Shown one piece after another: positions 1 through 64,000 of a DNA stretch of 64,000 bases. Positions within the stretch are counted from its first letter, which is position 1. Each line of letters starts with the position of its first letter. The translations under genes were made by a program, and so were the position numbers. Location: positions 26,660,001-26,724,000 of the forward strand of contig JANJGN010000023.1 of assembly GCA_026770705.1 (NCBI GenBank). The letters are read 5' to 3'. The DNA comes from Isurus oxyrinchus (lineage: Eukaryota). The notes under the pieces are model-generated. The model was not told where the DNA came from and searched no databases. It saw only the letters and a list, made by a program, of their open reading frames with translations.

Positions 1-46
1 ATTCAGGAGTTGGTGAGGTATTTTAGAGCTGTGGTGAGACTGCAAG

Positions 47-1880
47 ATGGATTTGACAATTGCTAAGACTTATCTGGGAGTAGAAGATACAACTCTGATT
101 GGGTTGGAGAAAATAACCAAAAGTAAATTAACAGAATTGGCAGATAAGTTAATATTGGGGTTACCTGAGGGTGCTAGGAAATCAGATATAATTAAAAGTA
201 TAGCACAGCATCTACAGTTGGAAATGAAATCTGACACTCGTGAGTCACAGCTGGAGGTGGTGAGACTTCAGTTACAAATGAAGACGCTTGAATTTGAACA
301 ACAAAGGAACTGAAAAAGCTTGAATTAGAAGCAAAGGACAGAGAAATAGCTTTCAAAAGGGAACAGGTAGAAAAGCAGGAGAGAGAAAGAAAACAGGAAA
401 GGGAATTAGAAATTGTGAAGGTAGAGAAGGAGGAAAGAGTAAGAGAGAGAATTCCAACTGAAAATGTTGGCAGTTAAAAAAAAAGATGCCAAGAGATGAG
501 GAAGAGCTTATCTCCAGATTAGAACCCAGTGGGAAGATGTTTAAATTTGTACCAGCTCTTCTAAAGTTTGGGGAAAAAGATATTGAAGCCTTTTTTATTT
601 CATTTAGGAAGCTAGCTAAACAGATGAAATGGCCACAGGAAAACTGGACATTATTATTACAGTCTAGGTTAGTGGGTAGGGCACATGAGGTATATGCTTC
701 ACTGTCAGGAGAAATGTTGGTGAATTATGATGTGTTGAAGAAGTTTATTTTGAGTGCATATGAGTTGGTTCCTGAAGCATACAGGCAGAAATTTAGGAAT
801 ATGAGAAAACAGCTTGGGTAAACTTATATTGGGCTGAATTATGCCGTCGGCTAGCAGGGGGGCGGGGCTCCCATTTAAATCTTCAGGAAGGCGGGCCCGC
901 AGCAAAATCAGCTGCGGGCCCGCCAACTTGTCAATGGCCAATTGAGGCCGTTGACAGGATCATTAAAACAATTAAAGGACTTGCTCATCCAACCTTAAGG
1001 TTGGCAGGTTGGCCAGAAGCCCCGGTGGGGAATAGAAAAAACATGAAACCTCATCCACCGGCAGGATGAGGTTTCATGTAGGGATTTAAAAAGTTTAGTA
1101 AAGTTTTAGTGTAGATTATGAACATGTCCCATCTCATGTGACATCGTCACATGAAGGGACATGTTAAGGATTTTTTTTTCTATTTTTAATGTTTTTAGCA
1201 CTTTGCCTCAGGGAGATGTGTGCTCTTTCGTGCACATGCGTGAAAAAGCGCACTCTCGTTTTTGGGGAATCCCCCACCCACACAGGAAGTGCATAGCGCT
1301 TCCTGACGGACGTCACACTGGGCAGGCCTTTATTGGCCCGCCCACATAAAATGGTGGTGGGGCCCGCTTCTCTGGCGGGGATCGGCTCCCCACCCATCAG
1401 AGATTGGGTCGAGCCTGCCCGCCTGACAGGCTGAAAATTCTGCCCATTGAGTTTGAAAGAGTAAAACAAAGTAATTTTGACCAGTGCATACGGGTGTTAA
1501 AAATAGAGATAACCTATGCAACTCTTAGGGAATTAATTCTTTTGGAAGAATTTAAGGATTCAATCCTGTCGGTAGTGAGAACTCATGTGGTGGAACAGAG
1601 CATTGATTCCATAAGACATGCAGCAGAGATAGCTGATAGTTATGAGTTAGTTCATAGAGCTAAACCTTTTTTCTCATCACCCTTTCAAATTGGAAAAGGT
1701 TAGAAAGTAGGAAGGTGAAAGAAAGGTAGGTAGTCAGGGAAGAGGAGTAGCTGGAAGATCCCAGGAAGTTTTTTCTCAGAATAAAAAGGAAGGTGCTGAA
1801 GGTAGAAGTGACATTCAAGAATTGACGTGTTTTCATTGTAATAATGTGGGGCACATGAAGTCAGTGTGTTGGAAATCGCC
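47..1880 (+). pseudogene. gag: gag (coiled-coil, SCAN-like capsid region, CCHC zinc knuckle), frameshifted and split by MITE 831-1445
   Basis: ORF fragments 47-313, 486-821, 1446-1703 and 1822-1880; removing the MITE restores T-Y-I-E-F-E-R across 822-1460. Confidence 0.85.
831..1445. mobile_element. Harbinger/PIF-type MITE inserted in gag
   Basis: Ends GGGCTGAATT / AATTCTGCCC; 3-bp TSD ATT (828-830, 1446-1448); two internal hairpins; homologous to 4290-4997. Confidence 0.85.
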
Positions 1881-2699
1881 GGAAAAATCTTTTGGAATTT
1901 TTGAGGTACAGAAAAGCTCTGGAAGTATTGTGGGATTTGAGGTTCAGGCACAGGAGAAACTATTGGTTTGTGTCCAGGTGAAACAGGGAGAATCAGTGAC
2001 AGGTGAAGAAGTGGAATGTGTTCACAGTTTATGCAAGAGAATTCTGAGGAGCAGGTTGCAGAAATGTTTAAAGACTTTGTATGTGAAGAAAAAGTCTTTC
2101 CATGTGTACAGGGTAGAGTAGGTAAAGATGTTAAAATTTGAAGAGACACAGAGGCTAGTCAATCCTTAATGTTTTGGCTAGTGATATTTGTTCAAAGGGA
2201 GTATTGCAGGAGCACGTAACAATAAGTGGGGTTCATGGAGATGCTAAATCTATTCCATTGTGGAAGGTAAATATAAAGAGCAAATGGAGGACTGGTGAGG
2301 TTATAGTTGGAGTGGTGGAAAAATTGCCTGTTGCAGGGGTTCAATTTATTCTGGGTAATGATATAGCTGGCAAATGTGGGTGATGCCTATAGTAGTTGAG
2401 CAGCCTGTAGAAGTGTCCTCAACAGAGGTGTTATAAAAGGAACATCCTGGATTGTTTCCTGATTGTGTTGTAATGAGATTAAAGGCTCATGGGGAAGAAC
2501 AAGAAAAATGAGAAAGGGAGACAGTTCAAAGGCAAGAAGATGGTATTGAAATCCAATTAATTGGCACTGTGTTTGTTAACATTGTTCAGGAGGGAAGATT
2601 ACAGGACAATCCAGCTGAAGTGTTTAAGTCAAGGGGGTTAGTGGAGTTACAGAAAAATGATTTGCAATTAAAGCAGTTGTATCAGAAAACTTATTCAGA

Positions 2700-3880
2700 A
2701 ACAGAAGCAAAATGTATTCCAATATGTTATTACCTTCAGGGTGATATTTTAATGAGAAAATGGAGGTTGGATCATGTCTCAGCAAAAGAAAGCTGGAAGG
2801 AGGTGCATCAGATTGTTATCCCATTAGGGTATAGAAATGTGATTCTGAGGATCGCTCATGAAATTCCAATGGGAGGACATTTGGGAATCAGAAAAACCCA
2901 GGAAAAGATAGAGTTTTTTTTTAGCCAGGATTGCATAGGGATGTGGTCAAATTCTGTATAACCTGTCATACATGTCAAATAACAGGAAAACCACAAGCAG
3001 TAATTAAGCCAGCGCCTTTAATCCCAATACCAGCATTTGAAGATCCTTTTACCAAGGTCATGATTAATTGTGTAGGACTCCTCAATAAAAGTGGAAAGCA
3101 GTATTTACTGACAATAATGGATGTATCTACCAGGTTTCCTGAAGCGATACTTTAAAGAAATATTACAACTAAGAAGATTGCGGAGGAGTTAATTAAATTT
3201 TTTACAAGATTCTGTTTACCTAAAGAAATACAATCAGATCAGGGGTCAAATTTTATGTCACAGCTGTTTAAGGAAGTAAACAATTTGAGGATGAAACAGT
3301 TTAAGTCAACATCTTATCATCCGGAGTCACGAGGAGCTTTGGAAAGATGCCATCAAATTTTAAAAACTATGATGAGAGCATACTGTCAGAATTATGCACA
3401 GGATTGGGATACAGGAATTCCATTTTTGTTATTTACTATTTGAGACGCTCCTAATACAACAACTGGTTTTAGCCCTTTTGAACTAGGTTATGTTCATGAG
3501 ATAAGGGAACCACTGAAATGGATTCATGAGAAATTGGTGGGTCAAAATTCAGAAACTATTCTCCTAGATTACGTATCACATTTCAGGGAAAGATTGAACA
3601 AAGCATGAGAGTTGGCTAGGAAACATTTAAAGATACCACAGCAAGTGATGAAATTGAAGGCAGATAAGAAAGCTAAAACTCACAGTTTTGTTTCTGGAGA
3701 GAAAGTACTAGCTTTGTTACCAGTACTAGGTTATTCATTAAATGCAAGGTTTAGTTGGTCTTACAGAATTGAAAAGAAATTGAGTGAAGTAAATTATTAA
3801 TAAACACTCCAGATGGAAGAAAGAAGCAGAGGGTGTGTCATGAGAATATGCTTAAAAAGTACTTTGACAGGGAACAGGAA
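2700..3880 (+). pseudogene. Integrase (HHCC + DDE core), upstream of RT
   Basis: ORFs 2569-2961, 2931-3155, 3255-3443 and 3612-3800 carry the HHCC residues, YLLTIMDVSTRFPEAI, DQGSNF and YHPESRGALER. Confidence 0.88.
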
Positions 3881-4289
3881 TAAAAAGAGGTATTAATGAT
3901 GGTGGATAATGTGAAAGAGGTAGGGGTGCAGGACTCTGAAGCTGATCTTAGTCTAATCAAATTGGATAATGAGGGGGTGCTTGAAAATTTAAACAAAATA
4001 TTAAATTACCTTTCAAACAAGTGTTAAAGTGATTTAGAAAAGCTATTGCTGTCACACAAACCTATTTGTGGAAATAAATTGGGGGAGACTAATTTAGCTA
4101 TACATGATTTATGTATAGAAATTTTACCTTCAATAAGGCAACAACCTCATAGATTAAATCCAGCAAAGTTATCACAAGTACAAAAAGAAATTGATTTCAT
4201 GCTTCAAAATGATATCATTGAGTCTCATTGCAGTAACTGGAGTTCGCCTATTGTACTGGTAGTGAAACCAGATGAAACACAAAGACTTT

Positions 4290-4997
4290 GGGCAGAATTT
4301 TGCCAATGGTGAGCAGGCGGTGGGGCCTGCTCACCAACACATAAAATGACGCGGGATGACATCAGGCGGAACCCCCGGCGTCACCCCGCCCCATTTAAAT
4401 TTTCAGGAAGGTCGGGGTGTAGCAAAATCAGCTGCGGGCCCGCCAACCTGTCAATGGCTAATTGAGGCCATTGACAGGATCAATTATACAATTAAAGGTC
4501 CTGCCCACCCAACCTTAAGGCTGGCGGGCAGGCCAGGAGCCCCGGTGGGGATTAGAAAAAACATGAAGCCTCATCCACCGGTGGGATGAGGTTTCATATA
4601 GGGTTTTAAAAAGTTTAATAAAGTTATTATGTAAATTATGAACATATCCCATCTCATGTGACATTGTCACATAGGGGGACATGTTAGGGAATTTTTAAAA
4701 TTCTATTCTTCATATTTTTCAAAGTGTCGGCGATCTCCCTGAGACAGCATTTAGCCTCAGGGGAATGTGTGCTCTTTCGTGCGCATGTGCAAAAGAGCGC
4801 ACTCTCGCTTTTGGGGAATCCCCCCTCGCCCGCACAGGGAGTGCATAGCGCTTCCCACTGGACGTCATGCTGGGCGGGCCTTAATTGGCCCGTCCACATA
4901 AAATGGCGGCGGGGCCCACTTCTCCGGCAGGGATTGGCTCCCTGCCCACCGGAGATTGGGTCGGGCCTGCCCACCCGGCAAGCAGAAAATTCTGCCG
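4290..4997. mobile_element. Harbinger/PIF-type MITE inserted in RT
   Basis: Ends GGGCAGAATTTT / AAAATTCTGCC; same internal sequence as 831-1445; excision restores QRLCVDY. Confidence 0.85.
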
Positions 4998-5616
4998 TGT
5001 GTGGACTATCGAAAAGTGAATACGGTGACAAAAGCAGATTCATATCCTATACCGCAGTTGTAAGATTGTATTGAGAAAGTTGGACAATTGAAATTTATCA
5101 AAGATTGAATTGTTAAAAGGAAACTGGCAGGTACCGTTGTCGGAGAGATCAAAGGAGATAACAGCTTTTGTAACACCAAGTGAACTATACCAGTTTAAAG
5201 TCATGCCATTTGGGATGAAGAATGCACCTGCGACATTTCAAAGACTGACAAACAATGTAATTGCAGGTCTAAGTAATTGTGCTGTTTACATTGATGATCT
5301 AATTGTTATCAGTCAGACGTGGGCGGAGCATTTACGGCATCTGGAAGAGTTAGTTACTCGGCTACAAGAAGCTAATTTGGTGATGAACTTGGCTAAAAGT
5401 GGATTTGCTAAAGCGCAAGTCACATATCTAGGCCATACGATTGGACGTGTTAGGGTAGCTCCGAGAGATGTGACAGTCAAGGCTATTGTGGATTTCCCAG
5501 TGCCTACAACAAAACAAGAAGTTTTGAGATTTCTGGGCATGAGTAGGTTTTACTGGAAATTTGTTCCAAATTTTAGCCGAGTGGTTGCTCCGCTGACAGA
5601 ACTATTAAAAAGGAAA

Positions 5617-6524
5617 AGAATCACAGAATCACAGTGCAGAAGAGGCCCTTCGGCCCATCGAGTCTGCACCAACACATGAGAAACACCTGACCTACCTACC
5701 TAATCCCATTTACCAGCACTTGGTCCATAGCCTTGAATGTTATGACCTGCCAAGTGCTCATCCAGGTACTTTTTAAAGGATGTGAGACAACCCGCCTCCA
5801 CCACCCTCCCAGGCAGTGCATTCCAGACCATCACCACCCTCTGGGTAAAAAGGTTTTTCCTCACATCTCCCCAAAACCTCCTGCCCTTCATCTTGAACTT
5901 ATGCCCCCTTGTGACTGATCCTTCAACTAAGGGGAACAGTTGCTCTCTATCCACCTTGTCCATGCCCCTCATAATCTTGTACACCTCGATCAGGTCACCC
6001 CTCAGTCTTCTCTGCTCCAACGAAAACAACCCAAGTCTATCCAACCTCTCTTCATAACTTAAATGTTTCATGCCAGGCAACATCCTGGTGAATCTCCTCT
6101 GCACCCCCTCCAGTGCAATCACATCCTTCCTATGATGTGGCGACCAGAACTGTACACAGTACTCCAGCTGTGGCCTTACCAAGGTTCTATACAATTTCAA
6201 TATGACCTCCCTATTTTTGTAATCTATGCCTCGATTGATAAAGGCAAGTGTCCCATATGTCTTTTTCACTATCCCACTAACTTGCCCCTCTGCCTTCAGA
6301 GATCTATGGACACACACGCCAAGGTCCCTTTGTTCCTCAGAACTTCCTAGTGTCATGCCGTTCATTGAATACTTCCTTGTCAAATTACTCCTTCCAAAGT
6401 GTATCACCTCACACTTTTCAGGGTTAAGTTCCACCTGTCACTTATCTGCCCATTTGACCATCCCGTCTGTATCTTCCTGTAGCCCAAGACACTCAACCTC
6501 ACTGTTAACCACCCAGCCAATCTT
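5617..6524 (-). mobile_element. Young 5'-truncated CR1 LINE (ORF2 C-terminus + 3' UTR)
   Basis: Intact 244-aa minus-strand ORF 5700-6434 (KCEVIHFG, LYRTLVRPQLEYCVQFWSP, RLRGDLIEVYK, TRGHKFK, FTQRVVMVWNALP); ATTCT-type tail at ~5617-5632. Confidence 0.92.
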
Positions 6525-7194
6525 CAAACAAGAGGTTTCAATGGACACTGGAGTGTCAGAAGTCATTTGATAGTTTGGAAACTACATGAACCATGACACC
6601 AGTTTTGGCAATTAGGCCAAGCAATTTAAGTTGGCCATTGATGCAAGTGATTTGGCATTGATGACACTGGAATTGAAAAACCGATTGGATATTTTTCACG
6701 GAAGCTGAATGTACAACAGAGAAGATATTCAACGATTGGAAAAGAGACTTGGGGTTTGGTATTAGCATTGCAGTATTTTGAAATTCATGTTGCAAACAAT
6801 TCATCAGAAACTATTGTTTATACAGACCATAATCCTTTGAAGTTTTTGGACAAATTTTGAGACAAAAGTGCAAGTCTTTTCAGATGAAGTCTATTATTAC
6901 AACAATTTAATCTACAGATTATACATATTGCCTGAAGAATCTGTTTGCAGATGCATTATCAAGAGTTTGAAGCTTAAAGGAAAATTGGACATTTTTAAAC
7001 CCCTGGACACGGAACTGAAGTGATTTCTATTGATACTAAGGACTTGTGTGTGTGTGTATATATATATAGTTATGTTAATGCATGCATCTGGTAATGTAAT
7101 AGTGTAATAAGTACAGGAGATAGTGGGAGATTGTTTATTAAAAATGAAGCCAACTTTTAGATTATGATGGTTCATTTTTCGATAGGAAGGGGGA

Positions 7195-7971
7195 TGTCAT
7201 GAAGCTATTAAGGTATATCACGTTATTGGAATTTTTTAAAATAGAGTTTAGTCTGTGGGTGTGTCTTTGTGTGTCCTAATTGGATTAAAACCAGCTAGTC
7301 TGGGTACTTTGATGTATCATAGTTTTGAGATGTAAACAGAGCGGGAGGTACATTTGCATTTTGTTGAATAGAGTATTCAAGAAGGGCAGTGAAATTTTGC
7401 ACCTAGCTAGGAGACACAAAGCAATGTGTTTATATCACTAATAAAATTGCTGCTATGAAAGCAGTTTCATTGTTAGAAGAAGTGGAGTTCAAGGGGCCTG
7501 GTGATACAATGAAAATTTACATTCAAAGAGAAGTGCTGGGTGTAACAGAAAGCAGTTTTGTCTGTGCAGAGCAGAGGCATGTAACATCAAAGCAGCTATA
7601 AGCCTACAACTGTCTGCAAAGGAACCAAATTGAAAGGAGCCTCATTTTGAATTTGTAAGGTGAAAACGCTTTGCCTGGTGTCTGCTTAAAGTCTTTGGGT
7701 TGTTGTTGCCTTAGTGGAGATTAGTTTGGGAACTTGTTGAAATGTTATGATAGTAGTAATTTGTAGCCATGTGTATGTGTTTAATACCTTGTAAATTAAT
7801 AGATGTCTCATTTAGTTTGATAAAAAAAACCTCTCAAGAACTGATGGTCTTATTCCTGAATTTAGAGCTGCATCTCAAACATACCAATTGAAAATATAGG
7901 TTATGACAGCTGTTTAAAGTTTCCCTCAGGGATTTTAAATAACAGCCTTTACCAATTCACACGTCATAACA
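7195..7971 (+). repeat. 3' LTR (777 bp) of the Gmr1-type element
   Basis: Starts TGTCATGA right after the polypurine tract (AGGAAGGGGGA, 7184-7194) and ends TCATAACA, an imperfect terminal inverted repeat. Confidence 0.8.
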
Positions 7972-8214
7972 TGATGATAGTAAACAATAGTGGTACTTAA
8001 CCTCCAACACCAGCACAACACAACACATGCCAGGCTTTTTAGTTACTATTTCTTCATATCCTTATTATAATTTATTGTTTCACTGGCGTGAAATAGCAAG
8101 ACAAAGTGTGAAAGTAAGACATATAGATGTATACTAACATTGCAGGATAGATGATATTCATTCACAACATTTATTGCAAATTAACATACTCAACCATAAC
8201 AAGTTATCCAGCAG

Positions 8215-8345
8215 ACTTCACCACTTTTCTATTTTTACTTAGTTCTGTTGAAGAGTCATACGGACTCGAAATGTTAACTATATTCCTCTCTGCAGATGCT
8301 ACCAGACCTGCTGAGTTTTTCCAGGTATTTTTATTTTTGTTTTAG
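8215..8345 (+). mobile_element. Older Penelope pLTR-derived fragment with hammerhead-like motif (8241-8279)
   Basis: AGTT-CTGTTGA-AGAGTC-ATACG-GACTC-GAAATGTT-AACT followed by GATGCTACCAGACCTGCTGAGTTTTTCCAGGT, homologous to the pLTR at 60660-60790. Confidence 0.75.
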
Positions 8346-8439
8346 ACTTCCTATGGTATCTCAGTTGGTACATCTGTTACCTAGGATGAAAATGAGTTCA
8401 ACAAAACAAGAGTTCCCAGATCTGTTCTCCAGTCTGCAC

Positions 8440-8760
8440 TACATTAGTTCAGACTGCGGATCTTGGATCATAGTCAAGTTGACAATGAGGTACTATAATA
8501 GGCTTTGGCGTCCTGATTATGGACATGAAGAGGGAAAGGATACCATCAGCCAGGGCTCCCTTTCCTAATTGCTATCTAGTGGCCTTTGCTGGGAGGTGCA
8601 TGTGTGCAATTTTTAGGGTAGGACAGAATCAGGGGTCACTGGGTTTATTTATATGGCGAATAGTCTCTAGGAATGGATGCCACAAACCACCACTGACTAT
8701 GAAACCACAACTTAGCTATAGTCAGTAACAGCAGAAGAGGGGGGGAAGATAAGACATTTT
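8440..8760 (+). mobile_element. Ancient tRNA-derived SINE relic (resembles AmnSINE2 family)
   Basis: ATCAGCCAGGGCTCCCTTTCCTAATTGCTATCTAGTGGCCTTTGCTGGGAGGTGCATGTGTG; related to 10615-10870 and 53255-53420. Family name is from recall only. Confidence 0.4.
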
Positions 8761-9469
8761 TATTTAAAAAAAACTGTAGAGTAACATTACAATTTACAAA
8801 GCGTCATTAAATTACTCTCGCCTTCTACCCTATCACAGATCTTTCCCTTACCTTGGGAGAAGTTCCATCTCTTACAAGACCGGCCTGTAAATCTGGAGCC
8901 AGCAGAGACCTACTACACTGGAGTCGCTGACACTTTATGGTGGGTTCCCTGAAGTTATGAGCAGGTCTGTTAGAACCACTGGGGAGGGAGTTACAGGGAT
9001 GTAGGGTGGCCACTCACTCCACTTTTCCCAGCTGGAATTTGAGCCACTTTCTATATCGAGAGGGAAACTGGAAAATCCATGTTTGGCCATAAATTTCCCC
9101 TGCCTCTGTGTGGTGATCTGTGATCCGGCTGTGCCACACACCACTAATCTGCTTCTGAAATGTCTAAGTAATGGACTTGCACACAGGAGTAATAAGAGCC
9201 TGCCCAGTGAAGGACATAGGGCTACAATAAATTCAAAATACATTCCCCCTAAACAGTGCAATTCACAATGCAACTAGTATTTACCGTCTGCTAAACTTCT
9301 ATCTAATGTTAATCTTCTCCAAAAATAAAATTTAAATAAATAGAGTAAGAAGAGGGATATGATTTTCCCCATTCTATTTTGTATAAACAGGAGGGAAAAT
9401 TGAACTAGTGTTCTCACTACCTTATTGTTGGAGTATAGTTAATAGCTATTATGCTGATAGCTAACACTA

Positions 9470-10150
9470 CATACAAATACATACAAATTAGGAGCGGGGT
9501 AGGCCATGCAGCCTCTCTAGCCTACTCCTCCATTCAATAAGATCATGGTTGATCTGATTTTAACCTCACATTCCTGCCTAACCCTGATAATCTTTCATCC
9601 CCTTGCTTATCAAGGACCCATCTACCTCTACCTTAATGGTATTCAAGGACTCTGCCTCAACCACCTTTTGAGGAAGAGAATTCCAAAGTCTCACAACCCT
9701 CTGAGAAAAATCTTCTTTCCTCAGCTCTGTCCTAAATGGGTGACTCCTTATATTGAAACAATGACCTCGAGTTCAATATTTTCCTACAAGAGGAAACACC
9801 CTTTCCACATTGACCCTGTCAAGCCCTCTCAGGATCTTATATGTTTCAATCAAGTCACCTCTTACTCTTCTGAACTCCAGTGGATATGAGCTTAGTCTGT
9901 CCAGCCTCTCCGTCCATTCCAGGTATTAATCTAGTAAACCTTCTCTGAACCACTTCTAATGCATTTACATCTTTTCTTAAACAAGGAGAATGAATACTGT
10001 ATACAATACTCCAGATGTGGTCTCACCAATGCCCTGTATAACTGAAGCATCACCTCCCTAGTCTTGTATTCAACTCCCCTTGCAAAAAATGATAACATTT
10101 TATTAGCTTTGCTAATTACTTGCTGCACCTGCATACTAATCTTTTGCGAT
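9470..10150 (-). mobile_element. CR1 LINE 3' fragment
   Basis: Minus ORF 9931-10134 (VMLQLYRALVRPHLEYC) and CR1-type 3' UTR. Confidence 0.85.
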
Positions 10151-10614
10151 TATCATCATCATCATCATCAGTGATGTCAGATCACATGTCACTAGAATTC
10201 AAAGAGAGATGCTCCTGGAAGAAGCCTTGTGCTTATCTATTCCTGTACATTGTTGTATATAGATAATAAACATTTGGAAGCTCCTGGATGCCTTGTAGTC
10301 CAGAAGTCTCCATCAAATATGCCCTGGGTTGTCACCTTCTGAAGAATATGATTTTGTGGATACTGGGTGAAAGCATACTCTGACACAGCTGTGAAACTCT
10401 ATGTAATAGAAAAATCTGATTGCATTCACTATCCAGGCATAAAACAAAAAACAGCCACTTGGGTGAGATACTAGGAAGTAATCAAACATCAGTATTCAAT
10501 AGTGATTTGAAGAATAAATTCACATAATTTACATATCCCTACGTAGAAGTAGGTAGGGTTTCACCAATCATTACCATAATTTAAAGAAACAGGCAGTCGA
10601 AACATATTCAACTC

Positions 10615-10870
10615 TCTTAATGGCTGAGCTGAGCCACACAGGGCTTGAAGGTCCCAATCTTGATTGCCAGTCTGGGTTGACCTCACTGACATTAATTGAA
10701 ATGGCAGCAATTTGACCATTACAAAAGGTTTTGTTCACATCTTAAGTAAATTGGCTAAAACTCCCACTCGTGATTGCTGTTCAGTGACTCCTACTGGCTA
10801 GTGTTTGTGTGTGTTGGTGTGTGTGAACGAAGGCAGGAATGGGTTAAATTCTGATATTGCTGATGTATCA
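10615..10870 (+). mobile_element. Ancient SINE relic (AmnSINE2-like)
   Basis: CTGAGCCACACAGGGCTTGAAGGTCCCA...CCCACTCGTGATTGCTGTTCAGTGACTCCTACTGG; similar to 8440-8760. Confidence 0.35.
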
Positions 10871-11002
10871 TATAGTGGGAAGAAAACACTTCTACTTCCT
10901 ACTATGAAACGAGTCATCTCTGTACAAATATATTGTGTTGCATTTCTGTGATTGTTTCATCAGCTTTCTTTGTATTCCATCACCTGGCTTCTCTTATAAT
11001 AC

Positions 11003-11132
11003 AGACAGAAAATGCTGGGAATGCTCAGTAGGTCATGCAGCATCTACAGAGGAAGGAACACCATTCATGATGCAGGCCAGCCTTTCGTGAAAACTGGAAA
11101 ATTTTAATATTTCCAGCATCTGCAGTACTTTG
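11003..11132. mobile_element. Old inverted (head-to-head) Penelope pLTR relic
   Basis: Left arm GAAAATGCTGGGAATGCTCAGTAGGTCATGCAGCATCT (reverse pLTR) and right arm ATTTCCAGCATCTGCAGT (forward pLTR end). Confidence 0.55.
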
Positions 11133-11506
11133 ACCTTGCATCTGATTTATCTTACTCTCATAGTTAAGCACAGACATTGGCAACATCTTGTTAAAGTAAC
11201 AACTTTCATGCAGAATGCATTTTCACTAAGGACAGGACAACACTAAAGCAAACTTTAAAAATAATAATTGACTTAGCTAACCAAAAGTCACCAAGTATTA
11301 TTTAAATTTACATTTGTCTGACCTCTATTTTTTTAACTCAAGCACAGGAGTTAAGTTGCTTTACCTAATGGCCTTTCACTAATAGGTAATATTTTGCCTT
11401 TACATTTCCTTCTTTGCTTCCTTCATGGCAAGAGGTGCAAAGTATATATTTTGAACAAAATTAATAAAAATTATAACATCTGTAAAAGCTTAATGGAAAG
11501 AGAAAT

Positions 11507-11797
11507 TGTGGTAAATTGAGGTGCCCTGTCCCTTTAAGAGAATGCACATGTATTGATCATGTGACAGTACTGACGAATCACTGTACTGCACAGGCAGCTG
11601 GGAACTCTAAGTCTAGTTCTGGAGGTTTCTGAGTGAGCACATATGATCTGGTGCTCTGCCGTTTGTCTCAGTAAACCATCACTGTTATTCTTACATTAGT
11701 CTCTCCCTGTTATTGATTGCAAGTCGCAATTGCTGAGAGCATAGGAAGGCATGCAGTTATGAGTTCAGTTGGCCAATGAACCCATTTACCCAAGACT
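11507..11797 (+). repeat. 5' LTR followed by decayed PBS
   Basis: TGTGGTAAA...CCCAAGAC; next GGTGATGAGAAT (~11805), consistent with CpG-decayed TGGCGACGAGGAT (tRNA-Ser type PBS). Confidence 0.85.
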
Positions 11798-14298
11798 TAA
11801 ATGGGGTGATGAGAATAAAACCATTGCAAGACCCCTGAATGTGAGTCCACAAGATAGGTGAGCAAAGCATTGGAAACAGCATCTGCACTTACCTTGTAAA
11901 ATAGGCGACAACTGGCAATCGGAGCAGAAAGCAGAGCTGCAGTTTAAAATTTTTTTAAAAACCCTGCAGAATTGCGATCATAGGGATCCTGCCAAAACTC
12001 AAAAAGAACATGAAACCCAGCAGAGAAAAGCTGACAGCTTAAAACGGCAATGCATTTAAAAGGGTAAATACATGAAAAATGGCTAAGGACCAGGAAATTA
12101 TAAGAGAACCCAGAGAGAGGACAACTCCATGGTAAGCCAAACACCTAAATTCGTCATTACCTGGAAAGCCTATTGGAAGTGAAGTCCCCTTGCAGTTGAT
12201 ACCGCAGTTCGGGCGTGAAAATCCATTCGACCCCATTTCAGATGACTGGTCTCAGTATGTCAAACACCAAGTGTGATTTTTTACCACTAACAACATTGTG
12301 GGGGAGGAAAAGAGGACGATTTTTTTCTCCTCATGCGGGAGCAAAATGTATCGGCTTATCCGCAGCCTTACGCCACCCAGTGCTCCAGATTCAAAGACTT
12401 CCGACAAGTTAATAAAAATTGTACAGAGCCATCTGAGACCAAAGCCCTCAGCTACTATGCAGCACATCAAGTTCAATTCAAGGAACAGGCTTCCAGTGGA
12501 AACAACAGCTGTCCATGGGCCCGTTTTAAAGGCATTAACTGAGCATTGCGAATTCAGAACTTCCATTAACGATATGTTGAGAGACCGGCTGATATGCAGG
12601 ACTGGAGATGATACTACCCAAAGGCGTTTGCTAGCCTAGTCTAGACTTTAATAAGGCATTAGAATTATCTACCGCAATGGAGAGTGCTGTTAGAAATTCT
12701 GAAATTATAAAAGATAAACAAAACGGCGCTGTCCATCTGGTCGAGTGGGACAATCCAGCAACAAAAGACACGAAAATTTCGGACTTCACGGAAATGCAGG
12801 AAATGCTTGCTAGCTCCAGACCACTGAAAAACAACTGTACTGCAGTGAAAACCCACAAAATGAATGAGAGAAATAGATCCAGGCCTCCAGTGAGTGAGCG
12901 ACAGCTCAAACAAGTCGAGTGCTTTTTCTGCCACTGCTATGGTCACATAATGAGGCACTGCAGAGAAAGGCTAAAGCAACACGATAAAGGCAGAAGGAAA
13001 ATTCATGAAATATGCCTCATGGAAGAGCTGGAAGAAATCGAATCGGACATCCATTCATTAGATTACCTCAAAGTGGGTAGAACCGAGCCAATCTAAACAG
13101 TCATTACAGTTAACGGACAACCCATTAAGCTGGAAGTAGATATGGGAGCGTCCATATCCGTCATTTGACAGACGCATTTAGATATCTGAGTAAAGGAACC
13201 CATCCTTTGAAATTAGAAGTTTCGGACACAAAGCTGAGAGCATACACGGGTGAAGAAATAAATTTAAAAAGAGTTATGTCAAGTCATGAGGAACGGTCTG
13301 CAAAATTACCCCTATTTGTAACCCCTTATTGTCAGGGAGGGGACTGAGTTTCTTCAGAAGGAACTGGCTGGGAGAGATAAATCTTGAGGGCCCGCAAAGT
13401 TCCCAATTCAAAGCCAGAAATTGCTGCTGTAAAAAAATGAGTATGCAAAGACCAATGGGTGAAGCCTGTAGAAGAGTTACAGTAGGACAGAGTTCAAGCT
13501 GAAGTCAACATCCTTTGAAAGGAAATGAAAAATCTATTAAAGGACTTTCGTGTGCTACAAAATTCAATCAACTCCCAATTTGTGCCACGAAAATGATATG
13601 AAAAAAAAAGGAAGAGTTAAGTCTGTCTCTGGCCAAGTTAATGAACAAATTAGCTGAGAGGGGGCGACAATATGTGATTCTCCAGGAAACTATAAATGAG
13701 AATAGGAAAGAATTGGAAGAGCTGAAGCAGCAGCTGTGTAAAAGCCCTGAAGTTTTAAAGCTAGAAGACCCTGAATTCTCAGAAGAACTGTTGGGAAACC
13801 CAACTACTGAGCTCATTCACAATCAGCTCACACCTGAGTCTAGTCCAGCCAACAGCAAAATTAAAGAGAAGACAGAGGTATGGGTCAGTGCTACCAAGAA
13901 AAGGACACACAGGAAGAAAAAGAGAAATTATTGATAATTCTCAGGAAAAAAAAATATTTTTTTTCTTTTCCTCTTTCTCCTCACACATCATGTAGCTCAT
14001 CGCTATATTGCTTTGTGTTTGTTGCCCTTTCATGTTGCCCTGTTACAGCTTGGAGGGGAGGGGCAGCAGGAATGAACGTGACTGCACTTGGCAGATGGTG
14101 AAATCATCCACTGAGGGACATAGTGGGCAACTGCCCCCTGAAAAAAGGGTCTTGGAAACATCAGCTGAGGTTGTTGGGCTACGATACTCAACGTGTCAAA
14201 GAAAGCCTCCTGAGACACTTTATCTGTAAATAGTTATTGTGTAAATAGTTAATGTGTTTTAAGCTTGTTATCTGTATTTTTAAGTAAAGGGGGAGGGA

Positions 14299-14589
14299 TG
14301 TGGTAAAGTGAGGTACCCTATTCCTTTAAGAGAATGCAAGTGTACTGATCATGTGACAGCACTGACACATCACTGTACAGCACGGGCAACTGGGAACTAT
14401 AAGTCTAGTTCTGGAGCTCCCTGAGTGAGCACGTATGATCTGGTGCTCTGCCCAATGTCTCAATAAACCATCACTGTTTATTCTTACATCAGTCTCTCCC
14501 TGTTATTGATTGCAAGTAGCAATTGAGGAGAACATAGGAAGGCATGCAGTTAGAGTTCAGTTGGCCAATGAACTCATTTACCCAAGACA
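14299..14589 (+). repeat. 3' LTR
   Basis: TG...CA, collinear with 11507-11797, preceded by AAAGGGGGAGGGA. Confidence 0.9.
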
Positions 14590-16087
14590 GCTTACCTGGA
14601 GATATAGACACAAGCAATTTGGCCTCTTTCTGTGCTGTATTGTTCTATGAATCTATGATATTGAAGAAACATATTGATCTATTAAGCTGGGTATTATGTT
14701 TACAGTGAGAACTAAAACACAAGAAAGAATTAAAATAACTGGTGTAATTCCTTATTTATCAAACATCACTGTAATAATATGTCATATGAGTAAGAAGTTT
14801 TGTTTCTGTAACAGGTATAAATTAAGGATCTTTTACCGGAGCTTCCCTGGCTACTTGAATAATGGTGCAATCCATCAGGGATGTGCTGGCTTTAAGTTAA
14901 CCCTTTTTCTGCTATCTCTCAAATGAGCTGTAATAAGAGATTTCATCACTCCACTCACTCAAAGCACATGACAAAATAAACAAACAAAGGTAACAATTCA
15001 AATACAAAGCGTACATGCCAAAGTTTGCTGTTCAGACTCACTTTTAAGAATGATCACTATGTTGACAGAGGGTGCAAGTATTCAGGTTTGAATAAGTATT
15101 TTCAGTAGTTAAAAAAAGGAGGAAAAGTATTATAATCAAAGGATTAAAGTGTACCAGTGTTGGTCTTACACTGTATCAATCTTGCTCATTTGTTTTGGTG
15201 ATCATCTGATACATTGTATATTATAAAAAGTGCTATTTTTCCATTTAATGCCATTGTCTGGATACACTACAAACTGAAGCCTGTACACTGGAAATGTCAC
15301 TTTCTTAAATGTAATCTAATGGGTCTGTTTGACACCAACTTAATTACTAATTACCAGAACACAGTCAGTATATCTGCTGTTTTTGCAGTTTTAAGCTCTT
15401 CTGTTTTATAAATAGCAACTATTTGTTTCTTTATAAATTAAATAATGCAAGCTACCTTACAAGATTGCAAGACAGATTGTGAAGAAGGCCATTCAACCCA
15501 TCATAGTTCATTTACCCAGAAATATCATACATTCCCTTTAAATATCTTTATCTGTTTTTACACTGTTCACAGAGAGTTTACGTTGCTCATATTTTCTTTC
15601 TATGTACAGTTTCTTATTTGATTCAGTATCACATTTCACCTGCCATTGATTTCTCCACTTACATGTTTTGTAAGTATGTTTTGCAGCTCTGAGGTACCTC
15701 TTCAGGTTCATCTACCCCTCCTAATATGGTGGCATCTACAAATCTGATCAATTTATATCTGAGGACAGATATAAGCTGATCCATCAGGCAGCAAGTCCCG
15801 TCCTCTCTCCTTCTGTCATGGCTACCCGTTTGCCTTCACTTTTTTGCTGTGTACCACTCAGTGGACTCTCCTCTCCCTCAGTCTCAAAAGCCCCCTGGGA
15901 TGGATGTGACTGTGCTTCCTGAAACAACCAGAGAAAAAAGGAGAACAGGAGAGGTCACAATGCTATATTTATGTGAACACAGCAGGTCTATTTTCAGCAG
16001 AATTAGTCACACAGTATTGTGCTTCAGTGTATGCTTTGATGGCAGACGGTCATAGAGTGGACAGAGTGAAAAGAAATAAGCAAAACA

Positions 16088-16420
16088 AATTTGCACTTAT
16101 ATAACACATTTCACAATTTTAGGATTTCCAAATGTGTTTCACAGTCATTGGGGTTCCTTTGAAATGTCAAATCAATTGTAATTAGGACCACAGTAATGAA
16201 ATAAATAATCTGTTGACTGAGGAATAAGTATTAGCCAGGGCACTCCCTGCTGTTTTTCAAATATAGGTTTTTTTTATTGAGAGCATAGTCAAGACTGCAG
16301 TTTAGTGCTTCAGCCAAAAGACTGCATCTCCAACGAAGTAGCATTCCCTCACTGAAAGGGCAGGAGGAGACTGATGCTAACTCTGAATTGAGACAAAGCC
16401 TCCTGATTCCAATCCTGTTA
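16088..16420 (-). mobile_element. DeuSINE/SacSINE-like relic
   Basis: Collinear, diverged similarity to 62470-63280 (TTGCACTTATATAACACATTTCAC...GACTGAGGAATAAGTATTAGCCAGG...CAGTTTAGTGCTTCAGCCAAAAGAC). Confidence 0.55.
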
Positions 16421-19400
16421 CTTCAATTGTCTTTCAGCTGAGAATCTGCAGGGTGGTCTCATAAGGAGTAAGATGGCACAGAATAGTTTGAGTATCATGC
16501 TCCTATCTGAGTCCTCTTGCTTTTGTCATGTCAACCGTCATCACAAACATGAGTGGAAGAGGTGACAAATTCAGGTTATCAGGAAGATGTACAGGGATGT
16601 CCATGCATCACTGTGTAGCCCACAGTCGATGTGATACAATCATCATGCATCTGCACTAGGTGGAAGAATGTTTGGATACAAAAGATTAAAGATGTGTGTG
16701 ATGGAACACTTATAAGGGTATGATGCTGTTCCAAAGTCTATTCTGCTGTATAATTGGCATTTGTGGTAAGCATTCAAAGCATAGGAAGACACTGTGAGGG
16801 GGGAGGCTGAATATTCTGTATATGCTTATTATACTGTATAAATATAAATTGATGGAATAAGCATGTCTTGCCTGACTTGGTGAGGCCAATACATGTTTGT
16901 GGCCTTGCTTCATGGTGTGTTAAAAGTTGAAGTGAGCGTTAAAAGTGATGGTCTCATTCTCCCATATATTCAGCTCATCTGTGCATCCAATGATGGTTGG
17001 TCCTGAAGAGGAGCCCCCTCTCTGGTATACTTCCAGTAATATTTTGATGGTCCTATTACTCAAACAGATTATTCTGTCTGGTGTATTACTATGCGTGGAC
17101 ATCTTATAGATGCCCAGAATTAAACAATTGGGAAAGGGATACATTTTTCCTGCCAAATTATTGTAGCTCTTATTACGAGGATGAGCTTGTTAATGATACA
17201 ATTTCTGATTTTTCTTTCTCTGGCTGTATTTTTAAAAAACATTGGGACACTCTCTGCAGACAATGGAAAATTGTCCAGGTGGTGGCAGTCCATACAATCT
17301 TGCATTCCACCAAACTGGATGGAAAAAAACAGACCTGTAGAGTGTGAAAGACACCATCCCTGTTGGCTTCACACCATCCTGAGACTTTTCAGATGGTTCT
17401 GAGAGGAGACAACAAAATACAATTACCTGTTCTGAAACAATAACTGCAGCAGACATGGACAAATAGAATTTCTCTGGGATATACAGCCAGCAAGGTACTT
17501 TTAAGGATCCCTTACCAAGCAGGAGAGAGAGAATAAAAGACAATGTTGTACTAAACAAAGACTATTGAAGCTTTGTGCCCTCTCTGCCTCTTTCTCAGGA
17601 CCGGTTTTACAAAGTAACCACCCTGGGAAGAAAAATCTACTGTAAACCAAGACCTTTTGGAGTAAAATGTGGAAATCTGCTCCAACTACACCCAGGAAAA
17701 CTGAACAAAATGGCCACAACATCGAATCATCATGTCAAGACCAGCCCAAGGAACAGCTAACCATATATTTCTCTGTTATATTTTTCATGAACTGTAAACA
17801 TCCTACAAGCCTATCCTCTTACTGCATTAATTGAGCTTGCTGATCTACATGTCTGAATTCCCGAGATATTCTCATGCAAAACTCTGTACCTAAATCATAA
17901 AATTGTCTCTGCTATGTATAATCCATACTCATATACAGTGCTTAATGTTTAATCATAAATTTTCTATACTTTGATTAAATAATTACTTATTAAAGGTTAA
18001 TAAGAAATACCCACATTACATGGATAACTATAAAGATACGTAGTTTCTTAATAGTTGTGTTCCACCTAATTTTCCAGCCTGGCATCTGATTAACGGTTGA
18101 AGTGGATTTCATCCTTGAATGCAGTGCCAACCCTCCTAGGAAGGCAAGATTCTCATTGAATTTCTTTCCCCGGATGATTCTGGTCATTGCTTGACTCAAT
18201 TTTATTTTGAATGAACCCTAGTTGTGACAATTCACAAATGAATGAAGACCAGAATGGCTGTGATACGATGAAGGAAATATTGCACACGCTGGAAAACACA
18301 TCAGGTGCAGTATCATAAATCCAACTTTTCCGAGGCAGTTAGTTCTCTGGATCTCTACAGAACATAAAGCTCACACATGATGCACTATACAGCTGCTTCT
18401 AGAGATATTATACAGTGGCAGCTATCTTAATATCTCTGTGCTGACTTTTAAATATATAAATATCTAATCCTTCCTCCATGGCCTATGGCTAAAGGAACCT
18501 CCTTTCCTCACTAATTAGTTCAGAGCAAAAAGTCTCAGGTATTATTTGTGGTCTGCGAGAATGGATTCTACTCACTCTGGCACATTTCATAGTCAAATAG
18601 CTTTCTTTTACAGTGGTGTCTCAAACATAAAAGGTAGCCACTTGGCTGAGGTACCACAAGCATGGTGTATCCAGTGCAGGTCAGTCAAATAGGATGGGAA
18701 AAGAATGAAATTGAGAATGTTCCCATGCAATCCACAAGTGATATAAGACTATCTGCAGCATGTGGCTTCACACCACTTTCTAAAATGCAGTGTGGGTGAT
18801 TTCACACCCAAATTATACTACATAGTAAACACTGATGGGAAAATGGAACTGCTTCATGTTCATTTAGCCTGTATACTACAACTGGCCATAAAAGATTTGG
18901 AAAATTAATTGAATGGTAACATGGAATAAACAGCAATATACTTGGGCCAAAGTAACAAGTAAAGTAAACCCAACTCTCCTGTAGAAGACAGGAAAAAAAT
19001 GAAGAGAGACCAGAAATTGAGGGAAACAGAAAGTGAATTAAGCGACATTTCCCCATTAACTATCGCTATTTCCATTTTCATAAAAGAAAACAGATCTGTT
19101 TGTCATTGTTTATTTTAGAAAGCACATATGCAACACTGCAAACTGGTTCTTGTCAAGATGGCTGAATGGAAATAAAAGATGACAAGTTGGGCACACTGTT
19201 CTTCGCAAAGTTCATCAGTTATATACGAACCCTTTATTTACCCTTTATTTATTTACAAACCAAGGATCGTTCCATGGATTTCCTCTAGTATTCCTTAGAG
19301 GCAGAACAATCTCATGTTTTCCTTTTTGAAATTAAGTGTAAAGTATTCAGGGGAGTTGTTGGGATACTTATTAATTATTTATTAACAATATTTATTAACC

Positions 19401-19665
19401 AGCTGTACCGTCAGGAAGTCCGGAGGAGATAAATCTATGAAACATATATTTGTAAGGCAGAATTTGACTTTGACTAAATATGATATTACTGAAAGGGCAA
19501 AATGAGAGTAGTAAAATGTCTTCATGAAATTTTTAATTTATACCCTTACTGTGAAATCCTGGTGAAAATGTAGTTAGCAATAGCTAATGTGAATCTTTAT
19601 GTCGTGTCATTTTCATTTACCAGGTTTACTAAACCTATACATCATTTAAAACTTTCCACAGCCAG

Positions 19666-20389
19666 GGGGTAAGGTTCTGTTTTTGGTGCAATCGGGAAAT
19701 TGGGTGCAAATTGCGGTTGAAATTGTGCTAGTTAAGCTATAGTTCAAGTTTCCACTAAAATGCATTTGTTTAATCACAAATGTAAAATATTCCATGAACC
19801 ACCACAATCTCTCAGTGAGATTGAACATAATTGGTTTTCTTTGCATTCAAAAAATTCCATGGTGTATTTAGCGCTGGTAATGTGGTGCAGTTTTTCAAAT
19901 GCCACTGAAAATGAGTTTATCAAAAGAATAAGCACATTTATAAGAGTGTCTAGTTCTCTATCTGAGAATAATCTGACTTTGAATCATTGAAAATGACTTG
20001 AAAAAAATTCTATGCAGAACTATTTACTAGATTCATCGGAGGAACAAGTCAGATTCTCAGGAACTTAATTATTTTTCTTACAGAAATGCCTGCTAGTGTC
20101 AGTGTGTTGAAGAAAACATGTTCAATTTGAAAACCCTCAAACAGTTGCAAATATGCGGAATCTGCGAAAATGCAGCATGTTCATAATTTCAGCCTGGAGA
20201 TGCGGTCACTTTTGTGGCTGGGGACATCGGCTGGGCAAAATTGTTTTTAAACCAGCATTAAAGATAGTGGAGACTTGATTTACACTTGACGTAAATTAAG
20301 TTAAAATTCCCCGATCATTTGCACCGGTTTGGCTAATTTGGCATGGATTGTGCTAATAAAACTAACACAAACTAAGGGACACTCTACCC
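19666..20389. mobile_element. Old TIR element/MITE relic
   Basis: Ends GGGGTAAGG / CTCTACCCC with loose subterminal inverted similarity (GGTGCAAAT / ATTTGCACC; AAGTTTCCACT / AGTGGAGACTT). Confidence 0.4.
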
Positions 20390-23304
20390 TACTATCTTAT
20401 TTACATATCTGTGATTTCAGCCTATTTTGGCTTTAATGACATTAAAGAAATTCAATTAACTTAAGGAACGTATTTTGTCAAAGTATTCCTTACTCTAGCA
20501 TTATGACTGAAACTCATTGTGGATATTAAATTAAAGAATACATTCATGTCTTTGAAAAGTTGGTGAGGGTAAAGGGTTGCAGGTGAAGTTTGTGTTCTAC
20601 AGATGGCTGGAGGACAACAACAAAAGATACAAATTCCTTTGGAATTCCTCTATAGAGCTGTTCAAATATTGAAAAAGGAAAAAGTTAAAAATGGAGCTGA
20701 TTTATTTCACTCCTGATTAAGTTGTGTGTGGGGTATAAGCAGAAACTCATGGGTTATGGATATTGTCCAATTCACAATTAAGATCTGATGCGGCTCTTAG
20801 CTCATTCATCATGCCAGGTTACTCACAGACCATCATAAACATCTGATGAGCCTTCATATACCCTGTATTCAAACATATGGATTTAACCAGTGCTGCAAAT
20901 CATGCAGAATCCAAACGTATCTTACTTCATAAAGCATTATCACAACCCCAGAGTCAAAACATTTTAATTTGTGAATGAAATGTGTGTTTAACTAATACAT
21001 TCTTCTACAACAAATATAGTTGCATAATGAATATTAGCTGTCTGGTTTATCATCAAGTTGGTCAACAGCATAATTCACAACAGCACTAAAAAGCAAAAAT
21101 TCAATTTGCACCTGTAGCCAAACAAATGTATTGAACGTACCAGCTCTAAGTGTCTGTGTTTGTAGTGTCAGACTCAATTTTCCAGTGAAACAATACAGAC
21201 ATGTGCAAGGGAAATGAGCATATGGGAACCTGGCTGTCTAACAAACACAGTTCTGTTTTGTAGCGAGAGAGAGGCCTGAAGATGAGTAATCTCAGGAAAC
21301 AGGCTGTGTGGGTCTCAGATTACAAGCAATCTGCCGGCAATCAGAAATTACAAAGTAAATAGGGAACGGCAGAGGCTGCCCAGCTATGCTCAGTGTGGGG
21401 ATCCCCCTCTGAAGTGAAATTGGTAACAGAGCAATTTTATAATCTAACCAAATTGAAAACAAAAGAATATCTGATAAATTGAAAAAAATGTTGACATTTC
21501 AAGGTCAAAAAGGAAAAGATATATAATCGAAGTAGGTTATGTAACCCAGGAACATGTAGGTTTAAAGAGTACCTTACTTTGAGCCAACTAATTGTTGCAG
21601 ACCTTACCTCTGGACACAATATATATTTGCTGTTAGTATACCTACGAATAGTAGGTGTCATGTGTAAAGCACAACTGTAAGATTAGAATTATACTCTGAG
21701 CTACTCCTGCCTCTGACTTGCATTTTGAGTTCGAGGAGAGGGTTCATATTAATGTGCGATCTTTTGAACTAGAAGAGAACAGGGAAACATATTCATATTT
21801 TCATAATATTAAAAAGACTAATTATTAAGTTTATGAAGTGCCGGTGTACTTGCTAAATCCAGTTTCACAGCAGACTGGAGTTCTAATGCATTTAGAGCCA
21901 ATCCAAAACAGTGAGGGGTATCTCATGTTGCTTCGATTAAGTGCACTTGAGAATAAAACTTGGACCTGATTCCTGAGGTATATGCTGCCACTTTTAAGGT
22001 GATGTACATCCCAAACCAATTTAAACTGATACAAATTGCAGCCTTTGTTGGCCCATTTCACATTTCATTTTTTGCTGCTGTTTTTATTTTATGTTCAGTC
22101 TAATCTTACTAGGAAAGGCATTCTGTGATTGAGGCCATGCAAGAGAAATATTATTGAGAATTTAGAGAAAAGCTGATGATGTTTCTGTTGTCGTGCAAAA
22201 TTTCTAATTTTAAAGTGAAAATTCCACACAGAAAATACTCTTCTGTCTTAAAGTGTAGCTTTTGCTCTTGTAAAGATTGCAAGTGGGAATAATTCTCAGC
22301 AAAATAACTGATAAAAATAACTATCAGACAAATTTAGCACACCAAGTACTTCATAGCATAAAGAGATATTCTATATTATTATACCAGTTCAAACAAAGGA
22401 CTAACAATTGAGGCTTAATGGGTTTACATTATGGATTTGATTTTCCAGACAGGTTTCTCATAAGAAACAGTGAACTTTATTTATAGGGCTTCAGCAGCAG
22501 TTACGTGCTTTCATCAAGACCCACAACCAGACATAAACTCCACCCTAAGGTTCCCTGCGCTTAGGATTGATTTGTTCACACTGTCACTTGATACTACACA
22601 GTATAATAAGTCTTAAAGCTACAGTCACTACATTCCTTAAAGCTACAGTTACTACAGGTTATTTGAATGAAAGATAAATCTAATAGTTCTTATAAATCAA
22701 AACAGCCATTTAGCATTGTGGTTGTAAAGTCCTACTCACCGAAGAGCAATTGACAGCCCAATGAATTTTACTCACTGTACATATAATTTAGATACAAGCT
22801 AATTCCTGATCCAGTATAAAGTCCATCTATATTGTTGTCATTTTCAATTGGAACTCTTCAAATCCTGTTGTGCTTGTTCATAGTTGACAGCATAGGCTGA
22901 ATTTGTCTACATTTATTGTCATTGGTGGTGAGCATATGAACATATAAAAATTGATGGAGGGGAAAAAGAGGTCATAAAATTTCCTGCAAGAGGAGATAAA
23001 GCAAATAATAACCCAGGCCAATTAAGGGGAAAAAATATGGAAAATTCTTCTTCAACTCCCTTAGGCATTGAAAACTAGTCTAAAGAGATCATTCTGGTCC
23101 TGATTAACGTTACCTCCCAACAAGAATGGGTCCAGGCCTCACTTCAAGGAACTCAGTGAATCAGAGATCACTCCATGAACTGGAAGCCTGTTCCTCAGGT
23201 CCATTAATCTCTGTGAAAAAAATTATCTCTTGAAATCTCACCTAGTTCTGCCTTTACATATTTTGACATTGTGACCCCTGGTTCTCTCTAACCTACTAAG
23301 TAAG

Positions 23305-23640
23305 TGGTCAAATGTTGCAGTGTGTACCATCTACAATGTGCACTGCAGGGACTCGCCAAGCCTCTTCCAGGCCTCTTCACCAACAGCAGCTTCCAAAGCT
23401 GTGACCTCTACCATCTAGAAGAACAAGGGCAGCAGACCATCACCTGCAAGTTCCCCTCCAAGTCACACATCTCTCTGACTTGGAAATATATCATCGTTCC
23501 TTCACAGTTGCTGGGTCAAAATTTAGATATCGACACCGCATGGACTTTAGCAGTTCAAGAAGGCAGCTCACCATTACCTTCTCAAGGGAAGGGCAACAAA
23601 TGCTGACCTTATTGGTGATGTTCACATCCTATAAATAACT
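23305..23640 (+). mobile_element. LINE (CR1/L2-group) 3' end
   Basis: Reverse-complement homolog of 31717-32045 (CCATCTAGAAGAACAAGGGCAGCAG...AAGTTCCCCTCCAAGTCAC...CAGTTCAAGAAGGCAGCTCACC). Confidence 0.7.
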
Positions 23641-23687
23641 TTAAAAATGTACAATTTTAAAGGTAGTGCAGGAACAGAGAACTGGGT

Positions 23688-23959
23688 TGCGGTGTTATTA
23701 TAATGATATGGTACTTGCACTTATTAACTGTACAAGACACAAGGCACCAGTAGCTCATAAAGGATTTGGTAAACATGTTGTGGGTTCATTTATTAAGACT
23801 AGGCACATAAGAATAATTATACATAAGTATAAAGCTTGAAGATATTAGAGCTGTGTGTGTGCTCTGCTTAAAGCAGAAGTGAAACTAAGATTGGATTACA
23901 TGACACATTTCCTTTCTAGTAATATCCTGCTGATATACATTAAAAGACATATTACAACA
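23688..23959 (-). repeat. 3' LTR
   Basis: Collinear with 28951-29220; adjacent pyrimidine tract is the minus-strand PPT. Confidence 0.88.
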
Positions 23960-24070
23960 TCCCCCTTTCTTTTCAAAGATGCTTTCCCCCTTCCAAAGAA
24001 GTATAGCTATTTACAACACATGTTCATATTTAGTTACCATAACATAATTGCATAGGATTGATAAATCTAT

Positions 24071-24461
24071 GGGTAAAATGTTTAGCTCAGTGGGCACGCG
24101 TGTGCCCAAACTGACCGAGCAGGATGAGGTCTCCAAAAGCAAATTAAAATCAAATAAAAACTTTATTTTTTTCATGATAACATGTCCCTGCTCGTGTGAC
24201 AGAGTCACCTGAGGGGACATATTTCATAACATTTATAAAATCTTTAATATTTTTAAAAAATCAGTTCATCTTCCTGAGGCAGCTCTCTCGCCCGGCTCGC
24301 CCTCCTCCCCCTGCCCACACAGGCAGCACACGGCACTACTGCTCGCATTTGATGCTGGGCGGGCCTTGATTGGCCTGCCAGCGTGAAATTGCCTTCCAGG
24401 CCTGGCAGTCGGCTTCCCAGGTGCCCCGCCGAGCCCGCATGTCAAGGGTAAAATTCTGCCC
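24071..24461. mobile_element. Harbinger-type MITE (internally deleted) inside the Gypsy 3' region
   Basis: Right end AAAATTCTGCCC; hairpin ACATGTCCC..GTGAC-AGA-GTCAC..GGGACAT shared with 831-1445; flanks TAT/CAT. Confidence 0.75.
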
Positions 24462-27400
24462 CATGAGTCACTAAAGCATAATGGTAATCTGCTGGTACAT
24501 ACAGATATTGTGATGGTAACCTTTAATTACTCAAAGGGATCTGTGGGATTGTCATTTTTGGATGCTGAAATATCCAAGCATTTGGGAAATTATCTTAGAT
24601 GCAATAGAACGTTATGTTGATTGAGGAGCTGGAATAGATCTGATTTGTCCTTGATTATGCCTGACTGTTGTGCCTTTGTGTGTAACGACTTCATAGGATC
24701 TTGGCTCTGAACTTGTAATCTCATCTGGTTGCCACATGTCTTCTGTGGGATCCTGGATGCAAACTTGTCCCAACTGTAAACCTGGCAATTCTGTACCTGC
24801 ATTTTTATTGCGCACACTGATCATCTTGTAGTTTTAGAAGTGACTCTCTAGTTTCTGAGAGAGTACAATAGGTAAGGGTAAGTACCATTAGCATGCACAG
24901 GTCTACCAAACAGGAGCTCTGCCGATGATGGAGTAGTTGCACTTAAAGGTGTCGCTCTCAGATGTAACATTGTAATGTGTAGAGCATACTTGGTCTGCCT
25001 GCATTTGATAATTAGGGATTTCACCGTGCAAATCATTCATTCAGTGAGGCTGTGATCTAGGGTAATGAGGAGAAGTAGTGTGATTGATATTCCATTTCTC
25101 TCACACATCCTGAAATAGCTTACCAATAAATAGTGGGCTGTTTTCTGTAATGATCGCTCTAGACATGACAAATAAACTGAAAATAGCACTTAGAGTGTGC
25201 ACGACAGTTGTGCTTGACATATCGTGCAATTGTCGAATAGTGGGGTACTTGGTAAAGTAGTTGATGACCATGATGAAGCCAATACAATTGCATGAAAGAG
25301 GTTGGGTGCGATTTTGGGCCAAGGATGGGTAGGAACTTCATGCCGGAATCAGTGGTGCTTTGTGCTGACTTGGTATATATGCTTGTCTCACATTTCTGGG
25401 CAATGACTTTGTTCATACCCGGCCATTGGACTGCCTCTCTTGAAAGTCTTCTCATCTGATTTATACCCATGTATAAGTGATGAAGTTGTTGAAAAATATC
25501 AGGTTGCACAGATTCCAGTATGATGAGCCTTTAAAAATGACTCCCTGGCAGATGTCTAGCTCTGTCACATATTTGTGGACATTCTGAGTTAAATCTGGCC
25601 TTTCTATGATTATGGTTTCCCATCCCATGTATCAGATCAATTTGGAGAACATCTTCATGTCTGATGTCAATGAAATCAACTTGTAGATCTAAGGACATAT
25701 CTTCTGTTTTCACTGGGTTAGGCAATCTGCTAAGTGTGTCTGACATGACCATCAGGTTACCTGTCTTGTACCTAATTTCACAGTCATAACCTGAATCTTT
25801 ATCATGATACGTTGCAGTCTTGGTGGTGCACTGGTCAATAGTTTTCACCAAATCATCTCCAGTAGCTTGTGATCAATCTTTGCCACAAACCTTTTGCCAA
25901 ATAGGTATGAAAGTGCATGATGCCAAACACTAAAGCTAATGTTTCCCACTCGATGTTGGAGTAGTTGGATTGCGTTACAGACAGAGACTTTGAAGCAAAA
26001 GCAATCGGTTTGCCTTTTTGTAGTAAACATGTTCCCAGACCTTTCTGTGAGGCATCAACCTCCAACGTAGTTGTTTCCCATGATTATAAAATTGCAATGT
26101 TGTTGCTTTTGATAAAGACTGTTTCAATACTTCAAAGAGGTATTGGTTGTCTTCGTGTCACAGGAAAGGCACTTTCTTTCTCAGCAATTCTTTCAGAGAT
26201 GAAGATTTTTGAGCAAGATTGAGAATGCATGGAGACAAGAGATTAAAAAGACCTGGATATCTTTGAGGATCGTCCTTATCTTGAGGAGTTGGCATGGCCT
26301 TAACACCCTCTATTTTATTTGGATTGGAACATATGCCAGCACAAGAATATACAGAACCGAAGAAATCAATTTGCAATCTGCAATCTACATGTTGATATTG
26401 CATTTCACACTGTTGAACACCAATCCTTCACTACGTGCCACTTGCATCAATAAATGTAGATTATGGTTATGTTCTTGCTTCGTTCTTCCCATAACAGCTA
26501 TATCATCGTCGCTACAGATGCATCCTGCCACAAAGCATGTAATGTGGTCCATGTGAACTTGAAAGAGATCCTGGCTAACAGATAGTCCGGAAGGAAGTCA
26601 TTGAAAACAGTTTTGTCGAATACGGTATGAAATGTAGTAAGCTCTTGGGACTTCTCCACAAGATGTACTGACCAGTAACCATGCTTGACATCAAGCTTCG
26701 AGAAGAATTTTACACCTGCAAATCTCAGATTTAACTCTTCTAATGTGTGCATTTTATAGGGGTAAGTTTCAAAGCTGAGTTTAAATGTCATGAATTGAGG
26801 CATACTCTGAATGAGCTGTCCTTCTTTATGACACGTGATTGAGCTGCACCAATCGGTGTGCTCTTGTACTCTTCTAATGATTCCATTTTATCTTGTTCGA
26901 CCTTCAATTTGTCTTGCATGCAGATGCTGCACTAGTGTGCTGGATCAATTGATGAACTTGCATTCTCCTGAAAGTGAAATGTTGCAGCTCTCTTGAAACT
27001 TCCAATTTTGACAAAACATTCGGGATATTTCAATGTTAGATTGTGAACTGAGGTTATAGGAGTAGTTTCTAAGGTCGATCTGCCTTGTGATGTCTGACTG
27101 ATTCCGTGGATTGTTACTATCATGAGGTCACGACATGTCGGTAGACCTGAAATCGCTGAGCCTTTAGTTTTCACCACGTAGAACATCTGTGACATCCAGG
27201 ATGATTGATTGTACTTGCATTCCAGGACTATGGATCGTGCACGTGCAATTAGTGAACTGCTGTACACTGAAAGTTGCACAGCAATAGGTTTTGCCATGGC
27301 CTTCCACATCTGTGGATACATGTCTTTTAGAATTCACAGAGGTAGTACGTTGGCACTTGTCTCAGTTTCAATATAGGCCAATAATGAATAGTTAACAAAT

Positions 27401-28950
27401 TTTTTAGGGCAGATAATTCGAATCTTGGCAAGCACTTTGAGCGGCATGATGGCATCTATGTTTCCCACAAGATTGACGGTGCGAAACATGTGTTCATCAA
27501 TTGATCCAGCACACTAGTGCAGCAGCCGCATGCAAGACAAACTGAAGGTTGAACAAGATAAAATGGAGACAGATGGAATCATTAGACATGTATTACTGGA
27601 AGATGCCCATTGTGTACAGTCTGTTTGTATCAGTGCACAGCTCTTTGCAGCTGCATCAGCCTTTGTTCTAGTGCACTGCCACTGCCAACACCCTTTCTGC
27701 CACATGCCCTGCAAGGTTGATGAAACATCGGGCATTTCCTTGCTGCATGCAGAAGGCCGCGCCTTCCACATGTCTTGCTAGCTTTGGATGTTCTAGTGAG
27801 TGTGCCAACAACTCGGTTGTTTAGGACCTGTAAGTGTTGTCGACCTGCGAGGATCACTTTGTATTTACATCAATCCTTGAACAGCTCTTCAATGCTATAC
27901 AGTTTGGGCTTGTCTAGCAGGTCTTTCTGGAATGCTTCCATGGGAGTGGATGCGATCACCAACTCAACAGTTTGGTCTGCCAGCTCTGCATTTGAAAAAT
28001 CACAATATGTACTCTTTTCTCTGCATCTGCTGACCAAGTGGCCTATGGATTCTATAGGCTGATGTTGAAATTTCATGAACTCTAGTCGAAGAATATGGAA
28101 GCTTAACCTGATTTTGAACCGGTCTTCCAATGTAGCCCATTACTTTTGAGGATCTTTTCGCTCTTCTGTTAATCCTAGAGGAATGCTCTACCTGTGTAGA
28201 CATTCATTCTGAATTGCTAGGCGAATGTTTATGGCTTGCTTGTCTGGTTCAGGCATAAGTAAATCAAGAAACCATAATGCTGTATGCTGTTTGTACATTT
28301 TGAATTCAGATAATAGGTCAGCTGTATCCCAATTCAAACCAGGGAATTTTGTGGACATTCTAAAATATCCATTTGACGTTCGTTCTTCTGCAGTACCTGA
28401 GATGAATGTCGCTCTAGCCGCTTTTGCGCACTTTCTGAAGTTCCGCCCATGAAAATGTGTTGTCGTGGGAACACACCACGAAGCAATGGCATCTTTGGTT
28501 TTATTAAATTTATTGTTCAGCAATTCCCATAGCCACCTGTTATAATCACAACGTTCTCTGGCCGAAACGTTGAGGGTCATCTCATGCCATCGAGCATGAT
28601 CTAAGGTTGTTCACCATGTCGTGCTTGTACTTAATCTGGTTGCCACATTGTTTGACCGCTGCTGAACATGATGTTGTGGTTTTTATAATGATATATAAAG
28701 ACACCAATTGCTCATAAGGCAAAGGTAAACCCGTTGTGGGTTCATTTATTTAAAATGGCACTGTGTCTCCAAAGCTTTTCTTTACAGTCACCACGCTGCA
28801 TTTTCAATGCGCTCTGATGCTGAGACTTCATTGTGGTCTGACCAAAATGTAGAGGTCCTTTTCATGCCATGTAGCATGATCCAAGACTGTTCACCATGCC
28901 ATACCTGTATTTAATCTGGCTATCACCTATCTGACCACCGCTGATCACCA

Positions 28951-29220
28951 TGTCATGTTATTATAATGATATAATACCTGGACTTATTTAATGTACAAGA
29001 CACAAGGCAACAGCAACTCATAAGGGATTTGGTAAACACATTGTGGGTTCATTTATTAAGATTAGGCATATAAGAACAGTTTTACATTGGTATAAGGCTT
29101 GAAGACATCAGAGCCGTGTGTGTGCTCTGCTCAAAGCAAAAGTGAAACTAATACTGGATCACATGACACATTTCCCTTCTACTGATGTCCTGCTGATATC
29201 CCTAAAGGCATATCACAATA
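28951..29220 (-). repeat. 5' LTR
   Basis: Collinear with 23688-23959; PBS immediately adjacent. Confidence 0.88.
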
Positions 29221-29274
29221 AGGGTATATGTATGCTAAGCTCCAGAGTTGAGGTGAGCGTGACTGCCCTTCAAA

Positions 29275-30855
29275 TAGAAGTATAAAGACAGTGAGAGTTT
29301 CTATAGATATTTTAAAAAAAGTTAACAAAGTGAGCATTGGTCCTATAGAAAGTAAGTATGTGGAATTAATAATGGAAAATAAGGAGATGGCAGATGAATT
29401 GAATAGGTATTTTGGGCATTGGTCTTCTCTATAGAGGATATTGGTAACATCCCAGAAATAGCTGCAAATCCTGAATTGGAAGGGAAGGAGAAACTCAAGA
29501 AAATTACAATTGTTGGAACTGCAGGCTGACAAGTGCCCAGGTCCTAATGGATTGCATCCTAAGTGGGATATTTGATGCACAAGTTTTGATTTTTCAAAAT
29601 TCACCAGATTAAGATAGGTTCCATTGGATTGGAAAATAACAAATATAACTTCTTTATTCAAAAAGGGAGGGAGACAGGAAGCTGGAAGTTATAGGCCAGT
29701 TACCTTGACACCTGTTATAAGAAAAATGTTAGGAGCTATTATTAAATACATTATAATAGGGCAGAGACAACATGGCTTTGTGATAGTGAAATCATGTTTA
29801 ACCAATTTATTGGAGCTCTTTGAAGGAGTAACAGGTGCTGTGAATAAAGTGGAACTGGTAGATGTACTGTACTTAGATTTTCAGAAGGCGATAAGGTGCC
29901 ACATCAAAGATTATTGTGGAAAATAAAAGATCATGGTGTAGGGAGTAACATATTGGCATGGATAGTAGATTGGCTAGCTGACAGGAAACAGAGAGGACAC
30001 ATAATTGGTTGGCAGGATGTGATGAAGGGTGTGCCACAGGGATCAATGCTGGGGCCTCAACTCTTTACAATTTATATAAATGATTTGGATGAAGGGAACA
30101 AAGATATGGTTGCTAAGTTTGCTGATGACAAGATAGGTAGGAAAGTAACTTGTGAAGAGGACATAAGGAGGCTACAAAAGGATGTAGGTAGGTTAGGTGA
30201 GTGGACAAAGATCTGGCAAATGGCGTATAATGTAGGAAAAGTGAAGTTGTCCATTTTGGCAGGACAAATGAAAAAGAGGCATATTACCTAAATGGTGAGA
30301 GACTGAACAGGCTAGGCTTTTATCAGCTGCAGTTTAGAAGAGTAAGAGATGACTATATACTTATGTATACTCACATGTCAGACCCTGACGGCACTTGACA
30401 GGGTGAACGTAGAATGTTTCCTCTAGTGGGAGAATCTAGAACTCGGGGTCACTGTTTCAAAATAAGGGGTCACCCACTTAAGACAGAGATGAGGAAAACA
30501 TTTTTGGCCAGAATTTTGCGGCTTTTCCCGTCCAGCGGTCCTACCGCACTGAATGGAGATTTAAGTAGTTCGCCACATCCACCGGGGGAAGACATGCCAC
30601 GGTGGGGCCGTAAAATCCTGGCCTTTGTCTTAGAGGGTTTTGAGACTTTGGAATTCCCTTCCTAAAAAGTTGGTTGAGGCAGAGCCCTTGAATATCTTCA
30701 AGGCAGAGGTAGATGGATTCTTGATAAGCAAGAGGGTGAAAGATTATCAGGAGTAGGCTGGAATATGAGGTGATCAGCCATGATCTTACTCATTGGTGGA
30801 GCAGGCTCAAGGGCTGAGTGGCATCCTTCCACTCCTAGTTCATATGTTTGTATAC
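29275..30855 (+). mobile_element. CR1 LINE ORF2 relic with 3' UTR, interrupted by mini-MITE 30506-30623
   Basis: DWKITNITSLFKKG, YRPVTLT, QHGF, SCLTNLLE, YLDFQKA, GVPQGSMLGPQLF, KFADD, TRGHCFK. Confidence 0.9.
30506..30623. mobile_element. 118-bp Harbinger-type mini-MITE
   Basis: GGCCAGAATTTTGCGGC / GCCGTAAAATCCTGGCC; TSD TTT. Confidence 0.85.
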
Positions 30856-30859
30856 CATC

Positions 30860-31716
30860 ACACCTGCATTTGACAGAGTGTGGCATCAAGGAGTCCTAGC
30901 AAAACCAGAATCAGTGGGAATCGGGAAAAACTGTCCACTGGTTGGAGACCTAACACACACGAAGGAAGATGGTTGTGGTTGTTAGAGGTCAATCATCTCA
31001 GTTCCAGGCCATCACTGCAGGAGTTCCTCAGGGTAGTGTCCTCAGCCTAATCATCTTTAGCTGCTTCATCAATGACCTTCCTTCCACCAAAAGGTCACAA
31101 ATGGGGATGTTCACTGATGATTGTACATATTTGGCACCATTCACGACTCCTCAGATACTGAAACAGTCCATGTCCAAATGCAGCAAGACCTGGGCCAGGA
31201 TTTTATGGCCCCTCCCACCCAGCGATATGTTACGGTCCTGCCAAACTGAATGGACATTTAAATAGCTCACCGCATCCGTGGTGGGGTGATTGGGGGGGGG
31301 GGTGAAGAAACGCCACGGTGGGGCTGTAAAATCTTGGCCCTGGACAACAATATCCAGGCTTGGGCTGACAAGTGGCAAGTAACATTTGTGCCTAACAAGT
31401 GCCAGGCAATGACCATCTAACCATCACCCCTTGACATTCAATGGCATTACCATCACTGAATCTCCCACTATCAACACCCTGGGATGTACCGTTGACCAGA
31501 AACTGAACTGGACCAGCCAGATAAATACTGTAGCCACAAGAGTAGGTCAGAAGCTAGGACTCTTGTGGTGAGTAAGTCACCTCCTGACTCTCACAGCCTG
31601 TTCACCATCTACAAGGCACAAGTCAGGGGTGTGACTGAATACTTTCCACTTATCTGGATGGGTGCAGCTCCAACAACACTCAAGAAGCTCAACACCATCC
31701 AGAACAAAGTAGCCCA
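30860..31716 (+). mobile_element. LINE (CR1/L2-group) RT fragment, interrupted by mini-MITE 31193-31339
   Basis: GVPQGSVLS...FINDLP...FTDD; IYKAQVRGVTEY. Confidence 0.85.
31193..31339. mobile_element. 147-bp Harbinger-type mini-MITE
   Basis: GGCCAGGATTTTATGGCCC / GGGCTGTAAAATCTTGGCC; perfect TSD CTG; related to 30506-30623. Confidence 0.85.
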
Positions 31717-32045
31717 CTTATTCACTCATGGGATGTGGGCATTGCTGGGTAGGCTGGTATTTATTGTCCATCCCTAGTTGCCCTTGAGAAGGTGGTGGTG
31801 AACTGCCTTCTTGAACTGCTGCAGTCCATATGGTGTTGGTACACCCACAGTGCTGTTAGGAAGGGAGTTCCAGGATTTTGACCCAGCGACAATGAAGGAA
31901 TGGTGATATATTTCCAAGTCAGGATGGCGAGTGACTTGGAGGGGAACTTCCAAGTGGTGGTGTTCCCATCTATCTGCTGCCTTTGTCCTTCTAGATGGTA
32001 GTGGTCGTAAGTTTGGAAGGTACTGTCTAAGGTGCCTTGGTGATT
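31717..32045 (-). mobile_element. 3' end of the same LINE family, inverted relative to the adjacent body
   Basis: Reverse complement matches 23305-23640. Confidence 0.75.
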
Positions 32046-32315
32046 TAAGGTGAATGGCAAAAGAGCCAATAGCAATATTGTGGAAGGCTTTTTTATGTCG
32101 TGTGCGAAATCATATTCCCCAAGTCATCAATTCCAAAATCCTTAGCTACAAATTCCCCTCTATGCTCCTTTGTCCCATCTCTGTAGCTTAATGCAGTTCA
32201 TATTGTGTTCTGATTCTGAAATACTATTCATTTCTCATCCTATACCCTTCCACCCAGTATTAGTGACAGAACTTCAGCCAAAGCATTTCTGCACTCTCTG
32301 GAACTTTCATATTAT

Positions 32316-32970
32316 GGGTGGAATCTTACCTGCTTTAAAAAATAATTGCTGGTTGGTGCCATTTGTGGCTACCAACTCTGCACTTGCTGGCAGTGCACCA
32401 GCTGATGCGATCTTACAGAGGTGGCCACGTAATTGACCCCCTCAGCATCCGCCATCCAATTAAGGGTGGTGGGTGGGTTCCTGATGCTCCAGGCCTAAGC
32501 AGAAGTGGGCAATGCCACTCTAGGAGGGGATGATGTGAGGATGCCTCCATCTTGAGGTGCCCTTTGAAGACGTTTCCTTTTTTTTAACAGGGTCTGCAGC
32601 TGCAGCTGTGGCCCTCCAGTACATTCTGTTCCGGGGTGGGGAGGTAGGGTGTTAAATACAGAAGACCTTGTAGGACCCTCAGCTATCCACTGGCAAGTCT
32701 CTCAAGGCACCTGCCAGGCTTTAACCTCAGTGGGGAGAAGGGGGGGGGAGCTGTCCACTGCTAGGAAATTCCCAGCATCACACACACACTGCCCACAATA
32801 GGGACTTACTATTCAAACTGGCTACCCACCAATGCTGAGTTTCCACTCCACCTCAGGTAAGGTCAGCCAGAGGCGGGAACTCACTGGCCCACCAGCCCGA
32901 TGCCTTCCAGTCCTACCTTTCTCTGGATTCCCCTTTCAATCTGCCTCGGTGGGATCGTGAGTTTCTGCCC
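32316..32970. mobile_element. Diverged Harbinger-type MITE
   Basis: GGGTGGAATCTT / GAGTTTCTGCCC ends; CAATTAAGG motif; flanks TAT/TTT. Confidence 0.55.
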
Positions 32971-35900
32971 TTTGTCTCCTCGAATGACTTCATTAACACA
33001 CCCGTAAACGGTACCTCAAAGCTTTTTTTGGCCGCAGTCTACGTCACCTCTTTCATCCCTCCTGCTCACTTCTCCCATAACGTATCCTTGGATGTGTTAT
33101 CATTACCTGAAAGCAATTTGTTGGACTTCGGTATTTTTCACCAGTGTAAAAAGGTCGACACGGGATGTCAGCAGACAATCTGTGCAAAGTGCTTTACAAA
33201 GTCCAGCCTGGGGAATTCTCTGTCAAGTACTTGTATTGTTTACAGCTCTGTCCCTCGTATGCGTGCGTGCACGCGTCCGTCCATCCGTGCGTCCGTCTGT
33301 CCATCAAATTAAAATCTTGCATCGTGTACATCTGTTACACTTCAAAGTGTATGCCACAATTGCACCCAGTAGCTTAAATGTTACGTTCCTAAAACAGCAA
33401 TAAATCACAAATAAACAATTAGGGAGCCTGCTAATGAACAAGTTGCATCATTAAAAAGGGATAAAAATGAGAAAGAAAGACAGTGATTTCCTGCTAGCTT
33501 CACTTAACCTTTTTCAAAGTATAACAACCAGGAGGTCAATGCCTTTGGATCAACATCAGAAAGGAAGTAATTACGGCTTAAATTTTAAACCAATTAAAAA
33601 TCATTTCAACACTATCCAGTTACTCCATTGCCAACATTCACTTTATCCTTTATATCAATGCCACAGGATTTCCACAACTGTAGGTGCATCGTAAACTATC
33701 ATCAACCTGACAAATATATGGATACCATCCCCGGAGCACCAGGGTTTGGGTATTTGCTCACCTGTCACACAGCAGACATCTGGATGACCCCAATGCTGCC
33801 AGACTATCAGTATGGAATATATTTCTCTCGCTACATAAAGGAAAATACATATTGATAATTAATATAGATATGTTAATAGGATTAGATGAAGAGTGATCAG
33901 GAGGAGGCTTGTGTGGACAATAAATGACAAGATAAACTAACTGGACTGCATTGCCCCTCTTCTGTGCTGTAGACTGATTAGGACCAAGTTTTACTTCACT
34001 CAAAGCCCATTCACTTATGCAAAAATAAAATCAGGTCTCTGCAATACCTCTTTAACCTACCTTATTTGGTGTGACTCCAACCTCACAGCTTGGTAGGACC
34101 AAAGACTGGGCATGTGATTTACTACACAGTGAACTTCGACCAGTGGCTGGTTCATTGGGGTAAGGCAATAAGCAGAGAAACTTCACCCCAGGGAGCAGAG
34201 AGTTATCAGCCCAGGACTGACTTCAAGAAAGCGATTGCAGAAATGTTTTATTGCTAGGAGGAAACGAAGAATCAGGAGTAGGGCACTCGAGACTGTTAGG
34301 CCAATCAGTTAGATCATGGCTGACCTGCATGTTAACTTCATCTATCTGCCTTACTTCGGTAATCTTTAGTCGATTGCCTAACAAAAATCCATGAATCTCG
34401 ATTATAAAATTTTCAGTTTCAATATGACAACGTCAATGTATATGCTGTAATATAAGTAGCATACTGGGAATCCATCAAAGCTAGAAGAGTAATATAGATT
34501 AAATAACAATGCAGATATGTTCACAGAAAGGTCGGATGACCTGAATTCTGATTACTCAGGGGAGCCCCTCAGATCTCCTTGTAAAGTCCACAGAGTCTGT
34601 GGACCCCAGTTTGAAATCGTTCATTTTATACACATTACACACTTGTTTATAGGAGGACATTGCCGAGGGGAACATTATGAGAGATTTTGGATTCCCTGCC
34701 AGGAGTAATAAATCACTCATAGAATATAAGATGGAAATTAAAGCAGCATTTTCTTTTCTAAAGCATTATGCACATCCATAGATAATCAGGAAACATGATC
34801 ATTTACAGCACTATAACTTTTAACAATTACAATAAACTTGATTACATGTTCCTGTTCTGTCTCAGATTTCACGATATTAAAAATGTTAGATTTTTTAGTT
34901 ACTAATAGGAAATGCAATTTCACATTCAATGAGCAAATCTTCATAGTTACTGATTGGAAACTTGGCATCTGACCTGCTTCCCAGGACACAACTGCTATGC
35001 GTAGGTTGATAACAGTGCAGAAGCACAAAGAATTGACAGGACACCATTTGGTGTTGATTTTATTGGGAAACCAAGCAATCTGGTTTTAAATGTGATGGTT
35101 AGCAGCTGTTAGTAATTTCATCAGGCATAGCAAAAAGAGTTAATGTTTGAAAATCCTTTATTTGGAGGGATAAAAAGTCATATTGAAATCAATAGAAAAT
35201 ATTTGCTTGATTTTTGGCTCAAGGGCATGGTTATGGCCAAGATGGTATGACCAGCAACCAGCAATGTGCTATGACCAAATTAGCCAGAGTCAAGTCACTG
35301 TTGAGATGCCTTGGCCTTATTTTATTCAAATTAATTTGCCCTGACAAGAAGATGGCAGATGAGATACTCAAAACGTGCCTTCAATTAAGGATGAATAAAG
35401 CTTCAGATAGTCAAAGGCCAAGCCAATTCAAATTTTGAAATTTTCGGTTGATCTGAGCCAAGCTGGAACCTATCTTAAAATTTGAGAGCATCAGCTCTGA
35501 CTTGCCCCAGTACTTCTCACTGCTCCTGAAAGTGTCAACTCCTGCTGGGTTAACACCATGGGTGTTGAAAATCTCACCGAAATGCCCATTTCTTTGTATA
35601 TATGTCGCCACAGTGAATCTTAACAGGCTATTAAACTGTGGAGCCCTCATAACTGAGCACAATTCTGCCTCATCAAACATCCACAAATGTGCACTTTCCT
35701 GCACAGGTCACTGGATAGTAATCAGGAGCAGGAGCTCCAGTTGATTTTTCCTCTCTCTAGTCCAGGGGCCTGGAATCAATTGTAGTGCCTTTATTACTGC
35801 TTTGGCTAAGATTAACTAACTCGATGCAGACTTGGGACTGATGGTGAAACACTGCACATGTCAATACAACACTGGAGATTGGACTCTGAAAGAAAAAGAA

Positions 35901-36197
35901 AATGAGATTGTGCCATATTCCATTAAAACAGCAAAATTCTCTCATTTTAGTTTGGAGCCTATGTCACCCATATGACATCATAATTTAACCAAAAAAGAAA
36001 GCCATTGTACAGATTGTGGATAGATTCATTTTGATGTCAAGGTTGAGGAAGGATTATGTATAACTCAGTGAACTAAATATTGACCCATAGATTTCAATAA
36101 ATAAATGTTTCAATGCAGGGAAACAGAGGCATATTTAGACAGTAACACCGTAGTCTTGCAAATCTGTGGTAGCTGTTCATGTAAATCTAAAATATTT

Positions 36198-37080
36198 GGG
36201 CAGAATTTTCCCAACCAAGTGGAAGTGGGTTCCAGTGCATACAGAGTAGAAAAGTTCTGGAAAATGAGGTTGAGTTGGGATCCCAATGTCTTCCCGTCCT
36301 CTTCGAACTTTTCCTGGGGTGCGTCCTGAGTCCTGTGACAAACCCTGGTGGTCTGGCAGGAAGATAATTAAAAAGACAATTAAGATCCTTTCTAACAATG
36401 ATTACCTTCTGTCCCAACAGTGTACAGCTTCCACTCTGTGGCTGCCTCTCACCAGAGTCACTAAAGTGAGTGCATCGTAGGAAGAACTTCTTTTGTGAAA
36501 CTGACAGGCTAGGAAGGCTTTGATCAGTGAAGTCGAAGAGCTCCAGGCATGGTGAGGTTACAGGCTGCTAGTCAAGCACTTGTTCTCTCAGATAATCCTA
36601 GCACTGCTTGATAGTCGATTACAAGCCTTTTGGAAGGCACTTCACCTGTTTAGAACATTACTCGCCTTCAGTTGCACTTCCTTATTGCCAGACTTCACAA
36701 TGGCATGAGAACAACTTATGCAGCTACATCTTCCACTTCCACTGACGGACAAGAGCAGAAATCACACCACCAACAGCTCCAGCAGCAAAAAGAGCAACTC
36801 TAGCAGCAGCATTAATTGTCTTTGCCTCAACTGCACACTCTTCTACAGAGCAGATGGAGTGGATGCCAAGATCCAACTGAGAGGAAATAAGACCCCCCCA
36901 TCATAAAGTCTTCATGCAGAGAATCAGCTCTCTTGACATTGCTGCTCACTAGTGCCTTAGGGGCTCAGACTATCTTGGCAGGTCGCATGTTGGTATTTGC
37001 AGTCTCTTGGAAGAAGTTCTCCTTCCCAATAGAGCAGCAGGGTACACATTGGCAGTGAATTTCAAAGTGGCTCTCGTTTT
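36198..37080 (+). mobile_element. Harbinger transposon relic: left TIR + 5' part of transposase
   Basis: TIR GGGCAGAATTTT; decayed peptide SLLEEVLLPNRAAGYTLAVNFKVAL resembles the HARBI1-like N-terminal L-P-V-A-V-K-V motif; homologous to 47755-48567 in the opposite orientation. Confidence 0.6.
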
Positions 37081-37509
37081 GATGAGATTAAAACAATGCT
37101 TGGGTGCAAAATTACATTGGCAAAATGAAGGAAATATTGGATGCAGTTTCAGCTCTAGCTATTGGAACCCACCTACAGAGGAATTTCCAGGCCCTGAAAA
37201 TCAACACAAAAAGTATGAGGTGGACAATATTCTAAATATAAATTATTGGATTGCAATATATTAAAGGTATGTCAATATCACTATAAATGCCCACTGTAGC
37301 AAATATTCATTCTTACCAAACAGATCAATATGATTATGCAAGCATAACAGCATTAGACAACTGAATTGAAATGCTCACTTCACATTACAATTGATAACAA
37401 TGTAAAAGACCTTTGCTAGTCTCTATTTCATCACTGTTCAATTTTGTTCTCCAAGAACCTTTCCCTAATGCTCCTTCAAATTCTATTCCTTCCCCTCCTG
37501 CTCTATGTC

Positions 37510-38010
37510 AATGGAACAGAAGTAGGCCATTCAGTTCCTCAAGTCTATTCCACCATTCTATTATTATCATGGCTGATCCCCACCCCACCTCCATTTAGCC
37601 ACCCTTCTGCTAAATTTGTGCTGTACTCCCTCCAAGATCAATACATCTTTCCTGAGGTATGGTGCCCAAATCTGAATGCCATACTCCAGATGGGTTCTGA
37701 CCATATCTTTGTACAACTGATGCATAATTTATTTCCTTCGAATTCAAATCTCATTGGTGATGAATGCCAAGGTTCCATTCACCTTTTTGGTTATGTTTTT
37801 CATTTGTGCACTGGTTATTAGGGATTTCGGTACATAGATGCCAATATTTCACAGCCCTTGGCATCTCCCACAAAGGAAATATTTTGAGTTGTCTTTCTCA
37901 GACTGAAAGTAGATGACATCACGCTTCCTTACATCAAACTTCAATTGCCATAGGCTTTCCCACTCACTTGGTGTCCCTTTGTAATTTCCTGCTCTTATTC
38001 ACACAACCTA
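37510..38010 (-). mobile_element. Old CR1 fragment
   Basis: CR1 3' UTR (AGAAGTAGGCCATTCAG) and TGGTGCCCAAATCTGAATGCCATACTCCAGATG (LEYG.QIWAP on minus). Confidence 0.65.
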
Positions 38011-38710
38011 CAATGAGGGTTAGATTGGGCCGAGTAGCACCTGTTTTCAGTTTCTAACCTTTTCCTTTCCCAGCCTGGAAACTTTTCCCTCCAAAACTCA
38101 CTTTCACAATGTGAGTTTTCCAGGAAGCTTCTCCCTTTAGTTAAAGCTAGACAAATTTTCCAGCCTTCTTTTAATTTGGTCTTTCCAATCCAAACATGAC
38201 CTCCCTACCATATTCTTCTGCATTGAACGATAGTGACTTTCAGCCTTTAGCTGTTCTCTCTTTCTCCCAGACTCTAGCAAAATTAACTTGTCTATGAACT
38301 TTCAAGGATACCTTAGAAACCCTTCCCCTCTTAAAGCCCATTTCCATGGCAATGTGAATCATATAGGCCTTGGATCCAGGTAGAAATGCTAATTAGCTAT
38401 CTTTGAGAACACAAAGCTCTTTCATCTTGCCATTAAATGGATGGTTTAAAGCGCAATTCATTACAACCTGACATTCTCAACACTTTTCTGGGACTTTGGA
38501 GACTCACAATCTATCCACTGTTAGCACACAAGCTGTTGCCATTGTCTTTAATTGTAAGTACCTTGCACCTGCTTCCCAGCAAAACTTTAATCCCTAGCAA
38601 TTAAACTGCCCAGGCTTGATGTCAGGCAGACTTCAGGACAGCTCACATGACCACCTTAATTTTACCTTATTAGTGTAAATTTGCTGCAAGCCCCTTAAAT
38701 TAAAGATGCT

Positions 38711-38900
38711 GGCCAGAATTTTCTAGCCCCTTATGCTGGTGGGTTCTTCCGGTGCCACCGATGTGAACGGAGATTTCAATGGCTCACCGGCCCACTGGGA
38801 ACATGCTGTGGTGGAGGGGGGGGTGTTGTGGGGGGGCTGGTTTGGGGGGGCGGGGGGGGCGGGGGGGCGGGGGTGCAGGGGGACTGGAATGTTCCAGCTA
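38711..38900. mobile_element. Mini-MITE of the 30506/31193 subfamily with expanded G tract
   Basis: GGCCAGAATTTT start; GTGAACGGAGATTTCAATGGCTCACC core shared with 30548-30575. Confidence 0.65.
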
Positions 38901-39337
38901 TTGTTTCAAAATATCTTATAAACCTCACAACTGTAACAATTAAAGATTACCCTACAGTAGGAAGGAATTAAAGGATGAGATTTGTAGATAAATTAATCAA
39001 TCATGCATCAATAATCAAGTTAAAATTGCAGATTTTATCCAAAATAAATTGCCTGAGGGGAAATATTTTTAGGAAGCTGGGAGGATTTTTCAATGTGCTT
39101 AGGACTATTATCTCAGTAAAGATATTGCTATGCGAAATAGGAAGGAAGCAATACTTGACCTGGTGTGGGAGCAGAAGCCAAAAGTAAGGAAACAATTTAA
39201 CTAGGTCCAGGTTAAAAATAGAATAGGGGAATAGAATAGAATTTTGAAGAAGTAAATTATAGCAAAATAAAAAGCAACCATTCCAAGATTAAATGGAAGG
39301 CAAGATTGGCAAAGAGTCATGTAAATTATATAAGTAA

Positions 39338-39996
39338 GGGCAGGATTTTCAGGTCGTCAGTTGGGCATGGTGGGCAGGCCCGGGGAGGGCCGTGAAATGG
39401 TCAACCACCCGCAATTGGTCCCCGACTGCGATTTCACGCTGGCAAGCCAACTAATGGGCAGCCAGCATGAAAGGCACGCTGGGAAGCTCAGCACTGCCGG
39501 GGTGGGGGCGGGAGATGTGCAGGCACTAGAGTCTGCGCATGCGCAGGGGAGTGCGCGCACTGAAAGCCCCCTGAAGGCAGGGAGCTGAAGAGCATTAAAA
39601 TCAAAAATAAAGACTCAGAAAATGTGAAAAACATGTCCCCACATAAGACTCACTCACATGAAATGTAAATGTAATAAAAATTATGTCAAAAAATGTTTTC
39701 TTAAATTAATGTTGGAAACCTCATCTCACCCGTGGATGAGTTTTCCTAAAAAATCCAAAGACCGCCTGGCCTATTCGCCCGCCCGGTCAGCGAAAAATAG
39801 CTTTTACTTAATTGATTAAAGGCCTTAATAGGCCTCTTAACTGTCAGCAGGCGTGCTGCTGACTCTCGCATGTGTCCTCTGACCGAAATATCACGCGAGT
39901 GTGCGTTAACATTGGGGCGCTCGCCCGTCATCACCCGCTATTTTACACCCGATTGGGTTGGGCATGTGCCCGCCTGCAAAACGTAAAAGCCTGCCC
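39338..39996. mobile_element. Harbinger-type MITE
   Basis: GGGCAGGATTTT / AAAAGCCTGCCC; perfect TSD TAA; GAAACCTCATC...GATGAGTTTTC hairpin. Confidence 0.88.
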
Positions 39997-40254
39997 TAAG
40001 AAACAGAAAGTGTGCAAGTCAAATATTTTCCAATAAACAATTAAGGGAATGCGTCGAAGGTTGTGCTTCCATGGATGACTGGGAGAATAGACCAAAGTTA
40101 AATGTAAAAAAAAATTAAGCAGTTAACTTACATGCAGATAGTAAAAGTGAAAAGTAGGACAGTATAAAACCTAGGGAGATTAAAAAGTTTAAGATGGAAT
40201 GTCAGGCAAAACTATCCAAAAGTAGCTTTTGTAGTCATATTAGTAAGAGCTTAA

Positions 40255-40388
40255 AAGGAAAATATTGCAGATGCTGGAAATCTGATATAAAACTAGAAAA
40301 AGCTGGAAAAACCCAGCAGGTCTGGCAACATCTGTGGAGAGAGAAACAGAGTTAATGTTTCGAGTTGGTATGACTCTTCTTTAGCCCT
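40255..40388 (-). mobile_element. Older Penelope pLTR fragment with decayed hammerhead-like motif
   Basis: TGCAGATGCTGGAAATC...CAGCAGGTCTGGCAACATC; minus strand reads CTAAAGA-AGAGTC-ATACC-AACTC-GAAACATT-AACT. Confidence 0.65.
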
Positions 40389-40926
40389 GAAGTACATATG
40401 CAGATGTATTACATTGAGGTTCCCGAATTCTGATGGCGGGAGACATGACCCCCCATCGATGGACTGAGTGGACGATCGCAAGCTGGCTTCACGATGTCGT
40501 GAAACCGATTTTGGCCTTCTCTCCACACTGTCTGTTCATGCCGCCCAACACACCAGACACCAGCGGGGATGAAAGATTCCACCCATAGAGTCACCAACAG
40601 TGATTCCTGGAGCTTTCTGTTTAAGGACAAAATATATGAAACAATTTAATCAAACTTTAGCTGAACAAATCACTGGGAACTGATAGTTAACATTGAGGGT
40701 CCTGTGGGATGCTGGGGAAGAAATAGAAAAGACTCGGGCTATAAATGAGCAAAATTCCGTGCAAAGGACAATTTGTGCCATCGGACTGGAAAACACAACG
40801 CCCTTCTTCCAAAAAGAAGACAGTGGTAAGCCAGGAAATTATAGGCAATTAGTCTTATTTCAGTTGGTGGCTCACTACCATAACCAGTAAAATGAACTGA
40901 AGTCACTAAGCACTTGGAGAAACTTG

Positions 40927-41618
40927 GGCCAGAATGTTCCCCTCGTTGGGCAGGCTCAGCGGAAGCGGGCAGGGGCGGTAGGGCAGCTGACTGGCACCTG
41001 CGATCGTCTCTGCTCTCCGCAATTTCACATGGGCGGGCCAATTAAGGCCCGCCCTGCATGGATCACGAGTGGCAGTGCTGAGCACTACCTGTGCAGGCAG
41101 GGGGAGGAGGGAGTGCTGGGCCTCATGTGCAGTTCGTGCGAAAGTGCGCCTCAATCTCCCTGGGGCACGGAGCTGCCTCAGGGAGATTGAAGCTCTTTTA
41201 AAAAAAATTATTAAAGACAATAAAATTTTAACGAAACATGACCCCTCATGTGATTGTGTCACATGAGATGGGACATGTTTTTAATGTCAAAAGAAAGTTT
41301 TTATTTAATTTGTGTTAGCTTTAGGAAACCTCATCCCGTTCATGGATGAGGTTTCTTAAAAAATGTAAAGACCACTTAGCCTTTTTGCCTGCCTGCCGAC
41401 CATTAGTTTGGACAGGCAGTGTAAATTTGAAGTTAATTAGCTCATTAATGGCCTTAATAGGCCTTTCAATTATTGGCGGGCGCGCAGCCGCCTCTGGCAC
41501 CCGCCTGCTGAACAAAATAGCGCGTGAGCACGTGATGACATCAGGACGCACACCCAACGTCATCGCGCATCATATTACGCTCATGCATGTCGGACACGCC
41601 GAACGTAAAATTCTGGCC
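40927..41618. mobile_element. Harbinger-type MITE (opposite orientation to 831-1445)
   Basis: GGCCAGAAT / ATTCTGGCC ends; both internal hairpins present (41234-41280, 41321-41359). Confidence 0.88.
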
Positions 41619-42726
41619 ATGAATTAACGAAGATCAATCAGCACAGGTTTCTAAAGGATAGGATACCTCTGACTAACCTAGTAGAATTCTGATGTAATTC
41701 TGTTCTTTTTCTTAAATTGCTGTATTAAAAGTAACCTAAATTTTTCAAGTGAACTGTTTTTTAATACAGTGAGCATTTAATAAATTGGTCTTTAAAATAC
41801 GTTGATGTAACGAAAGAAGCTGTTACATTTCATCCCTCCAAATTTCAGCAGAAGGAATATTAAGCTCACAAAGGCGTGCATGGAAATGCACAACATCCTG
41901 GATAAGTGAGCTGGGGCATATACAATGGTTTAAATATATCTTCCTTTAATCTACACCACCAATAAGCTTCATGCAAACCAAAACAGTTATTCTCCAGGGT
42001 CATACATTATCATGTCCATCTGGTAGTGTGTCACAGGCAGAGACTAGGTTTATTCCATTCAGTCGGTTACTAAGTGAAAAAAGCAATAGTGATTTTGAAA
42101 TGAAACAAATCTTGAAGAATTATAAAAACGAGATTTGAATGATTCCCCTGTGTTTGAAATGGAGTCCTTCAAGAAGACTTTGACCTATGATATTGCAGTA
42201 CAGTGATTGTTCCTCTTCAATGTTTAATTACAGTATGAGAATTTCACAAGAAGAATGGTAAACCTCCATTTTAAAATCATCATGCCATGTACAAACACTG
42301 AAATATGCAATAAAAGTTAACAGAACTCAAGAAAATGTTTATTCATATTTTGTCACAACATTCTTTCAGTTACCTTATATTGTGATATCTAAAGTATCAA
42401 CCTACAACTGCATAGATCTGTATAGCATCTTAGGGGTCCAAATATTGACAGAGCGTATGTTCTATTTAGGTTCAAGCTGCATGTTGAATCCTTTACAGGG
42501 AACTCACGAACCTGATGACATAATTATTCTTACATTATGTCTTTAGGAAAATACATTGAATTTAAAATGTGTGAAAAAGGGAAGGATTTCTCAACGGTTC
42601 CCTATCTGTGCGACATCAAAATCAATGTTGTTCAGCACTGCAAAGCCAACTTTGCATTATATACCTTTATTTTTAAATAATATCACCAAAATATGAGTGA
42701 TTAGATAGCAGATTATGGGCAAATCA

Positions 42727-43463
42727 GGGCTGAATATTTGGGCACCCCCGAGGTCAGGGAAGGAGGTGGATGGGCCTGAGAATACCCGGCCATCATGCTG
42801 TTTTCCTGACCATGTTCCTGGTGTTGGCCATTTTGTCCAAGGCAGCTCCCGGGCTGGCAGTGCTACCAGCCCCACAAAGTGGTGGGAAATTAGACTAATT
42901 AAGAGCCTTGTTAGCCATAGTTAAAGGAGAATAAGTGGGATTTTCTAGTCAGCCTCTAGTTTTCAAAAGCATTGTGAGGGGCAGTTTAACTGCCTGAAGG
43001 TGAGCCCCCAACAGTATGCCGAGATGGGGGAGGGGGGAAAGGTCAGAAGGGGGGCAGCACTCTAGGAAGGCTCCAACTGCCTTGATGTGGGTACAGTCAA
43101 AGGCTGCCCTGTAGAGATCACCCATTATTTCCACAGTCTTTGCTTGGCTGCTTTTTCTCTTCTTTACTTACAGCTTTTAAGGGGTTGGGGAGAGGGTACT
43201 TCCATGTTGAAGCGCCCTCTTAGTTATTTGCCCTTTACTGCAGCGTGCTGCTTCTCTCAAGCTGGAAGGCCTCTGATTGACCCTGTAGCTTCTAGGGCCT
43301 GCCTGCGACTGTTAATTGGATAGGGAACCTGTCTCCATTGCCAACAAGGGGGCGTCTCCATGAAAATCCCACAGTCATTGTTTCCCGTTGAGGAGCTGGT
43401 GCAGTTCAAGACCTGGAAACAGCCCTGACTTCTGTTTCCCACCCCAGAGGGAAAATTCAGCCC
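42727..43463. mobile_element. Harbinger-type MITE, second subfamily
   Basis: GGGCTGAATATT / AAAATTCAGCCC; 3' half homologous to 51640-51890. Confidence 0.75.
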
Positions 43464-44199
43464 CAGGCATTTGAATGGGCTGAATCTTTACACCTTGGTC
43501 CACAAATTGAAAACTTGGACTCCAGTATTAATCTCCTGTAGCCCATTATGCCTGATCTGTCCTCAACATTACAGTAGCACAATCCAGTCCAGCATATTAT
43601 CCAATAACATTGTTGGTCCTGAAATTCTGAGTCCCATGGTCTGCCCTGAATTTCATATGTTCGGGCAGGACCTGCACTTGCCCATGAGCCCAATACTAAC
43701 GTCATCAGAAATCTCACAGTCAGTGAATTAGAATGTTGCTGTGTGGGACAAAGATGTAAATTCTCCCCAGCCATAGGTCATTTATACTGAGAGATCTGGA
43801 AGATATGTGGTCACAAAGTACTGGATTAAGCAATTTAAGGCTGTGACTGTCATTTTTCAAGATGGACTGTCATTAAAGCAGAAATGGTAACCCCCTATCA
43901 ACATCAGAAACTGAACTAGACCAGCCATATAAATACTGTTGCTACAAGAGCAGATCAGAAGCTGTGAATTCATTATAGCCTTGGAGAATTCTGCATACCC
44001 TTTGAAGAAACATTTTTTCTATAGGGATCCCATAAGACAATTGATACAAATTCTCCAGTAGTTGTCAAAAAAACTCATCCATGATTCAAAGTAACAATCA
44101 TTATGTTATCATAAAGGAGAAGATTGCACATAAATTATGGGAAGTCCAAGCTATTGTTATGTCAATAAGGCAACAAAATCTAAAACTGTATATATATAA

Positions 44200-45310
44200 A
44201 CATTTTTTGTTGTTGCTATTTTTAAAATGAACTTTCTGCTGAATCAAAAAGATGGCTGCTACAAATCACATGACCACAGGATTGGCTCTTTGTTCTGGAA
44301 GCTACCAACAGCAATTACAAGAACAAAAGAATCCTCTTTACATCGTCATGGAATCTCACAACCAATTGTAAGGACATTATAATCACAAAGCCAGGGGACT
44401 CACAGATCGAAAATTATTATTCCTGCAGAGTTGTTAACAGACCCATCGCACACTTGGGACCACCCAGGTCTATTTCAAAGGTGAGCCATTGAGGGGACAA
44501 TAGATGTAATTTGCATCTTGATAAACTTACCTCTCTAGCAGAGTCAGGGAGTCTGTCTAGATAATAGCTTCCAAACATGAACCTCAATATAGATGGTAAT
44601 TCTTTCAAAAGTTAATGGCTGGGATATTATCACTTCTGAAACCAAAGCCAGTCCCTTCTGACATCATTGTGGAGAAAGAAGGTCACATGACTTGAGTGAC
44701 CATTTTGAAATCTCTTTATTGCTTTGAAAACTGAGAAACCCTCAGACTGCTGCTTTAACACCAGCCCAGGAAGAATGCCAGCTCCCAGCTGACCATGCAG
44801 TTGGCCATCATTTCTCAACTCCTTAAAGACTGTTTGACTTTAAATTCCTCTGATCATCGCCTGCCAAGCAGTCTAAACGTAGAAAGCCCACTGTGCTGCA
44901 GCATCATTTGTTTCAAGGACTTTCGCGTTGTTGTCTCCAATCAGATACTTGTCTGGACTCATCCCCGCCATGAAGGAAACGCCCTCTTGACTTTGACTTC
45001 TCAGACTTTGAAAATCAGGTGAACTAGTAGTCATTTCTGTGGTTCTTTTATTGTTGTTGCCCAAAACTGTAAATCTTCCTCTTTTCTATCCCCCCTTACT
45101 ATATATATATGTGTGTGTGTATGTGTGTGAGTGTGCGTGTATGCACTGTGTATGTGGGAAGTTGCAAACAATTCCACCTCAGGTTTAAATGTGAACCAAC
45201 TAACATTCTGAGTTAATTGTAACATGAGTTTGCTGCGAGTTATTGGTAAATTAAATCATACAAACTGAGGGTTTGGGGAAACACGCCACAGCCTACTTTA
45301 AAAATAATTC
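44200..45310 (+). repeat. Possible solo LTR relic
   Basis: LTR-like organisation (AAGATGGCTGC/CACATGACC motifs, internal (TG)n tract); boundaries and TSD not resolved. Confidence 0.3.
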
Positions 45311-46024
45311 AAAAACACTTCTGCTTGTGGACAGACAGGGAGAGGATAAAGAAGTTCAGCTTCTCTCCCTCCTGCCATAACACTATCAAAGGAATACCAA
45401 GAGATATGTGGCCATTATAATTCCAGCAGAAGAAGGAATCAATTGAGATACTGGAATCCCACTCAGCTGAGTCAGTGAAGAAAACAGACAGGAGGGATTG
45501 CATGGACATCCTCCACCCAGAGTTGACAATGCACACTAACATTCAGACAATCCAAGCTGATTTCCATTTTCTGATATTCATACTCTGGGAAGACACTTCC
45601 ATAAGCACTAATGTAAGAAAACAACAGCTAGCATCAAACCATTTTATTTCTCCATTGTGAAGTGGAAGCAGATAAGGAGCAGAGAGATAACATAATCCAA
45701 TGATAAGACCCTCAACAGAATGGATGGCCAGCAAGAATGCCCACACCATTTACCTTTTCACATGCAACAAGAAGGAAGCCAGAGGTAGTGGAAGTGGACA
45801 AAGTTGTTCCAGTGGTGGCTAAGGGAATGTCAGCCTTGGAGAAGAAAATTTGAGCAATGATCTCAGGATCCTGCTATAAAAAGATTGTATTCAAGCATTG
45901 AAAGCACCACAAAGCTTCACTCAAAATGTATAGCAGTTGATAAGCATTGCTGGCAGAGTCTAATGCTTTCCTATAAGGCAATGTCAGAGTGGGATTCTCA
46001 ACAATGCCTGGACCAAGTGACAGA

Positions 46025-46460
46025 TATGAACATACAAGCATACACATTGGCAGCAGAAGTAGGCCACTCGGCCCCTCAAGCCTACTTCACCATTCAATAA
46101 GATCATGGCTGATCTGATTGTAACCTCAACTTCCCCTACCCCCAATAACCTTTCACCCCCTTGCTTATCAAGAATCTATCTAGCTCTGCCTTAAAAAAAT
46201 ATTCAAAGGCTCTGCTTCCACTACCTTTTGAGGAAGAGTTCCAAAGACTCACAATCCTCTGAGAGAAAAGTATTCTCCTCGTCTCTGTCTTAAATGGGTG
46301 ACCCATTATTTTTAAACAGTGACCGCTATTTCTAGATTGTACCACAAGAGGAAACATCCTTTCCATATCCACCCTGTCAATACCCCTCAGGACCTTGCAT
46401 GTTTCAATCTTTCCTCATGAGACAACCTGCCCATTCAGGTATTAGTTTAGTAAACTTCCA
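46025..46460 (-). mobile_element. CR1 LINE 3' fragment
   Basis: Minus ORF 46136-46372 (RMFPLV..SRNSGHCLKI..FSQRIVSLWNS). Confidence 0.85.
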
Positions 46461-47754
46461 CTAGTGTAATGATGTAATGATCTTTGCTTATGTTCCACAC
46501 ACCTACACCTTGCAGACTTGACTCATCAGATCCAAAGTACAAGTTTTGTCTGGTCACAGGTCGGTGGCAATCAATATCCTGATTCTATGGTCAGTGGGAA
46601 GGCGGGATATGGTTATGAGTCCCCTCAGAACAGTAAGATTAGAGAGTTCTTTGTTCACTTTCTTCAGATATCTTCATAGGAGGAAGAAAGCAAGATTCTA
46701 TCCGGGACACCATTTACTCTCAAGGGATACCTGAAGTAGTCAAAGCAAGTTAGGAAGGACATTTTTCATGTTTACTATATAAAGGGTCCATTTCACAAAG
46801 ATGAAATAAGAGAGCCAGAGTTTTCAACCAGAAAATTACTATCATCCTTGATAAAACAAATCTGAAATTTAAAAAGAATGTTATTAAATCATTAAGAAAA
46901 TTTTAAGCAGATTACACGTCTGTGACACACCTGTAGAAAAATGTTCACATTCGCCCAGCACATCGCTTTGCCAAGAACATTGAATTTCAGTTCCAAATTT
47001 TAAATGGAAAAAAATAACAGGCAATCACACAACACGGCTTCCCTCCTTTATTTTTCTTTAATAGGCAGCCTTAATCCAATTGGAGATTTGCAGGCCCATG
47101 TTTTTGAGGGCTTATGATGCATAAACTTATTTATATTTATGAGAGTAGTTGATGGGGAGAGAGCTGCACATTTGACATCTCCTGTACACCATTTGTGTAA
47201 AAGTACTTCAGACTCTTTTACATGAACCTTTCCACATTTTTAGCGGCTACGGCAGAGATCTGCATTAATCTGCCTCCGGGAGTTTTTTGTGCTAAATTAC
47301 TTGAATACCACTGGCACTGAATTTAAATATGTTAAATTCAGTCCTTAACACCTAGCTCAGAAAATGGGTGGGGCAAGGTAAAGTGGAAGGTGTCAACTCC
47401 TTATAACCATCAAACTTCAAACAGGCCCAGACTTTACAGCAGAAATTCCTTGAAAGATCCTATCTGTACTGCTCCATTACTTAGAGCAGGAGCCATATAG
47501 AAAATAATTGTACAGCAGGCCTGTGCCAATTAGGAAAAATATTTAGACTCACCCTATTGTGTTCTCACACGCAGGCCTCACAGCCACCCTCCACAAATGT
47601 TGTCCTTCCCTTCCATCCACACAAGGCAATTATAACACTCAGAACTCTCTGCTTTCTCTTCTTTCAGGAGAAAAGAGCACACAATCTTGGGGAAATGCAG
47701 GAACTCAGGTGGAGCTGAGAGGCAGGGGTGGTGACAATCCAATGACAGGAACCT

Positions 47755-48567
47755 TTTGGCCACTAGCAATGCTTACCCATCTGACCCACTGGGGACGAGT
47801 TCTTGTTCCAGAATGCTGCAGGTTCAGTAATGATCTGCTGTGAATATCTGAGACCCTGAAACACTGGCACTCACACATCTCGAGAGAGCTGATTCTCAGC
47901 CTGTAGGCCCTTTGTTAGGGGGGATTTTGCCTTCTTGGAGCTAAATCTCTGTATCCATCCCCTCTGTCCTGTAGACTAGTATGCGGCTAAAGAGAAGGCA
48001 ACTGGTGCTGCTGCTGATTTTGGTGGTAGTGCCAATGTTTCTTTGGTTCTTTATCAGAGGTGCAAGGTGGAATTGCATAAGCTGCTCCCATGTCAAGGTG
48101 AAGGCTGGCAGCAGGAAAGTGCAGCAGAAGGTGTGTGACATGCAAGACAGATGAAGTGAATTCAGCAGCCTCTCACCTGACCATGGCTGGAGCTCTTCAG
48201 TTTCATAACTGATCAAAGGCTTCCCACCCTGTCAGTTTCACTGAAGAAGCTCTTCCCATTGTGTACTTGCCTGCTTGACCTTGCTGAGTGCTGATAGCTC
48301 AGCAAATAAGACTGCTAGTTGTTAAAAGCCAAAATGAAGGGTTAACTTGAAATGAAGGATTACCTTGCTGATAGTCCCAAGGGAGGGTTCCCCATTTACC
48401 TTCAAGTCCACGAAGGTGAAACCGGAAAGGCGACAGGTGATGTCCAAATCTCAGCAACATGACATCGCTTTTGGGGGATTTAACTCCTCTCACGCACATC
48501 CAAGCCTGCCTCCCTGAGGCAGATAAAACTCCCCCCATTCACTTACACAGAGTTAAAAATCGGGCCC
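47755..48567 (-). mobile_element. Harbinger transposon relic: TIR + 5' part of transposase
   Basis: End AAAAATCGGGCCC; minus-strand peptide AYRLRISSLEMCECQCFR...SILEQELVPSG; homologous to 36480-37080. Confidence 0.6.
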
Positions 48568-49457
48568 TGAAACCCCACCAATTCTCAGCAGGTGAACTTT
48601 GCTGCTTTGAATTTGTTAGAAGAGTACATTATGGTAATCGAGTGTTACAGGGAACAAACCCACCCCGACATCTATCCTGCCCACAAAGCTCTTCTACCAA
48701 AAGATAAAGAATGACATTGACTGTTATCAAAAGGTCCATCGGCGTAAACAGCTAATCCTCTAGTTGAAGGAGGAAAGCATTGAGGGAGGTGGACGACAGA
48801 AATGTGAACATAATTGAGAGCAAAACAATTCTATAAAAGATAACAATATTCCATTGTGAAATCAGTAATAATCATTAGTTAGTGGCTACCAAATATTAAA
48901 CATCACTTTTAATTCAGGTCATGCTTCTATACATCATTTTTTGGGGTCTTTCATGTCATCAAACTAAATTGGTTTTTGCAGCACATTTTTCATTCATGGG
49001 AGACTGAAGCAAAATAGTGAGTCTCTAGGTTTTTGAGCTGGAAGCATAAATCTATGTTTGGCAAGGAACTTCAAGGAAGGAGGAGGTTCTGAACATGAAA
49101 GAAAACCATTTCCTCTGGATTCCTCATCTGGTGGAATTTGGCCTCCAGGCCTGTCTAATTATCTGGTGCTGCTGTTTTAATAGTAAGGGCCGCAGTCTGT
49201 AGATGAGACAGAAGAATAAGGCCGTAGCTGTACAAATAAAGTCCCAAGGATTAAGGAAAAACTTACATACCAAATGTTCTTGTATGTTTACTCTGTTAGC
49301 TTAAAACTAAATATAACCTATTTTGCTTTAGCCATAAACATGTTCTACTTAAAAATAAGTTTGTACTGTGCTTTTTTTTTAAAGGTTAGCCCACACTTTA
49401 TTTCTGTTAAAAGTAAGTTAAGTCCTTTCGAAGCAAGCATCTTACTGCTGTCACCAT

Positions 49458-51217
49458 GGGCTGAATTTTCACCAAACCGGGATGAGTCAGCAGCCCTTTA
49501 AAAATGGCTAGTGAGTCCAGATTCTGGGATTCCCAATCCCATTCCCAGGGTTTCCGGTTTTCGGGCAGAATTTTCAACTCGTAGCCCCTGCCAAGGCAAT
49601 GGGATCAGTAGTGGGTCAGGTACCCAAATGGTGAAAGAATGGGCCTTGCCTTGGTTGCTTAATTGAGCCATGGCATCAGCATCCCACTTTGGGTACCCCA
49701 ACCAATTAGAGAAGATGTGTGGGACCATGTGCTGGGTGTTTCAAAGGAAGGATTTCTAGTTAAAGGGGCTGTGGCAGGGATCAGAAATGCTCAATTATGC
49801 ATGGATCTTTGAGACTGCAGTATAGGAATGGAGAGGAGACCTGGGTTGGCTGCTCTCTAAGCATCTCATTCTTATCTGGAGGTCTTTCTTCAGGATGAGA
49901 GGGACTTCAGTGAAGTGAACTTTCCCAAAGACAGGAGGAAGAGAACAGCCTCTGCAAACAAACGGGTGTGCATGGAAGTGACCGAGGAAATCAGAAGCTG
50001 GCTGTGGTCCTTTCAACTGTTACAGGTGTGGGCTGGCTTGTGTCACAAACCCGCACCCTGCATTCCCAAACTGTCTGGCTCCATTGCAGGGACAGGCATT
50101 TCCTAGTCCCCTGCAATTTTCATGGAGTCAGCCCAGCTTTTCAGAGTCATGGTTCATGGCACCTCAGATATGTCGTAAACCATTGTCTGTCTGATGGAAC
50201 CTTTTGAAAGGTAAGTTCAAAATGTCCTCCTCATGCTCCCCATGCCAAGATAAGATCCTCCAACTCCCACCCCCCTCCCGCGCCACCTCCCCCCCCCCCC
50301 CCCGCCCCCCCCCACCCCACCCCCAAAGTCTCTCATGCTCCTATGCTAAGGTATGCCTCCTCACCCATCCCCCTTGGCCCTCATGTCCCCACCCCCCCAA
50401 GCCAAGCTATGGCACTTCCATACCCACTCACCCACTATACATTGTATAGAAGCAATGAATCCTATAGTGACAGTCGGATATATAATAAACACTTTTAAAA
50501 AGTCATTCATTGATAACTTTCCACTTTCATACAAAAAAATTCCTTTTGCTACAGCCCAATAAAAATGCCAATCATCCAGACCCTTTAAAGTATCATAGCT
50601 GAAACTGCAAGCACTTGAAATCTCTTTATCATGTGTAAATAAACATTGTGAAATTGACAGCATCTTTCAAGAGCCAGAGCTGTCACTCAAGCAATATTTT
50701 CCCTGGGGTTAGTTGCCCCAACTGGCAAATGGATTTCTAGGCTCTCAGCTAAGCCTCATAATGCATTCTTGAAGCATCCATTGTTCTTATACTATGTATA
50801 GGAATGGGTATAGAAGAACCATAGCTCAGAATGAGAGCACGAGAGGCCATTGGAGTTGTTTGGGGGCATAGCTTGGCATGGAGGCAGGAGGGGCCATAGG
50901 GGGTAGGTGGAGAGCATGATGTGGCATGGGAAGTGTTGGAAGCTGAGGGGGTGTGAGGTCTGAGGGCTGGAGGACTTTCTGTTTTTATTCTAACAGGGTC
51001 AATGGCCTACAGCACTAAGGTTGGCCTTTTAAACAGCCTGCGCGGCACCTGACAGCCCCTATAGCTGCCTCCAAACTTTTTTCCCAGGTTGGCTGGCCTG
51101 GCTACCTCATAGCTGCCCCCCACTCCTCACCCACCTCCATCCACGTAATGAAAATCCCGTCCTTATGGAGAATTTTCCTGATTTCCACTGCCCAACTTGA
51201 GGATGAGAATCTAGCCC
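49458..51217 (+). mobile_element. 1.76-kb non-autonomous Harbinger element retaining a Myb/SANT-like ORF relic
   Basis: GGGCTGAATTTTC / GAGAATCTAGCCC; flanks CAT/TAT; peptide FPKDRRKRTASANKRVCMEVTEEI (49915-49995) resembles the Harbinger Myb/SANT-like protein. Confidence 0.6.
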
Positions 51218-51245
51218 TATGTGCTCAGTCATCTAAAGGGACTTT

Positions 51246-51890
51246 GGGCTGAAATTTTGGTCCTCACTGACATCTGGAATGGCGCTGGAAGGAGCCCGCC
51301 AATGATTATCCAGTTGGCTATCCAACACTGTTCCCGATGGAGACTATTTTGGCTGTCGTGGGTTTGGGGTATTTGAAGGCTGCCCACCATCACAATCTTT
51401 GACAGCCCTGTTAAAGGTAGGTCATGGAGGCTGACAATGCGACAAAGGGTAGATCAACTGCCTGGAGGCTGGCATCCAGCAACAGGCACTGCAGGAAGGC
51501 TCACAGCCCTTCCTGATGCCTGGGTAGGGACACAGCCATAGGATTTCCTGTAGAGGGCCCCTCCATCACCACTGTGGTGGCCTGTCTGCTTTCTATATTT
51601 TTAAATTAAAGTTTTAAAAAGTGGCTGAGAGAGCACCTTCTTGTTAAAGAGTCCTCCCAGTTACTTAACTGCAGCCAGGTGCTTCTCTGAAGCTGAAAGG
51701 CTTCTCATTGGTCCTTCAGCTTTGAGAGCTGGTCAGCTGCCTTTAATTGGACAGGGAACCTGTCTCCAGGTCAATTAAGGTCTCACCCAAGTGAAAATCT
51801 TAGCTTTGATCAGTTTCCCACTGGAGGCGGGTTTGGGACCTGAAAACAGTTCCAACTCCTGTTTCTGCCTCGGTGGGGAAAATTCAGCAC
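51246..51890. mobile_element. Harbinger-type MITE, second subfamily
   Basis: GGGCTGAAATTT / AAAATTCAGCAC; TSD TTT; homologous to 42727-43463. Confidence 0.75.
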
Positions 51891-52034
51891 TTTGTGTCTT
51901 ATTTTTTGCATGATTTTTGAAAGAAAGGGGGATTGAAATTGCTGAAAAAAGACATTTTTTTGTAGCTTTCTGACTTGTATTCATCAGGACAATTGTAAAA
52001 ATACTAATATCAGGGGGAAGCAACAACTTTATAC

Positions 52035-52290
52035 TGTATGAGAAGAGAGTGCTGATTGGTTGGCAAGTGAACTTTGATTGGTAGAGGTGTTGCCATGGAG
52101 AATGCACCAGTTAATGGTGACTGACAGTTAACTGCTAAGCATTGTTTGAAATTTTAAGCCAAGCAGATTGACTCTGATCCTGTGCAGGCAGAAAAAGCAT
52201 GTAAACAAAATAAGTGATAGCCATTCGCTGGTTCATGCCTCAAGGCAATGCCTTGACCAATCAGAGTCAAGCTGCTTGGCTTAAAAGCCA
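52035..52290. repeat. Inverted-repeat relic, probably the terminus of a different Penelope-like family
   Basis: TTTTAAGCCAAGCAGATTGACTCTGAT (52152-52178) is inverted at 52260-52286; spacer encodes ILCRQK. Confidence 0.5.
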
Positions 52291-53766
52291 CTCCCACATT
52301 ACGGTTGGTCTGGTAGGTAGAGACCTGCCCATGAACCCCATTAAAAACGATGTGGTGCTGCCTGCGAAGCCTTGTGCTGATGACTGCAAGTGCTGCCCGA
52401 AGCAGGCTAGGCAAACCAACCTTGAGGTCCCAAGCGAAGTGCAGCTCGCCAGCTGCACATCGCTTATGCAATCACGCCGACATACCTGGATGATCCAATG
52501 TGTGGCGATGATTCCAGCAAGCATGGCTTATCATGAGATGCTAAAGTATTGAAAATAGGTTCCCAACGTGCAATGGTGGGAAACACAGCCTCCCATTGAC
52601 AGGTGGAGTGAGTGATCGCAAACGACGTCATGAGACCAATTTTTGCGATCTGCTTATATTTCTGTTCCTGCCCGCTATGACGTCCGTTGCAAACAACAGC
52701 AGGCAATTCCACCCAATGACTTTACAAATTGAATGGGTCATTCAGATACAAAGACTCTGGCTGTCTCAAACTCTCAAGGTATGAAAGCCACAACACAGGA
52801 TGTATAATCAACGTAGACACCCACCTTATTTGGAAAAGGACTTTAGACTTGAAACAGGTCACATAATAAAACAGCCATACATTTGCTTTAATGGGTGCCC
52901 ATTACAGAATCTGTCTGACCTTCCTTTCCACTGAAAAAATAAAGGCCAGTTTTATACTCCAGTTGAAAATTACCCCCAAACTGTTACCACCAAAGAAATA
53001 TTTGGAAGCAACAGTCGTTCTTATAATAGGACAGTGTTCGATTACTCAAAGGGTTTAGGAAATATGATAAATGTGTGCAGCTAACAGTGGGAATTTGGAC
53101 ATAGATTGAAAAATTACTGACTTTATTATCTTCTACTACTGAATGCTGCACCAATTAGTGCGCAAGCAAACAAGGACAGCTGTAATTAAGCAACATGGAC
53201 AAAGCTCTCTGAGGCCTCATGAAGTTTACCTGGTAAGTAAAGGAACTATAAACATCAGGAAAGTGCCTGATTTGCTTTCCAGGTTGCACTGAATTAGCAA
53301 GACCTGGTTGGGTTGTAATCATTGCCCTCAATGCCCCTGAATTAGGGATCAAATATATCAGCATGGTTCATGATCCTGACCATTATTCGGTGACTATTCA
53401 AGTGAATGTGTGTAGATCTTAAATAATGGGTCAAAATAAGGTATCTTAAACAAAAATTAAAAAATACCTGGAAAAACTCAGCCGGTCTGGCAGCATCGGT
53501 GGAGAAGAGTACAGTTGACGTTTCGAGTCCTCATGTCCCTTCAACAGAATTAAGTAAAAATAGGAGAAAGGTGAAATATAAGCTGGTTTAAGTGGGGTGG
53601 GGTGGGGGGGGGGGGGGAGAAAGAAGGGGTGGGGGTGATTATTGGGAGAAGCGAGCAGTGATAGGAGGATAAAGACAAAAAAACTGCAGATGCTGGAAAT
53701 CCAAAACAAAAACAGAATTACCTGGAAAAACTCAGCAGGCCTGGCAGCATCGGCGGAGAAGAAAAG

Positions 53767-53805
53767 AGTTGACGTTTCGAGTCCTCATGACCCTTCGACA
53801 GAACT
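53767..53805 (-). ncRNA. Minimal type-I hammerhead-ribozyme-like motif (CUGUCGA core variant) in 3' pLTR
   Basis: AGUU-CUGUCGA-A-GGGUC-AUGAG-GACUC-GAAACGUC-AACU: stem I AGUU/AACU, stem II GGGUC/GACUC, palindromic ACGU in place of stem III. Confidence 0.65.
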
Positions 53806-54201
53806 TGATTTCGAGTCCAAGAAAGAGTTGAAATATAAGCTGGTTTAAGGTGTGTGTGTGGGGGGGGCGGAGAGATAGAGAGAGAGAGAGAGAGGTGGGG
53901 GGTGTGGTTGTGTGGACAAACAAGCAGTGATAGAAGCAGATCATCAAAAGATGTCAGCGACAATGGTACAATAGAACACATAGGTGTTAAAGTTAAAGTT
54001 GGTGATATTATCTAAACGAATGTGCTAATTAAGAATGGATGGTAGGGCACTCAAGGTACAGCTCTAGTGGGGGTGGAGGGAGCTTAAAAGATTTTAAAAT
54101 ATTTAAAAATAATGGAAATAGGTGGGAAAAGAAAAATCTATATAATTTATTGGGAAAAAAAAGGGGGAAAACAGAAAGGGGGTGGGGATGGGGGAGGGAG
54201 C

Positions 54202-56980
54202 TCACGACCTAAAGTTGTTGAATTCAATATTCAGTCCGAAAGGCTGTAAGGTGCCTAGTCGGAAGATGAGGTGCTGTTCCTCCAGTTTGCGTTGGGCTTC
54301 ACTGGAACAATGCAGCAAGCCAAGGACAGACATGTGGGCAAGAGAGCAGGGTGGAGTGTTAAAATGGCAAGCGACAGGGAGGTTTGGGTCATTCTTGCGG
54401 ACAGACCGCAGGTGTTCTGCAAAGCGGTCGCCCAGTTTACGTTTGGTCTCTCCAATGTAGAGGACAGCACATTGGGAGCAACGAATGCAGTAGACTAAGT
54501 TGGGGGAAATGCAAGTGAAATGCTGCTTCACTTGAAAGGAGTGTTTGGGCCATTGGACGGTGAGGAGAGAGGAAGTGAAGGGGCAGGAGTTACATCTTTT
54601 GCGTGGGCATGGGGTGGTGCCATAGGAGGGGGTTGAGGAGTAGGGGGTGATGGACGAGTGGACCAGGGTGTCCTGGAGGGAGCGATCCCTACGGAATGCC
54701 CATAAGGGGGGTGAAGGGAAGATGTGTTTGGTGGTGGCATCATGCTGGAGTTGGCGGAAATGGCGGAGGATGATCCTTTGAATGCGGAGGCTGGTGGGGT
54801 GATAAGTGAGGACAAGGGGGACCCTATCATGTTTCTGGGAGGGAGGAGAAGGCGTGAGGGCGGATGCGCGGGAGATGGGCCGGACACGGTTGAGGGCCCT
54901 GTCAACGACCATGGGTGGAAAACCTCGGTTAAGCAAGAAGGAGGACATGTCAGAGGAACCGTTTTTGAAGGTAGCATCATCGGAACAGATGCGACGAAGG
55001 CGAAGGAACTGGGAGAATGGGATGGAGTCCTTACAGGAAGCGGGGTGTGAGGAGCTGTAGTCGAGGTAGCTGTGGGAGTCGGTGGGTTTGTAATGGATAT
55101 TGGTGGACAGTCTATCACCAGAGATTGAGACAGAGAGGTCAAGGAAGGGAAGGGAAGTGTCAGAGATGGACCACGTGAAAATGATGGAGGGGTGGAGATT
55201 GGAAGCAAAATTAATAAATTTTTCCAAGTCCCGACGAGAGCATGAAGCGGCACCGAAGTAATCATCGATGTACCGGAAAAAAGTTGTGGAAGGGGGCCGG
55301 AGTAGGACTGCAACAAGGAATGTTCCACATACCCCATAAAGAGACAGGCATAGCTGGGGCCCATGCGGGTACCCATAGCCACACCTTTTATTTGGAGGAA
55401 GTGAGAGGAGTTGAAGGAGAAATTGTTCAACGTGAGAACAAGTTCAGCCAGACGGAGGAGAGTAGTGGTGGATGGGGATTGTTCGGGCCTCTGTTCGAGG
55501 AAGAAGCTAAGGGCCCTCAGACCATCCTGGTGGGGGATGGAGGTGTAGAGGGATTGGACGTCCATGGTGAAGCGGAAGCGGTTGGGGCCAGGGAACTGGA
55601 AATTGTTGATGTGATGTAAGGTGTCAGAGGAATCACGGATGTAGGTGGGAAGGGACTGGACAAGGGGAGAGAGAAGGGAGTCAAGATAACGAGAAATGAG
55701 TTCTTGGGGCAGGAGCAAGCTGAGACGATCGGTCTACCGGGGCAGTTCTGTTTGTGGATTTTGGGTAGGAGATAGAAGCGGGCTGTCCGAGGTTGGGCGA
55801 CTATCAGGTTGGAAGCTGTGGGAGGGAGATCCCCAGAGGAGATGAGGTCAGTGACAGTCCTGGAAGCAATGGCTTGATGTTCAGTGGTGGGGTCATGGTC
55901 CAGGGAGAGGTAGGAGGAAGTGTCTGCGAGTTGACGCTCAGCCTCCGCGAGGTAGAGGTCAGTGCGCCAGACAACAACAGCACCACCCTTGTCAGCGGGT
56001 TTGATGACAATGTCAGGGTTGGACTTGAGAGAATGGAGTGCAGTAAGTTCAGAGAGAGACAGGTTAGAATGGGTGAGAGGAGCAGAGAAATTGAGATGAC
56101 TAATGTCGCGCCGACAGTTCTCAATGAAAAGATCAAGAGAAGGTAAGAATCCAGAGGGAGGGGTCCAGGTGGAGGGAGAATATTGGAGATGGGTAAAAGG
56201 ATCCGTTGAACTGGGAGAGGACTCCTGCCCAAAGAAGTGAGCCCGGAGACGAAGACGGCGGAAGAAGAGTTCAGTATCATGCCGAGCCCGAAATTCATTG
56301 AGGTGAGGGCGTAAGGGTATGAAACTAAGTCCTTTGCTGAGCACTGAACGTTCAGCATCGGAGAGGGGAAGGTCAGGGGGTATAGTGAATACACGGCTGG
56401 GGTTGGGATTGGAAGATGGGGTGGGGACGGAGGGACAGGCCGGGGTGGAGGGTCCTAAATGGGTGTTGGTGTCGATGAGTTGTTGGAGCTTGCGTTCCTT
56501 AGCACTTGAGAGAAAGAGAAAAAGTTTCTTGTTGAGGTGTCGGATGAGCCGAAGGATAAAATGAAACTGGGGGCACGCGCAGCTTTGAAAAAGGGTACGG
56601 CGGTGCTGCTGGAGGGAGAGGTCGAGTGTGTTCATATGGCGGCGCATGGCACTGAGTGTGGATTTCAGAATGTGACGGGAACAGCAGTCCGAGAAACGTT
56701 TTATGTCACGGAGATACCGATAATCCTGGGTGGGTTCGAAAGATGAGGGGTGGAATTTCAGTTGAAATCCACGTGGGGTAAGTCGAAGACGGAGACAGTC
56801 ACTGAGAAAGGAGATATGGCTGTGAAAGCGGGTTTTAGTAAACACCTTGTCAAACACCAGGAGGGAAATGGAAAGCAAAGAAGGTGAACAAGGCAACAGA
56901 GAGATACGGAAATCTTGTCGCAGAGAGGAACAGAACTTCTTCAAGGAGGTAGGCATTTCTTGAAGAGCAGTGGCAGTCAA
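54202..56980 (-). pseudogene. Penelope polyprotein (N-terminal domain, RT, Cys-rich linker, GIY-YIG endonuclease), ~920 aa with two 1-bp frameshifts
   Basis: HISFLSDCLRLRLTPRG; IKPADKGGAVVV; FYLLPKIHK..PGRPIVS; DVQSLYTSIP; GVAMGTRMGP; RYIDD (55262-55276); CPRKRCNSC; LVYCIRCSQCAVLYIGETKR..RFAEH; GLNIEF. Shifts at ~55704 and ~55280. Confidence 0.93.
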
Positions 56981-57090
56981 TTAAACACAGAGATAAAGAC
57001 AAAAAAACTGCAGATGCTGGAAATCCAAAACAAAAACAGAATTACCTGGAAAAACTCAGCAGGTCTGGCAGCATCGGCGGAGAAGAAAAG

Positions 57091-57129
57091 AGTTGACGTT
57101 TCGAGTCCTCATGACCCTTCGACAGAACT
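57091..57129 (-). ncRNA. Minimal hammerhead-like motif in 5' pLTR
   Basis: Identical to 53767-53805. Confidence 0.65.
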
Positions 57130-60100
57130 TGATTTCGAGTCCAAGAAAGAGTTGAAATATAAGCTGGTTTAAGGTATGTGTGATAGGAGGAGATAACCAA
57201 AAGATGTCACAGACAAAAGAACAAAGAGGTGTTGAAGGTGGTGAGATTATCTAAAAGAATGTGCTAATTATGAAAGGATAGCAGGATGAGCAAGGTACAG
57301 TGGGGGTGCGGTGAAATAAGACCAAAAGGGCATAAAAGGTATGGATAAATGATTGGTGGAATACATTAAAAATAATGGAAATAGGTGGGAAAAGAAAAAT
57401 CTATATAAACAAAAAAGCAAAAAGGAGGGGGAAGAAACGGAAAGGGGGTGGGGATGGAAGAGGGAGTTTAAGATCTAAAATTGTTGAACTCAATATTCAG
57501 GCTGTAAAGTGCCTAGTCGGAAGATGAGGTGCTGTTCCTCCAGTTTGCGTTGAGCTTCACTGGAACAATGCAGCAGGCCAAGGACAGACATGTGGGCAAG
57601 AGAGCAGGGTGGAGTGTTAAAATGGCAAGCGACAGGGAGGTTTGGGTGATGCTTGCGGACAGACCGCAGGTGTTCTGCAAAGCGGTCGCCCAGTTTACGT
57701 TTGGTCTCTCCAATGTAGAGGAAACCACATTGGGAGCAACGAATGCAGTTGAAGAAAATGCAAGTGAAATGCTGCTTCACTTGAAAGGAGTATTTGGGCC
57801 CTTGGATGGTGAGAAGAGAGGAAGTGAAGGGGCAGGTGTTGCATATCTTGCGTTTGCATGGGGAGGTGCCATAGGAGGGTGTTGGGGACTAGGGGGTGAT
57901 GGAGGAGTGGACCAGGGTGTCCTGGAGGGAATGATCCCTACGGAATGCCACCGGGGGAGTGAAGGCAAGATGTGTTTGGTGGTGGCATCATGCTGGAGTT
58001 GGCAGAAATGGCGGAGGATGATCCTTTGAATGCGGAGGCTGGTGGGGTGATAAGTGAGGACAAGGGGGACCCTATCATGTTTCTGGGAGGGAGGAGAAGG
58101 CATGAGGGCGGATGCGCGGGAGATGGGCCGGGCACGGTTGAGGGCCCTGTCAACCATTATGGGTGAAAAGCCTCGGTTAAGGAAGAAGGAGGACATGTCA
58201 GAGCAACTGTTTTTGAAGGTAGCATCATCAGAACAGATGCGACGGAGGCAAAGGAACTGAGAGAATGGGATGGAGTCCTTGCAGGAAGCGGGGTGTAGTC
58301 AAGGTAGCTGTGGGAGTCGGTAGGCTTGTAATGGATATTGGTGGACAGTCTATCAACAGAAATTGAGACAGAGAGGTCAAGGAAGGAAAGGGAAGTGTCA
58401 GAGTTGGACCATGTGAAAATGATAGTGGGGTGGAGATTGGAAGCAAAATTAATAAATTTTTCCAGGTCCCGACAAGAGCATGAAGCAGCACCGAAGTAAT
58501 CATCGATGCACCGGAGAAAGAGTTATGGGAGGGGGCCGGAGTAGGACTGGAACAAGGAATGTTCCACATACCCCATAAAGAGACAGGCATAGCTGGGGCC
58601 CAAGCGGGTACCTATAGCCGCATCTTTTATTTGGAGGAAGTGAGGGGAGTTGAAGGAGAAATTGTTCAGTGTGAGAACAAGTTCAGCCAGACGGAGAAGA
58701 GTAGTGGTGGCTGGGGATTGTTTGGGCCTCTGTTCGAAGAAGAAGCTAAGGGCCCTCAGACCATCCCGGTGGGGGATGGAGGTGTGGAGGGATTGAACGT
58801 CCATGGTGAAGAGGAGGCAGTTGGGGCCAGGGAACTGGAAATTGTTGATGTGACATAAGGTGTCAGAGGAATCACGGATGTGGGGGGGAAGGGACAGGAC
58901 AAGGGGAGAGAGAAGGGCATCAAGATAGCGAGAAATGAGTTCCATGGGGCAGGAACAGGCTGACACGATTGGTCTGCCGGGACAGTCCTGTTTATGGATT
59001 TTGGGTAGGAGATAGAAGCGAGCCGTCCGAGGTTGGGCGACTATCAGGTTGGAAGGAGATGAGGTCAGTGTCAGATTTGTAAACAATGGCTTGATGTTCA
59101 GAGGTGGGGTTATGATCCATGGTCCCCAGCTATGTCTGTCTCTTTACGGGGTATGTGGAACATTCCTTGTTCTAGTACTACTCCGGACCCCTCCTGATGA
59201 TTACTTCGGTGCTGCTTCATGCTCTCATCGGGACTTGGAAAAATTTATTAATTTTGTTTCCAATCTCCAACCGTCCATCATTTTCACATGGTCCATCTCT
59301 GACACTTCCCTTCCCTTCCTTGACCTCTCTGTCTCAATTTCTGATGATAGACTGTCCACCAATATCCATTACAAGCCTACCGACTCCCACAGCTACCTTG
59401 ACTACAGATCCTCACACCCCGCGTCCTGTAAGGACTCCATCCCATTTTCTCAGTTCCTTCACCTCCGTCGCACCTGTTCTGATGATGCTACCTTCAAAAA
59501 CAGTTCCTCTGACATGTCCTCCTTCTTCCTTAACCGAGGTTTTCCACCCACAGTAGTTGACAGGGCCCTCAACTGTGTCCAGCCCATCTCCCGCGCATCC
59601 GCCCTCACGCCTTCTCCTCCCTCCCAGAAACATGATAGGGTCCCCCTTGTCCTCACTTATCACCCCACCAGCCTCCGCATTCAAAGGATCATCCTCCGCC
59701 ATTTCCGCCAACTCCAGCATGATGCCACCACCAAACACATCTTCCCTTCACCCACTCCGGCGGCATTCCGTAGGGATCGTTTCCTCCGGGATACCCTGGT
59801 CCACTCCTCCATCATCCCCTACTCCTCAACCCCCTCCTACGGCACCTCCCCATGCAAATGCAAGATATGCAACACCTGCCCCTTCTTTTCCTCTCTCCTT
59901 ATCATCCAAGGGCCCAAATACTCTTTTCAAGTGAAGCAGCATTTCACTTGCATTTCCTTCAACTTAGTCTACTGCATTCATTGCTCCCAGTGCGGTTTCC
60001 TCTACATTGGAGAGACCAAACGCAGACTGGATGACCGCTTTGCAGAACACCTGCGGTCTGTCGGCAAGCATCACCCAGACCTCCCTGTCGCTTGCCATTT

Positions 60101-60662
60101 TAACACTATACTCTGCTCTCTTGCCCACATGTCTGTCCTTGGCTTGCTGCATTGTTCCAGTGAAGCTCAACGCAAACTGGAGGAACAACACCTCATCTTC
60201 CGACTAGGCACCTTACAGCCTTCCGGACTGAATATTGAATTCGACAACTTTAGATCTTGCCCTCCCTCCTCCATCCCCACCCCCTTTCTGTTTCTTCCCC
60301 CTTCTTTTTGTTTTTTCAAATAATTTATATAGATTTTTCTTTTCCCACCTATTTCCATTATTTTTAATGTATTCCACTGATCATTTATCCATACATTTTA
60401 CGCCCTTTTAGTCTTATTTCACCCCACCCCCACTGTACCTTGCTCGTCCTGCTATCCATTCTTAATTAGCACATGCTTTTAGATAATATCACCACCTGTA
60501 ACACTTTTTGTTCTTTTGTCTGTGACATGTTTTGGTTATCTTCTTCTACCACTGCTCACTTGTCCCAACAACCACCCCCTCCTTCTCTCTCCCCACCACC
60601 ATTACCCCCGCCCTCCCACCATTTAAACCAGCTTATATTTCACCCCTCTTTTACTTTTACTT

Positions 60663-60701
60663 GGTTCTGTTGAAGGGTCAAGAGGACTCGAAACGTCAAC
60701 T
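60663..60701 (+). ncRNA. Minimal hammerhead-like motif (CUGUUGA) in older pLTR
   Basis: GGUU-CUGUUGA-A-GGGUC-AAGAG-GACUC-GAAACGUC-AACU; sister copy at 53513-53551 (-). Confidence 0.6.
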
Positions 60702-61481
60702 GTACTCTTCTCCGCCGATGCTGCCAGACCTGTTGAGTTTTTCCAGGTATTTTTTATTTTTTGTTTTGGATTTCCAGCATCCGCAGTTTTTTGTTTTTTA
60801 TTTTAACAATAAGGTACCGTCACTGATTTAATATTCTGCTCACAGTCACTGTAAAAAGCTTGCATGTGAATATTTAAAAGCGATTGTGAAGGATGACTGT
60901 AGCCAAGTAGGAAGTCAATTCTTCAGGGGAGGAAGGAGAAGGGTTTAAATTGATGGAAAAGATAAAAAGGAGAGTATTTTTATGTGGAATAGTGTGTAGT
61001 TGAATAATATAAAAATAATTGGCTGTGCAGTTGTCTCCAAAATCAGGAATAAATTTTGCTGATATTTAATATTTTTGATCTGATCATTACTAATGGATCA
61101 GTAGTTGCATTCACTAGAGGCTTGAGGGATGGGAAGATGTAATGGCTAAATTCAGATTAAGACATAATGCAGGAAGATTCAGTTTAAGTTGGAAAAGGCC
61201 AGGAGCTGCTGTTAACTTATGTGACTAAGATCAGTTTTATTTTCCCCCCACCTCATTAAGTATTTCACAAAATCTTGGGTAATATCTTCTCTGTTTGAGA
61301 AAACCAAGAGAAAGGTGATTTTTTTTCCTTTTAAATTTAGGATGTTTGAAGAAAATTATGGGAATACTGTTCCTGAAATGTAACCTGCTCAGGAGTAACA
61401 AAAGAATATGTGAACATGCACTAGTAATTCCTAAAGGATTTTCAAGTAATTAACAAACCATGTAGCCAGTATAAATGCTGA

Positions 61482-61848
61482 TCACAGAATCACACAGTAC
61501 AGAAGAGGCCCTTCGGCCCATCGAGTCTGCACCGACACATGAGAATCACCTGACTACCGACCTAACCCCACTTACCAGCACTTGGCCCATAACTTTGAAT
61601 GTTATGACGTGCCAAGTGCTCATCCAGGTACTTTTTAAAGGATGTGAGGCAAACCGCCTCCACCACCGACACGTGAGAAACACCTGACCTCCCAGGCAGT
61701 GCATTCCAGACCATCACCACCCTCGGGATAAAAAAGTTTTTCCTCACATCCCCTCTAAACCTCCTGCCACTCACCTTGAACTTATGTCCACTTGTGACTG
61801 ACCCTTCAACTAAGGGGAACAGCTGTTCCCTATCCACCCTGTCCATGC
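61482..61848 (-). mobile_element. Young CR1 3' fragment (same family as 5617-6524)
   Basis: Minus ORF 61562-61879 matches the C-terminus of 5700-6434. Confidence 0.9.
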
Positions 61849-62195
61849 CTAAGTATGTTAATGCAACTGAGGAATGCACAAAATATGTGGGGATGGGTCC
61901 TTGCTGACTCTAGCTAGCTTTGCATATTTAGGGGCTCTGGTTATGTCTGCAATAGAGAAACAGAAACCAAATTTTAGTGCAAAGCAAGATAACTCCCAGG
62001 TAACAAGTATGACAGAATGTCATTGAAGGATTGTTTTTTCTATCAGTAACTTGGAGGAACTGGTTCTGGTGGGTGGGATGGGTCCAGGGGGGTGGTGCGG
62101 GGGGTGGGGGCGGGGGTGCTGGGGAGGTGGGAGGCAGGGGCGCCATGTGTTCAGAAAAATTAAATAACCCAAAAGGAAGGCATAAATATCACAGA

Positions 62196-62414
62196 ACAAA
62201 AACAGAATTACCTGGAAAAACTCAGCAGGTCTGGCAGCATTGGCGGAGAAGAAAAGAGTTGATGTTTCGAGTCCTCATGACCCTTCGACAGAACTGACTC
62301 GAAACATCAACTCTTTTCTTCTCCGCCGATGCTGCCAGACCTGCTGAGTTTTTCCAGGTAATTCTGTTTTTGTTTTGGATTTCCAGCATCCGCAGTTTTT
62401 TTGTTTTTATCTCT
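62196..62414. mobile_element. 219-bp fold-back insertion made only of Penelope pLTR sequence
   Basis: Reverse pLTR 62196-62295 + forward pLTR 62296-62414; 14-bp TSD ATAAATATCACAGA (62182-62195, 62415-62428). Confidence 0.9.
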
Positions 62415-62469
62415 ATAAATATCACAGAGTTGGTTTTTACCTACCAGTGTGTAATAATAAGAAAGAAAG

Positions 62470-63280
62470 AAAAACTTACTTCAGTAAAGCACCTTTCGCA
62501 ACCTCAGGACATCCCAAGGCATTTTACATCCAATGAAGTACGTTTGGAGTGTAGTCACTGTCGTAATTTAGGAAATGCGACCGCCAAATTGTGCACAGCA
62601 AGCTACTACAGGCAGCGCTGCATTATTGACCTCATCACCTTTTTTTTAGTGACGTTGATTGAGGGATAGGTATTGACTTGGATACTGTGGAGGGCTCCTG
62701 TACTCTTGTTCCACACAGAATCGCACAGAATTGTTACAAAGCAGAAGAAGGTCATTTGGCTCATTGTGTCTACATTGGCTCTCCAAATGAGCATTTCACT
62801 GAGTACCATCTTCCTGCCTTCTCCCCATAACGCTGCACGTTCTTCCTTTTCAGGTGACAGTCCAATTCTCTTTTGAATGCTTCAATTGAACCTGCCTCTA
62901 CCACACTCTCAGGTAGTGCATTCCAGACCTTAACCACTCGCTGCGTGAAAAAGTTTTTTCTCGTGTCAGTTTTGCTTCTTTTGCCAATTACTTTAAATCT
63001 GTGCCCGCTCATTCTCGATCATTCCATGAGTGGGAACAGTTTCTCCCTATCTACTCTGCCCAGACTCCTCATGATATTGAAACAGGGGTTGAACAGGGTC
63101 ATGAGCTGTCCTGAGAGGACAAATAGGGCTTCAGTTTAACATCTCATCCAAGAGACAAACCCTTCAACAGTGCATCACTTTCTCAACATTGCATTGGCGT
63201 GTCAATCTAGAATTTGTACTCAAGCATTTGGAGTGGAGCTTGAACACACTCAAAGGTCAGACTGCTACCACTGAACAAAA
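62470..63280 (-). mobile_element. DeuSINE/SacSINE-like element split by a CR1 fragment
   Basis: Deu-like domain 62470-62710 and tRNA-like head 63105-63280 (GGAGTGGAGCTTGAAC = reverse B-box; CTACCACTGA = reverse A-box). Confidence 0.7.
62714..63080 (-). mobile_element. CR1 3' fragment
   Basis: Minus ORF 62770-63012 (GHRFKV..FFTQRVVKVWNALP..FKRELD). Confidence 0.88.
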
Positions 63281-63510
63281 CAGCTGAGACGAAACAAATG
63301 AGCTAACTAAATGCACTTGCTATTACATTGCAGCTGTCAATCATGCAAACAACTTCCAGGTCAGTGAGGGCAATTAAAGAACTTCCTGTACTTCAATATA
63401 GTTCAATATACACCTCTACCCACAAAAACATTTAATGAGCAACAAGGTCTACAATAGTTCAAGAGTTCAAATAATCACAAACATTGCTGGAACATCCAAT
63501 CCTTGTATGT

Positions 63511-63745
63511 AGAAAAACTCAGCAGGTCTGGCAGCATCGGCGGAGAAGAAAAGAGTTGACATTTCGAGTCCTCATGACCCTTCGACAGAACTTGAGTGGA
63601 CTCGAACTCAAGTTCTGTCGAAGGGTCATGAGGACTCGAAACGTCAACTCTTTTCTTCTCCGCCGATGCTGCTAGACCTGCTGAGTTTTTCCAGGTAATT
63701 CTGTTTTTGTTTTGGATTTCCAGCATCTGCAGTTTTTTTGTTTTT
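63511..63745. mobile_element. 235-bp fold-back insertion made only of Penelope pLTR sequence, with a hammerhead-like motif on each strand
   Basis: Arms 63512-63597 and 63606-63691 are near-perfect inverted repeats; motifs at 63554-63592 (-) and 63611-63649 (+); 13-bp TSD AATCCTTGTATGT (63498-63510, 63746-63758). Confidence 0.9.
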
Positions 63746-63783
63746 AATCCTTGTATGTGTTGTTCACTTGGCTTTATTCTATA

Positions 63784-63845
63784 GGGTTGATTTTAATTTC
63801 TTCCGCCTGGATCTGAATGAGGCGGTAATGGTTTGAAAATGGCCC
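63784..63845. mobile_element. Possible 62-bp micro-MITE
   Basis: GGGTTGATTTT / AAAATGGCCC ends; internal CCGCCT/AGGCGG hairpin; flanks ATA/ATC. Confidence 0.4.
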
Positions 63846-63859
63846 ATCGACATGCGAGC

Positions 63860-64000
63860 GTAAGAAATGGGAACAGGAGCAGGCGCTCGGCCTATTGATC
63901 TGCTCCGCCATTCAATAATTAGGGCTGATCTTCTACCTTAACTCCACTTTTCCACTTTATCCCCATATCCCTTAATCCTCCTAGTGCCCCAAAATCTAGC
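63860..64000 (-). mobile_element. CR1 3' UTR (continues beyond window)
   Basis: AGGAGCAGGC...GCTCCGCCATTCAATAA...GCTGATCTTCTACCT, similar to 9490-9570 and 46050-46130. Confidence 0.7.

Follow-up and report, generated by a model that had tools for sequence, protein, structure and literature searches.

A hammerhead motif with U at core position 6 as the family state of a Penelope-like element in Isurus oxyrinchus

The Penelope-like element and its motif copies

The window analysed here is a stretch of 64,000 nucleotides of Isurus oxyrinchus DNA. A young EN+ Penelope-like element (PLE) of subfamily E lies on its minus strand at 53668-57182, as a partial tandem made of a piece of the 5' pseudo-LTR (pLTR), the open reading frame (ORF), the 3' pLTR and a tail, with a 191-nt repeat (53668-53858 and 56992-57182) whose two copies are 99% identical. 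The translated ORF (54202-56956, minus strand) contains the DKG and YIDD motifs of a reverse transcriptase (RT), a CX4CxxC linker (CPRKRCNSC) and, at the C-terminus, a GIY-YIG-like domain. It carries two frameshifts (near 55707 and in 55278-55389), so that the original prediction went too far in calling this youngest element near-intact. The atlas matches for the ORF were HTH_animal and GIY-YIG (cosine 0.95-0.96), and a Pfam scan and a PDB sequence scan of pieces of the ORF gave no match.

The ORF is flanked by two hammerhead motifs, both on its sense strand. The motif in the 5' pLTR (57091-57129, minus strand) has U6 at 57122 and a predicted cut between 57095 and 57094, 138 nt before the ATG, and the motif in the 3' pLTR (53767-53805, minus strand) has U6 at 53798 and a predicted cut between 53771 and 53770, with a tail of about 100 nt after it. 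The same arrangement was found at the loci L361, L362 and L365. Among six loci chosen genome-wide for two motifs about 3.3-4 kb apart, three contained an unbroken ORF of 917-918 amino acids between U6 motifs, with DKG, YIDD and YIGET; the U6 line is therefore regarded as autonomous and recent. The CX2-5CxxC pattern, searched anywhere in the ORF, was also present within the intact ORFs of other loci, and this linker marks PLEs of the Neptune/Nematis type (PMC8557442).

At the locus L366 (G000:C2:3768900-3773500) two young motifs form an inverted pair about 4 kb apart and both carry G5>T, a change that may have been copied within a single insertion event. The window also holds decayed remnants of other retroelements (1711-2961 and 5092-5679, plus strand; 5700-6437, minus strand; 29848-30291, plus strand), with RT matches at 5092 and 29848. 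By resemblance, we take these remnants to be LTR-type gag/integrase/RT pieces and LINE-type RT pieces.

All eight 39-nt motif copies of the original prediction were found again at the same coordinates and on the same strands, each with T at core position 6, and their sequence features identify them as putative minimal hammerheads of type I, carried by the pLTRs of a Neptune/Nematis-type PLE. The sequence said to be common to them, GAAACGTC, was exact in only five of the eight. The copies starting at 8241, 63554 and 62257 depart from it by CpG-type decay or by the older GUU triplet: C15.2>T in 8241 and 63554, a GUU end in 8241, and G16.2>A in 62257.

Apart from the two motifs of the young element, we found a subfamily B copy (8241-8279, plus strand; U6, U7, A10.2 and U17, with one CpG decay) and a subfamily C copy (53513-53551, minus strand) in an older pLTR adjoining the young element, with two stem mismatches and broken pairs in both stem I and stem II. 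Another subfamily C copy (60663-60701, plus strand) lies in the 3' pLTR of a truncated element with an ORF remnant at 59196-60257. A fold-back insertion at 62192-62411 combines a complete U6 motif (62257-62295, minus strand) with an inverted partner (62296-62411, plus strand) that begins in stem II, and a head-to-head pair of young U6 motifs (63554-63592, minus strand; 63611-63649, plus strand) lies within 63512-63746. These older pLTRs, the fold-back and the head-to-head pair are arrangements known for PLEs. One further copy, expected to keep A6 at about 40350-40385, does keep it; it spans 40350-40388 (minus strand) and is old and decayed, with G5>A and the 5' strand of stem I lost.

Fold and pairing

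Stem I is formed by motif columns 1-4/36-39 (4 bp) and stem II by columns 13-17/23-27 (5 bp). The two stems as originally drawn agree with a 15-row alignment, in which 95.7% of the cells pair, versus 1-50% with slid partners. Stem II pairing is kept between families, as had been claimed, but through a one-sided change from A-U to a G.U wobble and not through covariation; in the 15 rows no pair of stem I or stem II was altered on both sides. A descriptor that left position 6 free gave 52 matches in 1.264 Mb of unselected DNA (47 with U, 4 with A and 1 with C) and 0 matches in each of five shuffles of that DNA. The Rfam search returned no hammerhead family even at E<=10, only hairpin-driven miRNA matches below the gathering score. 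When the motif was compared with the sequence features of minimal hammerheads (min-HHRs), the CUGANGA box with A6 was absent and all other features were present, so we class the motif as a variant and not as a canonical min-HHR. Among these features, the ACGU palindrome followed by C or U was found in all six subfamily majorities (GAAA, no stem III, NUH triplet).

According to the folding model, stem II should form in the isolated 39-mer (P 0.65-0.96). The cofold minima of the motif were other structures, the double-hammerhead dimer being pseudoknotted and outside this scoring. In context, the ribozyme-ready fold was predicted to be disfavoured by 4.7-10.2 kcal/mol in all six named subfamilies. 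An inhibitory fold that U6 would create or abolish found no support: swapping position 6 in silico in these six subfamilies shifted the folding penalty by at most 1 kcal/mol. We also observed that a conserved upstream block, AAACCAGC (57170-57163 of the window, minus strand), repeatedly pairs in folding with a downstream block that is likewise conserved, GCTGAGTTT (about 57056-57048, minus strand). This pairing encloses the entire motif and is possible only in read-through RNA, not in RNA begun at stem I.

Position 6 across the genome

An exact-pattern search of the genome with identical flanks recovered 97,227 copies (U6, 91,157; A6, 3,721; C or G at position 6, 2,349), a count biased towards young copies by the exactness of the patterns. 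With the reversed control patterns, none of the genome searches gave a match. In a flank-anchored sample of 161 hits, 151 after the coverage filter, 105 reached position 6, and these had T in 70 cases, A in 26, C in 5, G in 1 and a gap in 3, some of them being misaligned at junctions.

U6 is the family state of the element. It makes up 93.8% of the 97,227 exact-pattern copies and was found in 48 of 49 young copies picked by flank, which rules out per-copy decay as its source, as the original prediction had argued. The same prediction placed U6 in at least three subfamilies; it is the majority state in four successive ones and also occurs in elements with intact ORFs. The opposite outcome, a genome-wide A6 consensus with U6 limited to a few copies, was looked for as well, and U6 was found to dominate genome-wide.

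Subfamily history

The pLTR alignment arranges the subfamilies as a ladder. Subfamilies O and A have A6 and GUU, B has U6 and is otherwise like A, C has 10.2 A>G, a new loop II and GUC, and D and E have C7. GUC and GUU are both cleavable triplets, GUC being cleaved faster. Divergence from the subfamily majority was 0.052 in A, 0.054 in B, 0.045 in C, 0.018 in D and 0.014 in E, and the ORFs differed at four-fold sites by 3/152 (A-B), 10/157 (B-C), 11/169 (C-E) and 19/159 (B-E). U6 appears to have arisen at the A/B subfamily boundary, and a single origin is compatible with the data. In a tree of 45 copies, the order of which agrees with the ladder, position 6 needs 3 changes, versus a mean of 10 after shuffling; one of the 3 is a lone A6 copy within E and the others fall in an unresolved A/B polytomy. 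An A6 side branch of 7 copies (e.g. L037, L039, L042, L053) carries G10.2 and C17, which match changes of the U6 line and arose by convergence or by recombination.

Subfamily B, the first with U6, comprises 4,283 exact copies and roughly equals its A6 parent in abundance and age. That U6 triggered an amplification burst found no support: B does not exceed its parent in size, and it was in D/E that the burst occurred.

The flanks of the motif changed along the same ladder. Over the 25 nt before stem I, change in subfamilies C to E was much faster than the neutral rate. A 10-mer gained there stepwise, from C to E, is identical in subfamily E to the 3' strand of stem II plus GAAA (57133-57142, minus strand; also 53809-53818) and is preceded by a near copy of the sequence after the cut site. 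This 10-mer could compete for stem II or could stem from template switching, and folding clearly favoured neither. On the other side, 16-19 nt after stem I (e.g. 8280-8300 of the window, plus strand), subfamilies O, A and B show a pyrimidine tract that resembles a splice acceptor and ends in CAG, and they have a branch-point-like TTAAC that overlaps the cut site. Subfamilies C-E lost both the acceptor-like and the branch-point-like feature (CAG to CCG, U17 to C; e.g. 53747-53766, minus strand).

Changes in the motif after A6U

From B to E the motif changed at 5 of its 39 positions: N7, 10.2 (to a wobble), two positions in loop II, and H17 (U>C). All five are sites at which hammerheads tolerate change (P = 0.001-0.012 over six mutation models, with 25-42% of the possible changes counted as tolerable). 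The overall change in the motif equals the neutral four-fold rate of the ORF between the same subfamilies, and the 10 unchanged core sites have on their own an estimated P of about 0.28. The selection signal thus comes from where the changes fell, not from how many there were.

Most subfamily samples were gathered with patterns that demand the core, and two independent checks were therefore made, one on G5 and one on copies recognised by flank only. Changes at G5 amounted to 1,228 of 92,385 (1.3%), the level of post-insertion decay. In young copies chosen by the downstream flank alone (61 of 63 used) there were 0 changes at C3, U4, G5, G8, A9, G12, A13, A15.1 and U16.1, one at A14, two or three at each of the CpG positions, and 9/49 at N7; A9a was kept in 51/51, G10.1 in 52/53 and C11.1 in 57/60. 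No recurrent core change outside position 6 was found in these 61 copies. Exact copies with C6-U7 numbered 1,128, many of them with an early-D flank, and among the matches listed for the 1,480 copies with this flank, counted by eye, C6 was present in 38/100 and A6 in 0/100. Position 6 is relaxed in amplifying lineages, G5 is not, and a C6 sub-lineage has amplified.

Insertion boundaries, promoter and RNA template

We located the 5' boundaries of 285 copies with a whole motif, with positions accurate to a few bases: 157 continue upstream, 96 have their boundary at most 4 nt from where stem I starts, and in 32 it lies 5-31 nt upstream. Hence 96 of the 128 truncated copies end at stem I, and this pile-up was found with A6 (32/41 truncated copies) and with U6/C6 (64/87). 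A TATA-like TATATTT lies 32 nt before stem I in the young element (57155-57161, minus strand; twin at 53831-53837) and 28-32 nt upstream of stem I in six subfamilies, forming a predicted promoter whose +1 would fall on or close to the first base of stem I. At that point subfamilies A-C have an initiator-like YYAGTT. Given the TATA spacing and the boundary pile-up, we infer that the first base of stem I, or one close to it, is where transcription starts. The alternative is an RT stop or a fold-back at stem I, and in its favour 51 of the 96 copies that end there are inverted. Whichever of these causes the pile-up, uncut RNA would be the likely template of reverse transcription, since boundaries lie at stem I and almost never at the cut site.

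Junctions within the 6 nt before the cut were matched by 578 young copies, versus 82,923 intact ones (about 83,500 in total); by our estimate the pattern catches perhaps a third, giving about 2% of young copies. Of thirty cut-junction copies examined, one was a plain start at the cut and 24 were fold-back inversions, with AACT or GTC microhomology in several of them. As an indicator of activity, 5' ends at the cut site were discarded: young copies had none (1/53 near the site) and old-type copies had no clear one (4/64 near the site, at least two of them from other families), so the test fails to separate A6 from U6.

Old hammerhead copies also contain an insertion just before the cut site (L211 and L213, near 1500), namely an element whose terminal inverted repeats are short, its ends resembling GGGCAGAATTTT and AAAATTCTGCCC, and which is accompanied by what looks like a 3-bp duplication of ATT. 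Many of the 507 matches to the A6-era junction pattern look like insertions of this element, and that count was excluded as swamped. By resemblance it is possibly a Harbinger-type MITE.

Readings of the U6 motif

Our tests lean towards an attenuated variant over a silenced motif, cleavage itself being a prediction. We read the U6 motif as an attenuated, putatively slow and probably protein- or dimer-assisted self-cutter that would still be functional, and we believe this about as much as we doubt it. RNA from the pLTR promoter would begin with the first base of stem I or one close by, so that the motif would form the first 39 nt of the mRNA and recur near its 3' end. Reverse transcription would begin about 100 nt downstream and copy uncut RNA through the motif, in which case cleavage would have to be slow or late. 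The two motifs may form a pair by way of the ACGU palindrome and cleave after GUC, and the cut would remove a capped 35-nt leader or trim tandem transcripts; a partly weakened core would be tolerated, a dead core would not. It is also conceivable, and in our view unlikely, that the element tuned its hammerhead down (A6 to U, then to C in a side branch) as a protein-triggered self-decapping timer, still catalytic, the uncut RNA being translated and copied, and cut after the element's own protein binds.

The family-wide U6, its place beside intact ORFs, the siting of the five changes, the constancy of G5, the amplified C6 sub-lineage and the boundary pile-up speak for an attenuated ribozyme, as do two known cases. 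A natural A6C hammerhead is active and cuts slowly, at <0.1 per min (PMC3088659), and the hammerhead of the Anolis PLE needs the protein of the element to cut, uncut RNA being the main template (PMC11167929). The measurable activity of the former also counts against a rather doubtful but serious rival, in which U6 leaves catalysis negligible and the three-way fold is kept as an RNA structure, e.g. for protein binding or as a 5' end that shapes RT run-off and fold-back. Such a silent fold would fit the pairwise mutagenesis of a type III hammerhead, where all CUGA-turn mutants, except the C3-G8 swap, were poorly active and were not rescued by a second-site change (PMC9901934), the finding that cleavage is dispensable for insertion in vitro (PMC11167929), the small share of young copies at the cut junction with its preponderance of fold-back inversions, and the lack of an amplified return to A6 among the early-D matches listed. 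It fits less well with the retention of G5, G8 and G12, nor does it explain why position 17 changed only from U to C, in the U6 line and in the A6 side branch, within the NUH rule, a point that two transitions make weakly. The same mutagenesis weighs on the attenuated ribozyme, together with the weakness of wild-type min-HHRs even as dimers (PMC4209133) and the fact that Naiads thrive without hammerheads. Much the same pattern of conservation would be expected of a fold retained to bind protein, the motif changed at the four-fold rate with its unchanged core unremarkable when taken alone, cut-site starts are rare in old A6-era families too, and two-sided covariation is lacking.

That position 6 is near-neutral in the minimal dimeric architecture (which has an extra A after A9 and lacks loop-loop contact), with U6 and C6 cutting roughly like A6, seems improbable to us. 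The presence of A, U and C in amplifying lineages and the similar size and age of subfamily B and its A6 parent are what it would predict; however, A6 stands in all of the 44 rows covered, out of 56, of Fig. S3 of PMC4209133, the descriptor there having required A6, and A6 forms hydrogen bonds in the hammerhead core, the A6C ribozyme being slow (PMC3088659). We give very little credence to a last reading, in which the 39 nt were conserved for a DNA-level reason (promoter elements just past +1) or merely for short divergence time, and the ribozyme is a relic without RNA-level selection. The motif does begin at the predicted +1, its total change does match the neutral rate, and Penelope has an internal promoter (PMC2377424), but the five changes fell on ribozyme-tolerant sites (P <= 0.012) and the single stem change keeps pairing.

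Hammerheads occur in nearly all canonical PLEs; in vitro they are weak, and insertion does without them in the single system that has been reconstituted. This genome holds a dated natural allelic series (A6, U6 and C6, with U17 or C17) in which all lineages multiplied, and the motif lies at the predicted 5' end of the transcript. Its approximately 90,000 copies are a natural test of why PLEs keep a ribozyme, which here is likely a weakened but still useful putative self-cutter. Descriptor searches that require CUGANGA would miss about 90,000 motifs in this one genome.

Comparison with known elements and hammerheads

The host element shares with the EN+ PLEs of the Neptune/Nematis type (Craig et al. 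2021, PMC8557442) a single ORF with RT and C-terminal GIY-YIG, the CX2-5CxxC linker, partial tandems, inverted 5'-truncated copies and a tail. We found no difference in protein or layout within the parts of that account used here, the assignment being made by motifs and layout and not by a reference tree.

With the min-HHRs of metazoan PLE pLTRs (Cervera and de la Pena 2014, PMC4209133) the motif has in common its presence in both pLTRs on the sense strand, a 4-bp stem I, an extra nucleotide between A9 and G10.1, the G10.1-C11.1 pair, GAAA-C-G-U-H without stem III, tens of thousands of solo copies and opposite-strand pairs. It differs in that U (or C) at position 6 is a family state, whereas the core variant published in the portions of that work covered is U3-A8; the searchable text of its supplement holds no chondrichthyan term.

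The Anolis Poseidon PAc hammerhead (Frangieh et al. 2024, PMC11167929), the main text on which mentions no position-6 change, is likewise a pLTR motif upstream of an internal RT start, with uncut RNA as template and no trace of cut-site ends. That element belongs to the Penelope/Poseidon clade and its motif overlaps the start codon, whereas the element described here has a Zn-finger-like linker and a cut site 138 nt upstream of the ATG.

The Bcep176 phage hammerhead (Perreault et al. 2011, PMC3088659) has a natural A6C and, as here, the rest of the core intact. It is a single phage intergenic ribozyme with C and not U, in contrast to about 90,000 retroelement copies of a putative ribozyme in U and C lineages. 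A natural A6U hammerhead was not found in the literature surveyed, which covers published variant lists incompletely. With natural A6C already known, what appears to be new here is a PLE min-HHR whose family state at position 6 is U (or C).

Follow-up and report, generated by a model that had tools for sequence, protein, structure and literature searches.

A hairpin of head-to-head pLTR copies in Isurus oxyrinchus as a probable dead insertion of a Neptune-like Penelope element

Introduction

The window, a stretch of 64,000 nucleotides of Isurus oxyrinchus DNA, carries near its right end a 235-bp hairpin made of two inverted pLTR copies. The question raised by this locus is whether such a hairpin is a mobile unit in its own right or the residue of a single insertion by a larger element, and how its two arms came to lie head to head. 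We conclude that it is a real, young and ordinary stub of a known insertion class, with no sign of mobility of its own. We give a probability of about 0.7 to the reading that it is dead and stems from one insertion of a Neptune-like Penelope element, its head-to-head pLTR copies likely derived from priming of reverse transcription by both nicked target strands. The head-to-head layout has been published before; measured here are the presence of thousands of such stubs and a pairing rule followed by 101 of 121 pairs.

Structure of the insertion

Features of the locus and of its relatives in the window are listed in Table 1. The 13-mer AATCCTTGTATGT stands at both ends of the insert, encloses 235 bp (63511-63745), and has no third copy within the window. 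In a close relative, organism B, contigs from two studies (X6 and X12) lack the insert and join position 63497 directly to 63746. They contain the 13-mer once, so that the duplication is a true TSD; the perfect duplication had been described in the initial annotation. The left flank in organism B is identical at 298 of 298 bases, and the insertion is therefore young. On the right side (63746-63950), organism B differs at 5 sites in about 200 bp, versus 0 in 298 bp on the left. Contigs of organism A span both filled junctions and reach 7 nt into the insert on the left and 21-25 nt on the right, short of the 31 nt inside the insert that define bridging under the rule used here.

Table 1. Positions of the hairpin stub, its parts and related copies in the window.
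Feature	Position	Strand	Basis or remark
Left TSD copy, 13 bp	63498..63510	.	Repeat match; single copy at organism B empty site
Short arm, pLTR +77 to -9, tail-less	63511..63597	-	Stops about 20 nt before the short-arm end usual in the family (+93 to +99)
Hammerhead-like motif, minimal type I, bottom strand	63554..63592	-	U at core position 6
Junction and loop	63597..63605	+	63598-63605 is pLTR -17 to -10 of the long arm
Long arm, pLTR -18 to +130	63597..63745	+	Alignment to pLTR
Hammerhead-like motif, minimal type I, top strand	63611..63649	+	U at core position 6; layout as in the available text of PMC4209133
One-sided tail, pLTR +99 to +130	63714..63745	+	Between the two preferred arm ends of the family
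Right TSD copy, 13 bp	63746..63758	.	Repeat match and organism B empty site
Near-full-length copy of parent family	53668..57182	-	pLTR, frameshifted ORF, pLTR; not proven to be the source of the stub
Second hairpin stub, same family	62196..62414	.	Arms meet at -4 and +18; short and long arm
14-bp TSD of second stub	62182-62195 and 62415-62428	.	Flanks 62196..62414

In the pLTR numbering used here, position 0 is the C of the CUGUCGA box of the hammerhead, at window position 63615. Both arms match the pLTRs of the element at 53668-57182 with 97-98% identity, are unequal in extent (left -9 to +77, right -18 to +130), and differ in that the tail is on the right arm only. They form an inverted repeat (63512-63597 and 63606-63691) of 86 nt each, 98% complementary across an 8-nt spacer, which bears out the pLTR stem of about 86 bp described earlier. 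The two mismatches in 86 positions fit either later mutation or two templates. The predicted RNA fold of the stub has an energy of -179.3 kcal/mol (z = -25.3), and none of 200 shuffled sequences was equally stable. At the junction, the T at 63597 matches both arms, a microhomology of 1 nt. The octamer GGACTCGA, which had been taken for a distinct loop, proves to be ordinary pLTR sequence belonging to the right arm (-17 to -10). No ORF of at least 100 aa is confined to the insert, as had been noted, and one stop-to-stop frame of 105 aa on the minus strand runs across it.

The parent element and neighbouring copies

The near-full-length copy at 53668-57182 encodes an RT, a Cx4CxxC linker and a GIY-YIG domain with CCHH, in frameshifted form; CPRKRCNSC and YCIRCSQC..YIG with two downstream His are present in its translation. 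Neither Pfam nor PDB gave a match for the frameshifted ORF pieces, and the identity of the ORF rests on a homologue search: the homologues carry PF00078 and PF01541, and among those with a name the closest belong to rays and sharks, which makes an elasmobranch host likely. Neptune and Nematis elements are described in the available text of PMC8557442 as having a CX2-5CxxC linker between RT and EN together with CCHH in EN. By these motifs the translated sequence of the parent element falls within the Neptune/Nematis definition, and we refer to it as Neptune-like.

The stub has the features of an EN+ Penelope-like element (PLE) insertion: the pLTR of an RT/GIY-YIG element, a TSD with an empty site, an inverted 5'-truncated copy at the 5' end, and a one-sided tail of 30-40 bp. 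The earlier reading of a discrete retrotransposition product, and of an extremely truncated Penelope insertion, is upheld by the TSD, the empty site, and a duplication length and arm ends that are usual for the family.

A second stub lies 1.3 kb away (Table 1), is independent, and has another junction; it shows a G>A change at +28 mirrored on both arms. Elsewhere in the window, positions 53435-60816 form a 7.4-kb composite of two subfamilies, with copies in tandem on the minus strand and one inverted copy on the plus strand, bounded by the 9-bp repeat AATAAGGTA (53435 and 60808), which may be a TSD. Just past the window end, broken frames at L116:4868-5764 resemble a PIF/Harbinger-type transposase.

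Arm ends and pairing across the family

Head-to-head pairs were collected from stretches of contig C1 (92 pairs) and from BLAST hits ranked on the stub as query (29 pairs), giving 121 in all; sampling was concentrated in the first 30 Mb of C1. Arm ends concentrate at +93 to +99 and at +129 to +134, and arms were classed as short (end at +88 to +108) or long (end at +118 to +150). A short arm is paired with a long arm in 101 of the 121 pairs, the tailed arm extending a further ~35 nt beyond the short end (near +98). The remainder comprises 16 pairs of a shorter-than-usual with a long arm, the class to which the stub belongs, two long-long pairs, one short-short pair, and one pair of a short arm with another type. 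A TSD of 13-15 bp was found in 76 of 112 pairs, with a mode of 14, and none was found in 12. The layout is constant across sizes, with arms from 100 bp to 2 kb. The outer ends show a mean microhomology of 1.1-1.2 nt versus 0.45-0.55 nt in permuted data, a weak excess in which some long ends are misplaced in a T-rich repeat.

The upstream ends of the arms were compared in 75 short/long pairs. The ends lie within 10 nt of each other in 46; the tail-less arm extends more than 10 nt further upstream in 21, by more than 1 kb in some, and the tailed arm does so in 8 (21 versus 8, p = 0.024). In those 21 pairs each arm holds sequence that is absent from its partner, so that neither was copied from the other. 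Non-CpG variants are common to both arms at 0.0052 per site, about 13 times the 0.0004 of shuffled pairs (maximum 0.0011 per site in 200 shuffles), which argues that both arms come from one source, although shared variants could alternatively have arisen by conversion between the arms after insertion. The two arms of a pair are also correlated in length (Spearman 0.74, n = 33). The family-wide changes that differ between arms, non-CpG sites being counted on the sense strand, comprise 96 C>T and 26 G>A, where the reference C:G ratio is 2.6 to 1. A C>T change at +58 was considered as a subfamily marker and rejected: it occurs in 7 of 29 BLAST-ranked pairs versus 0 of 85 others, and its confinement to the BLAST-ranked loci makes it an ascertainment effect.

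Upstream ends also cluster when arms are taken without regard to pairing. Among 100 unselected arms (the first of 113,780 matches to a pLTR 30-mer), 44 start between -20 and +27, two of these belonging to a subfamily with different upstream sequence, and 6 of 30 ORF-linked pLTRs start between -24 and +20. Such a cluster of 5' ends at the edge of the hammerhead is compatible with transcription starting there and also with an RT stop. Splicing to an acceptor at the AG ahead of the core was weighed too and rejected, as the solo arms share no upstream exon; in D. virilis, an intron terminates at hammerhead helix I according to the available text of PMC4209133.

These comparisons bear on an alternative in which one cDNA or antisense RNA snaps back at its 3' end, is copied, and is integrated with staggered ends. 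A self-priming step on an antisense template has been proposed for Adineta PLEs, in the part of PMC3846280 available, and such fold-back accommodates arms that share source variants and lengths, the coupling of lengths being equally expected under it. The 46 of 75 pairs with upstream ends within 10 nt, the commonness of palindromic junctions, and the stub itself, whose short arm lies wholly inside its long arm, agree with it as well. However, snap-back of a cDNA requires the tail-less arm to lie inside the tailed arm, and 21 of 75 pairs break this requirement, in some cases by more than 1 kb, each arm holding sequence that the other lacks, which makes a simple fold-back impossible for them; a cut of fixed polarity in an antisense hairpin is in turn contradicted by the 8 pairs of opposite polarity. 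Fold-back or antisense self-priming is possible for nested pairs such as the stub, but unlikely.

Junctions, family size and the hammerhead-like motif

The exact junction of the stub has a single match in 4.98 Gb. A genome-wide pattern search requiring perfect 15-nt arms located at least 6,178 tight pLTR hairpins, and the first 50 of these have 34 different junctions. Some junctions recur: one is present at 298 loci, another at 6 of the 50, and one class has 9 loci. Within the 9-locus class, position -8 is A in four and C in five, on both arms each time; in the hairpin sample, one junction occurs with differing mirrored variants and one variant with differing junctions. That one junction can sit on several subfamily haplotypes, each repeated in both of its arms, points to hairpins formed anew more than once, and recurrence is best read as truncation hot spots. 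The initial annotation had held that independent truncation products would each have a unique junction; the stub does, and as a general rule this is too strict, given the recurrences at 298 and at 9 loci.

The 100 unselected arms include 64 in inverted pairs, 31 without a detected partner, and 5 in direct or tandem arrangement, and they mark 23 short hairpin loci (22 after excluding one of another subfamily). Extrapolation to the genome, which assumes that ratios at the start of C1 are typical, gives about 25,000 short hairpins; the ORF start of the family has 3,718 exact matches. Compound arrangements were also seen. At L235:1140-1518 a double hairpin (long, short, short and short arms) contains the same junction twice within one apparent TSD, and at G000:C1:3725400-3732400 (L007 and L093) a copy with a hairpin at its 5' end continues for ~950 bp within the ORF before switching to a pLTR at -20. 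In a ~17-kb satellite array with a 15-bp unit (L233-L234, G000:C3:11407000-11426800), at least seven near-identical hairpin stubs are found.

The initial annotation had reported one hammerhead-like motif per strand. A motif is present on each, and the canonical form is absent: both read CUGUCGA in place of a CUGANGA core with A6, and the bottom copy has lost its ACGU palindrome in helix III through a CpG-type C>T at 63561. On paper the layout is type I, with GAAA..NUH boxes; the top-strand motif has a helix I of 4 bp, a helix II of 5 bp, an extra A after A9, a palindromic ACGU, and a predicted cut after 63645. The commonest form of the family, with 60,876 exact copies, has U at core position 6. 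A natural A6C variant is reported in PMC3088659 to cleave at less than 0.1 per minute; the available text of that paper does not mention A6U. An Rfam scan of the window gave no hammerhead match, and its microRNA-precursor matches are far below gathering scores and reflect long stems only.

In a read-through transcript from either side, the antisense arm comes before the motif. Under equilibrium prediction the motif forms in the hairpin with a pair probability below 1e-18, and the folding penalty is 65 and 73 kcal/mol versus 3.4 and 7.2 for single arms; both hammerheads are thus predicted to be buried in the stem and unable to fold. RNA cut by the hammerhead was considered as a template and rejected, none of the 100 unselected arms beginning at +28 to +34. 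Two presumed-RNA runs, X16 and X17, contain contigs of family pLTRs and none on the flanks of the stub; X16 is from the organism that lacks the insert.

The other possibility raised by the initial annotation was a non-autonomous, retrozyme-like hairpin mobilised by the Penelope RT/GIY-YIG. A self-propagating family of this kind, retrozyme-like or MITE-like, would be transcribed whole and put back into the genome by the PLE protein. The abundance of short hairpins extrapolated above, the junctions found at 298 loci and at 6 of 50, and 15 loci of the 298 class with too few variants to exclude shared descent are what such a family would offer. A fixed unit at many loci, as in a retrozyme, is contradicted by the unique junction of the stub and by the 34 junctions in 50 hairpins; the occurrence of one junction on different haplotypes, and of one variant with different junctions, weighs in the same direction, and the satellite array accounts for the multiplication of at least 7 members of the 298 class. 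Both outer ends fall at sharp positions flush with the TSD. Same-strand hammerhead repeats arranged head to tail are absent from the stub, whose motifs, one per strand, are head to head and buried. An ADAR scar, looked for as a mark of a reinserted hairpin, is absent from the stub, and no short pair of the 121 has three or more one-strand A>G changes; the three pairs flagged for A>G are long and show all types of change. A self-propagating family is accordingly quite improbable.

Most improbable of all is that a solo pLTR acquired its inverted arm by later DNA rearrangement, or that the hairpin is an artefact of assembly: solo arms with TSDs do exist and perfect palindromes can mis-assemble, but one TSD surrounds both arms and fits the empty site exactly, organism A supplies junction contigs, the arms differ at two sites, and strict short-plus-long pairing is not expected from random rearrangement.

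Comparison with known systems

Inverted-pLTR insertions of EN+ PLEs with a one-sided 30-40-bp tail and a TSD are described in the available portions of PMC3846280 (Pen2a_Av of Adineta vaga) and of PMC8557442 (legend of Fig. 2). The stub shares with Pen2a_Av-type insertions the head-to-head pLTRs, the single tail, the TSD enclosing the whole unit and the palindromic junction, and differs in consisting of pLTR only, whereas the published examples in those texts retain ORF sequence.

PAc, the Poseidon-clade element of Anolis carolinensis, offers a biochemical comparison. In the available text of PMC11167929, the anole protein, predicted to act as a dimer, can both nick and extend the two target strands in vitro, using two internal start sites that bound the tail; hammerhead cleavage is not needed. 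PAc and the stub family are alike in having two preferred ends that bound the tail, starts downstream of the hammerhead, and no sign of hammerhead-cut RNA as template. They differ in that PAc starts inside the ORF whereas ends of the stub family lie just before the ORF start, and in clade, the stub family having a Neptune/Nematis-type linker. Neither one start site per strand nor head-to-head products are described in that portion of the paper.

The motifs resemble the minimal hammerheads of metazoan PLEs in their short helix I, extra base after A9 and palindromic helix III, but unlike those in the text available of PMC4209133 they have U at core position 6; motif pairs on opposite strands, 100-700 bp apart, are described there in Schistosoma. 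Animal non-LTR retrozymes (PMC7229834; bioRxiv 10.64898/2026.07.22.740005) are likewise ORF-less, hammerhead-bearing and related to PLE pLTRs, whereas the accounts available of them describe head-to-tail repeats with same-strand hammerheads and a circularising monomer.

The pairs found here have a further parallel in a different class of element. Twin priming of LINE-1 starts cDNA from both target strands and leaves an inversion inside one TSD, the inverted part being a different, upstream stretch primed by internal homology. Two-strand priming and an inversion within a single TSD would thus be common to both, whereas the two arms here derive from one and the same stretch, started at two fixed sites ~35 nt apart. 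No proposal of twin priming for PLEs and no description of these shark stubs was found in the literature searched, which did not extend to older subscription papers.

Discussion

What is observed in favour of our reading is the TSD, the empty site, the pLTR arms, the unique junction, and the rule that a tail-less arm is joined to a tailed one. From the extension of both strands in vitro (in the part of PMC11167929 available) together with the pair counts, we infer priming by two target strands, with one start site each. A dimer with GIY-YIG and RT would nick the two strands ~14 bp apart; one 3'-OH would start at the short internal site (~+93 to +99, and +77 in the stub) and the other at the long site (~+130 to +134). 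Both cDNAs would proceed upstream together on the RNA of one source element and halt just upstream of the hammerhead, where the RNA likely has its 5' end or a strong stop. End-to-end joining of the cDNA 3' ends over a microhomology of 0-2 nt, and filling in of the second strands, would follow. The hairpin would be a by-product of landing that is not copied onward as a unit.

Several observations weigh against two-strand priming, beside the nested arms of the stub. Start sites in the stub family are nearly always split one per arm, whereas in vitro the choice of site is alike on both strands, according to the available text of PMC11167929; the element used in vitro is of the Poseidon clade and the stub family is Neptune-like; and 31 of 100 unselected arms have no detected partner.

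A broader proposal, which we hold tentatively and at somewhat less than an even chance, is that twin priming is the main integration route of the family, with a dimer making two cDNAs on one RNA from fixed sites ~35 nt apart, the copy started upstream leading and halting at a transcript 5' end by the hammerhead. If so, the inverted pLTR and the one-sided tail would be explained in one step. How the inverted repeats of PLEs and their tails on one side arise is posed as an open question in the available text of PMC8557442. Thousands of young, TSD-bounded pairs in one genome favour priming from two strands and predict a specific product in vitro, and the family statistics open the origin of inverted repeats in PLEs to direct test. 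The stubs are also a pool of possible presence/absence markers between close species. Near-perfect hairpins of 80-100 bp at about one per 200 kb, by extrapolation, would constitute a large pool of possible dsRNA; were twin priming the main route, a PLE would itself plant some 25,000 near-perfect hairpins that could feed dsRNA silencing against itself.
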